Part shown: piece after piece, positions 1 through 64,000 of the stretch | Position numbering within the stretch: position 1 is the first letter of the stretch | Layout: every line of letters begins with the position of its first letter | Origin: Vulcanimicrobiota bacterium | GTDB lineage: Bacteria; Vulcanimicrobiota; Vulcanimicrobiia; Vulcanimicrobiales; Vulcanimicrobiaceae | DNA: 64,000 bases | NCBI GenBank assembly: GCA_963714015.1 | Contig: OY970223.1 | Coordinates: 1,696,001 to 1,760,000 of the forward strand | Reading direction: 5' to 3' | Position numbers and translations under genes: made by a program | Notes under the pieces: generated by a model | Database searches by the model: none | Told to the model about the DNA's origin: nothing | Seen by the model: the letters and a program-made list of their open reading frames with translations, nothing else

Positions 1-242
1 CTGCACTTCAGGCGTCGGGTCTAAATATTTCCGCCGTCGATGCGATCCGCTTGGCGGACCACGGCGTGAGCACGAGCTTCGTGCAAGGCCTGCAGCGCAT
101 CGGCTATCATCCGAGCCCCGATGAAATAGTCCGCCTCGCGGACCACGGCGTAAGCATCGATTTTATTCAGCGGATGCGCAGTCACGGTTACACGCATCTG
201 AGCGTCGACGATCTCATCCGCCTTCGCGACAACGGATTCTAG
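1..242 (+). CDS. C-terminal part of a helical repeat protein (partial)
   Basis: Repeated RLADHGVS..F...GY unit; frame open at the window edge; stop at 240-242. Confidence 0.6.
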   Translation, partial: ALQASGLNISAVDAIRLADHGVSTSFVQGLQRIGYHPSPDEIVRLADHGVSIDFIQRMRSHGYTHLSVDDLIRLRDNGF

Positions 243-257
243 AGAAAGGAAACGCCG

Positions 258-2331
258 ATGCGCATTGCTTTGGCATTTATACCTATAATTCTAGGTCTAA
301 TCGCAAGCGGCGAAGCCGCGGCGGCCGAGCAGGCGAGCTCCAAGTTTACGCTCGTTGCGAAAACGGTGCAGACGCCGCCCCGGATTGACGGCACCTTGAA
401 CGATCCGCTTTGGCAAACGGCCGCACACGTGCAGCTCGACTGGGACATCACGTTTCAGCGCGCCGCCGACGAGACGACCGACGCGTATCTTCTGGTCGAT
501 GCGCACTTCCTGTACGTGGCGTTTGTCGCCAAGCAGAAGGAGGCCATCGTCAGCTACCCAGCGCACGAACGATCAATCGCTCAGCAGCGACGACGACGTC
601 TCGGTCTATGTCTGGCCCGCAGGCGTCGACGGCAATGAATATGGATTCGAAGCGAATCCTGCAGCTACGCGCTACGCCTTCTCCACGGAAAATACAGCGT
701 TTGCTCCGGTATGGCAGGCGGCGGCAACCCGAACGGCAGACGGCTACGTGATTACGGAGCGCATCCCGCTCGACGTAATGCGCGGCGACGGGCGCGGTAC
801 ATGGCGGCTGCAATTCGATCGGCGGGTGCGGGCCACCAACCGGCAATTCGAATGGGCGCACAATCCGGCCGCGGGAAGTACCGACACGACGATTTATTCG
901 GGCTACTTGCAAAATATGGGTATCGCGGCGCGAACGACCCGAACCAAGCCGCGGCTTTCGGTTTATACGCTCGGTGAGATCGCGGACTCGCAGGCAGGCG
1001 GTTCGACCTCGCGCATGGGAGCGGATCTTTCCTTGCCGATAACCAGCACCTCGTCATTCGAGGCGACGTTTCATCCCGATTACTCCAATGTGGAACTCGA
1101 CCAGCAGACGATTTCCCCAACGGCGTTCCCCCGCCGGTTTTCCGAAGTACGCCCGTTCTTTACGCAGCAGCAGAATTTTTTCAATAACTTCAACTGCAAT
1201 GATTGTCTCGACTATCCGCTTCTGTATACCCCTGCCGTCCCGACACCCCGCGACGGATATGCGATGGAAGGCAAACAAGGCCAGTTTTCCTTTGCCGGCT
1301 TTGACTCGATAAGCGACGGCCGCGATGACAATGCGCAGGCGCTTACGTGGAAAACGGACGATCGCCATTTCCAATTCCTGTATCAGCGCGAAGACGTGAA
1401 CCTCCCGGGCGTCGCGGATGACACGCAGTACCTTCAGTCCGTCGTTGGAAACGGGCATAATTTCAACGTCTACTCGACGTTGGGAAATGAGAGCGGTACG
1501 CAGGTAAGCGATCCCGGTGAAGGCCGCTACGGTGAATTCGGCCTCAACCTGTATACGCCGAAGGAAGGGATTTATGCGGCCTACCATGACATCGGGCCGG
1601 AGTATGCACCAATTGACGGTTTCAATCAAATCAACGGCGTGCATGGTCCGACCGTATACGTCCAGCGTGAATTCGATAACGGACCGCACGCCTACGTCCA
1701 AAGTGTCATCGCCTCACAGGATTTCGGCGATATGGAAGATTCGAGCGGCGTCACGAATTACGCTTACAACAGCTCGTACGTCACGGTGCAGACGCGCGAC
1801 GCGTGGTTCTTGGGAGTCTCGGCCGGCGATCAGTACATCCGTTTTCCCGGTCAACCGGGCGGCTTTACGAATCAGGACGGCATCCAACTGTTTCACGGCC
1901 AAAATACGTCGACGCCGAACGGGTTCAGCTACGATTTCGGGCGGTACGGGCAGGGCTATTTGACCAGCATTGACGTACAGGATGCGATCAGGCTCACACG
2001 CCTCGGAACGCTCAGCACGGAGCTGTTTGAGACGAGGGACGCGATGGACAGCGGCGGCGCGCTCACGCAGTGCCTCGAACGGGTTTCGTTGGGCTACCAA
2101 ATCTCGCCCGGACAATCGCTGGCCGTTGGATGGCGGCGCATCATCGGCACTACGCCGCCCTTCTTTACACCTCTGCAGTACATCGACGCGACGAATCTAT
2201 CCCTGGCGTACTACCGTCGCTGGAGCGGAAACGAGTTATACCTGGCGTTCGGAGACCCAAACCAGCTGGCGACCCAACACGATTGGATCCTCAAACTCAT
2301 CCGGTACTTCGGCGCCGACAAGGGCGTCTAG
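258..2331 (+). CDS. Secreted CBM9-like/DUF5916-type outer-membrane protein, frameshifted near 552
   Basis: Signal peptide and PPRIDGTLNDPLW in ORF 258..638 continue into ORF 499..2331 (HPDYSNVELD, FSEVRPFF); removing one base at ~552 joins them. Confidence 0.7.
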
Positions 2332-2348
2332 CGGCATCTGCTAAGCCG

Positions 2349-5300
2349 TTATGGCGCCGAGAGCTGCTGCAGCCGTGCTTCGCCGCTTCCGGCGAGTCCC
2401 TTGAGTTCGTCGAACGTTTGATACTCGGCCGGCGTGGGTCTGCGGTACGCGCCTTCGAGCGAATTCAGGAGATAGCCCAGCCATTCGCGCAGTTTGGTCG
2501 GGTGAACCACGTCGTACTCGCTGGACGTTCCGCCTAACAGCACCAGGTTTGCGATCTCTGCATCGAGCTGCGCGCGCCGGGGTGCGGGCAGACGGCTGCG
2601 CGCGCCCATCGCTGCAGCGATCGAGCGATCCAGATGATCCATCGTCGCGAGAATTTGTTGCTCGAGCGCCAGTCGCGCTTCCATGTCCCCGGCTGCCGGA
2701 TGTACACGAGGATCCAATTGAATCGTCATTGGTGCGGTCAACCGCTGCGAGCCGTATTGGAGCGCCACGGTGTACGATCCGGGTAATGCCGTCGGGCCGT
2801 CGCCGGCATCGGCGAAGTCGTCCGTTACGTCGTTTGCGTAGCCCGGCGGATCGTACGCCGGCGCCGATTTCATATCCCACTGGAACGCATTCATGCCGGG
2901 TTTTACGGCCGTTTCGTCGGCCAAGTCGTGCGCGCGCTGCTGATTGGCGTCCATTGCGTTACGCTGGTCTTCCGTGAGTTTTGCCTGCTTCTTGGGCGCA
3001 AGGTGTAAATTGAAGGTGCGTATGGCCGTTCCCGCACTGTTGACGAACGCAAGCGTCGCCGGCGTGCTGCCGTTGTACGAGGGGGGCAGGTTGAAGAAGA
3101 CGCGCGCGCCGTAACGCGGATTCTCACCAACGCCGGGTGAGGATTCCGACGAGGAGCCGTACGTTTGCGTCAGCCAAGCGGTCTCAGGCGCGAAGAGTTG
3201 CGCGGTTCCAACGCTCCAAGCGCTTTGGCGCGCGAGTTGCTCGAGCAGCGCTAAATTATCCAAAATCCAGTACGCGCGGCCGTGCGTCGCCGCGACGAGT
3301 TCGCCCTCCCGCGCCGAGATCGCCAAATCCCGAACTTGAACTCCCGGCAGATCGAGAGTGAGCGGCCGCCAATGCGCTCCACCGTCGAGACTTACATACA
3401 CAGTGCTGCGCGTTCCGGTGAAGAGCAGGCGCGGCTCGCGCGGATCCTGCCGAATGACGAAGACGTATTCATCGGACGGCAAGCCGCTGGTAATCGTCTT
3501 CCAATGCGCTCCATAATCGGTCGTCCGATACACGTAGGGATGAAAGTCGTCCCACATGTATCGCGACGCGGTCAGATAAGCGGTCCCTTTATCCGCGCGT
3601 GAAGGCTCGATCGAACTGATTTGGCACCACTGCGGCAGCTGGGGCGGCGTCACCGCGGTCCACGTTGCGCCGTGGTCTTTGGTAACGTGCACCAGTCCGT
3701 CGGCGGATCCGGCCCACAACACGTTCGCGTCAAGCGGCGAAACCGCCAATGAAGAAATATCGGGAAAGGTTTCCACGCCCGTTTGATCGCCGAAAACAGG
3801 TCCGCCCGTCGGTCCTTCGGTGCTGGGGTCGTTGCGCGTCAGATCCGGACTGATGACCTTCCAGTTCTCGCCCTTGTCCATGCTCGAGAAGACGACTTGC
3901 GCCGCAACGAGCAACTCGTGGGGGTCTGAGGGCGAGAAGAAGATCGGATGCGTCCAGCCGAAACGATACTTCGTCTGCGCCGAACTTGCGCCGGCCATAT
4001 AGAACGGCCACGGACTCACGTTTTTTGCCTGATTGGTCTCGCGGTTCAGCTGCAGCATCGAGCTGTAGTATCCCGCTCCATAGGTGACGAGCGGGTCGTC
4101 CGGATCGGGTGCCACGAACGTGCTCTCTCCCGTAGCGGCGGGCTGCCACGAGTTGAAAGCAATCCCTCCGCCGTTTGCGGCGCTCACGTATTCCCACGCG
4201 CCTTCGTCTTGCGATGCGCCGAAAATGTGGAATGGAAACTGATTGTCGAGAGCGACGTGGTAAATCTGTCCCGTCGGCTGATTCGATTCAGTGCTCCAAC
4301 TCTCTCCGCCGTTCGCCGACACCGTGGCACCGCCGTCGTTGCCCTCGAGCAGAATCTTGGGGTCCTTAGGATCGATCCATAGGGTATGATGGTCGCCGTG
4401 CGCGATGCCTTCAAGACCTTTCCACGTCTTACCTGAATCGGTCGTGACGTACATCGAGTCGACGTTCGGAGCATACGCTTTCTTCGGATTAGCCGGGTCC
4501 GCAAAGATGGCGGTGTAGTAAAACGCGCGCTGCCGCAGCTTCCACAAGCTCGTGGTGCGGGTCCATCTCTTGCCGCCGTCATCCGATCGAAAGACGCCGC
4601 CGTCGGCTGCTTGCACGATAGAATACACGATGCGGGGATCCGACTGCGCGACCGAAACGCCGATTTTGCCGAGCGTTCCGGTCGCATAGCCGGGATTGCT
4701 CGAAATCTTCGTCCAGTGCGCGCCGCCGTCGATCGTCTTGTAGAGCCCGCTTCCCGGACCGCCGCTGGTCAACTTCCATGGCACTCGCTGCGCCTGCCAC
4801 ATTGCCGCGTAAACCGTGGCGGGGTCGTGCCAATCCATCGAAAGATCCACGCCGCCCGTGTTTTCGTCAACGAACAGCACTCTGCGCCACGTCTTGCCGC
4901 CGTCGGTGGTCTTGAAAATTCCGCGGTCGGAATTGGGTTTGAACACGTGTCCCATCGATGCCGCGTACACGATATTCGGATCGCGCGGGTCGATCGCCAA
5001 AGCCATAGTGGTGTGCGTGTCGCGCAGACCGGCATACGACCAGCTTTTTCCGGCGTTCGTGGACTTGTAAATGCCGTCACCGGTATCGAAGTCGCCGCGA
5101 ATGTCGGACTCGCCGGTTCCGGCATAGATTACGTTCGCGTTCGACGGGGCAACGGCTAAAGCGCCAATCGAGTCCGCAATGCGCGGAATGTGGCCGTCGG
5201 TAACGTTCGTCCAGTTGGAGCCGTAGTCGGTGCTCTTCCACACGCCGCCTTCCACGCCGCCGAAATAAAACACGTTTGGCCCGCTCGAGGCTCCCGCCAC

Positions 5301-5495
5301 GGCGACGACTCTTCCGCCGATGAACGGTCCGATGCTGCGCCAGTGGAGCTTGCTCATGAGTTGTTCGTCAGGACTCGCTTTCGGCGCGGCCTGTGACGTA
5401 ATGGGTGCCGCCAGCAGAAAGGCGGCGACGACGACGCTGAAAGGACGCTTCATGAAGGTATTTATGGGCTCGCGAACCGGCGTCTCCTTCTCCAT
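2349..5495 (-). CDS. Secreted BNR/Asp-box (VPS10/sortilin-like) glycosyl hydrolase-like beta-propeller protein
   Basis: WRSIGP..GGRV start and many S/T-x-D-G-G-x-T-W Asp-box repeats; alternative start 5453. Confidence 0.85.
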   Translation of the reverse strand: MEKETPVREPINTFMKRPFSVVVAAFLLAAPITSQAAPKASPDEQLMSKLHWRSIGPFIGGRVVAVAGASSGPNVFYFGGVEGGVWKSTDYGSNWTNVTDGHIPRIADSIGALAVAPSNANVIYAGTGESDIRGDFDTGDGIYKSTNAGKSWSYAGLRDTHTTMALAIDPRDPNIVYAASMGHVFKPNSDRGIFKTTDGGKTWRRVLFVDENTGGVDLSMDWHDPATVYAAMWQAQRVPWKLTSGGPGSGLYKTIDGGAHWTKISSNPGYATGTLGKIGVSVAQSDPRIVYSIVQAADGGVFRSDDGGKRWTRTTSLWKLRQRAFYYTAIFADPANPKKAYAPNVDSMYVTTDSGKTWKGLEGIAHGDHHTLWIDPKDPKILLEGNDGGATVSANGGESWSTESNQPTGQIYHVALDNQFPFHIFGASQDEGAWEYVSAANGGGIAFNSWQPAATGESTFVAPDPDDPLVTYGAGYYSSMLQLNRETNQAKNVSPWPFYMAGASSAQTKYRFGWTHPIFFSPSDPHELLVAAQVVFSSMDKGENWKVISPDLTRNDPSTEGPTGGPVFGDQTGVETFPDISSLAVSPLDANVLWAGSADGLVHVTKDHGATWTAVTPPQLPQWCQISSIEPSRADKGTAYLTASRYMWDDFHPYVYRTTDYGAHWKTITSGLPSDEYVFVIRQDPREPRLLFTGTRSTVYVSLDGGAHWRPLTLDLPGVQVRDLAISAREGELVAATHGRAYWILDNLALLEQLARQSAWSVGTAQLFAPETAWLTQTYGSSSESSPGVGENPRYGARVFFNLPPSYNGSTPATLAFVNSAGTAIRTFNLHLAPKKQAKLTEDQRNAMDANQQRAHDLADETAVKPGMNAFQWDMKSAPAYDPPGYANDVTDDFADAGDGPTALPGSYTVALQYGSQRLTAPMTIQLDPRVHPAAGDMEARLALEQQILATMDHLDRSIAAAMGARSRLPAPRRAQLDAEIANLVLLGGTSSEYDVVHPTKLREWLGYLLNSLEGAYRRPTPAEYQTFDELKGLAGSGEARLQQLSAP

Positions 5496-5548
5496 ATTAA
5501 CTGCGGCGCGTGCTTGCAGCGATTCTGCGTGGGTAAACCCCCCAATAT

Positions 5549-6739
5549 ATGGGCGACGCGATGCAGGCTGCGTGCAGAAAAACCCAAGCCGGGGCCGATC
5601 GCTTGCCGTTGATACGCCTGCCCAGAGCCATCCTGCCCATATATCTGACCACTTTTGTGGATATGCTCGGCTATACGCTGCTCATTCCGCTGCTGCCGGC
5701 AATCGCGCATCGATACGGTGCTCGCGATTGGGTCGTCGGCATGCTGCTCAGCATCCCCGCAGCCTGCGCCATGGTGGCCGCGCCGGTTTGGGGGAAGGCG
5801 AGCGATCGCACAGGCCGCAAATTCATCATCGTCGTCGCACAAGGATTCACGCTTACCGGATATCTGATTCTCGCGCTCGCCGGTTCGCTTTTCTGGATCT
5901 TCGTGTCGCGTCTCGTCTCGGGCATCGGCGCGGGAAGCATCGGCACGGCGCAATCTTACATCGCAGACGTCACTCAAGAGCAGCAGCGCGATCGCGCCTT
6001 CGCAATTTATGGTGCGGTGTTCGGGGCAGCGTTCATTATCGGACCCGTCGCGGCCGGCGCTATGCTTCGTTACGGTTTGCAATTTCCGTTCTACGTCGCC
6101 GCTGCTCTGGAGGTCTTGAACGTTCTCCTTACCTTATGGCTGCTGCCTGCGCGCACTCGTCAAGAGCGCAAAGAAACGAGTGCGAAAAAATCGATCAAGG
6201 CCGCGTGGAGCCCGAAGATCCGAACCATCCTTATCCGGCAATTCTTGTTCATCTTTGCGGTAGTTTACCTCTTGGCGGATTTTGCGCTCTACCTGCACGA
6301 TCAACTGCATGAGGGAATCCCCCGCGCCAGTTGGCTTCTTGCCGTCACGGGGGCCGTCGGAGGCATAACGTTGATCGGTGCGGTAACGCCGCTCACGAAG
6401 CGGCTTGGTGACCGCACCGTTGCGCAGATCGGCCTGCTCTTGTTGTTTGCCGCCTACGCTTTGATCTATTTCGTGAAGACGCTTGCGTGGTTCTTCCCCG
6501 TGCTCGTGCTGTGGGCGATCGGCGCGGCGATGGTTGAGCCGGCGCTCATGGCGCTTCTGTCGCGGCGCGCTCCGGAAGAAGAACGAGGTGCCATCATGGG
6601 GCTGAGCGACGCAGTGAACAGTGCTGCGCTCGTCGTCTCACCGGCAATCGGCACCGCCATTGTCGGCGCCGATCCAAAGCTGATCGGTATTCTGCCTGCT
6701 ATCGCCGTAGCAGCGGCTTGGATTATCGCGGCCAAGTAG
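5549..6739 (+). CDS. MFS efflux transporter (TetA/DHA1-like)
   Basis: Motif A WGKASDRTGRK, AQSYIAD, about 12 hydrophobic segments. Confidence 0.9.
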   Translation: MGDAMQAACRKTQAGADRLPLIRLPRAILPIYLTTFVDMLGYTLLIPLLPAIAHRYGARDWVVGMLLSIPAACAMVAAPVWGKASDRTGRKFIIVVAQGFTLTGYLILALAGSLFWIFVSRLVSGIGAGSIGTAQSYIADVTQEQQRDRAFAIYGAVFGAAFIIGPVAAGAMLRYGLQFPFYVAAALEVLNVLLTLWLLPARTRQERKETSAKKSIKAAWSPKIRTILIRQFLFIFAVVYLLADFALYLHDQLHEGIPRASWLLAVTGAVGGITLIGAVTPLTKRLGDRTVAQIGLLLLFAAYALIYFVKTLAWFFPVLVLWAIGAAMVEPALMALLSRRAPEEERGAIMGLSDAVNSAALVVSPAIGTAIVGADPKLIGILPAIAVAAAWIIAAK

Positions 6740-6751
6740 TCACCGCGCCGG

Positions 6752-7621
6752 CTACGGCGCTTCCTGACTTTCGAGGTATTCGGAGAGCACCGCTCGATCC
6801 AGGAAGGCGATGTGGCCGTGCTCGCGCTTCAACGCGCCCGCCGACTCCAGATAGCCGATCACTCTTGCAGCGGACTCCTTTACGCATCCGGCCGCGGCGC
6901 CGAGGTCGCTCTGCGTCATTTCCGTGAGGTCGCGGCTTGCCGGCAACAGGCCGGTTTCCTGAGCGCAGTAACGCAGAAGTACCGCGGCAACGCGCGCCGT
7001 GAGAGGCCGGCCTTGCGAACCCAGTAGGTCCCTTGCAATGAGATACGTTCGCCGGGCGACGTGGGCGGCCAGGCGGCGCAGCAGACTCGGATCTTTTTCG
7101 ATCGCACTCTCGAAAAGGTCCGAGCGCAACAGCGCATAGGTCGCGCGTTTTGAAACGACGAGCACGTCGCCCGGCGCCGGCACTTCAGCCAGAAATGCGA
7201 CCTCGCCGAATAGCGCGCCCGCGCGGGCTTCATAGAGCTGCAACCGATGGACGCCTCGCATCGGACCTTCGGCGTTTACCGTCACGGCGATTGCGCCCGA
7301 GCAAACGACCCCAATAAAAGGAAACGGTGTTCCGGAAGGTGCGATTCGCGTTCCGCGACGCGCGGCGTCGATCGACGCTCCTACGGCGAGCGGACGAAGC
7401 AGTTCGTCGGCGCATGGCGCAAACAACGGATTTCTTTTCAGGCGACTGAGCACTTCCGACGACCCTGCGCCGGCCTCGCGCGCCTTCGGCATTACGGCTG
7501 CGGCAGAATAGGCGGAATGGTACCGGATCTCGGGTCCTGCTGCTCGCACACGGAGTAATTTATCCATGCCGAGCGTTTCGGACCTGCCGCATGCAGCCAG
7601 GTGCGCGCTTGCCGATGTCAT
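6752..7621 (-). CDS. Crp/Fnr family transcriptional regulator
   Basis: cNMP-binding FGEVAF and C-terminal HTH MTQSDLGAAAGCVKESAARVI; start uncertain. Confidence 0.85.
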   Translation of the reverse strand: MTSASAHLAACGRSETLGMDKLLRVRAAGPEIRYHSAYSAAAVMPKAREAGAGSSEVLSRLKRNPLFAPCADELLRPLAVGASIDAARRGTRIAPSGTPFPFIGVVCSGAIAVTVNAEGPMRGVHRLQLYEARAGALFGEVAFLAEVPAPGDVLVVSKRATYALLRSDLFESAIEKDPSLLRRLAAHVARRTYLIARDLLGSQGRPLTARVAAVLLRYCAQETGLLPASRDLTEMTQSDLGAAAGCVKESAARVIGYLESAGALKREHGHIAFLDRAVLSEYLESQEAP

Positions 7622-8334
7622 GCGCGGTTAGCCGCGATGCGCGTAATGGGCCGAACGGCGTCCCACCCGCCGAGTAAAGCGAGGGCGGCAATCGGTTCGA
7701 GCAAAGCCGCCGGACCGTTGCGAAGCTCGATGAATGCGCCGGTGATTCCGCCCGCGGCAAAGCAGATCCAAATGCTTGCGTAAAATGCAAACTCGGCGAA
7801 CTCGCAAGACGCGAGTTTATTGGCGGCCGTTGCAAGCATACCCGTAATGAATGTCGTTCGTACGGGTTGTCCTCCGACGCGCCGGAGGAGCGCATTTTGA
7901 ATCCCCATTGCCGCTGCCGGCCAAAGCACCATCCATTGCATCGCCGGATGGGCGAGCAGCAGAAACACCACCAGGAAAGCCGCCTCAATTGCGGCCACGG
8001 CGCCGAAAATTCGCGAGAATCTTAGTTTAAGCAGTATGCCGGTTAGGGCCATACCCAGCAATGCGCCGGCAAAAAATACGGCAATCGGTTCGAGATGACG
8101 CCACGCCGCCTTCCAATTTCCCGACGCTACGTCGATCGTGAAGGTTACGGTATTGCCGCTCATATGCGAGGTGAAAATATGCGCTAGAAGCAGATAGCCG
8201 ATGCCGTCTACGCTGCCTGCGATCGCCGATAAGTAGAGAGCGATCCACCAGTACTGCTTGGCGATCTCCCGCTGCGGTTGCTTCGTTTTGACTTCCGGCA
8301 CACACAAGAGATACCCGCCCGGCAACTCCAGCAA
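7618..8334 (-). CDS. YoaK/DUF1275 family membrane protein
   Basis: AGSVDGIGY, FTSHMSGN, AMGIQNA, TTFITG motifs. Confidence 0.85.
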   Translation of the reverse strand: MLELPGGYLLCVPEVKTKQPQREIAKQYWWIALYLSAIAGSVDGIGYLLLAHIFTSHMSGNTVTFTIDVASGNWKAAWRHLEPIAVFFAGALLGMALTGILLKLRFSRIFGAVAAIEAAFLVVFLLLAHPAMQWMVLWPAAAMGIQNALLRRVGGQPVRTTFITGMLATAANKLASCEFAEFAFYASIWICFAAGGITGAFIELRNGPAALLEPIAALALLGGWDAVRPITRIAANRA

Positions 8335-8436
8335 TGTTGATCCGGATCAACTTTGCGGCAACAAAGAAGCGCTTTGCGCGTAATGCAATGACAAGCCGGG
8401 AACCAATTTACGGGAACCGCTCCCGGAGGAGTCTTC

Positions 8437-11400
8437 ATGCGCGCATCGGGCGCTTCGTCAAAGGACGGCAAAAGCGCGACTGCCCTATCTTCCAAGGCCG
8501 CTGCACATCTGGAACGTGATTTGCGCCAAGCTATCGAAGGCGAAGTGCGTTTCTCTTCGGGCGATCGGTCGATGTACGCCTACGATGCATCCGTTTATCG
8601 CGTTATGCCGCTCGGAGCCGTCATTCCGAAAACACTCGAGGACGTCGTTCGCTCCATGGAGATCTGCCGTGGTTACGGCGTGCCCATTCATGGCAGGGGC
8701 TGCGGCACCAGCCTTGCCGGGCAGTGCTGCAACCGCGGAGTTGCCATTGACTTCTCAAAGTATCTGCACGGCGTCGACATCGATAAGGAACGTAAGATCG
8801 CCCGCGTGCTGCCGGGCCTTGTCTGTGATTCGCTGGATAGCGCCGTTACCGCAGAGGGGCTCTTCTGGGGAATCGAGCCGGCGACCCACGATCACTGCAC
8901 CCTCGGCGGAATGATCGGCAACAACTCCTGCGGCACGCATTCGGTTATGGTCGGCAAGACGGTCGACAATGCTATCGAACTCGACGTGCTCACGTACGAC
9001 GGCTTGCGTATGCGCGTCGGAAAAACGCCGGAAGCGGTGCTCCGCGAAATCATTGCCGGGGGTGGACGGCGAGGGCAAATTTACCGTGACCTTCTCTCGC
9101 TTCGCGACAAATATGCCGACCTCGTCCGTAAGCGCTTTCCGAAGATCCCGCGGCGGGTTTCCGGCTACAATTTGGATCAGCTTCTCCCCGAGAACGGATT
9201 CAACGTGGCTGGGGCGCTCGTGGGCACCGAGAGCACGTGCGCGCTCACGCTGCAGGCGTGGCTGCAATTGCACGACCCGCCGAAGGTCAAGACGATGGTG
9301 GTGCTCGGATACGAATCGATTCCTAGAGGCGCCCATGACGTGCCCTTCATTCTCACCTTCAATCCCATTGCGGTGGAGTTCTTCAGCGGAAACGTCTTAC
9401 GCAATATCGATATGCACGGACTCCATTTCAGCGGTCGCAAAATGCTTCCGGGCGGCACGCATTTCGTCATCGTGGAGTTCGGTTCTCAAACCGGTGCCGA
9501 GGCCAAGGAACGGGCGCGCGCGTTCAAAACGGCCATGCAGCAGCGCGGCACCGCAGCCGGCTATGCGGAATTCGAAAACAAAGAAGACGAGGAATCCGTT
9601 TGGGAGATTCGTCGCCATTCGGCCGGAACGTCGCGAATGGGCATCAGCGTAGGCGTCGGCACCCCGGGATGGCCCAACTGGGAAGATGCAGCGGTACATC
9701 CGGATGTTCTCGGCGATTACCTCAGTGATTTTGAAAAGCTGCTGGCCAAGTACGGCTACGATGGAACGATGTTCGGCCATTTCGGGCAAGGATGCACGCA
9801 TTGCCGCATCGATTTCGATCTGCGCAGCAGCAAAGGCGTCAAGGAATTTCGCAAGTTCATGGAAGAGGCGGCGGATCTGGTGGTCTCCTACAACGGCTCT
9901 CTTTCGGGCGAACACGGCGACGGTCAAGGCCGGTCCGAACTGCTGCCAAAGATGTTTGGTGAAGAACTGATCACCGCATTTCGGCAGTTCAAGGCCATTT
10001 GGGATCCGCAAAACAAGATGAATCCGGGCATGATGGTGGACCCGTATCCGCTGGATCTGAATCTGCGCGAGGGAACCCGCTATAAGACCATCGATCTGCA
10101 AACCTACTTTCAATTTCCCGAGGACAAATTCAGTTTTGCAGAAGCGGCCAATCGTTGCTTCGGCGTAGGTAAATGCCGCCACCTCAAGGGCGGAACGATG
10201 TGTCCAAGTTTCATGGCGACGCGGGAGGAAAAGCATTCCACGCGCGGTCGAGCGCGATTGCTGCAAGAGATGATGCGTCCGGACGGCGGCGTCGAGCATA
10301 CCTGGCGAAACAAGGACGTAAAAGAGGCACTCGATCTCTGCTTGGCGTGCAAGGGGTGCAAGGGTGATTGTCCGGTCAACGTCGACATGGCGACGTACAA
10401 GGCCGAATTTTACGCGCACTACTACAAAGGACGCCCGCGCCCCGCAAGCGCGTATTCGATGGGCCTCATTCCCGTGTGGGCGCCGCTCGCGGCGCAGATA
10501 CCCGATTTGATCAACGCGATGATGGACGCGCCGCTTCTCTCCGGCGTGCTCAAAGGCGTCGGCGGCATTGCGCCGCAGCGGCAACTTCCGCATTTTGCAA
10601 CCGTACCGTTCGATCGGTGGTACGCAAATCACAAACCGAAGGAACGAAAGCCGGACGCGCAGCGCGTCGTCCTTTGGGCCGACACCTTCAATACATACTT
10701 TACGCCCGCCGTAGCCTGCGCCGCCGTCGAGGTGCTCGAGGATTTGGGCTGGTCCGTCGAGGCTCCCGCCGAGCGAGTCTGCTGCGGCCGCCCATTTTAC
10801 GACTATGGATTCCTAACGGTGGCCCAGCGATACCTGCGCGATGCCCTGAACAAGATGCAGCCGTATCTGCGCGATGGAACGCCGATCGTCGGATTGGAGC
10901 CCAGTTGCATTGCGGTGTTCCGCGACGAGCTGCTCAACATGTTTCCAAACGATTTGGACGCTCAGCGGCTGGCTCAGCAAACATACACCCTGGCGGAGTT
11001 CTTGGAGCAGCGCGCCGGTGACTGGCACTGGAAGATTCCAAAGTTGCACCGTCGCGCGCTGGTGCAATCCCATTGCCATCATCAAGCGGTCATGCGCTTT
11101 GAGGCGGATATGGCAGTGCTGGATAAACTTGGGCTGGAAGTGGAAAAACCCGATTCAGGCTGCTGCGGCATGGCGGGCAGTTTTGGATATGAAGCCGGAG
11201 AGCGCTATGACGTATCCCGGAAGTGCGCAGAGCGAGTGATTCTGCCGAAGGTTCGCGAGGCGCCTTCGGATACGCTTATTCTCGCGGACGGCTTCAGTTG
11301 CCGCGAGCAGATCGGGCAGGGCACGCAGCGGCAGGCGATTCATCTGGCTCAGGTTCTGCGTATGGCTCAAGAGCATGCGCGGGACGAAGAAAGCGTATTG

Positions 11401-11532
11401 CATGCGCTTGGAAACGGACTAGCGCGGTCGACGCGCATTCGCGAGGTTGCGCTGGGCGCCGGGATCGCCGTGTGCGCAGGAGCGGGCATTGCGCTCGGAA
11501 CCCAGATTTTCAAAGGAAACAATCACTCATGA
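8437..11532 (+). CDS. FAD-linked, Fe-S-binding oxidoreductase (GlcD/GlcF fusion, D-lactate dehydrogenase-like)
   Basis: RGCGTSLAGQ, GGMIGNNSCG, SGEHGDG, CLACKGCKGDCP and CCG domains. Confidence 0.9.
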   Translation: MRASGASSKDGKSATALSSKAAAHLERDLRQAIEGEVRFSSGDRSMYAYDASVYRVMPLGAVIPKTLEDVVRSMEICRGYGVPIHGRGCGTSLAGQCCNRGVAIDFSKYLHGVDIDKERKIARVLPGLVCDSLDSAVTAEGLFWGIEPATHDHCTLGGMIGNNSCGTHSVMVGKTVDNAIELDVLTYDGLRMRVGKTPEAVLREIIAGGGRRGQIYRDLLSLRDKYADLVRKRFPKIPRRVSGYNLDQLLPENGFNVAGALVGTESTCALTLQAWLQLHDPPKVKTMVVLGYESIPRGAHDVPFILTFNPIAVEFFSGNVLRNIDMHGLHFSGRKMLPGGTHFVIVEFGSQTGAEAKERARAFKTAMQQRGTAAGYAEFENKEDEESVWEIRRHSAGTSRMGISVGVGTPGWPNWEDAAVHPDVLGDYLSDFEKLLAKYGYDGTMFGHFGQGCTHCRIDFDLRSSKGVKEFRKFMEEAADLVVSYNGSLSGEHGDGQGRSELLPKMFGEELITAFRQFKAIWDPQNKMNPGMMVDPYPLDLNLREGTRYKTIDLQTYFQFPEDKFSFAEAANRCFGVGKCRHLKGGTMCPSFMATREEKHSTRGRARLLQEMMRPDGGVEHTWRNKDVKEALDLCLACKGCKGDCPVNVDMATYKAEFYAHYYKGRPRPASAYSMGLIPVWAPLAAQIPDLINAMMDAPLLSGVLKGVGGIAPQRQLPHFATVPFDRWYANHKPKERKPDAQRVVLWADTFNTYFTPAVACAAVEVLEDLGWSVEAPAERVCCGRPFYDYGFLTVAQRYLRDALNKMQPYLRDGTPIVGLEPSCIAVFRDELLNMFPNDLDAQRLAQQTYTLAEFLEQRAGDWHWKIPKLHRRALVQSHCHHQAVMRFEADMAVLDKLGLEVEKPDSGCCGMAGSFGYEAGERYDVSRKCAERVILPKVREAPSDTLILADGFSCREQIGQGTQRQAIHLAQVLRMAQEHARDEESVLHALGNGLARSTRIREVALGAGIAVCAGAGIALGTQIFKGNNHS

Positions 11533-13380
11533 GTACAGACAAAGTCGGGGCGGATCTTCTTGTGGAACGGCTTCTCGATTGGGGCGTCGATACGATCTTC
11601 GGTTTACCGGGCGATGGCATCAACGGATTCATGGAGGCGCTTCGCAAGCAGAAAGGACGCATCTGGTACATCCACGTGCGCCATGAAGAAGTCGCGCGCA
11701 ATGGCAGCGGTCGGATACGCCAAGTTTACCGGCAGACTGGGTGTGTGCTTCTCGACAGCAGGGCCCGGCGCAATTCATATGCTCAACGGCTTGCTGGATG
11801 CCAAACTCGAGCAGGCGCCGATCTTGGCAATTACTGGGATGGCGTACCATGACTTGGAAGGCACGCACTATCTGCAAGACGTGGATACCGACTACATCGC
11901 CGGGCCGGTGTGCGTGTACAACGAACGAATCATGGGGCCGCAGCACATCCACAACGTCGTCGATATTGCGATCCGCACCGCACTCGCCCAGCGTGGGCCC
12001 GCGCACATTGCGTTCCCGATCGACTATCAGGCGGCGGACGCGCAAGGCGGCTCGCGTTCGGAACGCAATATCAAGGGTCACACTTCAACGGTTTGGCAAA
12101 AGCCGGTCCAGGTTCCGCTGCGCTCGCAGGTCGAGGCCGCTTCAAAACTCTTCGAAGGCAAGAAGAAGATCTGCATCCTCGCCGGTGCGGGCGCGCGCGG
12201 CTGCCGGGACGAACTCGAAGCCGCGGCGGAGCGCCTCGCCGCGCCAATCGTCAAAGCGATGCTCGGCAAGGATTGCGTTCCCGATGACAGCCCGTATACG
12301 ACCGGAACGGTAGCGCTCGTCGGAACGAAGCCTTCGGAAGAAGCGCTCAAGGGCTGCGAGCTGCTGCTGATTGTCGGCAGCGGTATGCCCTATATCGAAT
12401 TTTACCCCAAGCCCGGTGAGGCGGCGATCGTTCAAATTGACGATAAGGCCGAACGGATCGGTTTACGGACTCCGGTCGATTACGGCCTCTGCGGCGACGC
12501 CAAGATGACGCTGCAAATGCTGCTCAACCATTTGCCGCGTAACGACGACCGGTCGTTCTTGGAACAGGCGCAGCGCGGCATGAAAGAATGGTGGCAGCTC
12601 ATGGAAGAGCGCGGAACGCGCACCGACGTTCCGATGCGGCCCCAAGTGCCGGCATGGCACCTGTGGCCTCTGCTGGCGGACGATGCCATTATCTGCGGCG
12701 ATTCCGGCACGGTGACGACCTGGGCCGCGCGTCAAATCAAACTGCGCGCAAATCAGAAATTTTCGTTCTCCGGAACGAACTGTTCCATGGCGGCGGGTTT
12801 GCCGTACGCCATCGGCGCGCAGGCAGCGTATCCGGGCCGTCAAGTCGTCGTTTTTACCGGCGACGGTTCGCTTACGATGCAATTGGGAGATTTTCTGACC
12901 TGCGTGCAGCATGGCTTGAACGTCAAAATTGTGGTAATCAAGAACAACACGCTGGGGCTTATCAAGTGGGAGCAAATGGTCTTTCTCGGAAATCCGGAAT
13001 ACGGGGTGCAGTTTGCGCCGCTGGATTTCGTGAAGTTCGCGGAAGCCTGCGGCGCGCGCGGCGTTCGCATAGAAGATCCGCAGCGGTGCGGCGATCAACT
13101 GAAGGAGGCGCTAAATATCCCCGGGCCCGCAATCGTCGAGTGCGTGGTCGATCCGCACGAGCCGCCTATGCCGGCCAAAGTCAAACGCGAACAGACGATT
13201 CACATGTATCAGGCACTCCGGCAAGGCACGCCGAATCGCAAGAAGATCGCGCTCACGATAGTAGGGGACGTCCTCGAGGAATCCGGGTACGAAGCCGCCC
13301 CCGCACTCGTGATTCCGAACCCTGTCGGAACGGTTGCCCGCAAGATCGTTGAAACGATAACGCGTAAGGACGGTGAATAA
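11529..13380 (+). CDS. ThDP-dependent pyruvate oxidase/dehydrogenase (PoxB-like), frameshifted near 11697
   Basis: ATG overlaps the upstream stop; FGLPGDGIN and VRHEE in one frame continue as AMAAVGYAK to the GDGS..NN ThDP motif in another. Confidence 0.85.
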
Positions 13381-13476
13381 GTAGAAACTCCGGCAGAACG
13401 CCGGGAGGAGGTCTGCATTCTCACCGTATTCGTTCTAGCGCTCATTGGCGGAGGACCGCCTCAGCAACTGCCGCCG

Positions 13477-14721
13477 GTGCCGCACAAGCAAGTTATTACG
13501 CTGACGCGAAAACCCGGATTTCACTCGGAGCCGGCCGTTGCGATCGATCCGCGCGACTCGCGCAACGTCATAGCAGCCTATCAGACCGACGGAAATGTGG
13601 CGTATTCGCGAGACGGCGGGCTCTCCTGGCACACCGTGGCCGCAATTCCGCACGACCACAAGACGATCGCCGGCGACGTGTCTCTTGCATTCGACGGCCG
13701 GGGCGATGCGGTACTGTGTTACATTGCATTCGACCGTTTGGGAACGGACGAATACTGGGCCCACGGCGGTTCGAGCAACGGCATCTTTACGGTGCGCTCG
13801 ACGGATGGTGGAGCGCGCTGGTCTTCGCCGGAGACGGTCGTTGCGAAGGCTCGGGCAAACACCGGCGTTTTCGAAGACAAGCCTTACGTCGTTGGAGACG
13901 GCTGGAGCTCGCGTCGCAATTCGTTTTATATCGGCTGGACCGATTTTCACCTCGGCTTCAGCCGGATGCTGTTCGCACGCTCCACCGATGGCGGACGCAC
14001 GTGGTCGACGCCGATGGCGATGAGCTCGATGCGCGGTTCGCCCCGCGACGACAACGGCGCGGACGAGGGTTTCGACGGCGCCGTCGGTAGGGACGGCACG
14101 CTTTACGCGGTGTGGCAGGACGGCACGCACGTGCTGCTCAGCATCTCGCGCGACGGCGGCCGTTCGTTCGAGGCACCGCGCGTCGTGCAAACGGTGCCGT
14201 CGATGTTCTTCGGCCTCGAAGGCTATTACGGACGCGGCGGCAACGGCTTTCCGCAGATCGTGATCGAGCGCTCCGGGCGAATGTACGTAAGCTGGGCGGA
14301 TTACCGCAACGGCGAGGTCGACGTCTTCGTCTGCTATTCGTTCGATCGCGGCTTGACGTGGAGCGATCCCGTTAAGGTCAACGACGATGCAGCGCACGAC
14401 GGGCGCGATCATTACTTTCAATGGCTCGCGGTCGATCCCGTCAACGGCGACGTGTACGTGATCTTCAAAGACCGCCGCGACGACGCGCATAACGAAAAGG
14501 AAACCGTAACGCTCGCCCGTTCGACGGATCGCGGACGTTCCTTCAGGAACTACGCTTGGACCGGCGTTGGAAACGATCCGGCGCTGCATTTCATGGGCGA
14601 CTACAACGGGATAGCGGCCTGGAACGGGCACGTCTACGGCGTTTGGACCGAAGCGGTTCCGTCGAAGACCCTGCGAAAGCCCACCGTCGTTCGCTTAGGA
14701 ATGGCGGATTTCACAGAATGA
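13477..14721 (+). CDS. Secreted sialidase-like BNR/Asp-box protein
   Basis: Multiple SxDGGxTW repeats, DKPY, FMGDY; a hydrophobic signal-like stretch extends in frame up to ~13417. Confidence 0.8.
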   Translation: MPHKQVITLTRKPGFHSEPAVAIDPRDSRNVIAAYQTDGNVAYSRDGGLSWHTVAAIPHDHKTIAGDVSLAFDGRGDAVLCYIAFDRLGTDEYWAHGGSSNGIFTVRSTDGGARWSSPETVVAKARANTGVFEDKPYVVGDGWSSRRNSFYIGWTDFHLGFSRMLFARSTDGGRTWSTPMAMSSMRGSPRDDNGADEGFDGAVGRDGTLYAVWQDGTHVLLSISRDGGRSFEAPRVVQTVPSMFFGLEGYYGRGGNGFPQIVIERSGRMYVSWADYRNGEVDVFVCYSFDRGLTWSDPVKVNDDAAHDGRDHYFQWLAVDPVNGDVYVIFKDRRDDAHNEKETVTLARSTDRGRSFRNYAWTGVGNDPALHFMGDYNGIAAWNGHVYGVWTEAVPSKTLRKPTVVRLGMADFTE

Positions 14722-15716
14722 GATGAACGTCACCGAATTCGTGCTGAAAGTATTCCGCCTTCGACGCTTCGGCATACGCGTCTTCGAGCATGTTAGGATC
14801 GAGGAAGGCTTGGAGAATCCACTGATGGGTTGCGGCGGAATCGTGGAATCCCGTAAGCAATCCGTCAACACTGCGCACGCGATGATTCTCGTCGATGATC
14901 AGATCGGTCCAGCCCGACGCGGGCAGAACCTCGCCGTCGCAGGAGGCGCTCTCCAGCGCCCGGAGCGCCGTGGTCCCGATGGCGATAACGCGCCGGCCCT
15001 GGCGTCGAGCGGCGTTCACTGCCTGCGCAGCTTCGTTGGAAACGAAGAAGCGTTCGATGGATGGACGCTCGGGTGCCTCGAAGCTGGCGACGCCGCAATG
15101 AAGTGTTACTTTCGCGATTTCGACGCCGCGGCGACACAGCGAGTCTGAGTACTTGCGGGGTGAATGGCCGGGCGGCGGACGCCATTTCGGAAGACCCCGG
15201 CCGGCGCGCAAAGATCGTCTGGTAATCCGACAAAGGGAATTCATCAGCGACGTAACCGTACCGGACCGGACGGCCGTACCGCGCTAAGTATTCGTACATC
15301 GGAAGGGGAAGTTGAAACCACACGTACCATACACGTGGACGTTCCGGATCGAGCGGCGCGATCAGCGCCGCCGAACCGCCGCCGGGCAACTGCAACTCTT
15401 CGCCGAGAAGTAGGCCCGATTTGCGCGGCTCCGCCAGCCACAATCGCGAATCGATTGCCGTCGCCACGTGCAGCGTCAGGCTTTCGCCGTTTGCGCGCTG
15501 AACCTCGAGCGCTGCAGGAACGGTTGCCGAGTCGTTGACGACGAGAAGGTCGCCCGGCTCTAGGAACTGCGCGAGATCCGCGAACCGGCCGTGCTCGTGT
15601 GTGCCGGCGGAACGCCGCGTTACCATCATGCGGACTCCGTCGCGCGCTATACCGCGGCGCTCGGGCGGAGCTGCGGCGCTGCGCAGTCCACCCGCGTATC
15701 GTTCCGCAACGCTCAT
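14711..15716 (-). CDS. queA: QueA-like S-adenosylmethionine:tRNA ribosyltransferase-isomerase, frameshifted near 15146
   Basis: PPERRG, GDLLVVNDS, YQTIFA, TLHCG, AIGTT, LLTGFH, HEFGDVHLIL across two frames. Confidence 0.8.
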
Positions 15717-16438
15717 ACGCGCACCAGTTCTGCGACGCGTATGCGTTCGTAAGGTTCCTGCATCTGCGCCACCGCCCGCAGGATCGCCGCCGCCGACTCG
15801 GCCGGGTCGCGCAACTGATCGGGATCGGCATCGGGGATTGCGTCGCGATGCATCTGCGTATTCATATCGCCCGGATCGGCCACGAGCACGCGGATAGGGC
15901 CGCCGGCGATTTCGGCGGCGAGCACGCGTGAGACGTGTTCCAACGCGGCTTTGCTCGCTCCGTAGCCGCCCCAGCCTTCGTAGGCTTCCACCCCTGCGTC
16001 GGACGTGACGTTAACGATCGTTGCGAGGGGGCAGGTTCGCCGCATAAGGCGCGCAGCGTGCTGCGAGAGATGGATCGGTGCGAAGACGTTCGTGTCGAAA
16101 AGCCGGCGGAACGCTTCGTATGAAAGCTCGTCCACGCGCGGCAACGGAACTTCGCCCAGCGTCGATGCGTTATTGATCAGCAGATCCAAACGTCCCGTTC
16201 GGGCTGCTGCGGCAACGAGGACATGCGCGTGTTCTCTGTCGCTGACGTCGCCGGCAATGGCAATAACGTTGCCGATGCCTCGAAGCTCCTGCGCCGCCGC
16301 TTCCAGTGCGGCGGCATCCCGCCCGTCCACAATTGTCGTTACGCCCTGCGCGAGCAGAGCTGCAGCCAGCGCTTTGCCTAATCCACGCGAGCCGCCCGTG
16401 ACGATTGCCACGTGGCCCGCTTCAAACCAATTGCTCAT
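15713..16438 (-). CDS. SDR family oxidoreductase
   Basis: TGGSRGLG, NNAS, YGASK. Confidence 0.9.
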   Translation of the reverse strand: MSNWFEAGHVAIVTGGSRGLGKALAAALLAQGVTTIVDGRDAAALEAAAQELRGIGNVIAIAGDVSDREHAHVLVAAAARTGRLDLLINNASTLGEVPLPRVDELSYEAFRRLFDTNVFAPIHLSQHAARLMRRTCPLATIVNVTSDAGVEAYEGWGGYGASKAALEHVSRVLAAEIAGGPIRVLVADPGDMNTQMHRDAIPDADPDQLRDPAESAAAILRAVAQMQEPYERIRVAELVRV

Positions 16439-16444
16439 ATCGAA

Positions 16445-16475
16445 ACCTTACAACCTCAAGTAAGGTTTAGGTCAA
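16445..16475 (-). promoter_or_regulatory. SoxR-type promoter with SoxR box in the spacer
   Basis: Minus strand TTGACC-N19-TAAGGT; CCTCAAGTAAGGTTTAGG at 16454-16471 resembles the SoxR dyad CCTCAAGTTAACTTGAGG. Confidence 0.85.
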
Positions 16476-16479
16476 TACC

Positions 16480-16926
16480 ATGGATCGACTTCTGACCGTC
16501 GGCGAGGTCGCCAAGCGCAGCGGCGTCGCCGTTTCCGCAGTTCATTTTTACGAGTCGAAAGGCCTCATTAAAAGCGTGCGAAGCGCAGGAAATCAGCGCC
16601 GGTTCGAGCGCATCGTGCTTCGGCGCATTGCCATCGTCAAGGTGGCGCAGCGCGCGGGCATTTCACTTGCCGAAATCCGTGCAGCTCTGGCGTCACTCCC
16701 TTCCGGCGAACACCTCTCGGCGCGGAATTGGGCCGCCCTCTCGAAGCGCTGGAAGGACGACCTGGACGAACGGATTTTGCGCCTGACGCAACTGCGCGAT
16801 CAGCTAGGGGATTGCATCGGCTGCGGTTGCCTCTCATTGCGCAGTTGTCCGCTGCGCAATCCGGGCGACGTACTCGCGCAAGAAGGGCCGGGCCCAAGAT
16901 TGCTCGAGCCTACGCCCGGCAGGTAG
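16480..16926 (+). CDS. soxR: Redox-sensitive transcriptional activator SoxR
   Basis: Mer[25 protein letters not shown] and 2Fe-2S motif [12 protein letters not shown]. Confidence 0.95.
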
Positions 16927-17040
16927 CGGCGGCTTACAGTCCGAGAAGAGCGCAAACCTATTCGATTCGTGCGGAGTGCCGGAAGTGATGGGCCACCGAA
17001 TTGAACATTCCAGGCCCGCGAATCGGTGCGCGCGTGCGCA

Positions 17041-18036
<996 letters not shown>

Positions 18037-18049
18037 TTGATGCTCCCTA

Positions 18050-20113
18050 TCAAGGATTCGTTTGTATTCCGATGCTGAAAAGTGAGGGCATCGCCCAGCG
18101 GTCGACGCTCGAACGGTAGCGCGCCGAAAAAATATTGCTGCCGCTTACGGAGAACGAAAGCGCGCTCGAGAACGGAACGAGAAAGCGCACGTCTCCGACC
18201 AGCGCGGTACCGAGCGGCTCGGTGTTCAGGTCGTCTGCGTACGTCTGTCCGATGTAAGACAGATCGGCGCCGGCGCGGACCCTCCCGGCGAGTGTTTCAT
18301 ACGCCAGCGATGCACTCGACCGAGGGACGTACTGCAGCTGGTCTCCGAGAATCGCCGAAGGCCCTTGCGTGACGCGCGCCAATTGCTGCGTGGCAAAGAA
18401 GCTCAATCGAGACTGCGCCGTCAGCGCATCCGTGAACGTGGCGCTGAGGCCGTCGGTTTGCGCCTGTGGAATGTTGCTGCGCAGCTCCTGCGTGGAACTG
18501 ATGGTGCGAAACATGATCGCATCGTTGACGACCGTGTGGAGCAAATCGGCCGAGAAACGGTACCTTCCGCTGCTCCAATCGGCCCCGGCGGACGCCGTCC
18601 AGCTTCGCTCGGGACTTAAATTGGGGTTGGCGGCATACGTAACGCCCGCGATGACGTAGCTGCGCAGCAGCTCGTTCAGATACGGTAAGCGAAATCCGGT
18701 TCCGGCTGACGCGCGCAGATTCCACTGATGCGTGAGCGCGTACCTTACCGCGGCCCGGGGGGCAAAGACACGATCGACGCGCCCGCCGAGAATCGTTTCC
18801 CAACGGCGGCTGCGCATCGTCTCTTGTAATGAAAGACCGCCCAAATTCTGACGGCCGAAGACGCTGCTCTGGACCGTTCCCGAACCGCTGTACTGATACG
18901 TCGCGCCGCGGATCCAGCGTCCGTCCGCGCGCATGCCGAATGTCGAAGCCGGCGAGTCGACCGTCCATTGAGCTATTGCGCCGCTCTCGGTTGTGGGGAC
19001 GTCTTGAAGGTAACGCAAGATGCCGGGTTTCGCCGGAAACAAGTCGGCGATGTTGACGATGTAGGCGTTGCGCTCGTAGGCGATCGCCGTAATAGAGCTG
19101 TGCTGCCCGGTGTGCGTAAAGTGCGTGTCGAATTGATTGAAACGGCGTCCCATGCTGTAGTTCGGGCGCCCTTCATCCTGAGCGTCCGAAGCGATCCGTT
19201 CTCCCGCTTCGATGACGTCGTTCGGCGAAAACGCGTATGCGGTTTGCAAATCCGCCGCTCCGCTCCGCGCAACGGCCGCAGTGTCAATCGGACTCGAGTA
19301 CCCGGGCGGTAGATCGAAGTATGAAGCGCGCTGCTGCTGCAAAGCAATGGAGGCGGCGAATCTTCCGCCCTCATTAGAGCGCGCGTTCAACCATTCCTGA
19401 CCGTAGGAATCGGTGCCCGCATTCAGCCCTCCGGCGATCTGCGATCCCGAAGCCCCGAATTGCGGTCGGTATGTGTGCAAGTCCAAAACGCCGCCGATGG
19501 CGCCCGTGCCGTACAGTGCCGATCCTGCCCCGCGCAGCAATTCTGCAAACGTTAAATCGCTCGACGGATAGGCGAGCCAATCCACCTGCCCTCCGAAACC
19601 GTCCTGTGCCGGGATCCCGTCGACCAAGACGAGTCCGCGATCGTTACCGGCACCGGAAAACGAAGCACGCAGCTGACCGTAATTGGTGAAGGCGCTGTTA
19701 CTGCGCTGCGGATCGAATCCGGGCAGCGTGCGCAGCAATGCGTCCGTAGCCGGCGCGCTGCTCAGTGCGATCGTCTCGCGATCGAGCGCGGCCGCGGCCA
19801 CCGGCAACGCGTGCAGAGTTTGCGGGGAACCTGTTGCGACATTGACCGACGCCACCACGGGAAGGAGCGGCTCGAGCGTCAGGTGTTGGACCGGCGCAAC
19901 TATCGCCGCGTCCGCCGGCTCAAAGCCTTTCGCCTGAACGCGCGCTCTGACTGCATCGAAATCGGCTGGAGCCCGCGCCGCACCGCCGGCGTCGCTCGAG
20001 ACTTGCACTGAATGGCGCGCCGAATCGATGAACGTTACGCTTGCTCCCGCGATCGGTGCGCCATTGGCGCCGGCCAAATACAGCAGCGCACTGACGACTG
20101 CAATCAAAAACAC
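18050..20113 (-). CDS. TonB-dependent receptor
   Basis: Plug motifs LVLVDGIP and [25 protein letters not shown]; beta-strand-rich C terminus. Confidence 0.85.
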
Positions 20114-20220
20114 GGGCAGATCGCTTTTGCGCGATTGAAGGGAACCCTTTAGGGTGTTGCCCCGGGCCGCGGTTCGGATCGAGCAAGGCTCCGAGCGTCG
20201 AACCGCGTAGTTTGCATTTT

Positions 20221-21316
20221 ATGAAGCGGAGCGATTTTCTCAATTCGACGGCCGCTGTCGCAGCGGCGGCAGCCCTCCCAGCGCCGGCCAAGGCGCAGGG
20301 CAATCCGTTCGACCCGCTACCAGGGCGCTGGAGAACGTTCGAGATTACGACGACTGTTACGCTTCCGCGCGGCAAGGAAGCGAAGCTGTGGATCCCGGTT
20401 CCGTCCTATCGTGAGATCGAGCTGGATGCTGCCCGGTTTGACGACGTGGGACGCCGGGAGCGCTCGCGCGGAACTGACTGCAGACGATCGTTGGAAGGCC
20501 GGGATGGTGTACGCGGAGTTTCCGCCAGGCGCAAATCCCCGGCGCATCGTCGCAAAATCGAAGGTCTCCATTCGCGATCGCCGGGTGGACTTACTGCGGC
20601 CCACTCCCGCGCCGGTACTGAACGCCGATGAAGTGGCGCTCTACACTGCTCCGACGAAGTTCATTCCGACTGACGGACTGGTCAAGCAAAAATCGGATCA
20701 GATTACGGATGGGGCGCGGGACGATCTCGAGAAGGCGCGCCGCATCTACAATTGGGTCGTGGAAAACACGTTCCGAAAACCTGCGACTCGAGGTTGCGGT
20801 TTGGGTAACGTCGAATTTCTGCTCCAGACCGGCGATCTCGGCGGAAAGTGCGCGGACATCAACGGTTTGACCGTGGGCTTGGCCCGCGCGGCCGGCCTGC
20901 CCGCGCGCGACCTTTACGGCGTCCGAGTTGCCCCGTCGCGCTTCGGCTATCATAGTTTGGGAGCGAACACGCCGATCGTAACAAAAGCGCAGCACTGCCG
21001 CGCGGAAGTCTTCCTTGGCGATTACGGGTGGGTTCCTATGGATCCGGCCGACGTGCGCAAAGTGATGCTCGAAGAACCGCCGGGCAATTTGTCCGCAAAC
21101 GATCCCAAAGTGGTGGATGCCCGGCAAACATTGTTCGGCGCTTGGGAGGGCAATTACGCCGCGTACAACGACGGCCATGACATCGTTCTGCCCGGATCGG
21201 TCAACGGCCCGGTTCCGTTCTTGATGTACCCGCAGGCGGAGATCGACGGCGAGCGGCTCGACTCGCTGGATCCGGCCGGCTTCGTCTATACGATAAGTTC
21301 TCGCGAGCTCGTGTAA
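20221..21316 (+). CDS. Tat-like exported transglutaminase-like cysteine enzyme, frameshifted near 20415
   Basis: MKRSDFL signal; triad motifs GGKCADIN, AQHCRAE, WVPMDP; two overlapping frames. Confidence 0.85.
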
Positions 21317-21339
21317 CCGCACGAGCGATTTGACTCACA

Positions 21340-21750
21340 ATGCCTGATCGCGACTACAGTCATCGATCGCTCATGGATAAGCTCGGTGTTGCGCCCGGAA
21401 TGCGCGTCGCCGCCGTCAACGTTTCAGATCAAGGCTTCATCGAGCTGCTGAGCGGAACTGCAGGAACAAAGCCGGCGCACTCGCTGCAAGGAATTTACGA
21501 TCTCATCTTTCTGCAGATTGACGCCGGCAAAGATCTCTCACGCATTGAGCGGGCTGCCGAACATTTGACGAATGCCGGCGCGCTCTGGGTCTTGCATCCC
21601 AAAGGGAAAAGCGCCGTAGTAAAGGATGCCGAGGTCCGAGAAGTCTATCTTTCATGCGGCCTAGTCGATAATAAGGTAAGCTCGTACAACGAAACGCATA
21701 CCGCTACGCGATGCGTTATCCCAGTGGTCCGCAGAAAACGGCGCGGTTGA
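21340..21750 (+). CDS. DUF3052-like small protein
   Basis: SLMDKLG, GALWVLHPKG, GLVDNKV. Confidence 0.65.
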   Translation: MPDRDYSHRSLMDKLGVAPGMRVAAVNVSDQGFIELLSGTAGTKPAHSLQGIYDLIFLQIDAGKDLSRIERAAEHLTNAGALWVLHPKGKSAVVKDAEVREVYLSCGLVDNKVSSYNETHTATRCVIPVVRRKRRG

Positions 21751-21763
21751 TCCGTTGTCGCGC

Positions 21764-23752
21764 TCAATGCGACGCCTCCACGTCGTCCACTGGTGCGGCG
21801 TCGCGCCGCAGCGACCATGACGCAAGAAGTCCGATCGTCAGCCAAAACGCAACGGCGCCCGCAATGGAAAGCTCGAGCATATAGGCGTCGGGCGCCCATT
21901 GCTCTACGGCAAGCGACGTCTGGCTCGCATTTGCGATTGCGGCATTTGCGCCGGCACTTTCTGTAGCAACGTCCCGGCGAAGCCGCGCGATATCCGAAAG
22001 CGCCGAACCGGCCAGTACGATGTGCAGTTCGTAATCGTCCCAAAATGAGTAGTATTCGAGTTCGCCGTACGCCTGGGTCCGCCGGGCCGCTTCGAGAACA
22101 TCTTCCTCGCGCTGAGCGGCTCTTCCCAACTCGGAGTCACTGAGCTTGTTTGGATCGGCAATGGAGTTCATAACCTTCAGGTCAATGGGGCGCAGACGTA
22201 AGTTCCCGAAAAACGTTGGCCCCTCGTGATTTTCGGCCAGATGAGCGCGCTTTTGGCGAAGGAGCGCGTAAATCGTCATCCGGTTTGCAACGGCGGCCGT
22301 TTGCGCGCGCTGGTCGACAAGCGCCAGTCGCGCTCGCCGCTGCGGGTACGGCAGAGAGTCGAGATCACTCAGATGCGCCGCAAACCAATGCTGGTGCGTC
22401 TCCCGATCGACGATGTCGCCCAGATTCGCGATTTCCGACCGGCCCGGGGTTGCGATCGACGCGGGCAGATTATTGATAGCGCTTACATCGCTTAAGACAG
22501 TGTGAAACGAAGCGGTCACATGAAGTAGCCAAAGCGTGCACACGGTAACGAGCGCTGCGACGGAAAGACCCAGCGCGGGCCAATACGGCTCCACGTCACG
22601 GTCGCGTCTAAAGATCAGCGCGGCGATGAGCAAGACGACGGCGGCAACGACCGAGAATGGATGGATTTTGCGCAGGACGGTCAACAAGATCAAGACTGCG
22701 GCGGCGAGTGCGGCAACGATCGCCCAAAGCGATGCGCGTTCCGACGGCTTTTCCGTTAACGGAACGCTTAAGCCGAGAACGGCGCCCGGCGTAAACCACA
22801 CGATTGCCGCAAGCAGCGGCACCGCAGCGACCTGCGCCAGATCCGTCGCGAACGGCGCAAGGACGCCGGCGCAAAAGCCAACCGCGACGATGATGAGCGG
22901 CCACCAGCTTGCACGCGTTTTCGACATTGCCACGCAGACGGCAAGGAGTGCGGCGGCGCCGACTTTTCCCCACAGTCCGAACTGCCATAGAGTCGTCAGC
23001 ACCAAAATCGCAAGGAGGCCAAACATATAGACCGCGCCCGGCAACCCCGCTTGGGCGGCCTGGCTATGTTGAGCGGAGTTCAATAGGGTTTCGTAATGCG
23101 CCGTCCATTCGGAGGGCGAACGAATCGCGAGCGTCACCGCGTCAACGAAACGGATGCCCACGATGTAAACAACAACGGAAAACGGCGCGACGAGCAAAGC
23201 CGCCGACCCTCCGATGAGGAGCCCCCGCGTCCATCCGGGTTCAACGTCGTCGGTTTCGTAAACGGCAAAAGAAAGCGCCACAGCCAGCGCTGCCCCGGTC
23301 AATACCCAAAGCGCCGCGAGCACCATTAGATCGCGCGTGGCGCCGGGAGCGTTTTGCAATTCCGGACCGAGCAGCGCGGAGCGCAAGTTGAGAATCTCTT
23401 GCGGGCTCTGAAAAATTCCGATCGCCTCGTGCGAAGCCAGAATGAAAATCTCAAAAATTCCCAGCATGACGATCGTCGAGACAGCGCGCGACAGGCGGGA
23501 GACTCGCCGCTCTTGCGGCTTGGTCCCTTCGATGATCGCGCGTAGTGACTCGATAACGAATGACGCTGCAACCGCTGCGCACAATCCGAGGACGAAGCTG
23601 AACGCCGAGGTGTGCGTGACCTGCTCGCGCCACCACAAGATGAAGACGGCAAAGCCGCTCAGGACGCCCCACGCGCCGGTGAATGCACAGAGCAACGCCG
23701 CAGCTCTCCAAGACGGAGTAACGGCGCCCAAACCGGGAATGCGCCTTAGCAA
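21764..23752 (-). CDS. Hypothetical polytopic membrane protein
   Basis: Many hydrophobic segments plus a soluble helical insert; likely TTG start overlapping the xdhC stop. Confidence 0.6.
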   Translation of the reverse strand: MLRRIPGLGAVTPSWRAAALLCAFTGAWGVLSGFAVFILWWREQVTHTSAFSFVLGLCAAVAASFVIESLRAIIEGTKPQERRVSRLSRAVSTIVMLGIFEIFILASHEAIGIFQSPQEILNLRSALLGPELQNAPGATRDLMVLAALWVLTGAALAVALSFAVYETDDVEPGWTRGLLIGGSAALLVAPFSVVVYIVGIRFVDAVTLAIRSPSEWTAHYETLLNSAQHSQAAQAGLPGAVYMFGLLAILVLTTLWQFGLWGKVGAAALLAVCVAMSKTRASWWPLIIVAVGFCAGVLAPFATDLAQVAAVPLLAAIVWFTPGAVLGLSVPLTEKPSERASLWAIVAALAAAVLILLTVLRKIHPFSVVAAVVLLIAALIFRRDRDVEPYWPALGLSVAALVTVCTLWLLHVTASFHTVLSDVSAINNLPASIATPGRSEIANLGDIVDRETHQHWFAAHLSDLDSLPYPQRRARLALVDQRAQTAAVANRMTIYALLRQKRAHLAENHEGPTFFGNLRLRPIDLKVMNSIADPNKLSDSELGRAAQREEDVLEAARRTQAYGELEYYSFWDDYELHIVLAGSALSDIARLRRDVATESAGANAAIANASQTSLAVEQWAPDAYMLELSIAGAVAFWLTIGLLASWSLRRDAAPVDDVEASH

Positions 23753-24654
23753 CGCGCGCGTATGGGACCCTCGGTTTGGTCTAACGGCGCCCCGGAACGG
23801 CCGTTTGCATCTGCAACGATCTGTGCCAAAATGCTGATTGCCGCCTCGCCGTTGCCCGAGCCGCCTAAATCGAGGCCCACCGGTCCGTGGATACGCTTGA
23901 GCGCCGATTCGTCGAAGCCTAACTCGCGAAGCGCGTCGCGCCGCGCCGTCTGCGTGCGGCGGCTTCCGAGCAAACCGATGTAGGGAACGGCGGAGCGCAA
24001 CGCCGCCGCCAATGCGGGAACGTCCAGCTTCGGATCGTGCGAAACAACCACCACGGCGGCGGCATCCTCGAGAACGGCGGGCAGATAGTCGTCGGGCCAT
24101 TCCGTAACGACCTCGCTTGCACTTGGGATTCTCTCGTTCGTTGCGAATGGCGGGCGCGGATCAATTACCGCCACGCGAAAATCCAAAGGGCGCGCGAAGT
24201 AAGCAATCTGCTCCGCCAGCATCGTGGCGCCGATAACCGTTAAGCGGCGCTTTCCCGGTATCGTGAAATGATAACCGTCTTGCAGTTCGACGATAACGTC
24301 TCGTTCGCCGGAGATAATCCCGGCGGTCTTTTCATGGAATGTCGGCAAAGGTTTCCATACGGCGATTTTGAGATTGCCGCCGCAACCCGGACTTCCGGTT
24401 ACTTCATCCGCAACGGCGAGATCGATATTCAATAAACGGAATTGACCGTCCGCCAGCGTCTGTAAGCATGACTCGACGATATCGCTCTCGTAGCAGCCGG
24501 CGCCGATATTTCCCGCGATTCGTCCGCAAGCATCTACGGCGAGCGTTGCCCCGAGCGGCGCGGGCGCGGCTCCAATCGATTCGACCAGTGTTGCCAGCGC
24601 GCACGATGCGCCGCCGGCCATCCACTGCTCAACGACGGCGAAGGTTTCGCGCAC
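23746..24654 (-). CDS. xdhC: XdhC/CoxI family molybdoenzyme maturation protein
   Basis: GNIGAGCYE, GCGG, SHDPKLD, YIGLLGSRR, GPVGLDLG. Confidence 0.9.
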   Translation of the reverse strand: MRETFAVVEQWMAGGASCALATLVESIGAAPAPLGATLAVDACGRIAGNIGAGCYESDIVESCLQTLADGQFRLLNIDLAVADEVTGSPGCGGNLKIAVWKPLPTFHEKTAGIISGERDVIVELQDGYHFTIPGKRRLTVIGATMLAEQIAYFARPLDFRVAVIDPRPPFATNERIPSASEVVTEWPDDYLPAVLEDAAAVVVVSHDPKLDVPALAAALRSAVPYIGLLGSRRTQTARRDALRELGFDESALKRIHGPVGLDLGGSGNGEAAISILAQIVADANGRSGAPLDQTEGPIRARC

Positions 24655-24915
24655 GACGGCTCAAGACGCGCGAGAAGAGCTTATCTGCGACTGCGCAGGC
24701 GCCGGCGTCCGCGTCCGCTTGTTCGTTCTTCGATTCCTGCTCGCTGCGGCATTCATGATCCGATAGTTTCCCGAGCCTGGCGCCTGGGCCTGGCTTCGAC
24801 TTCAGCGCCGGCCGGACAAATGCGGGACGTTACTGCGCTTCGTCGGTTCGGCCGGAATGCGAACGGCGCTTGCGTCGTTAGTCACGAATCGTTAGTATTG
24901 CGCATTGGTACCGGC

Positions 24916-25905
24916 ATGCGGCTTTTGAAGCTCGCGGGCGCACTTGCGTTCGTGGTGACGGCGATCGCGGTAACGGATTGGCCCGCTGCCGCGCAGAGCG
25001 TTCCGGCGCCTTCGCCTTCGCCTTCGAACCGGCAAGATTTGCGTGACGCATGGTGGACTGGGCCAATGCTGGCGCCGTCGGCGGGCACGCTTCCCCGCGG
25101 GCACGTCTTGGTGGAACCGTACGTTTACGACGTTGCGCAGTACGGCAGTTATGATGGTAAGGGCGCGGTAAAAGGGACGGCACATTCCAACAGCTTCGGC
25201 TCGCTTACCTACATCATCTATGGGCTCGCGGATCGGTTCAGCGTCGGTGTGATTCCGACGTTCGGCTTCAATACGATTGCCGGCGGCGCAGGCAGTTCGG
25301 GAATTCACGCCGGCGATCTCGCCGCGCTTGCGCAGTACCGGATTGCGCTTTTTCGTCCAGGCAAGTGGATTCCAACGACTTCAGTGTCGGTGCAAGAGTC
25401 GTTTCCAACCGGCGCGTACGACAATCTCGGCGAACGCCCGGCGAATGGATTCGGCAGCGGCGCTTATACCACCACACTGTCCCTATATACTCAGACGTAC
25501 GTTTGGATGCCGAACGGCCGCATACTGCGCATGCGGCTCAACGCGTCTCGCACGTTTTCCGGCAATGCGCCCGTCGACGGCGTGAGCGTGTACGGAACCG
25601 GCCCCAATTTTCACGGATACGCAAAGCCCGGCGGAACGCTTACGCTGGACGAGGCGCAGGAATACAGCATCACCCGCAACTGGGTCTTTGCGCTGGACGT
25701 GGTTTATCATCACAGTGCCGCTACGCAAATATCCGGAACGACGCCGGCCGACTTGGGCCAAAGCGACGCTTACGAATTAGCGCCGGCCCTCGAATACAAC
25801 TGGACGTCGAACTGCGGCATACTCTTTGGAGTGCGCACGATACCGGCGGGGCTGAATACCTCTGCGACCGTGACCCCGGCTTTCGCCGTCAACATGGTTC
25901 GATAG
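24916..25905 (+). CDS. Putative outer-membrane beta-barrel transporter/porin
   Basis: Signal peptide, WWTGPMLA, PTGAYD, alternating beta-strand pattern. Confidence 0.65.
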   Translation: MRLLKLAGALAFVVTAIAVTDWPAAAQSVPAPSPSPSNRQDLRDAWWTGPMLAPSAGTLPRGHVLVEPYVYDVAQYGSYDGKGAVKGTAHSNSFGSLTYIIYGLADRFSVGVIPTFGFNTIAGGAGSSGIHAGDLAALAQYRIALFRPGKWIPTTSVSVQESFPTGAYDNLGERPANGFGSGAYTTTLSLYTQTYVWMPNGRILRMRLNASRTFSGNAPVDGVSVYGTGPNFHGYAKPGGTLTLDEAQEYSITRNWVFALDVVYHHSAATQISGTTPADLGQSDAYELAPALEYNWTSNCGILFGVRTIPAGLNTSATVTPAFAVNMVR

Positions 25906-25916
25906 GCGCCTAAAGG

Positions 25917-25949
25917 TGACATTGCCTGTCATATATCCCATGCTAGAGT
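25917..25949 (+). promoter_or_regulatory. TGACA-N5-TGTCA inverted repeat plus TAGAGT -10 upstream of the VOC gene
   Basis: Perfect 5-bp dyad at 25917-25931; -10-like hexamer at 25944-25949. Confidence 0.5.
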
Positions 25950-25980
25950 GATAAAAAACAGAGACAAAAAGGAGAGGAAC

Positions 25981-26367
25981 ATGACCGCAAGTCAGACCAC
26001 CCCCACGGTCAAGGGCAAAATCACGGGGACCGATATCTCAGGATTCCTCGTGCGCGATGCGCAAGCCATGATCGCGTTTTATCGCGACGTTCTCGGGCTG
26101 CAGCCGACCGAGGTCGACGACCAAGGACGCGGCGCGGAATTTACCCTCGCCGACGGCACGACGTTCGGCGTGTGGAAGACGGACTCGGGCGAAACGGGCG
26201 GCTTCACCATGCTTGCCGTCGACGACATCCATGCCGCGCGCGACGCTATGGCCGCCAGGGGATTGCAGTTCAGCCCCATCGACGAGAGTCCGGTGTGCCA
26301 CATGGCCTTTGCCAAAGATCCGGAAGGCAACGCGATCATCATTCACGCGCGCAAACAGCGAGACTGA
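25981..26367 (+). CDS. VOC/glyoxalase family protein
   Basis: AFYRDVLGL, LAVDDI, KDPEGNAIIIH; RBS AAGGAGAGG. Confidence 0.9.
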   Translation: MTASQTTPTVKGKITGTDISGFLVRDAQAMIAFYRDVLGLQPTEVDDQGRGAEFTLADGTTFGVWKTDSGETGGFTMLAVDDIHAARDAMAARGLQFSPIDESPVCHMAFAKDPEGNAIIIHARKQRD

Positions 26368-26386
26368 ACTCGCTGCGGTCACGTCA

Positions 26387-26418
26387 AGACTCCGAGGCCG
26401 AGGGGCCTCGGAGTTTTT
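26387..26418 (+). terminator. Rho-independent terminator
   Basis: ACTCCGAGGCC-GAGG-GGCCTCGGAGT followed by a T run. Confidence 0.8.
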
Positions 26419-26466
26419 GGCAAATGCGCCGCGCAATGAACGCGGCTCCCCGGGAGCCGCCGGAGG

Positions 26467-26798
26467 ATGCCCGTGATTGATCTTAAGACGAAGTGGATCT
26501 CAGCGCTGTCTTTCACGGTTTCGCCGGACGATCAGCCGCAATTAGCGCACGAAGCAGCTTTAGTGATGCAGCGCATCGTCCCCGTGCGAACGGGCTTCAT
26601 TCAAGGCGTCGTTATGGCAAACGAGCCACGCACGCAGCTGATCATCGTTTCCCAGTGGGAGTCTCGCGAAGCGTGGGCAGCCGCGCGGTGGGATGAAGGC
26701 ATCGCATCGGCGATTAGCCGTCTGGTTGAAAGTCGAAGACGTTCGAATTTCATACCTACGAACCCATTACGGTCGTTCGCGGACCTGCCGGTGATTAG
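26467..26798 (+). CDS. ABM-like (dimeric alpha+beta barrel) protein, probable frameshift near 26735
   Basis: GFIQG..IVSQWESREAW; alternative frame gives a typical KTFEFHTYEPITVV end. Confidence 0.6.
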
Positions 26799-26851
26799 CG
26801 CGCTGGTGGTCGCCTAGCAATAGTTCATAGCCCGCCAGGAACAGCGGGCCG

Positions 26852-26930
26852 GTTCCGTCCCAATGGTGATTGGCTAGCCGATACAGGCTAGCCAATTCTC
26901 CATTGGCCACCATGGCCGGAAGGACGGAAC
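26852..26930 (+). promoter_or_regulatory. Multi-stem structured leader or palindromic operator upstream of the lipopeptide gene
   Basis: GTTCCGTCC/GGACGGAAC, CCAATGG/CCATTGG and ATTGGCTAGCC/GGCTAGCCAAT nested pairings. Confidence 0.55.
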
Positions 26931-26934
26931 ATTT

Positions 26935-27156
26935 ATGCGCAACCTCTTGCCCATTGCAGCGCTCGCGGCTTTAATCGGAACGCTGGCCGCGTGCGGCTCC
27001 GCCGACGTTCTCCCGCAAACTCGTCTTCAAAAGACTCCGCTCTCTCATCGCTACCCAAGCAATACCGGTAAGCGGTCCACCGGCAAGTCACCGATCATGC
27101 CGGATGTGGTTCCGACGCCGTCGCCGCCCGACTCGGGCGGTTCCATGCCGGGCTAG
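26935..27156 (+). CDS. Small exported lipopeptide (73 aa)
   Basis: RBS AAGGA, signal peptide with lipobox LAAC, low-complexity linker, C terminus PDSGGSMPG. Confidence 0.75.
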   Translation: MRNLLPIAALAALIGTLAACGSADVLPQTRLQKTPLSHRYPSNTGKRSTGKSPIMPDVVPTPSPPDSGGSMPG

Positions 27157-27176
27157 AGCCGGTCTTTTGGGCCTCG

Positions 27177-27206
27177 TGGCGGCGGGTAAGCACTAACCCG
27201 CCGCCA
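27177..27206 (+). terminator. Hairpin between the lipopeptide gene and the regulator
   Basis: TGGCGGCGGGT-N8-ACCCGCCGCCA, 11-bp perfect stem, weak U tail. Confidence 0.5.
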
Positions 27207-27219
27207 TAATCTTCCCGAG

Positions 27220-28758
27220 ATGCCCAAAACGCGCCGGGTCGATCGATCGTGGGAATTCCGAATGTCCGCCGCTTTCGAAAGCGCCGAGTTTGGCGAAGCT
27301 TCGGCGATCTTCGTCGAAGCGGTGAAAAACGGCGCACGCCCCGACATTGGGACGACGCTCCTCCAAGGCCGCACGCTGCTCAAACTCGACGCGGACAAAG
27401 CTGTTCCGTTCCTACTGAAAAACCACGCGCGCGAAGCTTCCGGTGCGGTTCGCGGACGGTGGCATTTATATCTTGCAATTGGGTTTGCAAGATTGCGCGA
27501 GTTTGCACAGGCTGACGAGCATTTCGCCGCGGCGGAACGCGAGTTCAAAGGACGTCGGGAAGGTTTGGCCGAGATTTCCTATCAGCGCGTGCGCCGGTAT
27601 TTGCTCGAACAGGATATTCCGCGCGCGTGGCGTTTTTGGGATGAAGCGGCAAAAGATCCTTCGCGCCTCGGGGCGATTCGCGCAGAACAGCTGCGATCGT
27701 TTATCTATGCATTTGAAGAAAACTATGTCGAGCAGGCGCGCTGCGTCCTGAAGGTCCTGGATCTCATCGGCACCGATCGCCGATCTGCAATTGAGGAATG
27801 GTGCACCTCCGTCCATACTGCCTCCGTTCTCGCGCGAGAACTCTCCATGAAAGATCTCTGGGTGCGAGCCGAAGCTGAGGTCAACGCCGACGTGCAATGG
27901 CCGGAGTTTTATAGCGCCGCCAAATTCCAGGCGTTCAAGGCAGTGGGATGGTGCCGCGCGCTTCAGGGTGACGGCCTTGGATGTTTCCGGTATCTTCGGG
28001 CCGCGCAGCTTGCGGCGCCGTCGGCAGCGTATTCCGTCATCGTTTTGCTGGACCGGGCCTACTTCGCCGGGACTCTAGGTGAAGAGCGGTGGGCCGCAAA
28101 CGAACTAGCTTCAGCCGAGGAACTCGCCGGCGGCGTCGATTGGGATGCCACTACGGAGGACGAGCGCGTGGGCTTGCTGCTGCTGGCGCAGCTCAGCGCA
28201 CCCCTCGACAGCACTCGGGCGGCCTACTATTTGGCGCGCTTCAAAAACCTGGGACGATTGCGCTCGAATCTGCACCACTTTGCATTCGATCGACGCTTGG
28301 ATGCGATTGCGGCGTACAGCGCCGGCGTCGTGAAGAGCGTGGAGGGAGATGCGGAGCAAGCCCTCGAGCAATTTCGTTCGGCTTGGGCGACATTCGATCG
28401 CATCCGGTACGATTGGCGCGCGGGCCAAACGGCGATACAGCTTTTTAGGTTAACTCAAAAAAACCGCTGGCGTTTACTGGCTGAAGAGAAACTCGAGCTT
28501 TATCGGTTTTCGTGGCTGATTCGGGGGTTTGGCTCCGGCGCAGGCGACCCAGCGCATTCAGTACCGGCGCTGACGCCTATGCAGGATCGGATCTTCCGGC
28601 TGATTTGCCAGGGCCGCACGACCCAGCAAATCTGTACGGAACTAGGTCGCGCCGACAATACCGTGCGCAACCACGTGAAGGCGATATTCAAAGCGTTCGG
28701 CGTGAACACGCGAGCATCGCTGGTCGCCGAAGCCGTTCGCCGCGGTTTGGTGAGATAA
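27220..28758 (+). CDS. LuxR-family regulator with long N-terminal TPR-like helical domain
   Basis: C-terminal LTPMQDRIFRLICQGRTTQQICTELGRADNTVRNHVKAIFKAFGV; about 450 aa of Ala/Leu/aromatic helical repeats; no receiver or P-loop motif seen. Confidence 0.85.
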   Translation: MPKTRRVDRSWEFRMSAAFESAEFGEASAIFVEAVKNGARPDIGTTLLQGRTLLKLDADKAVPFLLKNHAREASGAVRGRWHLYLAIGFARLREFAQADEHFAAAEREFKGRREGLAEISYQRVRRYLLEQDIPRAWRFWDEAAKDPSRLGAIRAEQLRSFIYAFEENYVEQARCVLKVLDLIGTDRRSAIEEWCTSVHTASVLARELSMKDLWVRAEAEVNADVQWPEFYSAAKFQAFKAVGWCRALQGDGLGCFRYLRAAQLAAPSAAYSVIVLLDRAYFAGTLGEERWAANELASAEELAGGVDWDATTEDERVGLLLLAQLSAPLDSTRAAYYLARFKNLGRLRSNLHHFAFDRRLDAIAAYSAGVVKSVEGDAEQALEQFRSAWATFDRIRYDWRAGQTAIQLFRLTQKNRWRLLAEEKLELYRFSWLIRGFGSGAGDPAHSVPALTPMQDRIFRLICQGRTTQQICTELGRADNTVRNHVKAIFKAFGVNTRASLVAEAVRRGLVR

Positions 28759-28764
28759 CAGGAA

Positions 28765-28784
28765 GGCTCGCCGAAAGGCGAGCC
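28765..28784. terminator. GNRA-capped hairpin after the regulator
   Basis: GGCTCGCC-GAAA-GGCGAGCC between convergent genes. Confidence 0.5.
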
Positions 28785-28984
28785 CTGCGCTGCCGTCGCG
28801 TATGCGGTTGCCCGCATACCGGGTGTGGGCGACGCTTTGCGCGGCACACTCACCGCATTTGCCCTCGTCCCAGCGATCGGACTCTTTAGATTCGGCGCTG
28901 TGTTTAGGCTACCTTGCAGAGGTATGGCGCCAGGAGTACCGCGCTAATTGCGAAAACAAGCATTAGCCGATTTCGGCCAAGCGA

Positions 28985-30242
28985 TTATGATTCTCGGGTG
29001 TGGTGCCGGGTGTGGGCGACCTCCGTCAGCCGATCGACGCGCTTCAATTCCGGGAACAGCTTGATCCACAGCCCGATCACGGCGAGCGTCGCAGCGCCTC
29101 CCAAAACGACTGAGGCTTGAGGGCCGATCAGCGCCGCTACGCCGCCGGATTCAAAGGCGCCCAATTCATTGGACGCGCCGATGAAGATGTTCTCCACGCC
29201 GCCGACTCGTCCGCGCAGATGGTTCGGCGTGCCGAGCTGAACCAAAGCGGAGCGCACGACGACGCTGACCATGTCGAAAGCGCCGGTGAGTGCCAGAGCA
29301 AAAACCGAAATTGCGAAATTGCGCGAAAGGCCAAAGGCGATAGTCGCAAGGCCAAACCCCGAAACACATGCAATGAGCAGCGGACCGGCACGGCGCGAGA
29401 TGCTGTGCCGCGCTATATATAGGGCAACGAGCGCCGCTCCAAAAGCCGGCGCCGCGCGTAGAATCCCGAACCCCGTTGCGCCGACGTGGAGCACGGCCGT
29501 TGCGAAAATCGGAAGCAGCGCCGTTGCTCCGCCGAACAACACCGCGAAGAGATCGAGTGAGACGGCGCCGAGAATGACGCGCCGTGAGAAGATGAAGCGG
29601 ATGCCTTGGACCGCTGCAACGAGCACCGGTTCGTCGTGCGCTTCGATTGCATGCGGTTCGAGCAGCGCGAACGCCATTGCGGCGACGACGTATGCTCCGG
29701 CCGCTGCAATGAACGCAAAGCGGGTTCCCAGCGCAATAAGCACACCCCCTACCGCAGGTCCTGCAATCCCGATGCAGCTGCGTTATCGACGAAGAGAACG
29801 CCTGAGCGCGGGCAAAAGATTGATGTGGTACGACGTTGATGAGCAACGAGCGCTGCGCCGGAATTCCGGCGGCATGCGCAATACCAGCTACGGCCACCGC
29901 CAAAAAATACCACGCGGCATCGCGGACGTGCACCGCGATCAGCACGGCGAATAGAGCCAGGCCGCACGCCTCGGCAATGGACGATACTACGCAGATAAGG
30001 CGGCGATCCGCGCGGTCGGCCAGCACGCCGGCCGGGAGCGCCAGAAGCAGCTGCGGCATGAACAGGATGAGGCCCACCAGCCCTAAGTCGAAGGCGCTAT
30101 GGCGCAGAGAGTAAATCTGCCAGCCGACAGCCGTGTCCTCGATGGTAAACGCCGCAACCGCGCTCTGACGCGCAAGAAAATATCGGTAGAATTCGGCGCC
30201 GAATACGGGTTTGGGCGAGCCGTGCGACGTAGGAGCGCTCAT
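28985..30242 (-). CDS. MFS transporter (EntS/MFS_3-like), frameshifted near 29774
   Basis: AVGWQIY, AGVLADRADRR, then LDLFAVLFGGATALLP, LRGRV, SNELGAFESG in a second frame. Confidence 0.85.
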
Positions 30243-30813
30243 GCGTAATTCTTTAACTGTAGTATTGTTTGCAGCCGCAGCCCTGCCCCTCAGCGCAATT
30301 GCCGCGATGCAAACGTGGACCGTCGACCCTGTGCACTCTACCGCCCAGTTCACAGCTCGGCATTTCGGAATCGTCCCGGTGATCGGAACCATTCCGATTC
30401 AATCAGCGGCCGTCAAACTCAACGAGGGGAGCCCGATCCCCGTATCAGTTTCCGCCATTCTCGATCCGACGCAGCTCGATACGCACAATTCGATGCGCGA
30501 CGGCGATCTCCGATCCGACCATTTTTTCGACGTTACGACGTATCCGGCAATGACCTTCAGCAGTACCAAGATAACCGGCACCGATCCTAAACAGTTCACG
30601 ATTCAAGGCGACCTGACGATGCGCGGCCAGTCGCATCCCGTAACCCTTGCTGCTCAAGTCATCGCTTCGGGAAAATCACCGAAGGGCCGTGAAATTATTG
30701 CATACGGTGCCACGGGTACCATCGATCGCACCCAATGGGGCATGACGTTCGGGCCGATGATCGTCGGCAACAGTGTCGACATCTCCTTGAATATCGAGGC
30801 CGACGGACCGTAG
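30241..30813 (+). CDS. yceI: YceI family lipid/polyisoprenoid-binding protein
   Basis: WTVDPVHS, RDGDLRS..FFD..YP, GDLTMRG, IDRTQWG; RBS AGGAG. Confidence 0.9.
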   Translation: MRNSLTVVLFAAAALPLSAIAAMQTWTVDPVHSTAQFTARHFGIVPVIGTIPIQSAAVKLNEGSPIPVSVSAILDPTQLDTHNSMRDGDLRSDHFFDVTTYPAMTFSSTKITGTDPKQFTIQGDLTMRGQSHPVTLAAQVIASGKSPKGREIIAYGATGTIDRTQWGMTFGPMIVGNSVDISLNIEADGP

Positions 30814-30821
30814 GGTGGATG

Positions 30822-31415
30822 CTAGCCTGGAAGCTCTTTGAATGACTGCTTCACGCGATACTCGCTGAGCGGATAGCGTGAGCGCAAATTAGCCCACTGA
30901 TTGGGTAATTCGTCGCTATTCGGATCCCGCCGGTAGCGCACGACACCCAGATAGTATTGCGCTTCCGGTGCGGCGTAACTCGTCGAAAATCTCGCAAGCA
31001 CGTCGGCATAGCACCGTTCGGCTTCGTCCCAACGCTTCAATCGGAGGAAACTCATCGCGAAGCCGCATTGAATGCGCGCAGCAAACTCGAAGGGCGGCAG
31101 AAATCCGTCCCAACGGTAGAGTTCGTAGCCGTCGGTGTGGACGATCCGCACGTCCGGCGTCCAAATATGATGGATCGCGTGCAGCAATCGTTGGCTTTCG
31201 GACTTGGAGTTGTCTATCTGCACCGGAATCGCATGCGCTAAAATCGTTTCTCGAACTAAGTCTTGCGGATACGTCACGGTATCCAGCGCGTGGCATCCCC
31301 CTCAACCAGGATTGAATACGTCGAGCAAGACGAACTTGCGCTCCGTCTTCGCCCTTTCTAGAGCAGCTTCGTAGTCGTGCTCCCAAGGAATGTCCGTTCT
31401 GCTTTGCGTTTCCAT
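30822..31415 (-). CDS. Thioredoxin-fold + TPR protein with in-frame UGA (probable selenoprotein, UxxC)
   Basis: METQSRTDIPWEHDYEAALERAKTERKFVLLDVFNPG-UGA-GGCHALDTVTYP continues in frame into ORF 30822..31277 (WTP cis-Pro, APEAQYYLG). Confidence 0.85.
31265..31287 (-). promoter_or_regulatory. Putative bacterial SECIS element
   Basis: GGAUAC-CGUGAC-GUAUCC hairpin starting 17 nt after the UGA, with GU near the start of the loop. Confidence 0.65.
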
Positions 31416-31587
31416 AGGGCCAGACTAGCACATCCGAGCTCCGGTTCGGCAAAGAATGGTCTTGAATGTGCGGTAAGGCAAGCGAACCAGCTCTTGCCGC
31501 CGCAGTGGTCGCCAGCAATTTTCATTCCATTCTCAGCGGACTGTGCTATGGTTGACTGACGGGCGAACGCTCACGTCATGCCGGTAG

Positions 31588-32433
31588 GTGCGCACGATGA
31601 TTATTGAGCCCAGGAAGACCGCGGAGGAAATCGACCGCCGTCTCTCCGCATTCACCGACCCCGCTTTAGCGGATTTGCTTGAAGATCTCAAGCGCGGGTT
31701 CGCCGGCGACGACAGCGAGAGTTATACGTCTGCGTCCGCCCCCTATTGGAGGCGGCGGATCGGTTTCGTCGCTCTTGCCGGCTTGTTTGCCCTCTCTGCC
31801 GGGTACGCAAGCATTGCGACGGCGTCGCATACTGCTCTCCGGGCTAAGCCTCGAGCCGCGGCCGCGATTCCGGCGCCGCGGCATCGAAAAGCGGCGATTC
31901 GCCGGCTCGTCGTAAAGCGCAAGACCGCTCTTGCGAAGGCGATCGTGACGCCGGCGATCCATGCCGCTCCGGCCGCAGCTCAGAATGAGGCGCTAGTGCG
32001 GCACCTTCGGGCGCAGCTGCTTCAAGAGCGAACGCCTGCGGCACGCGAGAAAGCTCGAGCGATCGATACGCACCATCAAACGGCCGCGGCAATGCAGGCC
32101 GCGATGGCGCGCGAGTGGGCGAGGGATGAAGCCCTCGCGCAAGCCCGTGCGGAGGCGCGCGCCGAAGCGGTTGCGAGCGCGCAAGCTGATGACGCCGCAG
32201 CGCAAGAACGCGCCCACGATCGAGCAGTCGATGATGCCGCGCAAACGGCCGGCACGCCGCCGTCGAATCCCGGCCGCGTGACTTCGTACCCGGGCGGCGC
32301 GCCGCTACCGATTCCCGGCCCCATAGATACGAACTGCACACCTCACCGCGGCAGCTTGTTCGGCACGATGCTGCAACACGTCCGCATCGGCGGAACGAGC
32401 GTTGGAGGGCTATTGCAGCTCGTCGGGCAGTAG
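31588..32433 (+). CDS. Hypothetical single-TM, Ala-rich coiled-coil protein
   Basis: One hydrophobic segment and a long Ala/Arg/Glu-rich helix. Confidence 0.6.
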   Translation: MRTMIIEPRKTAEEIDRRLSAFTDPALADLLEDLKRGFAGDDSESYTSASAPYWRRRIGFVALAGLFALSAGYASIATASHTALRAKPRAAAAIPAPRHRKAAIRRLVVKRKTALAKAIVTPAIHAAPAAAQNEALVRHLRAQLLQERTPAAREKARAIDTHHQTAAAMQAAMAREWARDEALAQARAEARAEAVASAQADDAAAQERAHDRAVDDAAQTAGTPPSNPGRVTSYPGGAPLPIPGPIDTNCTPHRGSLFGTMLQHVRIGGTSVGGLLQLVGQ

Positions 32434-32446
32434 GCGCGCGCGAGCT

Positions 32447-33355
32447 TCAGCGCTCGCGAACGATGCACCGAAAACCGACGTGACTCATGCTCGAGTCGAT
32501 CATCTGCGGTGAACGCGCCGAAGGCCGGAAGCGCAGACAATAGTTCGGAGCGCACAGATGCGAGCCGCCTTTGAGTACTTTGCGCGGTATGCGGAATTGC
32601 GGATTGCGGGGATCGTAACTCTCGTCCATCGTCGCTCGCGCAGAGGCGCTGCAGCATGCAGTTTGCCGGTCCGGCCCGTGCATGCTGCGGTACCAATCGT
32701 CGGTCCATTCCCAAACGTTTCCGGCCATGTCGTATAAACCGTAACCGTTCGGCGGAAAAATACCGACCGGTGAGGTTCGTTCGTAGCCGTCCTTCAACAG
32801 ATTCTGCCACGGAAACTCGCCTTGCCACGTGTTGGCCATCACCTTGCCGCCCGGTTCCATCTCGTCGCCCCAAACGAACTTGGCACGATCTAAACCGCCT
32901 CGCGCGGCGAATTCCCATTCGGCTTCACTCGGCAATGTTTTTTCCACAAATGAAGCGTATGCGACCGCGTCTTCATACGTGACGTGCACGACCGGATGAT
33001 CGGGGATCTCCTGCGCCGAGCTTCCGGGACCCAACGGATATCTCCACTGCGCGCCCGGAACGTACGTCCACCATTGCGACCAATCGCTGAGATCGACCGG
33101 GCCGGCAGTGCGATGAAAAACGAGCGAGCCGGGAACGAGAGCTTCGGGCGGCACGTTTGGATAATCGTCCGGACTCGGCGGCCGCTCGGCGAACGTAACG
33201 TACGCCGTCGCATTCACGAACGCAGCGAATTCGCGGTTCGTCACCGGGTGCCGGTCCATTAGAAACCCCTGGACCGTTTCTTCGCGAACGGGTGCTTCCT
33301 CCGGATAAAATTCCTCGGAACCCATCGAGAACGTCCCGCCCGGAACCTGAACCAT
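32447..33355 (-). CDS. Formylglycine-generating enzyme (SUMF1/FGE-sulfatase) family protein
   Basis: HPVVHV, LPSEAEWEFAARGG, DMAGNVWEW, GGSHLCAPNYCLRFRPSAR, GFRC. Confidence 0.92.
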   Translation of the reverse strand: MVQVPGGTFSMGSEEFYPEEAPVREETVQGFLMDRHPVTNREFAAFVNATAYVTFAERPPSPDDYPNVPPEALVPGSLVFHRTAGPVDLSDWSQWWTYVPGAQWRYPLGPGSSAQEIPDHPVVHVTYEDAVAYASFVEKTLPSEAEWEFAARGGLDRAKFVWGDEMEPGGKVMANTWQGEFPWQNLLKDGYERTSPVGIFPPNGYGLYDMAGNVWEWTDDWYRSMHGPDRQTACCSASARATMDESYDPRNPQFRIPRKVLKGGSHLCAPNYCLRFRPSARSPQMIDSSMSHVGFRCIVRER

Positions 33356-33392
33356 GCCGGCCTGCAAGTCTGCGCATGCCGCTAGTATACAG

Positions 33393-33547
33393 CTAATCCA
33401 CGAGTTCGACGTCGCCTTCGTGCTCCTGCTGCTCGGTATGCGAGGCATTGAATTTGAAATTCAAGTCGCTGTCCGATGTGGATCCCCACGGAAATCTCGA
33501 GCCCATGTGTTTTTGTATTCTTGCAGCTCAGCAAACGGCGCGCGCTC
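33393..33547 (-). pseudogene. Degenerate DUF899 (thioredoxin-like) gene fragment
   Basis: RAPFAELQEYK / HMGSRFPWGSTSDSDLNFKFNASHTEQQEHEG resembles my recollection of the DUF899 core; no start and truncated. Confidence 0.45.
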
Positions 33548-33593
33548 GAGTCTTCGTCCGGCCGTAAACACGGCAGGCAAACGCTGTCATCGT

Positions 33594-34433
33594 TTACCTC
33601 TCGCGAAGACGAAGCGTTTTCAAGTAATCCGCGAGTATCCAAGCCGCGCCTATTGCTGCTAGGTTGTACGCATTACCAGCCCACGCCGACTGATCTCGGG
33701 GTGATGAGAAGATCTGAGGCCCCAGAACTAACGCGCTAAATATGGCGAGCATTACCGTCAGTAAGCGTGCGGCAAGAACGTCAAGTTTTCCCGAAAGAAT
33801 AGCGATACCGGCCAGAATGAAAGCGGCTCCGGTAAAATGTGCCCAAAATAGCTGGTTCGGCGGAAGCCGGCTCGGGACGAGCGCCGCCACGCTGTTGAAC
33901 GAACTGGTAAAGTGGACGACCCCGAAAATCAGCACGAACGCTCCGAACGCTAATTTCGCGAGCCGCGCAGCCGTGTTTAACCGGTTGGAGACGGGAGCCG
34001 TCATCATCGCAATGGCCAGGAATGCCGCCGACACCAGGATTGCTTGTTGTCCCATCCCGTCGAAAACGCCAAGGAACATCGCCGGTCGAAAACCGAAAAA
34101 GTGCGGTACCCAATAAAGCCTCGGCAGCCAAAACGCGGCAAACATGGCGTACAAGATCGCCAGCGTCGTTGCGCCGGCTCGAGCGGTTCGCCGGCTTAAC
34201 ATCGCAGCGCCGCCGACCACAAGTCCCAGGGCCGTGAGATCCGCAAATAGATGGCGAAACGGGAAAAAGCCGCTTACCGTAAATGCCTGAATTGGCTGCC
34301 AGTCTGTTGCGAAATCACCCCAAGCAAGGTTGATTGCGCCGGCGGCGATTGCAGCCGCCGAATACACATAAACGCCGGCTCGCGATGTCTTCGAACGCTG
34401 CTGAATATTCAAATGGCGCTGAGTATACCACAA
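33594..34433 (-). CDS. DoxX-like membrane protein
   Basis: FGVVHF, LVP, FWAHFTGAAFILAG, AARLL; 8 hydrophobic segments. Confidence 0.75.
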   Translation of the reverse strand: MWYTQRHLNIQQRSKTSRAGVYVYSAAAIAAGAINLAWGDFATDWQPIQAFTVSGFFPFRHLFADLTALGLVVGGAAMLSRRTARAGATTLAILYAMFAAFWLPRLYWVPHFFGFRPAMFLGVFDGMGQQAILVSAAFLAIAMMTAPVSNRLNTAARLAKLAFGAFVLIFGVVHFTSSFNSVAALVPSRLPPNQLFWAHFTGAAFILAGIAILSGKLDVLAARLLTVMLAIFSALVLGPQIFSSPRDQSAWAGNAYNLAAIGAAWILADYLKTLRLRER

Positions 34434-34609
34434 CTTTTATTTATATGCCTCTGAAGTATCGACGAACGAGCTTGTTCCAGTACTTCGGACTAGTCCGCGA
34501 CGGTGACCGGCTCTGCAGGCGAACGAACCGGAGTTGTATTCTTCCGGTTCGAGTTGCTCGCTAAGGAACTGACGGGGCCTTCATCGATGTCATCGCTAGG
34601 GCAGTCGGC

Positions 34610-34984
34610 CTAATCCACGGGACCCGAATCCGGAATCGCCGACATGATTTCGTGCGCCAGAGCGTTCGCATCGACGTTCCCAGGAGGCTGAACGGCGATC
34701 CTCGGGAACCGCTCTCCGCGCGTTTCGATCACCAGACAGTCGCGCTCACCGGCAACGTCGACGAAGATCAGCCCCTGCGGATTCGCGAAGATTCCGACGG
34801 TCTTCGCAATGCCTAAGTTGGTTCCCCGGATGTTATATTGGAGCTCCAAATCCTCGTAGTCGCTGACGTAGGCATTAGTCACATGCGAGAGCGGCATCTC
34901 GAACGACGTATCCACCGTCAGCAGGGAGTCCAAGAACGAGAGTTTGATCGACAACTTGCCGTCTTGAATCTTGACGCTTGCCAT
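34610..34984 (-). CDS. Hypothetical protein (possible PH-like fold)
   Basis: RBS AAGGAAGAG; PLSHV..RGT..G.F pattern. Confidence 0.65.
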   Translation of the reverse strand: MASVKIQDGKLSIKLSFLDSLLTVDTSFEMPLSHVTNAYVSDYEDLELQYNIRGTNLGIAKTVGIFANPQGLIFVDVAGERDCLVIETRGERFPRIAVQPPGNVDANALAHEIMSAIPDSGPVD

Positions 34985-35025
34985 GCTCTTCCTTTACTGC
35001 CGTTTCCATCGGAACGGCGGCCTCG

Positions 35026-36639
35026 TTACGGTGAAACGTATACGTCGTCCGGCACTGCCGTCTCGATCTCCAACGCATGTATCGTTGTGTCGTTCGTCGT
35101 GCATCGTCCGGCCTCGACGAGGTCGAAATGCCAGCGATGGCGCGGGCACACAATGCAGGTTTGCTCGCTCCATCCGTGCGATAGATCGCCTCCCTGATGG
35201 GGGCAATAACGCAACACCGAGTATCGGCGGCCGGCGCACTCGACGACGATTCGCTCGCGATTCTCCTGAATTGCGCGCGTCATCTCGCACCAGCGCGTCA
35301 GATCTTCGCCGTCAAGCAAGAGAAACGCGTGCAGGACCGGCTTGTAGACGTCGGGCTCCCGGCGGATGCGCACCCGGAAAGTGAGCGAGAATTCTTCCCA
35401 TGTGAGCGCGCCGTCCAGCACACGTTCGACTTGCCACGCCGGCGCGATAAGCTCGTAGAACTGCTTCGCGCACGGTTCAGCCGTGATGGAAATGCTTCCG
35501 CTCTGAAAATCGACCTTCACTGCGTTCCCGGGATCCTCCGCAATTCGAAAATACAACGGAACCTCTACTTGCGCTGCAAGCGTAAGGTGCCGCAATTTCT
35601 GACGAAATGCTTCGCGCAGCCGCTCGAGGATCGTGTGCACGGCAGTTTGCGTACCGGGTTGCCGCCGGCGGGCGTAGTAGTCGCGCGCGTAGCGTTCAAT
35701 GACGTCTTTCCGATCTGCGGGCGAAATCACCGTGCCGCGATCGCGGATTTCGATTCCGGACGCCAAATCGATCACGGCGCCAGGGCCGATCTCCGGAATA
35801 ACCGTGCCGGTTTTGCGCAAGCGGCGGCTCAGATAGAACGCCAGCTTTTCGCTGTGTGGAAAGATGTTCATCGGCTCGAAATTCAAGTGCATGATCGCCG
35901 GGTCGAGAAAGCACGCGGGGCCGGCCGAGGGCAAGTAGACCTGCGGCTCGAGTGTTTCAATGGCACGGGCGACGCTCTCGAATTTTGCGTATGCCTTTCT
36001 CTTCGAAAGCGCCGCATAATGCTCGGAATCATAGGCGTAACACGTCGGATGCCACGTGGCGCCGGTGAACTGGCAAGCAAAAGCGTCGATGTGTCCTGCG
36101 TCCTGCTTGATTTGCGGCAGCCGATCGAACAGCTTGCAGTCGTTCATGTCGAAGAACGTGCGTCCGTCAATCTCGACGAGCAGCGCCGAGTCACGGTTCA
36201 GTTCGGAATCGTCGAGATAGAGCCGCAGGCGTCCATCGCGTAAGGGAAGGTCTTCGCCGTCTTCCAACACCGCGATGCGTTTGCAGGCAAAACCTTCCAG
36301 TTTTTCCCGCAGCTTGGGGCTGCGGAATCGCGGCACCACGAGGGTGAAGTTGCGGTTTTTTATCGAGCGCAGAAACCCAATGTCGAAATGGTCCTGGTGC
36401 TCGTGACTGACGTAGACATAGCGCGCCCGCGATTCGTCGTCCAGCCGTTCTTGGGCAAACGGCGCCATATGCCAATTCAACGGAAATTGGAACCACGCAC
36501 CGTCGAACGCTCCATCTTCGGAGAGCCACGGGTCGGTGATCACCACGCTCGCATCGCTTTCGATGCAGAAGGCCGCATGGCCCAAGTAGGTTACAAGCAT
36601 GTAGTACCTTGCCGGCGCATGCGCCGTTTTTGTGACCAT
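35026..36639 (-). CDS. MBL-fold metallo-hydrolase with C-terminal Rieske 2Fe-2S domain (CMP-Neu5Ac hydroxylase-like)
   Basis: YLGHA, TDPW, SHEHQDH, PSAGPACFLD; CPHQGGDL..CPRHRW. Confidence 0.85.
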   Translation of the reverse strand: MVTKTAHAPARYYMLVTYLGHAAFCIESDASVVITDPWLSEDGAFDGAWFQFPLNWHMAPFAQERLDDESRARYVYVSHEHQDHFDIGFLRSIKNRNFTLVVPRFRSPKLREKLEGFACKRIAVLEDGEDLPLRDGRLRLYLDDSELNRDSALLVEIDGRTFFDMNDCKLFDRLPQIKQDAGHIDAFACQFTGATWHPTCYAYDSEHYAALSKRKAYAKFESVARAIETLEPQVYLPSAGPACFLDPAIMHLNFEPMNIFPHSEKLAFYLSRRLRKTGTVIPEIGPGAVIDLASGIEIRDRGTVISPADRKDVIERYARDYYARRRQPGTQTAVHTILERLREAFRQKLRHLTLAAQVEVPLYFRIAEDPGNAVKVDFQSGSISITAEPCAKQFYELIAPAWQVERVLDGALTWEEFSLTFRVRIRREPDVYKPVLHAFLLLDGEDLTRWCEMTRAIQENRERIVVECAGRRYSVLRYCPHQGGDLSHGWSEQTCIVCPRHRWHFDLVEAGRCTTNDTTIHALEIETAVPDDVYVSP

Positions 36640-36865
36640 TGTACGCGGCGAAGCGCCCCGCCGTCAGATGGTACCCTTCCCGGCACATTGAGGAAAAGGT
36701 CGGGCGCGGCACACCCGGTTAGTACAGGAGGCCCATCCGGCGTAAGCCGCGGCCACGCCGTTCCTCGGGCATTGCGGTGATTCTCGCCGAAAAGTGTCCG
36801 TATTGGTTGCGCACAAGGCTATTCACGAGGCGCATCATCGACGCGGACGATGCATTGCCGAATCC

Positions 36866-37480
36866 TCACGTGATAGATGCGATGCTGGGGTGAACGAAAG
36901 GAACGTATCCCAGTTCAAGAACGGACACGATGGACCGCGGGGTCAGCACTTCGACGATGATGCCGGACGGCGCAGGCTGCCGCGTGACGTATCCCTGGTC
37001 GGACCATTCGTACAACGTCCCTTCCCAAAGCAGCCGCGCCTTTCCGCCAAGTGAAACGTACGTGCCGCCCGGAAGTGCTCCGATCCTATCGTGGTACGTG
37101 CGCTTGACTCTGCCGTCGAGCCGATCGGCGTGCAATTTTGCGTCGATCCTATCGGCGCAAACGGGTCCGTCGCAAATACGTGCCCAGAAACCGCGAAAGG
37201 CCTTGTAATCGGCATTGCGGCATTCCGCGCAGGGGCGATGCCCTGCCGAGAGTGCGGCGGCCTCGTCCAGGAAAAACAGCTCCGTCCAGCGGTTCGGACG
37301 CATAATTTCGCGGCGCCTTCCGCGGAATTCCGTGCGGCAGGCAATCCAGCGCCGCGTCTGCCAAGGCCGCACGATCCGGCGGTCCGCGTCATGCAGAACG
37401 CCGCGGTTGCCCACCAGCAAACCGCGACCGGAGAGCGCGAGGATATCACCGGACGGCGTGACGCGATTTTGCAGCGGCAT
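36866..37480 (-). CDS. Conserved hypothetical protein with Ada-like metal-binding motif
   Basis: MPLQNRVTP, GNRG.LH, ELFFLDEA, AGHRPCAEC. Confidence 0.75.
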   Translation of the reverse strand: MPLQNRVTPSGDILALSGRGLLVGNRGVLHDADRRIVRPWQTRRWIACRTEFRGRRREIMRPNRWTELFFLDEAAALSAGHRPCAECRNADYKAFRGFWARICDGPVCADRIDAKLHADRLDGRVKRTYHDRIGALPGGTYVSLGGKARLLWEGTLYEWSDQGYVTRQPAPSGIIVEVLTPRSIVSVLELGYVPFVHPSIASIT

Positions 37481-37518
37481 CGAAAGGGTTACGATGGACG
37501 AAAGCGAGATGTTCCAGC

Positions 37519-38184
37519 ATGGAAACGATCGGCGATATTACGGAATTCTTGCGGCTGCCCTCCCCGGCGCCCAAACCGCTCGGCGTGGCTTTTAACGGCG
37601 GAACACTCTGGATGGCAAGCCGGGAAACGCACCGGCTTTATGCAATCGACGCATCGTCGTGGACGGTGCGCGACGAAGCTCAAGCTCCGGGCGGTCCGTT
37701 CGGCATGGCGATCGTCGGCGACGAACTGCGCGTCGTCATCGCGCTGGGCGAGAACGAACAGGATCGGTACATCTACCGGTTCGTTCCCGGTCACGGCTTC
37801 AAGACCGATCGGATCGATTGTCCCGACTTGACCGGTTCTCACGTTGCGTTTGACGGCGACACGCTGTTTCTCTCCCAGGCGCATTACCGCAAGATACTGG
37901 CGCTGGACGCGAATGGCGGTATTACGCGCGAGATAAGCTTAAAACGCACGCCGCTTGGGATGGCAATCGCTGCCGGCAACTTCTATCTGATAACGTCGGA
38001 CGAAGAATTCGAGAATCTGCAGCTCACGATGGTCGACGCTCATGGTGAAATGCCGGTGGAAACGACGCTGGCTTCCGTTCCGTTTGACGCGCGCGGACTC
38101 ACTTTTGACGGCTCGAGGTTTTGGACAAGTCACCGCGACAACAACGAGATCGTCGCATTTGAATCATCGCTTTCCAAAGGGTGA
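37519..38184 (+). CDS. Hypothetical beta-propeller protein
   Basis: Repeated G.AFDG..LW/LF blades. Confidence 0.7.
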   Translation: METIGDITEFLRLPSPAPKPLGVAFNGGTLWMASRETHRLYAIDASSWTVRDEAQAPGGPFGMAIVGDELRVVIALGENEQDRYIYRFVPGHGFKTDRIDCPDLTGSHVAFDGDTLFLSQAHYRKILALDANGGITREISLKRTPLGMAIAAGNFYLITSDEEFENLQLTMVDAHGEMPVETTLASVPFDARGLTFDGSRFWTSHRDNNEIVAFESSLSKG

Positions 38185-39976
38185 TGCTCGTCGCGCGGCC
38201 CTCGTTTCCGCAGCAGCTCTTGCCTGCACGCTTTCAGGCTGCGGAGCGGTCCACGCTCAGTCGCCGGCTGTAACAGTACCGGCAGACGCCGCGGTGCGCG
38301 GCGATCGCGCCGAAGGTTGGTTGCAGCAAAGCCGCTCGCCGGTGCTGGCGCGTAACGGGATGGTGGTAACCAGCCAGCCTTTGGCGGCGCAGGCCGGTTT
38401 GCGCATTCTCATGCAGGGCGGTAATGCGGTGGATGCGGCAGTTGCTGCAGCGGCGACGCTCAGCGTCGTCGAGCCGATGATGACCGGCATGGGCGGCGAC
38501 GTCTTTGCGATTATCTATATCGCTAAAGATCGCCGGTATTACGTGTTGAACGCGAGCGGAAAAGCGCCGAGCGGCGCGACGATTGCGCGGTTTGATTCCC
38601 TGGGCTATCGTTACGATCCGAAGAACTGGGGCCCCGGTTCCGGAATGCCGCCGGGCGGAATTCTCGACGTCACCGTGCCGGGTTCGGTGTGGGGATGGGA
38701 TGAGGCGCTGCGCCGGTTCGGCACGATGAAGTTCGATCGCGTTCTGGCACCTGCCGCCGACTACGCCCGCAGCGGCTTTCCGGTTTCGGAGCGCATCTCC
38801 GGAGAATGGCGTTTACCTGATGCCCTGCCGCTTCGCGGCTGCTGCGTGCGGCCCGATCCGGACTCGGTGCGCACCTGGTACATCGACGGCGCCTCTCCGC
38901 GCGCGGGCCAGATCTTTCGCAATCCCGACCTGGCGCGTTCGTTTGGGCTGCTTCAAAAATACGGACGCGATGTTTTTTATCGCGGCGAGATTGCGCGCGC
39001 CATCGTTGCCAAGTCACGCGCGCTGGGCGGAACGATGACGCCGGCCGATTTGGCAAGTTACCGCGGCGAATGGGTGAAGCCGGTCGATACCATCTATCAC
39101 GGCGCTCATGTTCTCGAGCTGCCCCCGCCTTCCCAAGGTTTCGCCGCAAACGAAGCGCTCAACATTCTGGCGCAGTGCGTTCCGAAGGTTTTGCCCGGCC
39201 AATCCTTAGCCTCTCTCGGACCGGCCCGCGCTCAGTACTGGCACATGCTTGTAGAAGCGAAGAAACTTGCCTACGCAGATCTCTATCGTTTCAATGGCGA
39301 TCCGGACGTTGAGCGCGTTCCGGTTGCGCAATTGCTCTCAGTGAACCATGCGCAATCGCAATGCTCAAAGATGTCGGCAAATGCTGCAGCAGAAATGCAC
39401 TCGCCCGGGCCGCCCGCCGGACGCGGCGATACGATCGTCCTCTCAACGGCAGACCGTTGGGGCAACATGGTGTCGTGGGTGAACAGCAACTACGACGAGT
39501 TCGGCTCCGGGATTACGGTTCCGGGTTACGGTTTCATTTTGCACGACCGGGGTGCGCTCTTCACGCTGGATCCAAAGAGCCCAAACGCGATAGCGCCGCA
39601 CAAGCGCCCGTTCAATACGCTTTGCGCAGGCTTCATTGCCCGCGACGGGCTGCCGGAGATGACGCTCGGGCTCATGGGCGGCGACATGCAGCCGCAAGGT
39701 CACGAACAGATCGTCGTCGACATCGTCGATCTGCGCGCAAACGTGCAGCAAGCCGGCGACGTCGCGCGCTTTCGTCAGGACGAGATCTCGCACACTTTGT
39801 ATTTGGAGTCGCCGCTCTATGAAGTCGTAGGCGCCGATCTCGGCGCAATGGGCTACCGGGTGCGATCGACGAACCGCGCGCCGATGGGCGGCTATCAAGC
39901 GATCATGCGCCTTTCAAACGGCGCTTATGCGGCAGGTTCGGACTTCGGAAAAGACGGCGAAGCCGTCGGCTGGTAA
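38159..39976 (+). CDS. ggt: Gamma-glutamyltransferase family protein (lipoprotein)
   Basis: GGNAVDAAVA, VTVPG, catalytic Thr in GDTIVLSTAD..GN, FGSG, MGGDMQPQGH; LSGC lipobox. Confidence 0.92.
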   Translation: MNHRFPKGDARRAALVSAAALACTLSGCGAVHAQSPAVTVPADAAVRGDRAEGWLQQSRSPVLARNGMVVTSQPLAAQAGLRILMQGGNAVDAAVAAAATLSVVEPMMTGMGGDVFAIIYIAKDRRYYVLNASGKAPSGATIARFDSLGYRYDPKNWGPGSGMPPGGILDVTVPGSVWGWDEALRRFGTMKFDRVLAPAADYARSGFPVSERISGEWRLPDALPLRGCCVRPDPDSVRTWYIDGASPRAGQIFRNPDLARSFGLLQKYGRDVFYRGEIARAIVAKSRALGGTMTPADLASYRGEWVKPVDTIYHGAHVLELPPPSQGFAANEALNILAQCVPKVLPGQSLASLGPARAQYWHMLVEAKKLAYADLYRFNGDPDVERVPVAQLLSVNHAQSQCSKMSANAAAEMHSPGPPAGRGDTIVLSTADRWGNMVSWVNSNYDEFGSGITVPGYGFILHDRGALFTLDPKSPNAIAPHKRPFNTLCAGFIARDGLPEMTLGLMGGDMQPQGHEQIVVDIVDLRANVQQAGDVARFRQDEISHTLYLESPLYEVVGADLGAMGYRVRSTNRAPMGGYQAIMRLSNGAYAAGSDFGKDGEAVGW

Positions 39977-40009
39977 GAGCTTCTGCGCCCAGCCTCCCTT
40001 TCGAGCGTG

Positions 40010-40273
40010 CTACGGGCTGGGGGTCGGCCAAAGCGTCGGCATCGGCATCGGCGTCACGGCGGTCGGCAGCGGCTGCGGCGTTATTGCGCTCGGCATCGGT
40101 TGAGGAGTCGCCCACGTCGAAGTCGGTTGCGGCGCCGGCGTCGGAGTTGGACTAGGCGAAGGCGTTGCCGTCGATTGCAACGTGGGCGATCGGCCGGACG
40201 CTCCGCCTGCAAGAATTGCAACCAAACCCGCCGTCGCTCCGGCCATAGCGAGCAATCTTCTGAGCCGATTCAT
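40010..40273 (-). CDS. Small secreted Pro/Thr-rich protein
   Basis: Signal peptide followed by TPSPSPTPTP and TPQP repeats. Confidence 0.6.
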   Translation of the reverse strand: MNRLRRLLAMAGATAGLVAILAGGASGRSPTLQSTATPSPSPTPTPAPQPTSTWATPQPMPSAITPQPLPTAVTPMPMPTLWPTPSP

Positions 40274-40303
40274 ACCGCGGCTTTACCCCGTGCTCTTCCT
40301 GCG

Positions 40304-42124
40304 CTAACGAAGCAGCGCCGTCGCCGAGTTCAAAGAAGCTGCTGTGCCGGCCGCGGCGGTGTTCGCGGACTGCGCACTGCCGGACGAGATTGCGCCGCTC
40401 ACCTGCGGAAAAGCTATCGCGGCGTATCCGTTGGACGAATATGCGATGCCGTCCAAAATCCGCACGGCCTGCAATGCTCGCGCATTCTTCGATGGAGCCG
40501 TAACGGCGTCAAAGGATGACGCAGCCTGCTCGAAGGCGTTCACCGCATCTTGCAATCCATGCAGATCGAGCGCCATCCCAGCGGATTTTGCTTGCAGGCT
40601 GAGCGATTTGAGGCCGTCGTCCAAGATGTCGCCGTACGCTTGGAATGAGTACGGGATCGCGGCGGAATCAGCAAGGCGCATTGCCATTATGCCGGCGGTT
40701 CTCGCAATCGCACGATGATGAACGAAGCCGGGATCCGCGATGCGCGACATGTACCCGTAGTCGTCGAAGGACGAATGGTACACGCCGAGCGGACCTTCAT
40801 ATCCGATGTTGACGATTGGCGCGCCCGCACTGTAGATGAAAGCCTCGAAATCGGAACCTCCGCCGGGCGGCCGCGCGCGGAGCAACGTCACACCGTCGAT
40901 TTCTTTTGCCGCCTGCGTCAGCAACGGAATGAGGGCAGCCGCACCTCCCGCACCAAATCGCGGGCCGGACGCCGCCTCGTCCACGTTGACGTAGCCGACG
41001 CAGCCATCACGCAGTTCGGCCAGATGCGCCGAGACGTACGCACGCGATCCAAGTTCGCCCAATTCTTCCGCATCGAAACCAATGATCCGGATCGTCCGCA
41101 GCGGCGTCCAACCTTGTTTGTGGAGCGCTCCCAATCCACGCGCCGTCTCGAGCAGCGAAGCAATCCCCGAGCCGTCGTCGCTCACGCCGTACACCCAAGC
41201 GTCGCGGTGCGCACCTAAGATCACGGTCTGCTGCGGATTCGTCCCGCGGATCTCGCCCACAGTGTTCCAAAGCGTCGCCGGCGTCGCGTTCATCACCACT
41301 TGGAGATGCACCGACGATCGCGTCTGCCCCATGGGATACGCCACAGGCAATGCACCGCTCCATTTTGCCGGCGCCGGCTTCCCGCGCATATCCTGCAGCA
41401 GCCGTTGTGCCGTGATCGACGTTACCGGCAGTGTCGGAATGCGCAAGCGCGCGTCGTTGAACGCTATCGTTCCGCGCTGAACCGATCCGGCCGGTCGATA
41501 AGGCCCGTTGGGATACACCGGTCCTCGGGCAAAGCCGTCGTCTTGCGGATCGGAGTAAAAGATCACGCCTGCGGCGCCTCGATCCTGTGCGCGCTTAGCC
41601 AGATTCCCACGAAATTCGGCTCCGTACCTGACCAGAACGATTTTTCCGCGCACGTCTACGCCGGCCTTGCTAAGCGCGGCGTAATCGGCATCCAAACCCC
41701 GGCTCGCGTAGACCAGCGGAGCGCGAACGTCGCCGTCGCCGCTTCCCGCATTGAACGGGACCCCGGCATCGGCGCGCGAGCCGTCCGGATCGGATGGTAT
41801 CGGCTGTTCGTGCAAATCGAACGTCGTCGCAGGATCGCTCAAAAGCTGCAATTGCAGCGTGCGAGGCGTATAAACGACGGTCCGGAACGTCTCGAGGTGA
41901 GCGTCCATACCGAATTCGCGCAACTTGTCCCGCATGTAAAGCGCGAGCCGCTGGTCCCCCGGCGTTCCGGGGAAGTGCATGCGCTCGTTGATGAAACGCG
42001 CCGTTGCATCGGCTCCTGCAGCGCTTGGAACGGCAAGGAATCGGCTTTCCAGCGATTGCTCCGAAGCGGGGGCCGCAGCAATGAGCGCAACACTCAAACA
42101 TGCGGCGAAGCACGGCGTCTTCAC
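40304..42124 (-). CDS. M28 peptidase with PA domain (glutamate carboxypeptidase II-like)
   Basis: GAHRDAW, DDGSG, FDAEE, GGSDF, YHS; GTG start overlaps the upstream stop. Confidence 0.9.
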   Translation of the reverse strand: MKTPCFAACLSVALIAAAPASEQSLESRFLAVPSAAGADATARFINERMHFPGTPGDQRLALYMRDKLREFGMDAHLETFRTVVYTPRTLQLQLLSDPATTFDLHEQPIPSDPDGSRADAGVPFNAGSGDGDVRAPLVYASRGLDADYAALSKAGVDVRGKIVLVRYGAEFRGNLAKRAQDRGAAGVIFYSDPQDDGFARGPVYPNGPYRPAGSVQRGTIAFNDARLRIPTLPVTSITAQRLLQDMRGKPAPAKWSGALPVAYPMGQTRSSVHLQVVMNATPATLWNTVGEIRGTNPQQTVILGAHRDAWVYGVSDDGSGIASLLETARGLGALHKQGWTPLRTIRIIGFDAEELGELGSRAYVSAHLAELRDGCVGYVNVDEAASGPRFGAGGAAALIPLLTQAAKEIDGVTLLRARPPGGGSDFEAFIYSAGAPIVNIGYEGPLGVYHSSFDDYGYMSRIADPGFVHHRAIARTAGIMAMRLADSAAIPYSFQAYGDILDDGLKSLSLQAKSAGMALDLHGLQDAVNAFEQAASSFDAVTAPSKNARALQAVRILDGIAYSSNGYAAIAFPQVSGAISSGSAQSANTAAAGTAASLNSATALLR

Positions 42125-42813
42125 AACACACCAAACGTTCGCAGAAATTCCAGTGAGAGCGCCCACGATTGCCGCGCAGCGGAGGGCTCGTAACTCTCCC
42201 GCCGGTCGCAGAAAAAACCGTGACCGGCCTGCGAGAAGACCACCTGTTCGTGCGTTTTCTCTGCGGCGGTCAGCGCGTCTGCGACCGCGCGGTATTGCTC
42301 GGGCGAAATGTGCGAATCCGCACCGCCCCAGAACATGAGCAAAGGCGCGTGTTGACGCTTCGCACGGTCCAGCAAATCGGGCGCGATGCCGCCGCCGTAA
42401 TACGAGATCGCCGCCCGCAGCGGCAAGGCCGCATTCGCAATGTACGATACCCTTCCGCCCATGCAAAAGCCGATCGCCGCAATACGCTGCGCATCGACGC
42501 CGGGTTCGTTCGTGAGCCGCTCGTACGCCGCGGCAGCATCCGCTTCGAGCCCGTCGGGCGTGAGCGCAGCCATATGCGGACGAATCGGTTCGAAGTCGCC
42601 GTACGCCGCTTCAAATCCGGACGCCGTGCGATGAAAAAGTTCGGGGGCGATAGCGGTAATGCCGATCTCCGCGAAACGGTCCGCGACGTCCCGGATGTAG
42701 TCGTTCACCCCGAACGCTTCTTGAAAGACGATGATGCCGGCGCCATTCGCTTTGCCGGGCGCAGCGACATAAGCTTGCATCCGGCTGCCGTCCGAAACAG
42801 GTAGCTCAATCAC
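42121..42813 (-). CDS. Dienelactone hydrolase
   Basis: QEAFGV, GFCMGG, AGHGFFCD. Confidence 0.92.
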   Translation of the reverse strand: MIELPVSDGSRMQAYVAAPGKANGAGIIVFQEAFGVNDYIRDVADRFAEIGITAIAPELFHRTASGFEAAYGDFEPIRPHMAALTPDGLEADAAAAYERLTNEPGVDAQRIAAIGFCMGGRVSYIANAALPLRAAISYYGGGIAPDLLDRAKRQHAPLLMFWGGADSHISPEQYRAVADALTAAEKTHEQVVFSQAGHGFFCDRRESYEPSAARQSWALSLEFLRTFGVL

Positions 42814-42971
42814 CTTCGTTTCGTACGACCATCGGAACGCAGAGCCCTAGCCGTTGCCGAAGCACGGTCCGTGCCGCTGACACGGCCTCAGCGAGGCGCT
42901 GCTCATCTTCTTTTAACCATGCCGGTTCGTCTTCTCATCAAAGTTGCAGTTTCGAAGCGTAGGCTCGAAAC

Positions 42972-43454
42972 ATGAAAACGCAGATTTTCCGCACCGGACT
43001 TGCGGCGCTCACTTTGGGAGCGGTGCTCGTAACGGCGGCGGGCATACCGGCTAAGGCCGACACGACAACCACTCAGGACATTCTCTACGGGGCCGCCGCT
43101 GCGGTTGCGGGGATCACACTTTACAATGTGGAGCATAAGCAGGCGCTGGCGAGCACGGTGGAAGGCTACTTGCCGAACGGAGCGACCGTGTACGAAGACG
43201 GACGCGTCGTGTCCTCCAACGGACAATCATGGTACCCCGGTAACAGCGGCCAAAGCGTCGCGTGCAGCAACCAGTACTGCACCATCAATGGCGGAAACGG
43301 CAGCTATTACGGTTACAACAACGGCTCCAATAACGGCGGTTATTACGGCTATAACAATAGCGGCAACTATTACGCAAACAACGGCTACGGCTACGCTTAT
43401 AACCAAAGCCAGGCGCGGCGGACGGAAGCCCGGCGGACCATACCCCGGCAGTAG
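42972..43454 (+). CDS. Hypothetical secreted protein with Gly/Asn/Tyr-rich tail
   Basis: Signal peptide; YYGYNN repeats. Confidence 0.7.
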   Translation: MKTQIFRTGLAALTLGAVLVTAAGIPAKADTTTTQDILYGAAAAVAGITLYNVEHKQALASTVEGYLPNGATVYEDGRVVSSNGQSWYPGNSGQSVACSNQYCTINGGNGSYYGYNNGSNNGGYYGYNNSGNYYANNGYGYAYNQSQARRTEARRTIPRQ

Positions 43455-43550
43455 GGGAGGGGAGCCGGTCCAGCAGCGGCGGGACGGCGGTCTAAAGCGG
43501 CCGCCGCGCCCGCCGATACTGCATAGGACAACCCATGGAGGGGTTTCACT

Positions 43551-43766
43551 ATGCGCAATTCCAAGCATCTTCCCGAATCGCGGTTCAGAGTCAATTGGGC
43601 CAAGCTCAACAACGAGCTCTTCGGCCGTATCTGCTCCGATCCCGAACTGCGCGCGCAGTACGAACGCGCCGACTGGACGGAAGCCCAAAACATCTGCGCC
43701 GATCAGTTCGACGCTTTGGTATCGTCAGCGTCCGATTTTATCGATCGGTTCGTCGTACTGGAGTAA
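43551..43766 (+). CDS. Small hypothetical protein
   Basis: RBS GGAGGG; 71-aa ORF with normal composition. Confidence 0.5.
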   Translation: MRNSKHLPESRFRVNWAKLNNELFGRICSDPELRAQYERADWTEAQNICADQFDALVSSASDFIDRFVVLE

Positions 43767-43839
43767 CGAAGCGTCCGGATGCATGTTTGGAACGCGCAGG
43801 CAACGGTAAAGCGTTACCTGGTTAGAGGTATAAACAATC

Positions 43840-45804
43840 ATGCATCTCTCCAGGAACATCCTCACTCTAGTGGCAGGAAGCTGCACGGCGCTCGCCGGCA
43901 TGGCGCTCTTTGCTGCACCTGCTTTAGCGCAAGGCGTAGCAGAGGTTAGCGTAGCGAACGGTAACGTCGCGATCGTTCGAGGCGATAGCGGAACTCAAAC
44001 TGCTGCAACCATTAACGCTCCGCTCGTGAGCGGCGATTACTTGGCGACCGGCACGGGTTCAAATGCCGAAGTACAATTTGACGGCATCTCCATGTTGCGA
44101 TTGGCCGCCGACACGCAGGTGCGCTTTGTAAATCTGGCGCCGGGAGCGCGCGAGACGCAACTAGCCGCAGGAACCGCTGAGCTGGCCGAACTGCAAGGCG
44201 CAGACGGAAGTCCCCAAATCGATACGCCTGAACTGAGCGTGCGCCCCGATCAGTCCGGCGACTACCGGGTAACGGTATACGGCAGCGGTGAAACGCTCGT
44301 TACGGTTCGCCGCGGAGCCGCGACGGTTTCAGGCCCGAACGGATCGCAGACATTGACTCCGGGCAGCACGCTGGTCGCCAACGGTCCGTCGTTTAGTCTG
44401 CAGAGTCCGGTCGCGTTCGATGGCTTCGATCAATTCAACGCCAACCGCGACTCAAATGCAGTTGCCGCTTACAATTCCAGTCCCTACCTCTCGCCGCAAC
44501 TAGCGGGATATACCAACTTCGCAAACTACGGTCAATGGCAAAACGTACCCGGTTATGGTTACGCTTGGGCGCCTAGCAATCAGAGTGCCACGAATTTCGT
44601 TCCATACCAAAATGGCCAGTGGACTTGGGAGCCGGGCTACGGCTACACGTGGGTCGACAACTCACCTTACGGGTACGCGACGTCGCATTACGGGACGTGG
44701 TTCAACAATCCGTCGTATGGCGGGTGGCTTTGGCAACCGCCTTCCTATCAATCCCAGAGTACCCCGACGAGCCTTGCATCGGCATGGGTTCCAGCCGTCG
44801 TGTCGTTCTTCTTGGCAAACAACAACGGCGGCAGCGGCATCAGCAACATCCTCGGCAATCTGACCGGCTTCCTCGGCAACTCCGGCGGCGCTATTGGTTG
44901 GATTCCGCTTGCGCCGGGCGAGCAATATCAGCCCTGGTACGGCTCAGGCTATACGTATCCGAACACGACGCTCTCTCCGGTTTCGAACCCCACGAACGTG
45001 TACAACTACTACACCAACGCGCAGTACGGCGGCGCAACGATGGTGCCGCTGAGTACGTTTCGCAGCGGAACGATCACTCGAACGGTGATCGAACGCCCGC
45101 GCACCCGGCAGATCGTGTTGGTTCGGGGAGCAGTTCCGGTCGTACCGACCGCGTCGAACCTGCGATATTCCGGAGCGGTCGCGCATCCTATCGTGCTTGC
45201 ACGCACGTTCCGCGTTTCGAGGTTGGCAGCTAAAGCCGCCGCAATCCCGCACGTAACGTTTCAAGCGCAGCAGATGCGCATTCGCTCGGTCGCCGCAACG
45301 CGTCCGAAGGTCGTGACGCTGGCAGCTCGTCCGTCACGTCCGGCGCATCCCGTATATCACCCGGTCAAACGGGCACGGATTACGGTAACGGCCGTGAAAC
45401 CGGTGGCTCCGAACCGCGCGGTCATACGCCACGCCGCGCCGCATCCGGCAACGGTTCATCGCGCGACGCCGCATCCGGCAACGGTTCATCGTGCAACGCC
45501 CCATCCGGCAACGGTTCATCGTGCAACGCCCCATCCGGCAACGGTTCATCGCGCGACGCCGCATCCGGCACCGGTTCATCACGCAATGCCGCATCCGGCA
45601 GTAGTTCATCGGGCAAGGCCGCATCCGGCACCGGTTTACCACGCAATGCCGCATCCGGCAGTAGTTCATCGGGCAACGCCGCATCCGGCAGTAGTTCATC
45701 GGGCAACGCCGCATCCGGCCGCCGCACGCCCTGCTCCGGCGCGTTCAACGGCCCGACCGGCCGTAAAGGCAACGGCTAAGCCTCAACCAAAACCGACTCC
45801 GTAA
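43840..45804 (+). CDS. Secreted FecR-domain/DUF6600-like protein with His/Pro repeat tail
   Basis: FecR-like N terminus, YGQW..YGYAW.P..PY.NG.W aromatic region, IGWIPLAPGE. Confidence 0.8.
   Translation: MHLSRNILTLVAGSCTALAGMALFAAPALAQGVAEVSVANGNVAIVRGDSGTQTAATINAPLVSGDYLATGTGSNAEVQFDGISMLRLAADTQVRFVNLAPGARETQLAAGTAELAELQGADGSPQIDTPELSVRPDQSGDYRVTVYGSGETLVTVRRGAATVSGPNGSQTLTPGSTLVANGPSFSLQSPVAFDGFDQFNANRDSNAVAAYNSSPYLSPQLAGYTNFANYGQWQNVPGYGYAWAPSNQSATNFVPYQNGQWTWEPGYGYTWVDNSPYGYATSHYGTWFNNPSYGGWLWQPPSYQSQSTPTSLASAWVPAVVSFFLANNNGGSGISNILGNLTGFLGNSGGAIGWIPLAPGEQYQPWYGSGYTYPNTTLSPVSNPTNVYNYYTNAQYGGATMVPLSTFRSGTITRTVIERPRTRQIVLVRGAVPVVPTASNLRYSGAVAHPIVLARTFRVSRLAAKAAAIPHVTFQAQQMRIRSVAATRPKVVTLAARPSRPAHPVYHPVKRARITVTAVKPVAPNRAVIRHAAPHPATVHRATPHPATVHRATPHPATVHRATPHPATVHRATPHPAPVHHAMPHPAVVHRARPHPAPVYHAMPHPAVVHRATPHPAVVHRATPHPAAARPAPARSTARPAVKATAKPQPKPTP
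45430..45720 (+). repeat. Intragenic 30-bp tandem repeat, about 10 copies (HRATPHPATV)
   Basis: CATCCGGC core recurs every 30 bp with no unique spacers. Confidence 0.95.
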
Positions 45805-45818
45805 CAACGGGGGCCGAG

Positions 45819-45859
45819 AAAAGAGGAAGGACCATGACGCCATGGTCCTTCCTCTTTTT
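45819..45859. terminator. Bidirectional Rho-independent terminator
   Basis: 18-bp perfect stem AAAAGAGGAAGGACCATG-ACGC-CATGGTCCTTCCTCTTTT between convergent genes. Confidence 0.9.
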
Positions 45860-45877
45860 GGAACCGCCGGGAGCGTG

Positions 45878-46198
45878 CTACGCGCGTTCGACTACCGGAG
45901 CGATACAAGGAAAAGTGCGCTTCAATCCGGTTACGTCGAGCAGCCTTTGGAGTCTGGAACTTGCGCCCGTGAGTCGAATTGCACCCGGTTGCGATTTGTT
46001 CGCATGGGCTCGTAGCCGGACGAGAAATCTCAGGAAACTGGTATCCGCATATCGTAACTCTGTGACTTCCAAGATGACGGTGCGGCGGGAGGCGATTTGC
46101 GCTTCGATTGCCGCCAACTCAGGGAGACTCGTAACGTCGACGTCGCCTTGAATCGTTACGACACACGGTTCGTTCGCGAGGTTCGTTTCCCACTTCAT
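45878..46198 (-). CDS. STAS domain anti-sigma factor antagonist
   Basis: GDVDV, LRYADTSFL, RLLDVTGL. Confidence 0.85.
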   Translation of the reverse strand: MKWETNLANEPCVVTIQGDVDVTSLPELAAIEAQIASRRTVILEVTELRYADTSFLRFLVRLRAHANKSQPGAIRLTGASSRLQRLLDVTGLKRTFPCIAPVVERA

Positions 46199-46531
46199 GC
46201 CATTACCATACAGCAAGAAGTTGAGAGATTGCTTAGATGTCGTTTTTTCTCATGCTCGTCTAATCGTTTGTCCAGCAAAAGCGCAGACTTGCGCCATAGA
46301 TTGGCATTATGGTCACGCAAGCAGCACACCGCAATACCTTCCCGGTCCGGCTCACACGCTGGGCCGTCGCGGTCGCGTTCGTTCTGCTCGTGGGCAGCGG
46401 TGAAGCCTTCATCGACCGCCGGCCCTCATTTCGACTCGCTCTCTCGGTGGTCAGCGCATTAGCACCGAATATGATTCAGTACGCGTCGGCGGCGCTTTTC
46501 GTTTTTTGCGGAGCCGGCTGGATCGTTTCTG

Positions 46532-48214
46532 CTACCCCGCCGGCGCGGTATAGCGCTCCTTGATGGCCTCGACGATCCTCTGACGGCTTTCGGTGGGCGA
46601 TGCGCATCGAACCGAGGCTGCCGCTTGCGCCAGTTCATCGTCACCGAGCATCTCTCTGAACCAGCGCTCGTAATCGCCGCCGTTTAAGTGGTAGTTCCAG
46701 GTCTCGTCGTCGACGCCGCCCGCGAGATCGACGAACGTTTTCAGATTTGGCGCGCGCAAGTTCAGCTTGCCCGAAGCGCCGCGAAAATAGAAACTCTTCT
46801 CCGGAGCAAGCTCTCCGGCCGCGTACTTGCGGCGGTGGCGGTGGCGCTGTTGCTTGGGTGGAAGAGGTTGGAAGAGACGGACTTCGCCCGAATCGCGCTT
46901 TGCCAGAGCCGCTTGCCCCTCTTCGAGCTGGTTATGCAGCGACACGTCTGGGCCGAAGGCTTCCAAGAGCGTGCGATCCGCATGCTGCCCGACGACGATA
47001 GCTGCGTTAACAGTGGAGAGCAGCGTCCGGGACAACAGCGACGGGTGTACCGTGATCGCCATCATGGAGAAAAGGTCCAAGGGCAGAAGCGCTTCCGTGT
47101 CGCTGTCGCGCGGCAGTAGGTGATGCGCCTCGTCCACGACGATCCAGTGAGGCCGCCCGGTTTGCGCGCGAAGTTTGGTAAGGTGCGGCATCACTTGCGC
47201 GGCGAATCGGCGGCGCTCGTCGATTTCGATGGCGAGAAGATTCACAATGACGCTTTTTCGCGGATCGCGCAAGACCGCTTCAATCTCTTCAGCAGATGGC
47301 GCGTGGCTTGCATCGCCCAGCACGACGGCGCCATCGTACGACTCGTGATCGCCTTCGGGATCCAGAATGCAAACCTGATAGCCGCTTTCCACGAAACGCT
47401 CGATTAAGCCGACCGCCAGCTTCGACTTTCCGCCGCCTGACTCGCCGGCGACCAGCAGCGTTCCATCGAGGTACGGTTCAATCTCGATCGTCTGTTTTCC
47501 GCACTTCCCCAAGCTGATACCGGCGAACCGCCGTCCGGAAGCATCGCGCAAGTCGTTCTCGATTAAGCGGTCGATGAGCTCGCCGACGCCGATCCCATGG
47601 TCACCCGAAGACTGAATGTCGGCCTCATCCTTTACCGAAGGGAGCGCGTTTGCAACGGCCGCAGAGCGCTCGCAAAGTTGCATGAATGCGTGGTCGTTCT
47701 CCGCGTCCCCGACCCCGACGACGTTATGCGGCGACAATAGTAAGCGGTCGAGTGCCGCGCGCAAACCCGTAGCCTTGTTGACGCCGCTCGGCAAAACCAT
47801 CACCGCGCCTTTATTGAAGATGACCTGGAGTTCCAATCCGAGGTCGCGGATTGCGTCGATCGTTGTCGTTTCGTGGGGCTCCCACGTCGCGACGATGACT
47901 TCGCCCGCCTCGAGCGGCGAAACGCCGCGATCCCGCAGCGTGCGCACGAAACTCTCGGGAGGCGGCTGCGCCAGTGGGATGCGCTCGCGCGTTCGCGGTA
48001 CGTAGAGCAGAGCACCGTTTTCGGCAACGATCGCATCGAAAAGGTCGAGCTGTGCAAAGTCCGCTTCCAACGATTCTAGGACTCGACCGGTTACCAGTAT
48101 GACGTAACGCCCCGTTTTTCGCAGCCTGCGAACCGCGTCGACGGCGTGGTCGCGAACCCGCGCGTTGTGGGCCAGCGTGCCGTCAAAGTCTGTGGCCAGG
48201 GCCAAATAGCGCAT
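46532..48214 (-). CDS. HAD-IIB phosphatase fused to a P-loop ATPase domain
   Basis: DFDGT, NKATGL, GDAEND; Walker A GESGGGKS; Walker B IVVDEAH. Confidence 0.85.
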   Translation of the reverse strand: MRYLALATDFDGTLAHNARVRDHAVDAVRRLRKTGRYVILVTGRVLESLEADFAQLDLFDAIVAENGALLYVPRTRERIPLAQPPPESFVRTLRDRGVSPLEAGEVIVATWEPHETTTIDAIRDLGLELQVIFNKGAVMVLPSGVNKATGLRAALDRLLLSPHNVVGVGDAENDHAFMQLCERSAAVANALPSVKDEADIQSSGDHGIGVGELIDRLIENDLRDASGRRFAGISLGKCGKQTIEIEPYLDGTLLVAGESGGGKSKLAVGLIERFVESGYQVCILDPEGDHESYDGAVVLGDASHAPSAEEIEAVLRDPRKSVIVNLLAIEIDERRRFAAQVMPHLTKLRAQTGRPHWIVVDEAHHLLPRDSDTEALLPLDLFSMMAITVHPSLLSRTLLSTVNAAIVVGQHADRTLLEAFGPDVSLHNQLEEGQAALAKRDSGEVRLFQPLPPKQQRHRHRRKYAAGELAPEKSFYFRGASGKLNLRAPNLKTFVDLAGGVDDETWNYHLNGGDYERWFREMLGDDELAQAAASVRCASPTESRQRIVEAIKERYTAPAG

Positions 48215-48302
48215 GCCCTGTTCTTCCCCCCGGGAGGATGCCGAAGTGTAATGAAGGCTACAATGGGCGAAATCTTGGGGTGCTGCGGCCGATAGGATAG
48301 AG

Positions 48303-50199
48303 GTGGACGTCTCGCGCCGGTCATGCGGGGCCGCGCGGCGTAGTGACCCCTTGTACGAAGCGTGGCTGGAGCGTAATGCTTATGCTACGGCTCTCATTTA
48401 CAGCGGGCTCATCGCCCTTTTGCTGCCGGCCTTTCATTATATATTGCGCGCGCTGCCCGGCGTGCCGCCCGACGACATGGGCATTCGGCTTTTCTGCTCC
48501 GGATTTTGCGCGCTTGTCGCCGGTACGCTGTATTTTTGTCCTGCGTCGCGCCGGTATTCCGAACTTCTCCAGTTTGCGCAAGTCGTCATCGCGATTGTCG
48601 TGGTAGACATACTGATCGTCAGCAGCGGCGATCATTACCTGTACATCGCATCCGGCCTCTTGGTGTTGATCGGAGCGCAGAACGCATTCTATCGTTCGAC
48701 AAGTTTGGCGCTGGCGTTGGTGCTCGGGTTCGGTTTCATGGCGTGGTTTTCGGCCTTCCGCGGGATGCTGTGGCAGCCGTACAACTTGGTGACGCTGGCC
48801 ATCTTTGCGAGCGGATACGTCTTGGCATTCTTTCCGGCCTCTCTGCGCATTCGTATTCAGCAAAGCGAGATCCGCGGCCGCTTGAAAGCGAAAGAGACCC
48901 AAATCGAACTGGCACATCTGGCGGGATACGACACGCTGACGGGACTGCCAAACCGCGTGACGCTGCAAAAGAGTTTGACGGAAACGCTCGAACGAGCGCA
49001 CGAAATCGGAAGAATGTGTGCGGTGCTCTTCCTCGACCTCAATCGCTTCAAAGATATCAACGACACGCTGGGGCACGCCGTCGGCGACATGCTGTTACAT
49101 GAGGTCGGGCATCGCGTGCGCTCGCTGCTGCCGGAGAATGCTATGCTTGCGCGGTGGGGCGGCGACGAATTCGTCGCAGTATTGCCGCAGGTCGCAGGCG
49201 CCGACGAAGTCGAGGGCATTTCGCGCGGCTTGGTTCACGGTATCGCCGCGCCGTTTTATGTGGAATCCTTCGAGTTTTCCGTGGCGGCGAGCGTCGGCGT
49301 CGCGCTCTATCCTCAGGACGGCGCCGAAGCCGGAATTTTGATCCGCAGCGCCGACACGGCGATGTTCCACGCGAAGGAGCACGCCGGCAACGGCTTCGCA
49401 TTTTTCACGCAGCGGATGCACGCGGTCGCCGCACAGCGGCACAACGTTCAAAACGAACTTCAGAAGGCGATCGCTGCCGAGAGTTTCGTTCTGCATTACC
49501 AGCCGATCGTGCAGGCGGCGAGCGGGCGAATCGCCGGTGCGGAAGCGCTGCTGCGCTGGATAGACGGGGAAGGGCGAACCCGGCCGCCTCACGAGTTCAT
49601 TCCGCTCGCCGAAGACACGGGCGCGATCGTTCAGATAGGAGCTTGGGCCCTTCGTCAGGCATGCCGCCACGCCGCGCAGTTGCAAAACGGAGGCTCACCG
49701 ATGGCAATATCCGTCAACATCTCGCCATGCCAGCTTCGCCACCCTGATTTCTTGCAACTCCTTGCGGACGTCGTGCGCGAGAGCGGTGTAAAACCGGCGC
49801 TATTGGAGATCGGAGATCACCGAGTCCGCCCTGATGGTAAATACTGAGACAATCGTCAAAAAGCTGGAGCAGATCAAACGCATGGGAATCCGGATTGCCG
49901 TAGACGATTTCGGAACGGGATATAGCGCTTTTTCGTATCTGAAGAATCTGCCGCTGGACACCCTCAAGATCGACCGCACCTTCGTGAACGGGATCGAACG
50001 CGAAATCGACCGCGCCATCGCGGATTCCATCGTGACGATTGCACACAAGTTGGGGCTTTCGGTAACGGCAGAAGGAGTTGAAACGCAGCACCAGCGTGAC
50101 GTGCTGGTGCAACTTGGCTGCGACCGGCTGCAGGGATTTCATTATTGCCGGCCTGTTCCTATCGACAAGTTCAGATCGAGCATCGCGGCCGCGTCATAA
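48303..50199 (+). CDS. Membrane GGDEF-EAL diguanylate cyclase/phosphodiesterase, frameshifted near 49812
   Basis: N-terminal TM segments, DTLTGLPNR, GGDEF, EALLRW; then EITES, DDFGTGYS, TAEGVET, LQGF in a second frame. Confidence 0.92.
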
Positions 50200-50237
50200 C
50201 CGCAGTTCGCTGCCGGCAAATCAGAAAGCGGCCTGCA

Positions 50238-50270
50238 ATGACAATACCGGCCCGGGGCCGGTATCGTCAT
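50238..50270. terminator. Hairpin between convergent genes
   Basis: ATGAC-A-ATACCGGCC-CGG-GGCCGGTAT-C-GTCAT. Confidence 0.5.
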
Positions 50271-50287
50271 ACGCCTGATTCGGAAGG

Positions 50288-50845
50288 CTAGGGTGCCGGC
50301 GTTGCTTGAGGGCCGGGAGTTGCCTTTGCAAACACCTTGATGACGTCGCGCATCGACGGATTATCGGGGTAGTGGAAAGCGCAGCCGACGTAATAGATGC
50401 CGGGCCTCGAGAGCTTGACCTTTACGGAATGCCCCGGTGCGAGCACGCCGCTGGCGTATCCACTTTGCAGTGGACCTCCGCTAGCTTTGGTTGTGAGCAC
50501 GGGGTTCTTGGGGAAGTTGGTGGTGCTCAGCACGTTGAGGGTGTGTGAGATTGCCGAGGAGATGTTCATGAGCGTGATGGTCAAACCCGGTTTGAACGCG
50601 ATGACCTGCGATCGCGTCGTTTGCGTGTATCCGCCGACGAGACCAAACTTCGCATCCTTAACGGTGCCGACGCCTTCGCCGGGCAACTCGAATCCGATTG
50701 TATTGGGACCGACTGCGAACGCGAGCTCGGCCTGATGAGTCGACTGCAACAGCTGCGCCGGCGCGTTCGGAACGGCCGCTGTGTGCTGGCCGCACGCTGC
50801 GAGCGCGACGGCGAGGGCAAAAGAAAGCGGAACGAACTTCTTCAT
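50288..50845 (-). CDS. Cupredoxin (type 1 copper) lipoprotein
   Basis: Lipobox LAAC; ligands H(TL)..CAFH..M. Confidence 0.8.
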   Translation of the reverse strand: MKKFVPLSFALAVALAACGQHTAAVPNAPAQLLQSTHQAELAFAVGPNTIGFELPGEGVGTVKDAKFGLVGGYTQTTRSQVIAFKPGLTITLMNISSAISHTLNVLSTTNFPKNPVLTTKASGGPLQSGYASGVLAPGHSVKVKLSRPGIYYVGCAFHYPDNPSMRDVIKVFAKATPGPQATPAP

Positions 50846-51015
50846 GTGAAGCCTCCTGGAAGAGCATTACATGTTGCAAGATGCCGACAAAGGATGAAGA
50901 TTCTCTGAAGCACGGCCCTGCGCCCGAACGCAACCCCGCTCCGGCGGAGTGGTTCAGGAATTGCGGAGCAAGAAGCAGATGGCCGGCGCGCAGGCAAACG
51001 GATAGACTGGGTCCC

Positions 51016-52101
51016 ATGGTGACTGAGAAAATTCAAGAGTTTTATCGCGCCGTTGAGACACGCGATCCCCGCTACGACGGGCGCTTTTTCTACGGCGTGC
51101 GGACGACCGGCGTTTACTGCAGGCCCGTTTGCGGCAGCCGGACGCCGCTGGCCGAAAACGTTCAATTTTTCTCGTCCGCCGAGGCCGCCGAGCGGGCTTC
51201 CTACCGGCCATGCAAGCGTTGCAAGCCAAAGGAGTCGCACGCGCCGGTGGACGAGCGGTTCCTACGCGCGGCCCGGGAGATCGAGGGATCCGAAGAACCG
51301 CCGGCGCTGCACGAGCTGGCACGCATTGCCGGAATGAGCGAGTTTCATTTTCAACGGCGCTTCAAGGCTGCGCTCGGCGTATCTCCGCGCCAATATGCCG
51401 ACATGGTGAAACGGAACCGCTTACGGCGCGCTCTCCAAAGCGGCCACTCCGTTACGGGAGCGATCTTCGAGGCCGGTTTCGGTTCGCTTTCACAGGCGTA
51501 TGCCAAGGGCAGATCTCCACTCGGAATGACCGCCTCGCAATTCCGATCCCGCGGGACGAATGCGAGCGTCTCGTATGCCATTGTCGGCTCACCTATCGGC
51601 CGTATTTTGATCGCCGCTACAACGCGCGGAATCTGCCGCGTCGACATCGGCGAGAACGACGAGCTGCTCGAACGCAGGTTGTTCGAGGAGCTTTCTAATG
51701 CCCTGGTTCGCCGCGAAGACGAAGCGCTTGAATCGGCCGTTTCACTCATCGTCGCATACCTATCCGGAGCGGGGCCCTGGCCCGCTTTGCCCTTGGACGT
51801 GCGCGCCACGGCCTTTCAATCGCGGGTATGGGAAGCGCTGAGAGCGGTTAGGCCCGGCTCAAAAGTGACCTACTCCCAGCTGGCGCAAGCGATCGGCTCG
51901 CCGGGCGCCGCGCGCGCGGTAGCGAGCGCCTGTGCTGCAAATCCGGTTGCGCTGCTTATTCCGTGCCATCGCGTCATTCCCAAGTCCGGCGGCGCCGGCG
52001 CTTACCGCTGGAGTGTAGAACGCAAACGGCATCTGCTCGAATTGGAAAACGTCAAGCCGGTCATATCGAGCAGCGGCGCGACCGAAAGTGGCCCCGGGTG
52101 A
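51016..52101 (+). CDS. ada: Bifunctional Ada regulator / O6-methylguanine-DNA methyltransferase
   Basis: TTGVYCRPVC, RPCKRC, AraC HTH, IPCHRV. Confidence 0.95.
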   Translation: MVTEKIQEFYRAVETRDPRYDGRFFYGVRTTGVYCRPVCGSRTPLAENVQFFSSAEAAERASYRPCKRCKPKESHAPVDERFLRAAREIEGSEEPPALHELARIAGMSEFHFQRRFKAALGVSPRQYADMVKRNRLRRALQSGHSVTGAIFEAGFGSLSQAYAKGRSPLGMTASQFRSRGTNASVSYAIVGSPIGRILIAATTRGICRVDIGENDELLERRLFEELSNALVRREDEALESAVSLIVAYLSGAGPWPALPLDVRATAFQSRVWEALRAVRPGSKVTYSQLAQAIGSPGAARAVASACAANPVALLIPCHRVIPKSGGAGAYRWSVERKRHLLELENVKPVISSSGATESGPG

Positions 52102-52799
52102 TCGAACCGCGCGCGCTCGATCTGAATTGGCCGGCTGTTGAGAGCGACTTGCTGCAGCACGGATACGCGCAACTGCCCGATCTTCTCGACCCCGCGCAAT
52201 GTGCGAGCTTATGTCCTCTCTTTGAAGAAGACGCGCTTTTTCGCTCTCGCGTGGTAATGGAGAAGCATGGCTTCGGGCAAGGCGAGTACAAGTATTTCAA
52301 ATATCCGCTTCCGCCGTTCGTGCAGCATTTGCGTTCGGATCTGTACCAAGGCCTCTCCCCGATCGCGAACCGCTGGAACGAGCGGCTAGGCCGTAAAGAG
52401 CGCTATCCCGCCACGCAGCAGCTGTTTCGTGAAATTTGCCTGGAAAACGAACAAAGCCGTCCCACAGCCCTGCTGCTGCGATATCGCACCGGGGATTACA
52501 ATTGCTTGCATGAGGACTTGTACGGAGAGATCGCCTTCCCGTTTCAGACGACTGTTTTTCTGACGCCTAGCGACGAATACGAAGGCGGCGAGTTCGTTCT
52601 GGTCGAGCAGCGGCCGCGTCGTCAAAGCCGGGCCATCGTGCTACGCCCGCAGGCCGGTGACGCGCTGATCTTTCCGAACCGCTATCGTCCGGTGGAAGGA
52701 CGCAACGGTTATTATCGCACCACGTTCCGTCACGGCGTGAGCGAAATACGCACGGGAGAGCGCTTAACGCTCGGCTTGATCTTCCACGATGCAAAGTAG
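52098..52799 (+). CDS. 2OG-Fe(II) oxygenase (DUF2086-like)
   Basis: YNCLHEDLYGE, EQRPR.QSR, HGVS..R; GTG overlaps the ada stop. Confidence 0.85.
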   Translation: MIEPRALDLNWPAVESDLLQHGYAQLPDLLDPAQCASLCPLFEEDALFRSRVVMEKHGFGQGEYKYFKYPLPPFVQHLRSDLYQGLSPIANRWNERLGRKERYPATQQLFREICLENEQSRPTALLLRYRTGDYNCLHEDLYGEIAFPFQTTVFLTPSDEYEGGEFVLVEQRPRRQSRAIVLRPQAGDALIFPNRYRPVEGRNGYYRTTFRHGVSEIRTGERLTLGLIFHDAK

Positions 52800-52811
52800 C
52801 AGCGGCGCAGG

Positions 52812-54204
52812 CTAAAGGCTAAATGCGGTCAAGTGCGCGTCTTCGTCCGAACAGAAGAGCCACCCGTTCAGCGCGATGGGACTCTCCCAATGCGTGGCGC
52901 CAATCGCGCCGCTCCAGAGCCGCCGGCCGGTTTCCGCGTCGAGGCCGGCGAGCGCGCCGCTCATCGCCACGAAAACCACGCCGTTGCTGACGATCGGCGA
53001 GGTTCCTTCGTTAGTCTGTCCGATATTCGCGGTCCACGCCTTGACCAGACGGCTGTTGCCTCGAGCGTCCGTTTGCAGGCGGAACGCGCGAACCCCATCC
53101 GGCAGGCCAAGAAAGATCCAAGTTCGGTTTTGAGGGTCGCTCCATACGGCGGGACTCGAGAAGAGCGCGGCGCCGATATCGATGCGCTGCAGTTCTCCGC
53201 CGACGTGCCCCAGATGCTGCCGATCGAGAAGACGGAGAATACCGTCCTTGCCGCCCTGGACGGCGAGCAACGGCGTGCGGCTGTTGCGCTCTCGCGGCAG
53301 AATTCCGGGGGACGAGCTCCCAAGATCGGTGTCGCCGTTCTCGAGTTGAGCGTAATTGCTCGGCGTGTAGTAATCGTCCAAGCGCGATGCATCGCGAGAG
53401 ATTGCCAGAACGGAGTCGCCGAAATCGTCACCGCCGCTGTCCGCGTCGAAGCGTCCATTACCGGTGGCCGCGTAAATCCGGCCGTGCATCGACGGATCCG
53501 GATCGACTGCGACGCCGCCGCGAGCCCAGATTCCTGAATCACTCTCACCGCAGGAATTCGCTATCGGCAGTACGTGCTTGCCGCTGCAAAGCGAATCGAA
53601 GACGCCCGTTAATCCGTCCGAAAGCCGAATCGCCACGACGTGTCCGTCGTAAGGCGGTGCATCACCGAAATACCCCGATGTCGCGGCATAAAGCTCGCCG
53701 TTAGCCACGTTGAGGCTCGAGGCATCCTTTTCGGTATTCGGCATCCGCGTGATGCGAACCGGGAATCCGCCGGAGCGATCCTCCGTTCCATTGGATGCAT
53801 CGAGCTTGTGAACGAATCCGTCCACTCCGCCGGCGTAGATCCACTTTCCGGACGGATCGGCGGCCGGCGTTGCGGTGGTGATGTTCGTTCCATGCGTTGC
53901 GAAGCGCCAGACGGTCTTGCCGTTTTGCGCGCGAATACCATACGTCGTGCCGTCATTCGCCGTGATGTAGAGCATTCCACGGACGAAAATCGGCGCTGAA
54001 TCCGCTATCGCGCCGAGCGAAATCTGCCAGCGCCGGTGCAGTCGCGTGACGCTCGCGACCGTGAACGAGCGTTCGCCGGCGAGAAATCCGGTGCGGGCAG
54101 GGTTGGCTCCGAACATCGGCCAGTCGGATGCGCCCGCGGGCGCGACGGCAAGGACTGCTAGAAACCAGAATGCAGCAGACTGCGCGAACCGCGAGTCCGT
54201 TCAC
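52812..54204 (-). CDS. Secreted PQQ-like beta-propeller protein
   Basis: DWPMFG..RTG, G..VW/G..LW blades, GIWARGG, DLGSSSP; signal peptide is out of frame with GTG 54204 by one base. Confidence 0.8.
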
Positions 54205-54221
54205 GCAAGTATGGTATCACA

Positions 54222-54986
54222 TTACGAGCAGCGGAGCGCAGAGCGCGGCGTCGCGGCCAGGCTCCAGACTTCCGGCGGCGAGTACATGCGCCAAAGCGCA
54301 AACTTCTCCCGAATTTTCGTCCACTTGGGATTTGAAGCAAGCGCAGCCAGGTATCCGCCATATTCCTCCTCGTTCTCAAAACAAGAAAACCAGGCGTATA
54401 CGTTCGCGTCGCTGCGGACCGGCAGTCGAGGGTACGTGTTCTCGCTGTGCTCCGTAACGAGAGTCGCGATAACTTGCGCGCCGGCCGACGAAAGCGTGGG
54501 TCTTATGGACTCCTGGAATGTTTGGTCAAAGCTTTGGGCATCGACCGATCCAAGCGAGTAAATCGAAGCGACCAACAATCCCGAGCGTTCGGCGTTCGCG
54601 CCGATTGCCGCCCGCGATCCGGAATCGACGGAAAATCCGGATCCGGCACGCGCCGGACGGAGTAAGAGCACGTTGTCGTTTTCAACGAGCATGGAGTTGG
54701 CGACGTCTTTATGCGCCTTCCAAATCGGTCCGTCATAGAATGCCGTCAGAGATGCCTTCCTTGCATCCATGTCTTGAAATCCGCGAATCCAAAAGAATCG
54801 ATTGGGGTCCTCGAGGACGCGGAACGTTCCGATAACGGCGATTCCGTTCGCTTCCTGGCCTTCGATGAAGTGTCGCTCAAAAAGATCGATGAACGCGGGG
54901 AATGAGCCGGGCGTGAGCGTGTATTGACGCACCTCGACGACGGGGTGGCATATACCGGCTGCCGGCTGACCGAATTTTGAGGTCAT
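54222..54986 (-). CDS. NIPSNAP family protein (tandem domains)
   Basis: VVEVRQYTL, FFWIRGF.DM..R, FY.GP.W. Confidence 0.85.
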   Translation of the reverse strand: MTSKFGQPAAGICHPVVEVRQYTLTPGSFPAFIDLFERHFIEGQEANGIAVIGTFRVLEDPNRFFWIRGFQDMDARKASLTAFYDGPIWKAHKDVANSMLVENDNVLLLRPARAGSGFSVDSGSRAAIGANAERSGLLVASIYSLGSVDAQSFDQTFQESIRPTLSSAGAQVIATLVTEHSENTYPRLPVRSDANVYAWFSCFENEEEYGGYLAALASNPKWTKIREKFALWRMYSPPEVWSLAATPRSALRCS

Positions 54987-55552
54987 TTGCCGAGGCGCGT
55001 GAAGTCCATGATCCAGTTGTCTTCCCAAGTCTTTCCGCCGTCGGGCGAAAAAGCTTGTACCCACCGGCATTTCGCTGATCCTTCATGCGTCCAACGATAC
55101 CGCACGACGATTGGGCGCCCGTTAAACTCTTCGCGATCGTAGAAAGAGCCGATGCCCTCTTCAAATTTCCCGGTAGTCGGAATGGAGAAGCCGCCGGAAC
55201 CTGCGGGACTCCAGTAGATGCTCCAGTCGCCGTTGTTCGTGTTATACAACCTGACGGCTACCGCGTGTATTGGCTTGGGGGCATCCGGAGCATCGTAACG
55301 TTCGATGTTGCCGAGCCCGCCCAAGATGGGCTCTTCGGAAGACGTTGCTTTGAATTGGTACCAATCATGCGAGCCGGCAAGTGGATGGCTGAGGCGCCGA
55401 TTCACAATGGACCAGCGGCCGAACAGGAAGTCAAAATCAAAACGGCCGTCAACGGCCGTTTTTTGAGCCATAATCTCGGGCATAGCAGAACTCCAGGGCG
55501 TTGCGATCGCGATCAAAAGAAACAGCGGCGCGAATATCCGTGCTGAGAACAT
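54983..55552 (-). CDS. DUF1579-like protein
   Basis: FDFLFGRW..NRRL, WSIYW, QAFSPDGGKTWEDNWIMDF. Confidence 0.75.
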   Translation of the reverse strand: MFSARIFAPLFLLIAIATPWSSAMPEIMAQKTAVDGRFDFDFLFGRWSIVNRRLSHPLAGSHDWYQFKATSSEEPILGGLGNIERYDAPDAPKPIHAVAVRLYNTNNGDWSIYWSPAGSGGFSIPTTGKFEEGIGSFYDREEFNGRPIVVRYRWTHEGSAKCRWVQAFSPDGGKTWEDNWIMDFTRLGK

Positions 55553-55711
55553 ATAACGGGATTATGCGGAAGCGGCGCCTCTTAGAAAAGTACCACCTTT
55601 GCCGTTTTGGACCAGACCACGTCGAATGCGGCCGTCTATTGCTCGAGCCGCGGACGAATGGACGGACCGATCGATTCAGGACAACCGCCCGTTCCGTCGA
55701 ATCGGGATTCG

Positions 55712-57154
55712 ATGCTCAGTCCGAAAAACGATCGTGGAATCCTCGTCGACCGCTCCTCCGATGTTCCGCTGCAGCGGCAGCTGGAGTCATCGTTGCGCGA
55801 AGCGATCCTCTCGGGGCGCATGCGCGCCGGTGATCGGATCCTTTCCAGCCGGGAAATGCAGATTCATCTCGGCGTCTCGCGCAACACCATCGTCAATGCT
55901 ATCGCTCAACTGAGCGCCGACGGCTATCTAGACTGCATTCAAGGCGTTGGGACGTTTGTGGCGCAGGTGTCGCACCTGAGTCCGCGATCGCGGCCGGCCG
56001 CTGAGTACCGTGACGAAACGCTGCTGCCGTCTCAGCGGGCGGCTCGCTCTCTGGGCGCGTCCGGATTCGCCTCTAATCTAACGGGTGCCGTGCCGTTTCG
56101 GCCCGGCATCCCGGACCTGGCTTTGTTTCCTGCAGCGATGTTTGGACGGTGCCTGCAGTTTAGCGCCTCGAGCCTTGGGTCCATAGACTATCCCGAGTCA
56201 AACGGTGACACTGGGCTGCGCGAGGCGATTGTCGAACGACTGCGTCAAACCCGCGGGATCGATTGCACGGTCGAACAAGTCTTGATCGCGGGAGGCGCGC
56301 AGACTGCGTTTGCCTTGATAGCGCACGTAATGCTCGAGCAAGGCGGCGCCGTAGTGACCGAAGAACCGGGCTACCCCAGCGCCCGGGCCGCCTTTCTGGC
56401 TGCCGGCGCACGAATTACTCCGGTAAAGGTCGATCGAGATGGTATCGACGTCTCCGCCCTCGCCGGTAGGGCGGGAACGCTCGTACACGTTACTCCGTCT
56501 CACCAATATCCCACGGGCGCAGTCCTCTCTCTCGAGCGGCGTTTTGCCCTGCTCGAGTGGGCGCGAAAACATGACGGCTGGATCGTCGAAGACGACTACG
56601 ATTCGGAATTCAAGTACAAGGAAAAGGCGCAACCGGCTCTATTCGGCCTGGGGAACGGCGGGCGCGTCATTTACGTCGGTACGTTTAGTAAGGCTCTTTC
56701 CCCAGCGCTGCGCGTCGCTTACGTCGTCGTTCCGCGATCGCTGCGTGGCGCATTCGAAGCGGAGCATACAGTCCTCGGCGGGCAACCCAGCACAATTATT
56801 CAGAAGGCACTCGCGAAGTTTATCGCCGACGGCCATTTTTCGCGTCACGTTACGAAAATGCGAAAGGTCTACGACGAACGCCGGCTGGCCGCTGCCGCTG
56901 AGTTTAGGCGAGCTTTTGGCGCCGCCGCGCAGGTATGGGACTCAAAGGCCGGCTTACACTTCGTCGTGCGTTTCTCCAAGGACGTTTCTGCCGGCGATTT
57001 GTCCGAGCGAGCCGAGCGGGCCGGGTACGTCATACCGGCTCTTTCGACGTATTGTATCGGGGAGTGCGATCTCAATGCGGTAATCGTCGGCTTCGCCGCG
57101 ACTTCTATTCAAGACGGAAAGCAGGCTATTCGCGATCTCGTTCGCCTGGCCTAA
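55712..57154 (+). CDS. GntR/MocR family PLP-dependent regulator
   Basis: wHTH GVSRNTI..GVGTFV; TPSHQYPTG, EDDYDSEF, GTFSK. Confidence 0.95.
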   Translation: MLSPKNDRGILVDRSSDVPLQRQLESSLREAILSGRMRAGDRILSSREMQIHLGVSRNTIVNAIAQLSADGYLDCIQGVGTFVAQVSHLSPRSRPAAEYRDETLLPSQRAARSLGASGFASNLTGAVPFRPGIPDLALFPAAMFGRCLQFSASSLGSIDYPESNGDTGLREAIVERLRQTRGIDCTVEQVLIAGGAQTAFALIAHVMLEQGGAVVTEEPGYPSARAAFLAAGARITPVKVDRDGIDVSALAGRAGTLVHVTPSHQYPTGAVLSLERRFALLEWARKHDGWIVEDDYDSEFKYKEKAQPALFGLGNGGRVIYVGTFSKALSPALRVAYVVVPRSLRGAFEAEHTVLGGQPSTIIQKALAKFIADGHFSRHVTKMRKVYDERRLAAAAEFRRAFGAAAQVWDSKAGLHFVVRFSKDVSAGDLSERAERAGYVIPALSTYCIGECDLNAVIVGFAATSIQDGKQAIRDLVRLA

Positions 57155-57693
57155 GAAACCAGTTCCGTCCTGAGCCGTTCGAGAAAGAGAACGGGCTTAT
57201 CACCGAAAGTCGTCGTCTTGAATATCCTATATCCACATTTTTCAACGACCGCAAGAGAGGCAGTGTTTTCGGGATTGATCAAGCAAACCGTCCGTCGATA
57301 CGGCAGGTTTTCATCGGCCCAAGAGATGACCGCCTCGACCGCTTCGGTAGCAAACCCTTTGCCGTGAAATGCGGTTGCGAGCGCGAACCCCAGTTCAGGG
57401 GCGTCTCTCATCGCCGGAGCAATGTCCCGTTTGAAATCTGCAAGACCAACCTCTCCGACGAACTCGCCGGCGTCCTTTGTTTCGATAACCCAATAGCCGA
57501 AGCCCAGAAGAGCCCAGTGCCCGACATAGGCCTCCAGCCTGGCCCAAGTCTGGGTTTCCGTCGAGGGCTTTCCTCCGATGTACCGGGTGACGACCGGATC
57601 CGACCACATCGCGACGCAAGCCTGCAGATCGTCGTAACGATGCTCGCGAAGCCGAAGGCGAGAAGTTTCGAGAACCGGCGCAGTTTTGGGCAT
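57151..57693 (-). CDS. GNAT N-acetyltransferase (RimJ/RimL-like)
   Basis: LETSRLRLR, HGKGFATEA, NTAS..EKCGY. Confidence 0.9.
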   Translation of the reverse strand: MPKTAPVLETSRLRLREHRYDDLQACVAMWSDPVVTRYIGGKPSTETQTWARLEAYVGHWALLGFGYWVIETKDAGEFVGEVGLADFKRDIAPAMRDAPELGFALATAFHGKGFATEAVEAVISWADENLPYRRTVCLINPENTASLAVVEKCGYRIFKTTTFGDKPVLFLERLRTELVS

Positions 57694-57724
57694 TTTAGTT
57701 ACGAGGTATGCAGTGGTCTAGCGC

Positions 57725-58414
57725 TTAGAGCGCGCTTGCCGCGACCGTTTCGGCAACGAGCTGGCCGTCCAAAAGACCGACGGTGCGTTTCGCCTGCTTT
57801 GCAAAGCGGAAGTCATGCGTCACCATGACGATCGTGGAACCATACTCGTGCAATTCGGCCAGCAGTTCCATAACGGCTTCGCCGTTGCGCGTATCCAAGT
57901 TTCCGGTGGGTTCGTCGGCTAAAAGAATGGACGGATCGCCCGCGAGGGCGCGTGCAACCGCGACACGCTGCTGCTCGCCGCCCGAGAGCTGCATCGGATA
58001 GTGTTTGGCCCGGTGCGACATGTGCACGCGGTCGAGAACTTCCGCGACCCGCGAGCGCCGCTCGCCTTTGGTCATGCCGCGGTATACGAGCGGCAGTTCG
58101 ACGTTTTCGAAGATCGAGAGATCGCCGATAAGATTGAAGTTTTGAAAGATGAACCCGATTTCACGGTTTCTTATCGATGCCCGATCGCTCGAACTGAGCT
58201 GTTCCACGGCGCGGCCGTTCAGCCGGTACTTACCGGTCGTCGGCGTGTCCAGCAGACCCAATATCGAAAGGAGCGTCGACTTTCCGCAGCCCGAAGGCCC
58301 CTCGATGGCGACATATTCACCGCGATCGATGTCCAGCGTGATTGCGCGCAATGCTCGCGTCTCGACTTCTTCGGTGAAGTAACTTTTGCCGAGGTCTTGC
58401 AGTTCAACTAGCAT
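57725..58414 (-). CDS. ABC transporter ATP-binding protein (MacB/LolD type)
   Basis: [31 protein letters not shown]. Confidence 0.95.
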
Positions 58415-58423
58415 CGAGGTCTC

Positions 58424-59722
58424 CTATCGAAGTGTGAGCTCGGATTGGTCGAGATAACTGGACATGTCCGAAACGATTACGACGTCGCCCGGCGTGACGC
58501 CGGCGAGCACCTGCACGCGATCGTTGGAGCCTTGCCCTAGACGTGCGCGAACGCGCACCGCCCGCCTGCCGCCGTCGACCACTTTGAAGAGGTCGATGGT
58601 GCTTTCGTCGGACGCACCGGCCGGCCGCGCGATGGAGATTGCGTTCGGAATGGTGGCGATCTCGACGGTGCCGTCTACGTTCGCGTCCGGTCGAGCGCCG
58701 GGGGGCAGCGCGCCGGAGAACGTGACGTCGACGGCAACGGTTCCATTCTGCGCGGCGGGCGCGATACGGGCGACACGGCCCGTGATGACGCCGTTGCCCG
58801 TGTCGATTCTTGCCGGCATGCCGGGAATGACGGCATGAACGTCGCTCTCGGCGACCTGCAAGACTGCTTTGAGCGAGTGCGTGTCGGCAACGCGCGCAAG
58901 CTCGGTGCTTTGACTCACGTTGGTGCCCGGATCCACGTCGACGGTTTGCACGATGCCTTCGGAGGCGGAGCGGACCGTCAGCGCATCGACTTGGGCGATC
59001 GCCGCGTCGAGCTGTGCTCCGGCCTGCTCGACTTGCGCCTGGGCGGCTGCGACTTTGGCTTGCCCGTCGGCTGCCGCAACGCCGACTTGCGCGTGACTGG
59101 TGCGCAGATCGTTCGCACTGGTTTTCGCCTTGATCTCGGCTTGCTCGTACGAGAGATCGGAAACAAGCCCCTTGCCGTGCAGCGACCGCAGCGATTGCGC
59201 TTGAAGCGAATCCTGCTGCATCTGCGCGCGAGCATCTGCGTATGCGCTTTGCTGAGTCAGCTGTGCCGCCTGCGCCTGCTGGCGCGCGCTGGCAAGATTG
59301 GCCTGCGCGACCTGCAGCTGCGAGCGAGCATCGATGACCGCTGCCTCCAGCGTGGGATTCTCCATCTGCGCGATTGTCGTTCCGGGCCGTACGACGCTGC
59401 CGGGTTTGACGAAGATTTGATTTACGACGCCGCCTTGCGTTGCGCTGATGACGCGAAGCACTTCGGGAGCGAATGCTCCCTGTGCGCTCACGGCCCGCAG
59501 CAGCGTGCCGCGCTGCGCCGTATCGGTGACGAGGGTCGATTTATCGACGACCGTTCCGGTTCCGTGACTGTGCGCGAGCGACGAGATCGCCCACACGACC
59601 AAGGCCGCGAGCGCAAGGATCCCGCCGAGCGTGTAAATCGATTTCGGCACCGCGCGCCGGCGATCGCGCACGATGTCCATTGTGGCGGGCCTATCGGACA
59701 CTGCTTTGGGACGCATCTTCAT
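58424..59722 (-). CDS. Periplasmic adaptor / membrane fusion protein (HlyD/MacA-like)
   Basis: N-terminal TM, lipoyl-like halves flanking a coiled coil; ATG overlaps the padR stop. Confidence 0.9.
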   Translation of the reverse strand: MKMRPKAVSDRPATMDIVRDRRRAVPKSIYTLGGILALAALVVWAISSLAHSHGTGTVVDKSTLVTDTAQRGTLLRAVSAQGAFAPEVLRVISATQGGVVNQIFVKPGSVVRPGTTIAQMENPTLEAAVIDARSQLQVAQANLASARQQAQAAQLTQQSAYADARAQMQQDSLQAQSLRSLHGKGLVSDLSYEQAEIKAKTSANDLRTSHAQVGVAAADGQAKVAAAQAQVEQAGAQLDAAIAQVDALTVRSASEGIVQTVDVDPGTNVSQSTELARVADTHSLKAVLQVAESDVHAVIPGMPARIDTGNGVITGRVARIAPAAQNGTVAVDVTFSGALPPGARPDANVDGTVEIATIPNAISIARPAGASDESTIDLFKVVDGGRRAVRVRARLGQGSNDRVQVLAGVTPGDVVIVSDMSSYLDQSELTLR

Positions 59723-60072
59723 GTGATTACGGGAAGTAAGCGGCGCGTGCGCGCCAAATCGACGAGTTCCTGAAGCCGCCCCGCTTCGGCTTGCGCAATG
59801 CGCTTTCCCCATGCCGTCAAGCGATAATAGCGGCGCCCCATTGCATCATCGTCGTCGCGCTCGGTTTCGCTAATCCAGCCGTCGGTGCACATCTGCTTGA
59901 GCTGGCGATACAGCGTGCCGGACCCCAGCCTGATCTGAGCGTGCGTCGATGCGGTCACTTCCTTCGTAATGCCGTATCCATGCCGCTCACCATCGGCGAG
60001 CGCTAAGAGAATATGAAAGGCGCTTTGCGGCAGCGGCAGCAAGTCGGAAGGATCCCGGCGGCGGTTCAGCAT
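59719..60072 (-). CDS. PadR family regulator
   Basis: ILLALADGERHGY, GTLY, RRYYRLT. Confidence 0.92.
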   Translation of the reverse strand: MLNRRRDPSDLLPLPQSAFHILLALADGERHGYGITKEVTASTHAQIRLGSGTLYRQLKQMCTDGWISETERDDDDAMGRRYYRLTAWGKRIAQAEAGRLQELVDLARTRRLLPVIT

Positions 60073-60089
60073 TGCGGCTCCTCGGCTTC

Positions 60090-60261
60090 AATATGTCCAT
60101 TTGCGACATATTATAGCGGTCACTATATCGCAAGTGGATAGGTCCGTCAAGCCCATATTGCGTGCCGGTATGGGCAGCCGGCGTAGTCAGCGGAGCGGTA
60201 TTGCGCCGGAAGGTTCGCCGTGATATATATTGGCAAAGGATATATTGGCTTTCGATATATC
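60090..60261. promoter_or_regulatory. Four PadR-like operator dyads and a leftward sigma70 promoter
   Basis: TATRTY-N7-GAYATA-like at 60092, 60124, 60226, 60241; minus strand TTGACG-N17-TATAGT at 60150-60122. Confidence 0.7.
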
Positions 60262-60267
60262 TTTCGG

Positions 60268-60630
60268 ATGGAGAGCAACCCGGCTATGGCTTCCGACGTT
60301 CGTGAGATCCTGCCGCTGAGTCCGCGCGTGTTCTATGTGCTCTTGGCCCTTGCCGACGGAGAGCGCCACGGCTACGCAATCTCGCGCGCCATTGAAAACC
60401 AAACCTCCGGAACGATTCGCCTGACGCCCGGCACGCTGTATCCGATTATCCGCCAAATGCTGGACAACGGGTGGATCGCCGAGATCGAAGACCGCGATGA
60501 CGATCCCCGGCGACGCTGTTATCGGCTGACGCCGCGGGGACGTCGCGTCGCCCAAGCCGAGGCGGCGCGTCTGTCGGATTTGGTGCGAATGGCGCGCAGT
60601 TGCAACCTGCTTCCGGCCGGTGCCGTATGA
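60268..60630 (+). CDS. PadR family regulator
   Basis: LLALADGERHGY, GTLYP, RRRCYRLT. Confidence 0.92.
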   Translation: MESNPAMASDVREILPLSPRVFYVLLALADGERHGYAISRAIENQTSGTIRLTPGTLYPIIRQMLDNGWIAEIEDRDDDPRRRCYRLTPRGRRVAQAEAARLSDLVRMARSCNLLPAGAV

Positions 60631-63258
60631 CGATGCGTACCCTCGTGCAGCTTTTTTGCCTTGCGTATCCGCGCGATTTTCGCCATCGGTATCGCGCGCA
60701 GATTTTGGCGGATTACGATCAGCGCCTTCGGGACGAACGCGGCGGTGCCCGGTACGCGGCTCAAATTCTCCTCGACGTCGTTATCTCCGGCGCGATCATG
60801 CGCTTGGAGTTTGCGGCGCGGGACGCCGCAAGCGCCTTTAGGCGATTGCGCAAATCGCCGCTCGTTGCTTTCGTGATCGTTTTGACGTTTGCGCTCGGCA
60901 TCGGTGCCAATGTGGCCGTGTTCAGCGTGCTCAACGCGGTTCTGCTGCGGCCGCTTCCGTTCGCTAATACGGCACGATTAGTGTCCTTGAGCCAGATCGA
61001 CGAGCGCATCGGCAAAAGTATGCCGGCGGTCTCACAGCAAGACTTGCACGATCTTTTGGCCGGAAGCACCACGCTGCAAAACGCTGCGCTTTACGGCGAA
61101 GCTTCGAAGACCTTGACGGGACACGGCAGGCCGGTCGAGCTGAACGTTTCGACGGTCGGCTGGACGTTTTTCGACACCGTCGGCACCCGCCCGGAACTCG
61201 GCCGGCTCTTCACTGCGGAAGACGCACGCGCGGCGCACTATGCGGATCCCATGGTTCCGCAATCGCTCGTCACCAACTCCATCGTCATCTCCGACAAGCT
61301 GTGGCGCGCGCGTTTAGGGGCCGATCCGGGCACCGTCGGCAAATCGCTGAAGCTCGATGGAACGCCGTACCGAATCATCGGCGTAACGGCGCCCGGCTTC
61401 GAATCGCCGGGCTTCGGCGGTTTGTTCCCGGTCGACGCCTACCTGGTGATTCCAAAGGCTCCTGCGCAAGTGGGCCGCGGCGCGCGCTGGATGGACGCAG
61501 CGGCGTTGTTGCGTCCGGGGATCTCTTTGGCCGCCGCCCAATCCGACGTCAATCGGGTGCAGAGCCGTTTGCGACAGACTTTACCCGGCGTACGAGAACC
61601 GCGTCACCGTACTTCAGCCGATGCGGGATGCGATCTTGGGCCCCGGAACGCCCAAGCTGCTCGAGATGATCTTCATCGCGGTGATCGGCGTCTTTCTGAT
61701 CATGTGCGCGAACATCGCGAGTCTGCTCTTGACGCAAGCCGGCGCTCGGGAAGGAGAAATCTCGATGCGTCAGGCGCTGGGAGCAACGCGGGGGCGCATC
61801 GTCACCCAGCTGCTCACCGAATCGGTAATGCTGGCGACGGCCGGCGGCATCATCGGTATCGCCGGCGCCTATTTTGCGATTCGGTTCTTCGTCGCGCTGG
61901 GTGCGGGACAGGTGCCGCGATTGGCAACGGCGTCGATCGATTTTCCCGTCATGCTCTTTGCGGTCGCGGTCGTGATGTGCGCGACAATCGTTGCAGGTGC
62001 CGCACCCTCCTGGATGCTTGCATCCTCCGTTCGGGTGCCGCTGGGGCGGAGTGCGCGCAGAGCGACCTCCGTCAATAAGCGCGCGCAATCCGTTTTGGTT
62101 GCCGCCGAACTCGCGGTCACACTCGCGCTCGCAACCGCGGCGGGCCTCTCTCTACGCGGTTTCTACGGCCTGACGCACGCCGATATCGGCATCCGCACCT
62201 CGGGCGTTCTGGCAAGCCAAATCTTTCCGCTGAGCGATCGCCGGTTTCCCGGCGCGGACGCAAAACGAACGGCGTTACGGCGATTGCAATCCAAACTCGA
62301 CGCGTTACCGGGCGCGCAGACTGCCTTGGCGGCGGGTTACCCGATGAGCGGCGTGACGATGAGCATGGGTTTCAGAATTCAAGGTCAGCATTATGCAACC
62401 GGTGACGGTCCGGCGGCGATGTTGAACGCCATATCCCCACAGTATTTCGGCGTCCTCGACATTCCCTTAAAAGCCGGCCGCACGTTCACCGCAGCGGATA
62501 GAGCGGGCGCCCCGCTCGTTGCCATCGTGAACAGCGCTTTTTTGAAGCTGCTGCACGGGAAAGGTGCCCTCAAGGCGCGCGTGCAGATTCCTATACCCAA
62601 CGATCCTGGGGAATCCGGAATGCGAAGCATAGTGGGCGTAGTCGGGGACGTACGCGATGGTGCAACCGCACCGGTCTTGCCTGAAGTCTACGTGCCGCTG
62701 CAACAAGGCGTCATGCCGTGGATCACCGCCGTCACGCGTGTGCGCGCCGGCGACCCGTCTGCGCTCGGCAAAGAAATCGACGGAGCATTTACCTCTGTGG
62801 ATCCGCTCGCGCAGGCTCCCCTCGTTAGTACGATGACGCGAATAATGGGCGACTCGGCGGCGGCCGCGCGCCTTTCGGCAGCACTCTTTACTGCGCTCGG
62901 CTCGATCGCACTCTGCCTTGCGATCGCCGGAGTTTTCGGCGTCGTTTCGTATTCGGTCGCTCAGCGGTTTGGGGAATTCGGCATCCGCATGGCTCTCGGA
63001 TCGAGCGCCGTCGGCGTCGTCCGCACAGTTTTATCGAGCATTGCCGTTGTCGTCGGGACGGGCGTTGCAATCGGTTTGGTGCTCGCGGCGGTTGCGGGGC
63101 GCGCCGTCGGCTCAGAGCTCTATCAGGTGCACCCGATGGATCCGGTCGTACTGACGGCGGTGACGCTGCTGCTCGTCGGCGCCGCTCTCCTAGCCGCGCT
63201 GCTCCCGGCTCTGCGCGCCTCGCGGATCGACCCGGCTGCCGCACTTCGCTACGAATGA
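60627..63258 (+). CDS. ADOP-type duplicated ABC permease (MacB/FtsX), frameshifted near 61575
   Basis: ALGIGANVAVFSVLNAVLLRPLPF, CANIASL..R.ALGA, EFGIRMALG, RASRIDPAAALRYE. Confidence 0.9.
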
Positions 63259-63271
63259 AAGGAGTCAATTG

Positions 63272-64000
63272 ATGCCGCCGCTTCATTTTCTCGCTTTCCT
63301 GCTCTTGGTGCCGGCCGCGGCTGCTACCGCAACATTCGCAATACCGGCCTCGCCCGCACAGAAGGTGTTCAGTGAGGCTCGGACGCTCTGCAAGGCCGAC
63401 GGCGGAAGGCTTTGGGGCGTTTCGTTGTGCGGTCCAATTATGCTGGCCGATCCGGCGACGCATCAAGCGGTCTCTAACGTTCCCGTTAAAGGAGCGCTGC
63501 GCGATGGTGCGCTGTACCGGTTCGTGTTGCCCGCCTCAGTCAACGTCGCCAACGCGCCCGCGCAGTTCGGCGGAATTCGTTGGGCGCAGATCATGTGGCC
63601 GATGAGCGGCTCAGCGCAGGACCGTGCCGTCGTTTTGATGCACGAGTCGTTTCATCGAATACAGCCGCAGTTGGGCTTCGAGTTCAACAGTACGAGAAGC
63701 ATCTCCGGCGCCGGTTATCTCGATACGCTAACGGGTCGAGTTTGGCTGCGCGGGGAGATGCATGCGCTGAGAAGCGCATTGAACTCCGGCGGCAGCCATC
63801 GCCGTGAAGCGCTCGCCGATGCACTGCGTATGCGGCTCTACCGCCATGTGCTGTTCGCGCAAGCGGCGCAGGACGAGCGCGAGCAAGACCTACTGGAAGG
63901 TTTGGCCGAATCAACGGGGATCGACGCTGGCCTGCCGTCTCAAGAGCGAATCGGTTACGCGATTCACGATATCGATCTCGTCGAGGAACAGCCCAGTTAC
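63272..64000 (+). CDS. Secreted putative zinc metallopeptidase (partial; absent from the ORF track)
   Basis: RBS AAAGGAG, signal peptide, HESFH at 63641-63655, downstream EGLAE; frame open to the window end. Confidence 0.75.
   Translation, partial: MPPLHFLAFLLLVPAAAATATFAIPASPAQKVFSEARTLCKADGGRLWGVSLCGPIMLADPATHQAVSNVPVKGALRDGALYRFVLPASVNVANAPAQFGGIRWAQIMWPMSGSAQDRAVVLMHESFHRIQPQLGFEFNSTRSISGAGYLDTLTGRVWLRGEMHALRSALNSGGSHRREALADALRMRLYRHVLFAQAAQDEREQDLLEGLAESTGIDAGLPSQERIGYAIHDIDLVEEQPSY

Follow-up and report, generated by a model that had tools for sequence, protein, structure and literature searches.

A candidate peptide-signaling cassette in Vulcanimicrobiaceae: a small exported precursor beside a TPR-like regulator with a LuxR-type DNA-binding domain

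Introduction

Within the 64,000-nucleotide stretch of Vulcanimicrobiota DNA analyzed here (the window), a small ORF with an export-type N-terminus lies directly upstream of a gene for a helical-repeat regulator with a C-terminal LuxR-type DNA-binding domain (Table 1). The question raised by this arrangement is whether the small ORF supplies a peptide that its neighbor senses, as a sequence-only reading of the locus had proposed, or is simply a gene that the regulator controls. The question has some bearing on the distribution of such signaling among bacteria, as intracellular-receptor peptide signaling is presented as a Firmicutes or Gram-positive trait in the accessible part of a 2026 review (PMC13220807), and the RRNPP_detector survey, according to the portion of its text at hand, scanned only Firmicutes and viruses (PMC10075063). 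The literature on LuxR/TPR peptide systems and on quorum sensing in Eremiobacterota, judged from titles and the beginnings of abstracts, describes no such system, and the available text of the description of Vulcanimicrobium alpinus mentions neither 'quorum' nor 'LuxR' (PMC9758169). The host was rightly taken to be diderm in the sequence-only reading: its own genome encodes Omp85, pointing to an outer membrane in the lineage, and a Gram-negative envelope is reported for a cultured relative in the accessible part of the same description (PMC9758169).

Table 1. Features of the peptide-regulator locus, with positions counted from the first nucleotide of the window
Feature	Position	Strand	Basis
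Operator-like inverted repeat, two 8-bp palindromes GGCTAGCC	26860..26906	.	Arm complementarity
Shine-Dalgarno-like GGAAGGA, 10 nt 5' of the small-ORF ATG	26918..26924	+	Sequence reading
Small ORF, putative exported (lipo)peptide precursor	26935..27156	+	73 aa
Signal peptide and lipobox L-A-A-C, residues 1-20, predicted lipidation site Cys20	26935..26994	+	Sequence reading
Conserved C-terminal motif D66-S-G-G-S-M-P-G73, candidate mature peptide	27130..27153	+	Alignment, uniqueness, codons
GC-rich intergenic hairpin, then TAATC	27177..27206	+	14-nt arms, 93% complementary, 2 nt apart
Regulator, 512 aa	27220..28758	+	ORF, Pfam, homologues, model
TPR-like superhelical sensor domain, residues 10-441	27247..28542	+	Structure model
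GerE/LuxR-type helix-turn-helix DNA-binding domain, residues 447-507	28558..28740	+	Pfam GerE match at residues 450-503

The Small ORF and Its Conserved Motif

Read directly, the N-terminus of the small ORF consists of one Arg, a hydrophobic stretch and the lipobox LAAC, while the linker that follows contains 6 Lys/Arg and the C-terminal end reads P-D-S-G-G-S-M-P-G-stop; the lipobox, basic linker and distinctive tail attributed to this 73-aa ORF from the sequence are thus all present. The genome also encodes Lgt and LspA. Residues 1-21 match the LptM model NF047847 of NCBIfam below threshold (E 0.011; 15.8 bits against a cut-off of 27.7), and the match spans the signal peptide and lipobox only, NF047847 being a model of lipoprotein signal and mature N-termini. 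A search with the small-ORF sequence across 61 relatives gave one meaningful match (G003, E 3.9e-4), located directly 5' of a regulator orthologue, the remainder being noise (E > 0.009). Because the ORF is too short and variable for sequence search, neighborhoods were read instead.

Relatives of the small ORF occur in 62 public clusters, labeled 'hypothetical protein' and carrying no Pfam family. An alignment of 33 partners shows no variation at D66, G68, or G69 and at least 90% conservation of P72, and the codons of the motif vary synonymously, including exchange between the TCN and AGC families of Ser codons, so that the predicted conservation of a D-x-G-G-x-x-P tail is borne out at the level of protein. 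Precursor lengths differ by whole codons and by whole motif repeats. The Shine-Dalgarno word GGAAAGGA, or a near variant, occupies the same position in most of 35 class A/A2 loci (read by eye, uncounted). Comparative evidence of this kind establishes the small ORF as a real gene, conserved at the protein level, with an N-terminus of predicted Sec/SPII type. In many class A precursors the hydrophobic N-terminus contains no Lys/Arg, and export is therefore less certain in those.

In a six-frame translation of the whole 3,562,638-base genome, the strict motif D[SGTN]GG.[MLVIF][PT]G occurs once, in this ORF. Related motifs were found no more than 400 nt upstream of regulator homologues at 41 of the 104 evaluable loci, with 50 matches upstream of regulators versus 2 in the approximately 1.15 million six-frame residues that make up the rest of these loci, an association beyond chance. 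The motif stands at or near the C-terminus of the precursors, many of which contain 2-7 tandem copies (for example three in L012, L020, and L027; two in L013, L023, L029, and L133; seven in L035); the two features together give the layout expected for a polypeptide from which a peptide is released. The place of the motif depends on class, being C-terminal in classes A, A2, and C and directly after the Cys in class B. It follows the lipobox Cys immediately at 14 loci, and at 2 further loci, as well as in two paralogues from the own genome, the motif is close to the N-terminus of a DUF4382 lipoprotein of 320-360 aa; these positions are a poor fit to a released C-terminal peptide.

Motif type follows regulator clade, with 20-21 label changes on the tree versus a shuffled mean of 52. 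The core motif is almost unchanged between regulators of only 43-51% identity, a diversification below that of most RRNPP pherotypes, and some other constraint could be acting on it. As a general lipoprotein sorting signal, neither Gly-Gly-x-Pro nor [LVM][LMV]Px[TS], the word that follows the lipobox of many partners, proved universal: 286 lipobox candidates in the own genome, many of them in spurious frames, included GGx(1-2)P in 34 cases and [LVM][LMV]Px[TS] in 17, the crude lipobox regular expression making this a weak test.

A TPR-Like Regulator

Pfam recognizes a single family in the regulator, GerE (PF00196; residues 450-503, E 3.1e-7), and LuxR-type HTH models of NCBIfam match at the C-terminus only, that for MalT covering just residues 450-505 and those of TraR and PA1136 type just the HTH. 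Matches to NarL, ErdR, and others in NCBIfam and the PDB are limited to residues 433-511 and include no receiver domain. No receiver, ATPase or autoinducer-binding family was detected (Pfam, E <= 0.01; NCBIfam, E <= 0.1), in line with the absence of receiver, ATPase and AHL-binding motifs remarked upon in the sequence-only reading. Helical repeats begin as early as residue 10, and neither database reports a NOD/AAA ATPase family. The structure model is all-helical, with about 11 helix pairs spanning residues 10-441 and preceding the HTH, and the sensor consists of the TPR-like superhelix alone, with no further sensor domain. Invariant residues of the regulator are W227, D278, R279, E288, W308, W399, and R400.

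The N-terminal fold had been expected to be TPR-like, and the modeled superhelix does align with the solved peptide receptors Rap, AimR, and NprR, and best with MalT domain III, although TPR superhelices of every kind score high in such alignments. This best match is a sugar binder and not a peptide binder. Foldseek against the PDB returned only generic TPR superhelices (TM 0.2-0.39), nothing more informative than 'TPR-like'. Some regulator homologues have precomputed hits to PF13424 or PF13176, and in a profile search of solved structures the family profile matched consensus TPR proteins with an E of 3.6e-11. No RRNPP chain was present among the 60 best of 108 matches (E <= 1) from the profile search, and no RRNPP receptor family of Pfam or NCBIfam matched the regulator. 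Cofolding of regulator residues 1-445 with residues 40-73 of the small protein, run without controls, gave scores of 0.01 and 0.02, where the mark is 0.32, and speaks neither for nor against binding.

Pairing of the Two Genes

The small ORF and the regulator gene are direct neighbors, and both the 63-nt gap before the regulator ATG (27220) and the 512-aa helical-repeat protein with its C-terminal LuxR HTH were correctly described from the sequence. Across homologues, adjacency of the predicted sort was recovered: 67 of 97 nonredundant regulator loci have an export-type neighbor with a short Gly/Pro motif when classes are assigned by eye, and an automatic adjacency criterion yielded 52 of 97, compared with 8 of 400 long ORFs drawn at random from the own genome. 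The pairing is retained down to 25-30% regulator identity, with the partner upstream on the same strand, divergent, or downstream. As flanking genes vary between loci, only the pair is kept, and the flanks of 15 loci (23 ORFs) contained no other conserved gene that would be a ligand-related candidate.

At 28 of the 97 loci no partner gene was found, and in a clade of 13 regulators the peptide gene has been lost while the operator is kept before the regulator itself. Individual genomes contain several paralogous peptide-regulator pairs. The two-gene unit is kept throughout one family of Eremiobacterota, a soil phylum, and the sensor domain was found almost exclusively in one Eremiobacterota family (169 of 206 genomes).

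Operator-Like Repeats and Other Genomic Context

The two copies of GGCTAGCC upstream of the small ORF (26872-26879 and 26886-26893) are 6 nt apart and are embedded in a longer imperfect palindrome, the inner arms of which (26869-26879/26886-26896) are 100% complementary and the outer arms (26860-26869/26897-26906) 90%. A paired RGCTAGY word was seen at the same position upstream of the small ORF in most of 35 class A/A2 loci (read by eye, uncounted); the regular expression [GAT]CTAG[CTA] N5-11 [GAT]CTAG[CTA] matched in class A at 16 of 36 loci and in class A2 at 4 of 5. The word GGCTA shows a 4-7 fold enrichment upstream of class A, A2, B, and N regulators. The location of a conserved GGCTAGCC pair before the peptide gene suggests autoregulation. 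Furthermore, the site of the Cybelea-like clade lies just downstream of a TTGACC-16 nt-GATAAT promoter, which suggests repression by the DNA-bound regulator and release by the peptide, the sign of this regulation not being established. There are only two instances of the arrangement GCTAGC N5-10 GCTAGC in the 3.56-Mb genome, each next to a member of this regulator family, and consequently no output regulon is visible.

The second paired GCTAGC site is at genome position 2694731, approximately 170 nt past the 3' end of the paralogue P4, and no small export-type ORF was found beside it.

A GC-rich hairpin followed by (C)TAATC occupies the same place in most of 35 intergenic sequences (again by eye, uncounted). 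The hairpin of this locus lacks a T run and was therefore missed by a simple terminator scan; its role may be to terminate or attenuate the peptide transcript, or it may belong to the regulator promoter. The own genome contains at least 9 SBP_bac_5 genes, so that finding one immediately upstream in L134 and in L027 does not clearly exceed chance. A search of sequencing runs returned one DNA run with a small share of the words and no RNA run.

Proposed Mechanism and Alternative Explanations

The locus is read here, with confidence that is evenly balanced, as a two-gene autoregulatory peptide-signaling cassette, RRNPP-like in function and built from unrelated, nonhomologous parts. The precursor would be exported and tethered through lipidated Cys20, and proteases would release the C-terminal octapeptide DSGGSMPG from it. 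The peptide might then accumulate outside, recross the outer membrane and enter through an Opp/Dpp-type permease, after which it would bind the cytoplasmic regulator on the concave face of its TPR-like domain and alter DNA binding by the GerE/LuxR HTH. Recognition of the paired GGCTAGCC, which lies between the promoter of the peptide gene and its ribosome-binding site, would close a feedback loop, a step that the conserved DNA supports. Genes for functions on which the route would draw are present in the genome: Lgt, LspA, Omp85 and at least 9 SBP_bac_5 genes. The receptor-peptide pairing put forward in the sequence-only reading is supported on comparative grounds: three kinds of contrary observation were sought, namely homologues without adjacent small secreted ORFs, a tail that is not conserved, and an N-terminal domain of another fold, and none of these refuted it.

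A broader reading is more tentative, its prospects falling a little short of even. According to this reading, one family of Eremiobacterota (Baltobacteraceae/Vulcanimicrobiaceae) would use ribosomal peptides as cell-cell signals, derived from exported, often lipoprotein-type and often multi-copy precursors and detected intracellularly by a receptor particular to the lineage, in which a MalT-domain-III-like TPR domain is combined with a LuxR HTH. Quorum sensing of the RRNPP type would thus have been invented independently in outer-membrane bacteria, with parallel channels in each genome (DxGGxMPG, DxGGGLPP, C-NTNGGIPA, xPPY, DNFGGVL, and others) and a receptor-only 'solo' clade listening in.

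The main alternative, a serious possibility although a somewhat doubtful one, is that the TPR-LuxR regulator senses another cue, such as a small molecule or protein partner, and controls the exported neighbor as its output without feedback. The output would be an envelope or extracellular factor acting by way of its short Gly/Pro motif, which might, for instance, attach to an envelope machine, a metal or a surface. Operator-like repeats before the partner gene indicate regulation and not sensing, the top structural match is the sugar-binding domain III of MalT, and the 13-member clade retains regulator and operator without the peptide, all of which are in agreement with such an output. So are the strong conservation of the core motif across genera and the partners that carry the motif directly after the lipidated Cys or are whole lipoproteins with DUF4382 and CarboxypepD_reg domains. 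Control of an output leaves unexplained, however, the tandem motif copies, the variable linkers and the last copy at the very C-terminus, as well as why most partners comprise only a signal peptide, a disordered linker and the motif, and why paralogous regulators of one genome each keep their own motif class. Nor is another ligand-related candidate gene conserved nearby.

It is improbable that the small ORF encodes the precursor of a secreted bioactive peptide (bacteriocin- or RiPP-like, metal-binding) with the regulator acting as a pathway-specific activator. The short precursor with its leader-like N-terminus, the multi-core repeats in places, the Gly-rich tails and the several precursors that end in His would be in keeping with this function, but the surroundings of the pair (15 loci, 23 flanking ORFs) showed no conserved modification enzyme, dedicated exporter, immunity gene or protease, and the conserved unit is only 7-9 residues long and has no Cys/Ser/Thr pattern typical of RiPP cores. 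That the small ORF is no gene at all, the conserved element being regulatory DNA or RNA upstream of the regulator, is highly improbable. Conserved DNA elements do exist in the region, in the form of the operator-like repeat and two hairpins, but the frame, export-type N-terminus and motif have all been preserved amid variation at third codon positions and in Ser codon families, the ribosome-binding site is conserved, lengths vary by whole codons and whole motif repeats, and relatives are called as genes in the 62 public clusters.

If the cassette does signal as proposed, a diderm phylum would have arrived at the same logic independently, starting from MalT/LuxR-type parts, and a widespread, almost uncultured lineage of soil and peat would have its first candidate communication system. 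The short, unmodified and synthesizable peptides, together with a matching operator, would make the proposal testable by a few in vitro assays, and the cassette might find further use as an orthogonal sensor. Should the main alternative hold, the locus would still represent a regulator family that is undescribed and restricted to the lineage, together with a predicted DNA site and target genes.

Relationship to Known Systems

Each half of the cassette has parallels elsewhere. Small lipoproteins, such as those of the LptM model NF047847, are similar to the precursor in general build (lipobox, short conserved motif, disordered tail), but here the conserved motif is different and is linked to a regulator. 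The regulator resembles MalT/LAL (STAND) proteins in combining a TPR-like sensor, comparable to MalT domain III, with a C-terminal LuxR HTH, whereas the N-terminal NOD/AAA ATPase that defines that family is missing and the protein is approximately half the size of MalT. The ligand of MalT is maltotriose, and MalT is not known to have an adjacent peptide gene. With AHL-type LuxR receptors and LuxR solos the regulator has in common the C-terminal GerE/LuxR HTH and the logic of an autoregulatory palindromic operator, and the peptide-less clade of 13 is similar in layout to LuxR solos. In contrast to AHL-type receptors, there is no autoinducer-binding domain (Pfam, E <= 0.01) and no LuxI-type synthase, and the sensor is a 430-residue TPR-like domain.

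Enterococcal sex pheromones are cut from lipoprotein precursors, namely from the signal peptide, and are sensed by a cytoplasmic RRNPP-type receptor. The likeness to the present case is a lipoprotein precursor as the source of a signal; the difference is that the conserved element here is in the mature part.

The closest functional comparison is with the RRNPP systems themselves (Rap/Phr, NprR/NprX, PlcR/PapR, PrgX, Rgg/SHP, and AimR/AimP), which are found in Firmicutes and their phages and plasmids. The signature used by RRNPP_detector, as given in the accessible part of its description (PMC10075063), comprises a propeptide of 10-100 aa with a Sec (SPI/SPII) signal recognized by SignalP or PrediSi and, encoded by a neighboring gene, a receptor of 250-500 aa that matches a TPR HMM with E < 1e-5 and coverage > 65%. 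Propeptides of 73 aa here and 41-85 aa among the 33 aligned partners are within this size range. The regulator departs from the signature in having no Pfam TPR family at E <= 0.01. Its length is 512 aa from the first ATG and 498 aa in public calls, which start 14 codons later; the first ATG is probably the true start, because orthologues preserve M-x-K ... W-x-x-x-M when their N-terminal extensions are translated. No sequence similarity of the regulator to RRNPP receptors was found (Pfam, NCBIfam, and the 60 best of 108 profile matches to solved structures), and its HTH is C-terminal and of GerE/LuxR type where theirs is N-terminal and of XRE type. The host is diderm, lipoprotein precursors account for many of the propeptides, the motif is commonly repeated in tandem, and peptide binding is a prediction. 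The peptide-regulator unit looks like an undescribed peptide-signaling system in outer-membrane bacteria.

A conserved two-gene module

Positions 1,696,001-1,760,000, the window, are part of a single-contig genome of 3.56 Mb. The sequence-only reading had described a lipobox-containing small ORF next to a 512-aa LuxR-HTH protein in which no receiver, ATPase or AHL-binding motif was evident, and every detail of this architecture was confirmed from the sequence, Pfam and NCBIfam. A GerE/LuxR HTH at residues 447-511 is the sole family that these databases place on the regulator, with no receiver, ATPase or autoinducer-binding domain reported by either. Close homologues and 80 related loci place it in Candidatus Eremiobacterota / Vulcanimicrobiota, in the family with Cybelea, Aquilonibacter, Tumulicola and Tyrphobacter. 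Convergent with the regulator is an MFS_3/MFS_1 transporter gene, apparently split by a frameshift into overlapping ORFs; Pfam MFS matches come only from the 252-aa ORF and not from the 408-aa ORF, and the split reflects either a pseudogene or a fault in the assembly.

Features of the peptide precursor-regulator locus and its convergent neighbor (window coordinates)
Feature	Position	Strand	Description
Paired palindromes	26872-26893		two GGCTAGCC, 6 nt apart, within a longer inverted repeat, 42 nt upstream of the small ORF start
Small ORF	26935-27156	+	73 aa
Small ORF, N-terminus			one Arg, hydrophobic stretch, lipobox L-A-A-C (Cys20)
Small ORF, linker after lipobox			basic, Pro/Ser/Thr-rich
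Small ORF, C-terminal end			D-S-G-G-S-M-P-G
Gap between the two ORFs			63 nt
Hairpin in the gap	27177-27206		GC-rich
Regulator ORF	27220-28758	+	512 aa
MFS gene, apparently split	28985-30392	-	
MFS, first ORF	28985-29743		252 aa
MFS, second ORF	29166-30392		408 aa, another frame

Partners of the regulator homologues

Of 110 loci gathered (the own locus, 29 from relatives and 80 from genome contigs), nine whose regulator is short or broken (L025, L026, L034, L068, L096, L100, L112, L135, L139) and four duplicates (L088, L102, L122, L124) were dropped, and partner classes were assigned to the remaining 97 by eye from their neighborhoods.

Partner classes of the 97 regulator loci
Class	Loci	Partner
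A	36	upstream same-strand ORF, 41-100 aa, D-[SG]-G-G-x-M-P-G or close variant; degenerate in L075 and L083 (2/36)
A2	5	D-x-G-G-G-[LF]-P-P
B	14	divergently transcribed lipoprotein, 51-184 aa; N-T-N-G-G-I-P-A or E-S-[HN]-G-G directly after the lipobox Cys, then a Pro/Thr/Ser-rich tail
C	7	other repeated units: DTLGGGPV x3, EGSHPPY x3, DGTLPPY x2, SGGGQPPY x2, and others
D	2	lipoprotein, 320-360 aa, KD[ST]LGG[VI]P near the N-terminus; one locus (L022) from an unpublished genome
E	3	downstream
U	2	locus cut by contig end
N	28	none found

These assignments agree with three tests independent of the eye. Across the own genome, 7.1 million residues in six frames, the strict motif appears a single time. 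A motif regular expression has 50 matches in the 400 nt of same-strand sequence preceding the regulator, spread over 41 of 104 evaluable loci; the remaining six-frame residues of the evaluable loci, about 1.15 million, yield 2. By automatic criterion, 52 of the 97 regulators are preceded by an export-like small ORF with a GG..P-type word, versus 8 of 400 long ORFs drawn at random from the own genome, which upholds the expectation that regulator homologues would be accompanied by a small export-type ORF. Public gene callers predict relatives of the small ORF in 62 clusters, all 'hypothetical' except one that is evidently misnamed, and none with a Pfam domain.

On trees of the 97 regulators (FastTree, IQ-TREE), the classes require 20-21 changes versus a shuffled mean of 52, a value reached in 0 of 200 shuffles. 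Because kin share labels, this match shows co-inheritance of motif class and regulator, not co-evolution. The clade of the window's regulator comprises 33 rows, 30 with the motif, two degenerate and one unevaluable. Flanking genes, surveyed as 23 ORFs at 15 loci, vary (glycosyltransferases, phosphoesterases, a Na/H exchanger, SpoIIE-type phosphatases), and at these loci the pair alone travels together. Some members of the set L083, L093, L107, L108, L110, L115 and L132 come from bins labeled Acidobacteriota (Acidiferrales, Acidoferrum) or Rhodospirillales; their regulators nest within Eremiobacterota clades, and mis-binned contigs are a more likely explanation than transfer.

Precursor conservation and layout

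Conservation of the C-terminal tail, as the sequence-only reading had anticipated, is pronounced: D66, G68 and G69 never change across 33 aligned class A/A2 partners and P72 reaches at least 90% conservation, all other positions being variable. Codons at the conserved positions differ synonymously, with Ser encoded as TCN or AGC, and selection therefore acts at the protein level. The motif lies at the extreme C-terminus here, as does the last copy in the xPPY and DNFGGVL precursors; in many precursors the motif is repeated in tandem 2-7 times with short variable linkers in between, and most partners amount to no more than a signal sequence, the motif and a disordered linker. The own genome encodes Lgt, LspA, an Omp85 protein and at least nine family-5 solute-binding proteins of the Opp/Dpp kind, and the cultured relative is bounded by a Gram-negative envelope that includes an outer membrane (PMC9758169). 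The C-terminal motif, tandem copies, minimal precursor and export and uptake genes point to a released peptide.

An Opp/Dpp-type family-5 gene lies directly upstream of the pair in L134 (497-2131) and L027 (213-950), and probably in L133, a placement not clearly above chance. Several class A precursors (examples are L060, L063, L066, L082, L085, L136, L031 and L089) close with a Gly-rich tail whose last residue is His, and in most Cybelea-like precursors a His is conserved about 20 residues in (F-T-H-F-G-G). A second word, [LVMF]-[LMV]-P-x-[TSGA], recurs 5-15 residues after the lipobox Cys in lipobox-type partners (residues 25-29 of the small ORF; L089, L091, L092, L094, L131, L013, L020, L023, L027, L032) and occurs in only 17 of the 286 crude lipobox candidates counted across the genome; it may serve in processing or sorting.

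Fold and distribution of the regulator

A confident AlphaFold2 model of the regulator (46-sequence alignment A1; mean pLDDT 93.7, pTM 0.84) contains about 11 helix pairs at residues 10-441 and a four-helix HTH at 453-507. Foldseek returned generic TPR superhelices only; in structural alignment the best match, MalT domain III, was followed by LGN (21.7), RapI (20.0) and peptide-bound phi105 Rap (17.9), with AimR (17.1) and NprR-NprX (16.8) further down. The family profile matched solved consensus TPR proteins (E 3.6e-11) and GerE (E 4.7e-13). From these fold comparisons and profile matches, the regulator resembles a MalT/LAL protein from its sensor to its C-terminal LuxR HTH, roughly the second half of such a protein, and lacks the STAND ATPase.

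The sensor domain is lineage-restricted: only 512 of 1.84 billion cluster representatives match at E <= 1e-3, 336 of them also at E <= 1e-10. Within the phylum, in tallies that take in unpublished genomes, it is present in 172 of 301 genomes including the own genome; excluding that one, matches occur in 169/206 genomes of family f1, 1/3 of f2, 1/22 of f3 and 0/69 of 18 further families, usually at one to five or more per genome. The own genome has five places that resemble the sensor domain, two of them interrupted by frameshifts, and two paralogues there have a class D-like partner (DUF4382 + CarboxypepD_reg). At 3,420,686-3,424,735 (-) (L002, L005, L007) this lipoprotein-regulator pair is tandemly duplicated and the second regulator copy is broken into two frames; a further paralogue at 1,317,836-1,318,707 (-) (L003, L006) is likewise broken.

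Operator-like DNA

Most of the 35 class A/A2 loci listed, as read and not counted, have a paired RGCTAGY word at the same position ahead of the peptide gene. In the Cybelea-like clade it lies directly downstream of a TTGACC-16 nt-GATAAT promoter, and after it come a second hairpin and a conserved GGAAAGGA ribosome-binding site. GCTAGC is rare in the own genome (226 observed versus about 1170 expected), and it is paired at only two sites, the one here and a second at 2,694,731, about 170 nt past the 3' end of paralogue P4. The latter faces a membrane/Pro-rich protein of 253 aa that is encoded convergently, and its surroundings yielded no small export-type ORF.

A 13-member sister clade without the peptide gene (L093, L095, L097-L099, L101, L103, L107, L109-L111, L113, L115) retains the paired word, here 76-135 nt ahead of the regulator gene, L101 being the one member without it directly upstream; no conserved ORF intervenes. 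The word is present in 12 of 28 class N loci. In L093, L097 and L110, which were read through, a divergent AraC-type HTH gene lies upstream and a conserved ORF of unassigned function downstream. Class B intergenic regions contain repeated GGCTA-type words, and in classes A, A2, B and N GGCTA/TAGCC shows a 4-7x enrichment over the 450 nt that precede the regulator (4.8-8.0 versus 1.05-1.33 per kb), with no such enrichment in classes C, D and E. Because the sequence itself is conserved, beyond self-complementarity, a putative protein-binding site for the adjacent GerE-type HTH is favored over a mere RNA hairpin, and the paired palindromes and upstream words point to probable autoregulation. A lipoprotein of about 150 aa, with no Pfam family and with a conserved P-P-Q-L-L-Y-P-I-P-G-A-T-G-V-P-D-G-N-F-like stretch and a P-S-P-L-P-S-P-I-A-T-P-like one, recurs beside or downstream of class B regulators (L019, L116, L117, L120, L126, L129, L132, L137) and beside paralogue P3 in the own genome; it may be a further target.

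Possible mechanism and alternatives

The pair is a real, strongly conserved, lineage-specific module, and its interpretation as a peptide-signaling system is about evenly poised between right and wrong. The precursor would be exported, here as a lipid-anchored protein, and cleavage would release the C-terminal octapeptide, which would accumulate, be re-imported and bind the TPR-like domain, altering operator occupancy so that the peptide gene feeds back on its own expression. That the operator follows the -10 element suggests repression by the regulator in its DNA-bound form. The reality of the small gene, its conservation and adjacency, the fold and the conserved DNA words are established by the comparisons, whereas export, cleavage, import, binding, the sign of regulation and any output regulon are inferred. 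Only two paired operators exist in the own genome, and therefore no output of a putative regulon is visible.

The main competing explanation, a serious one though somewhat improbable, is that the regulator senses another cue and controls an exported small protein. It draws on a sugar sensor being the closest fold, the 28 of 97 regulators for which no partner was found, a core motif that is unusually constant across genera, the class B motif adjoining the lipidated Cys and the class D motif inside a large lipoprotein, as well as the mere two operators. At the 15 loci whose flanking ORFs were surveyed, no conserved enzyme, exporter or immunity gene accompanies the pair, making a bacteriocin- or RiPP-like product very unlikely. 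That the small ORF is a non-coding element is hardly credible, being contradicted by motif conservation, public gene calls and synonymous codon variation.

Comparison with known systems

No description of such a system was found in literature searches covering listings, the beginnings of abstracts and text from PMC10075063, PMC13220807 and PMC9758169. MalT/LAL regulators are defined by an ATPase that is absent here. The regulator is not an RRNPP family member by descent, nor is the cassette so related. Of the five criteria of RRNPP_detector (PMC10075063), the small precursor and the direct adjacency agree outright, the predicted lipobox-type export signal and the 512-aa regulator length (250-500 aa in the signature) come near, and the TPR-HMM criterion fails on this protein, on which no Pfam TPR family reaches E <= 0.01. 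Functionally, RRNPP cassettes are the closest known systems.
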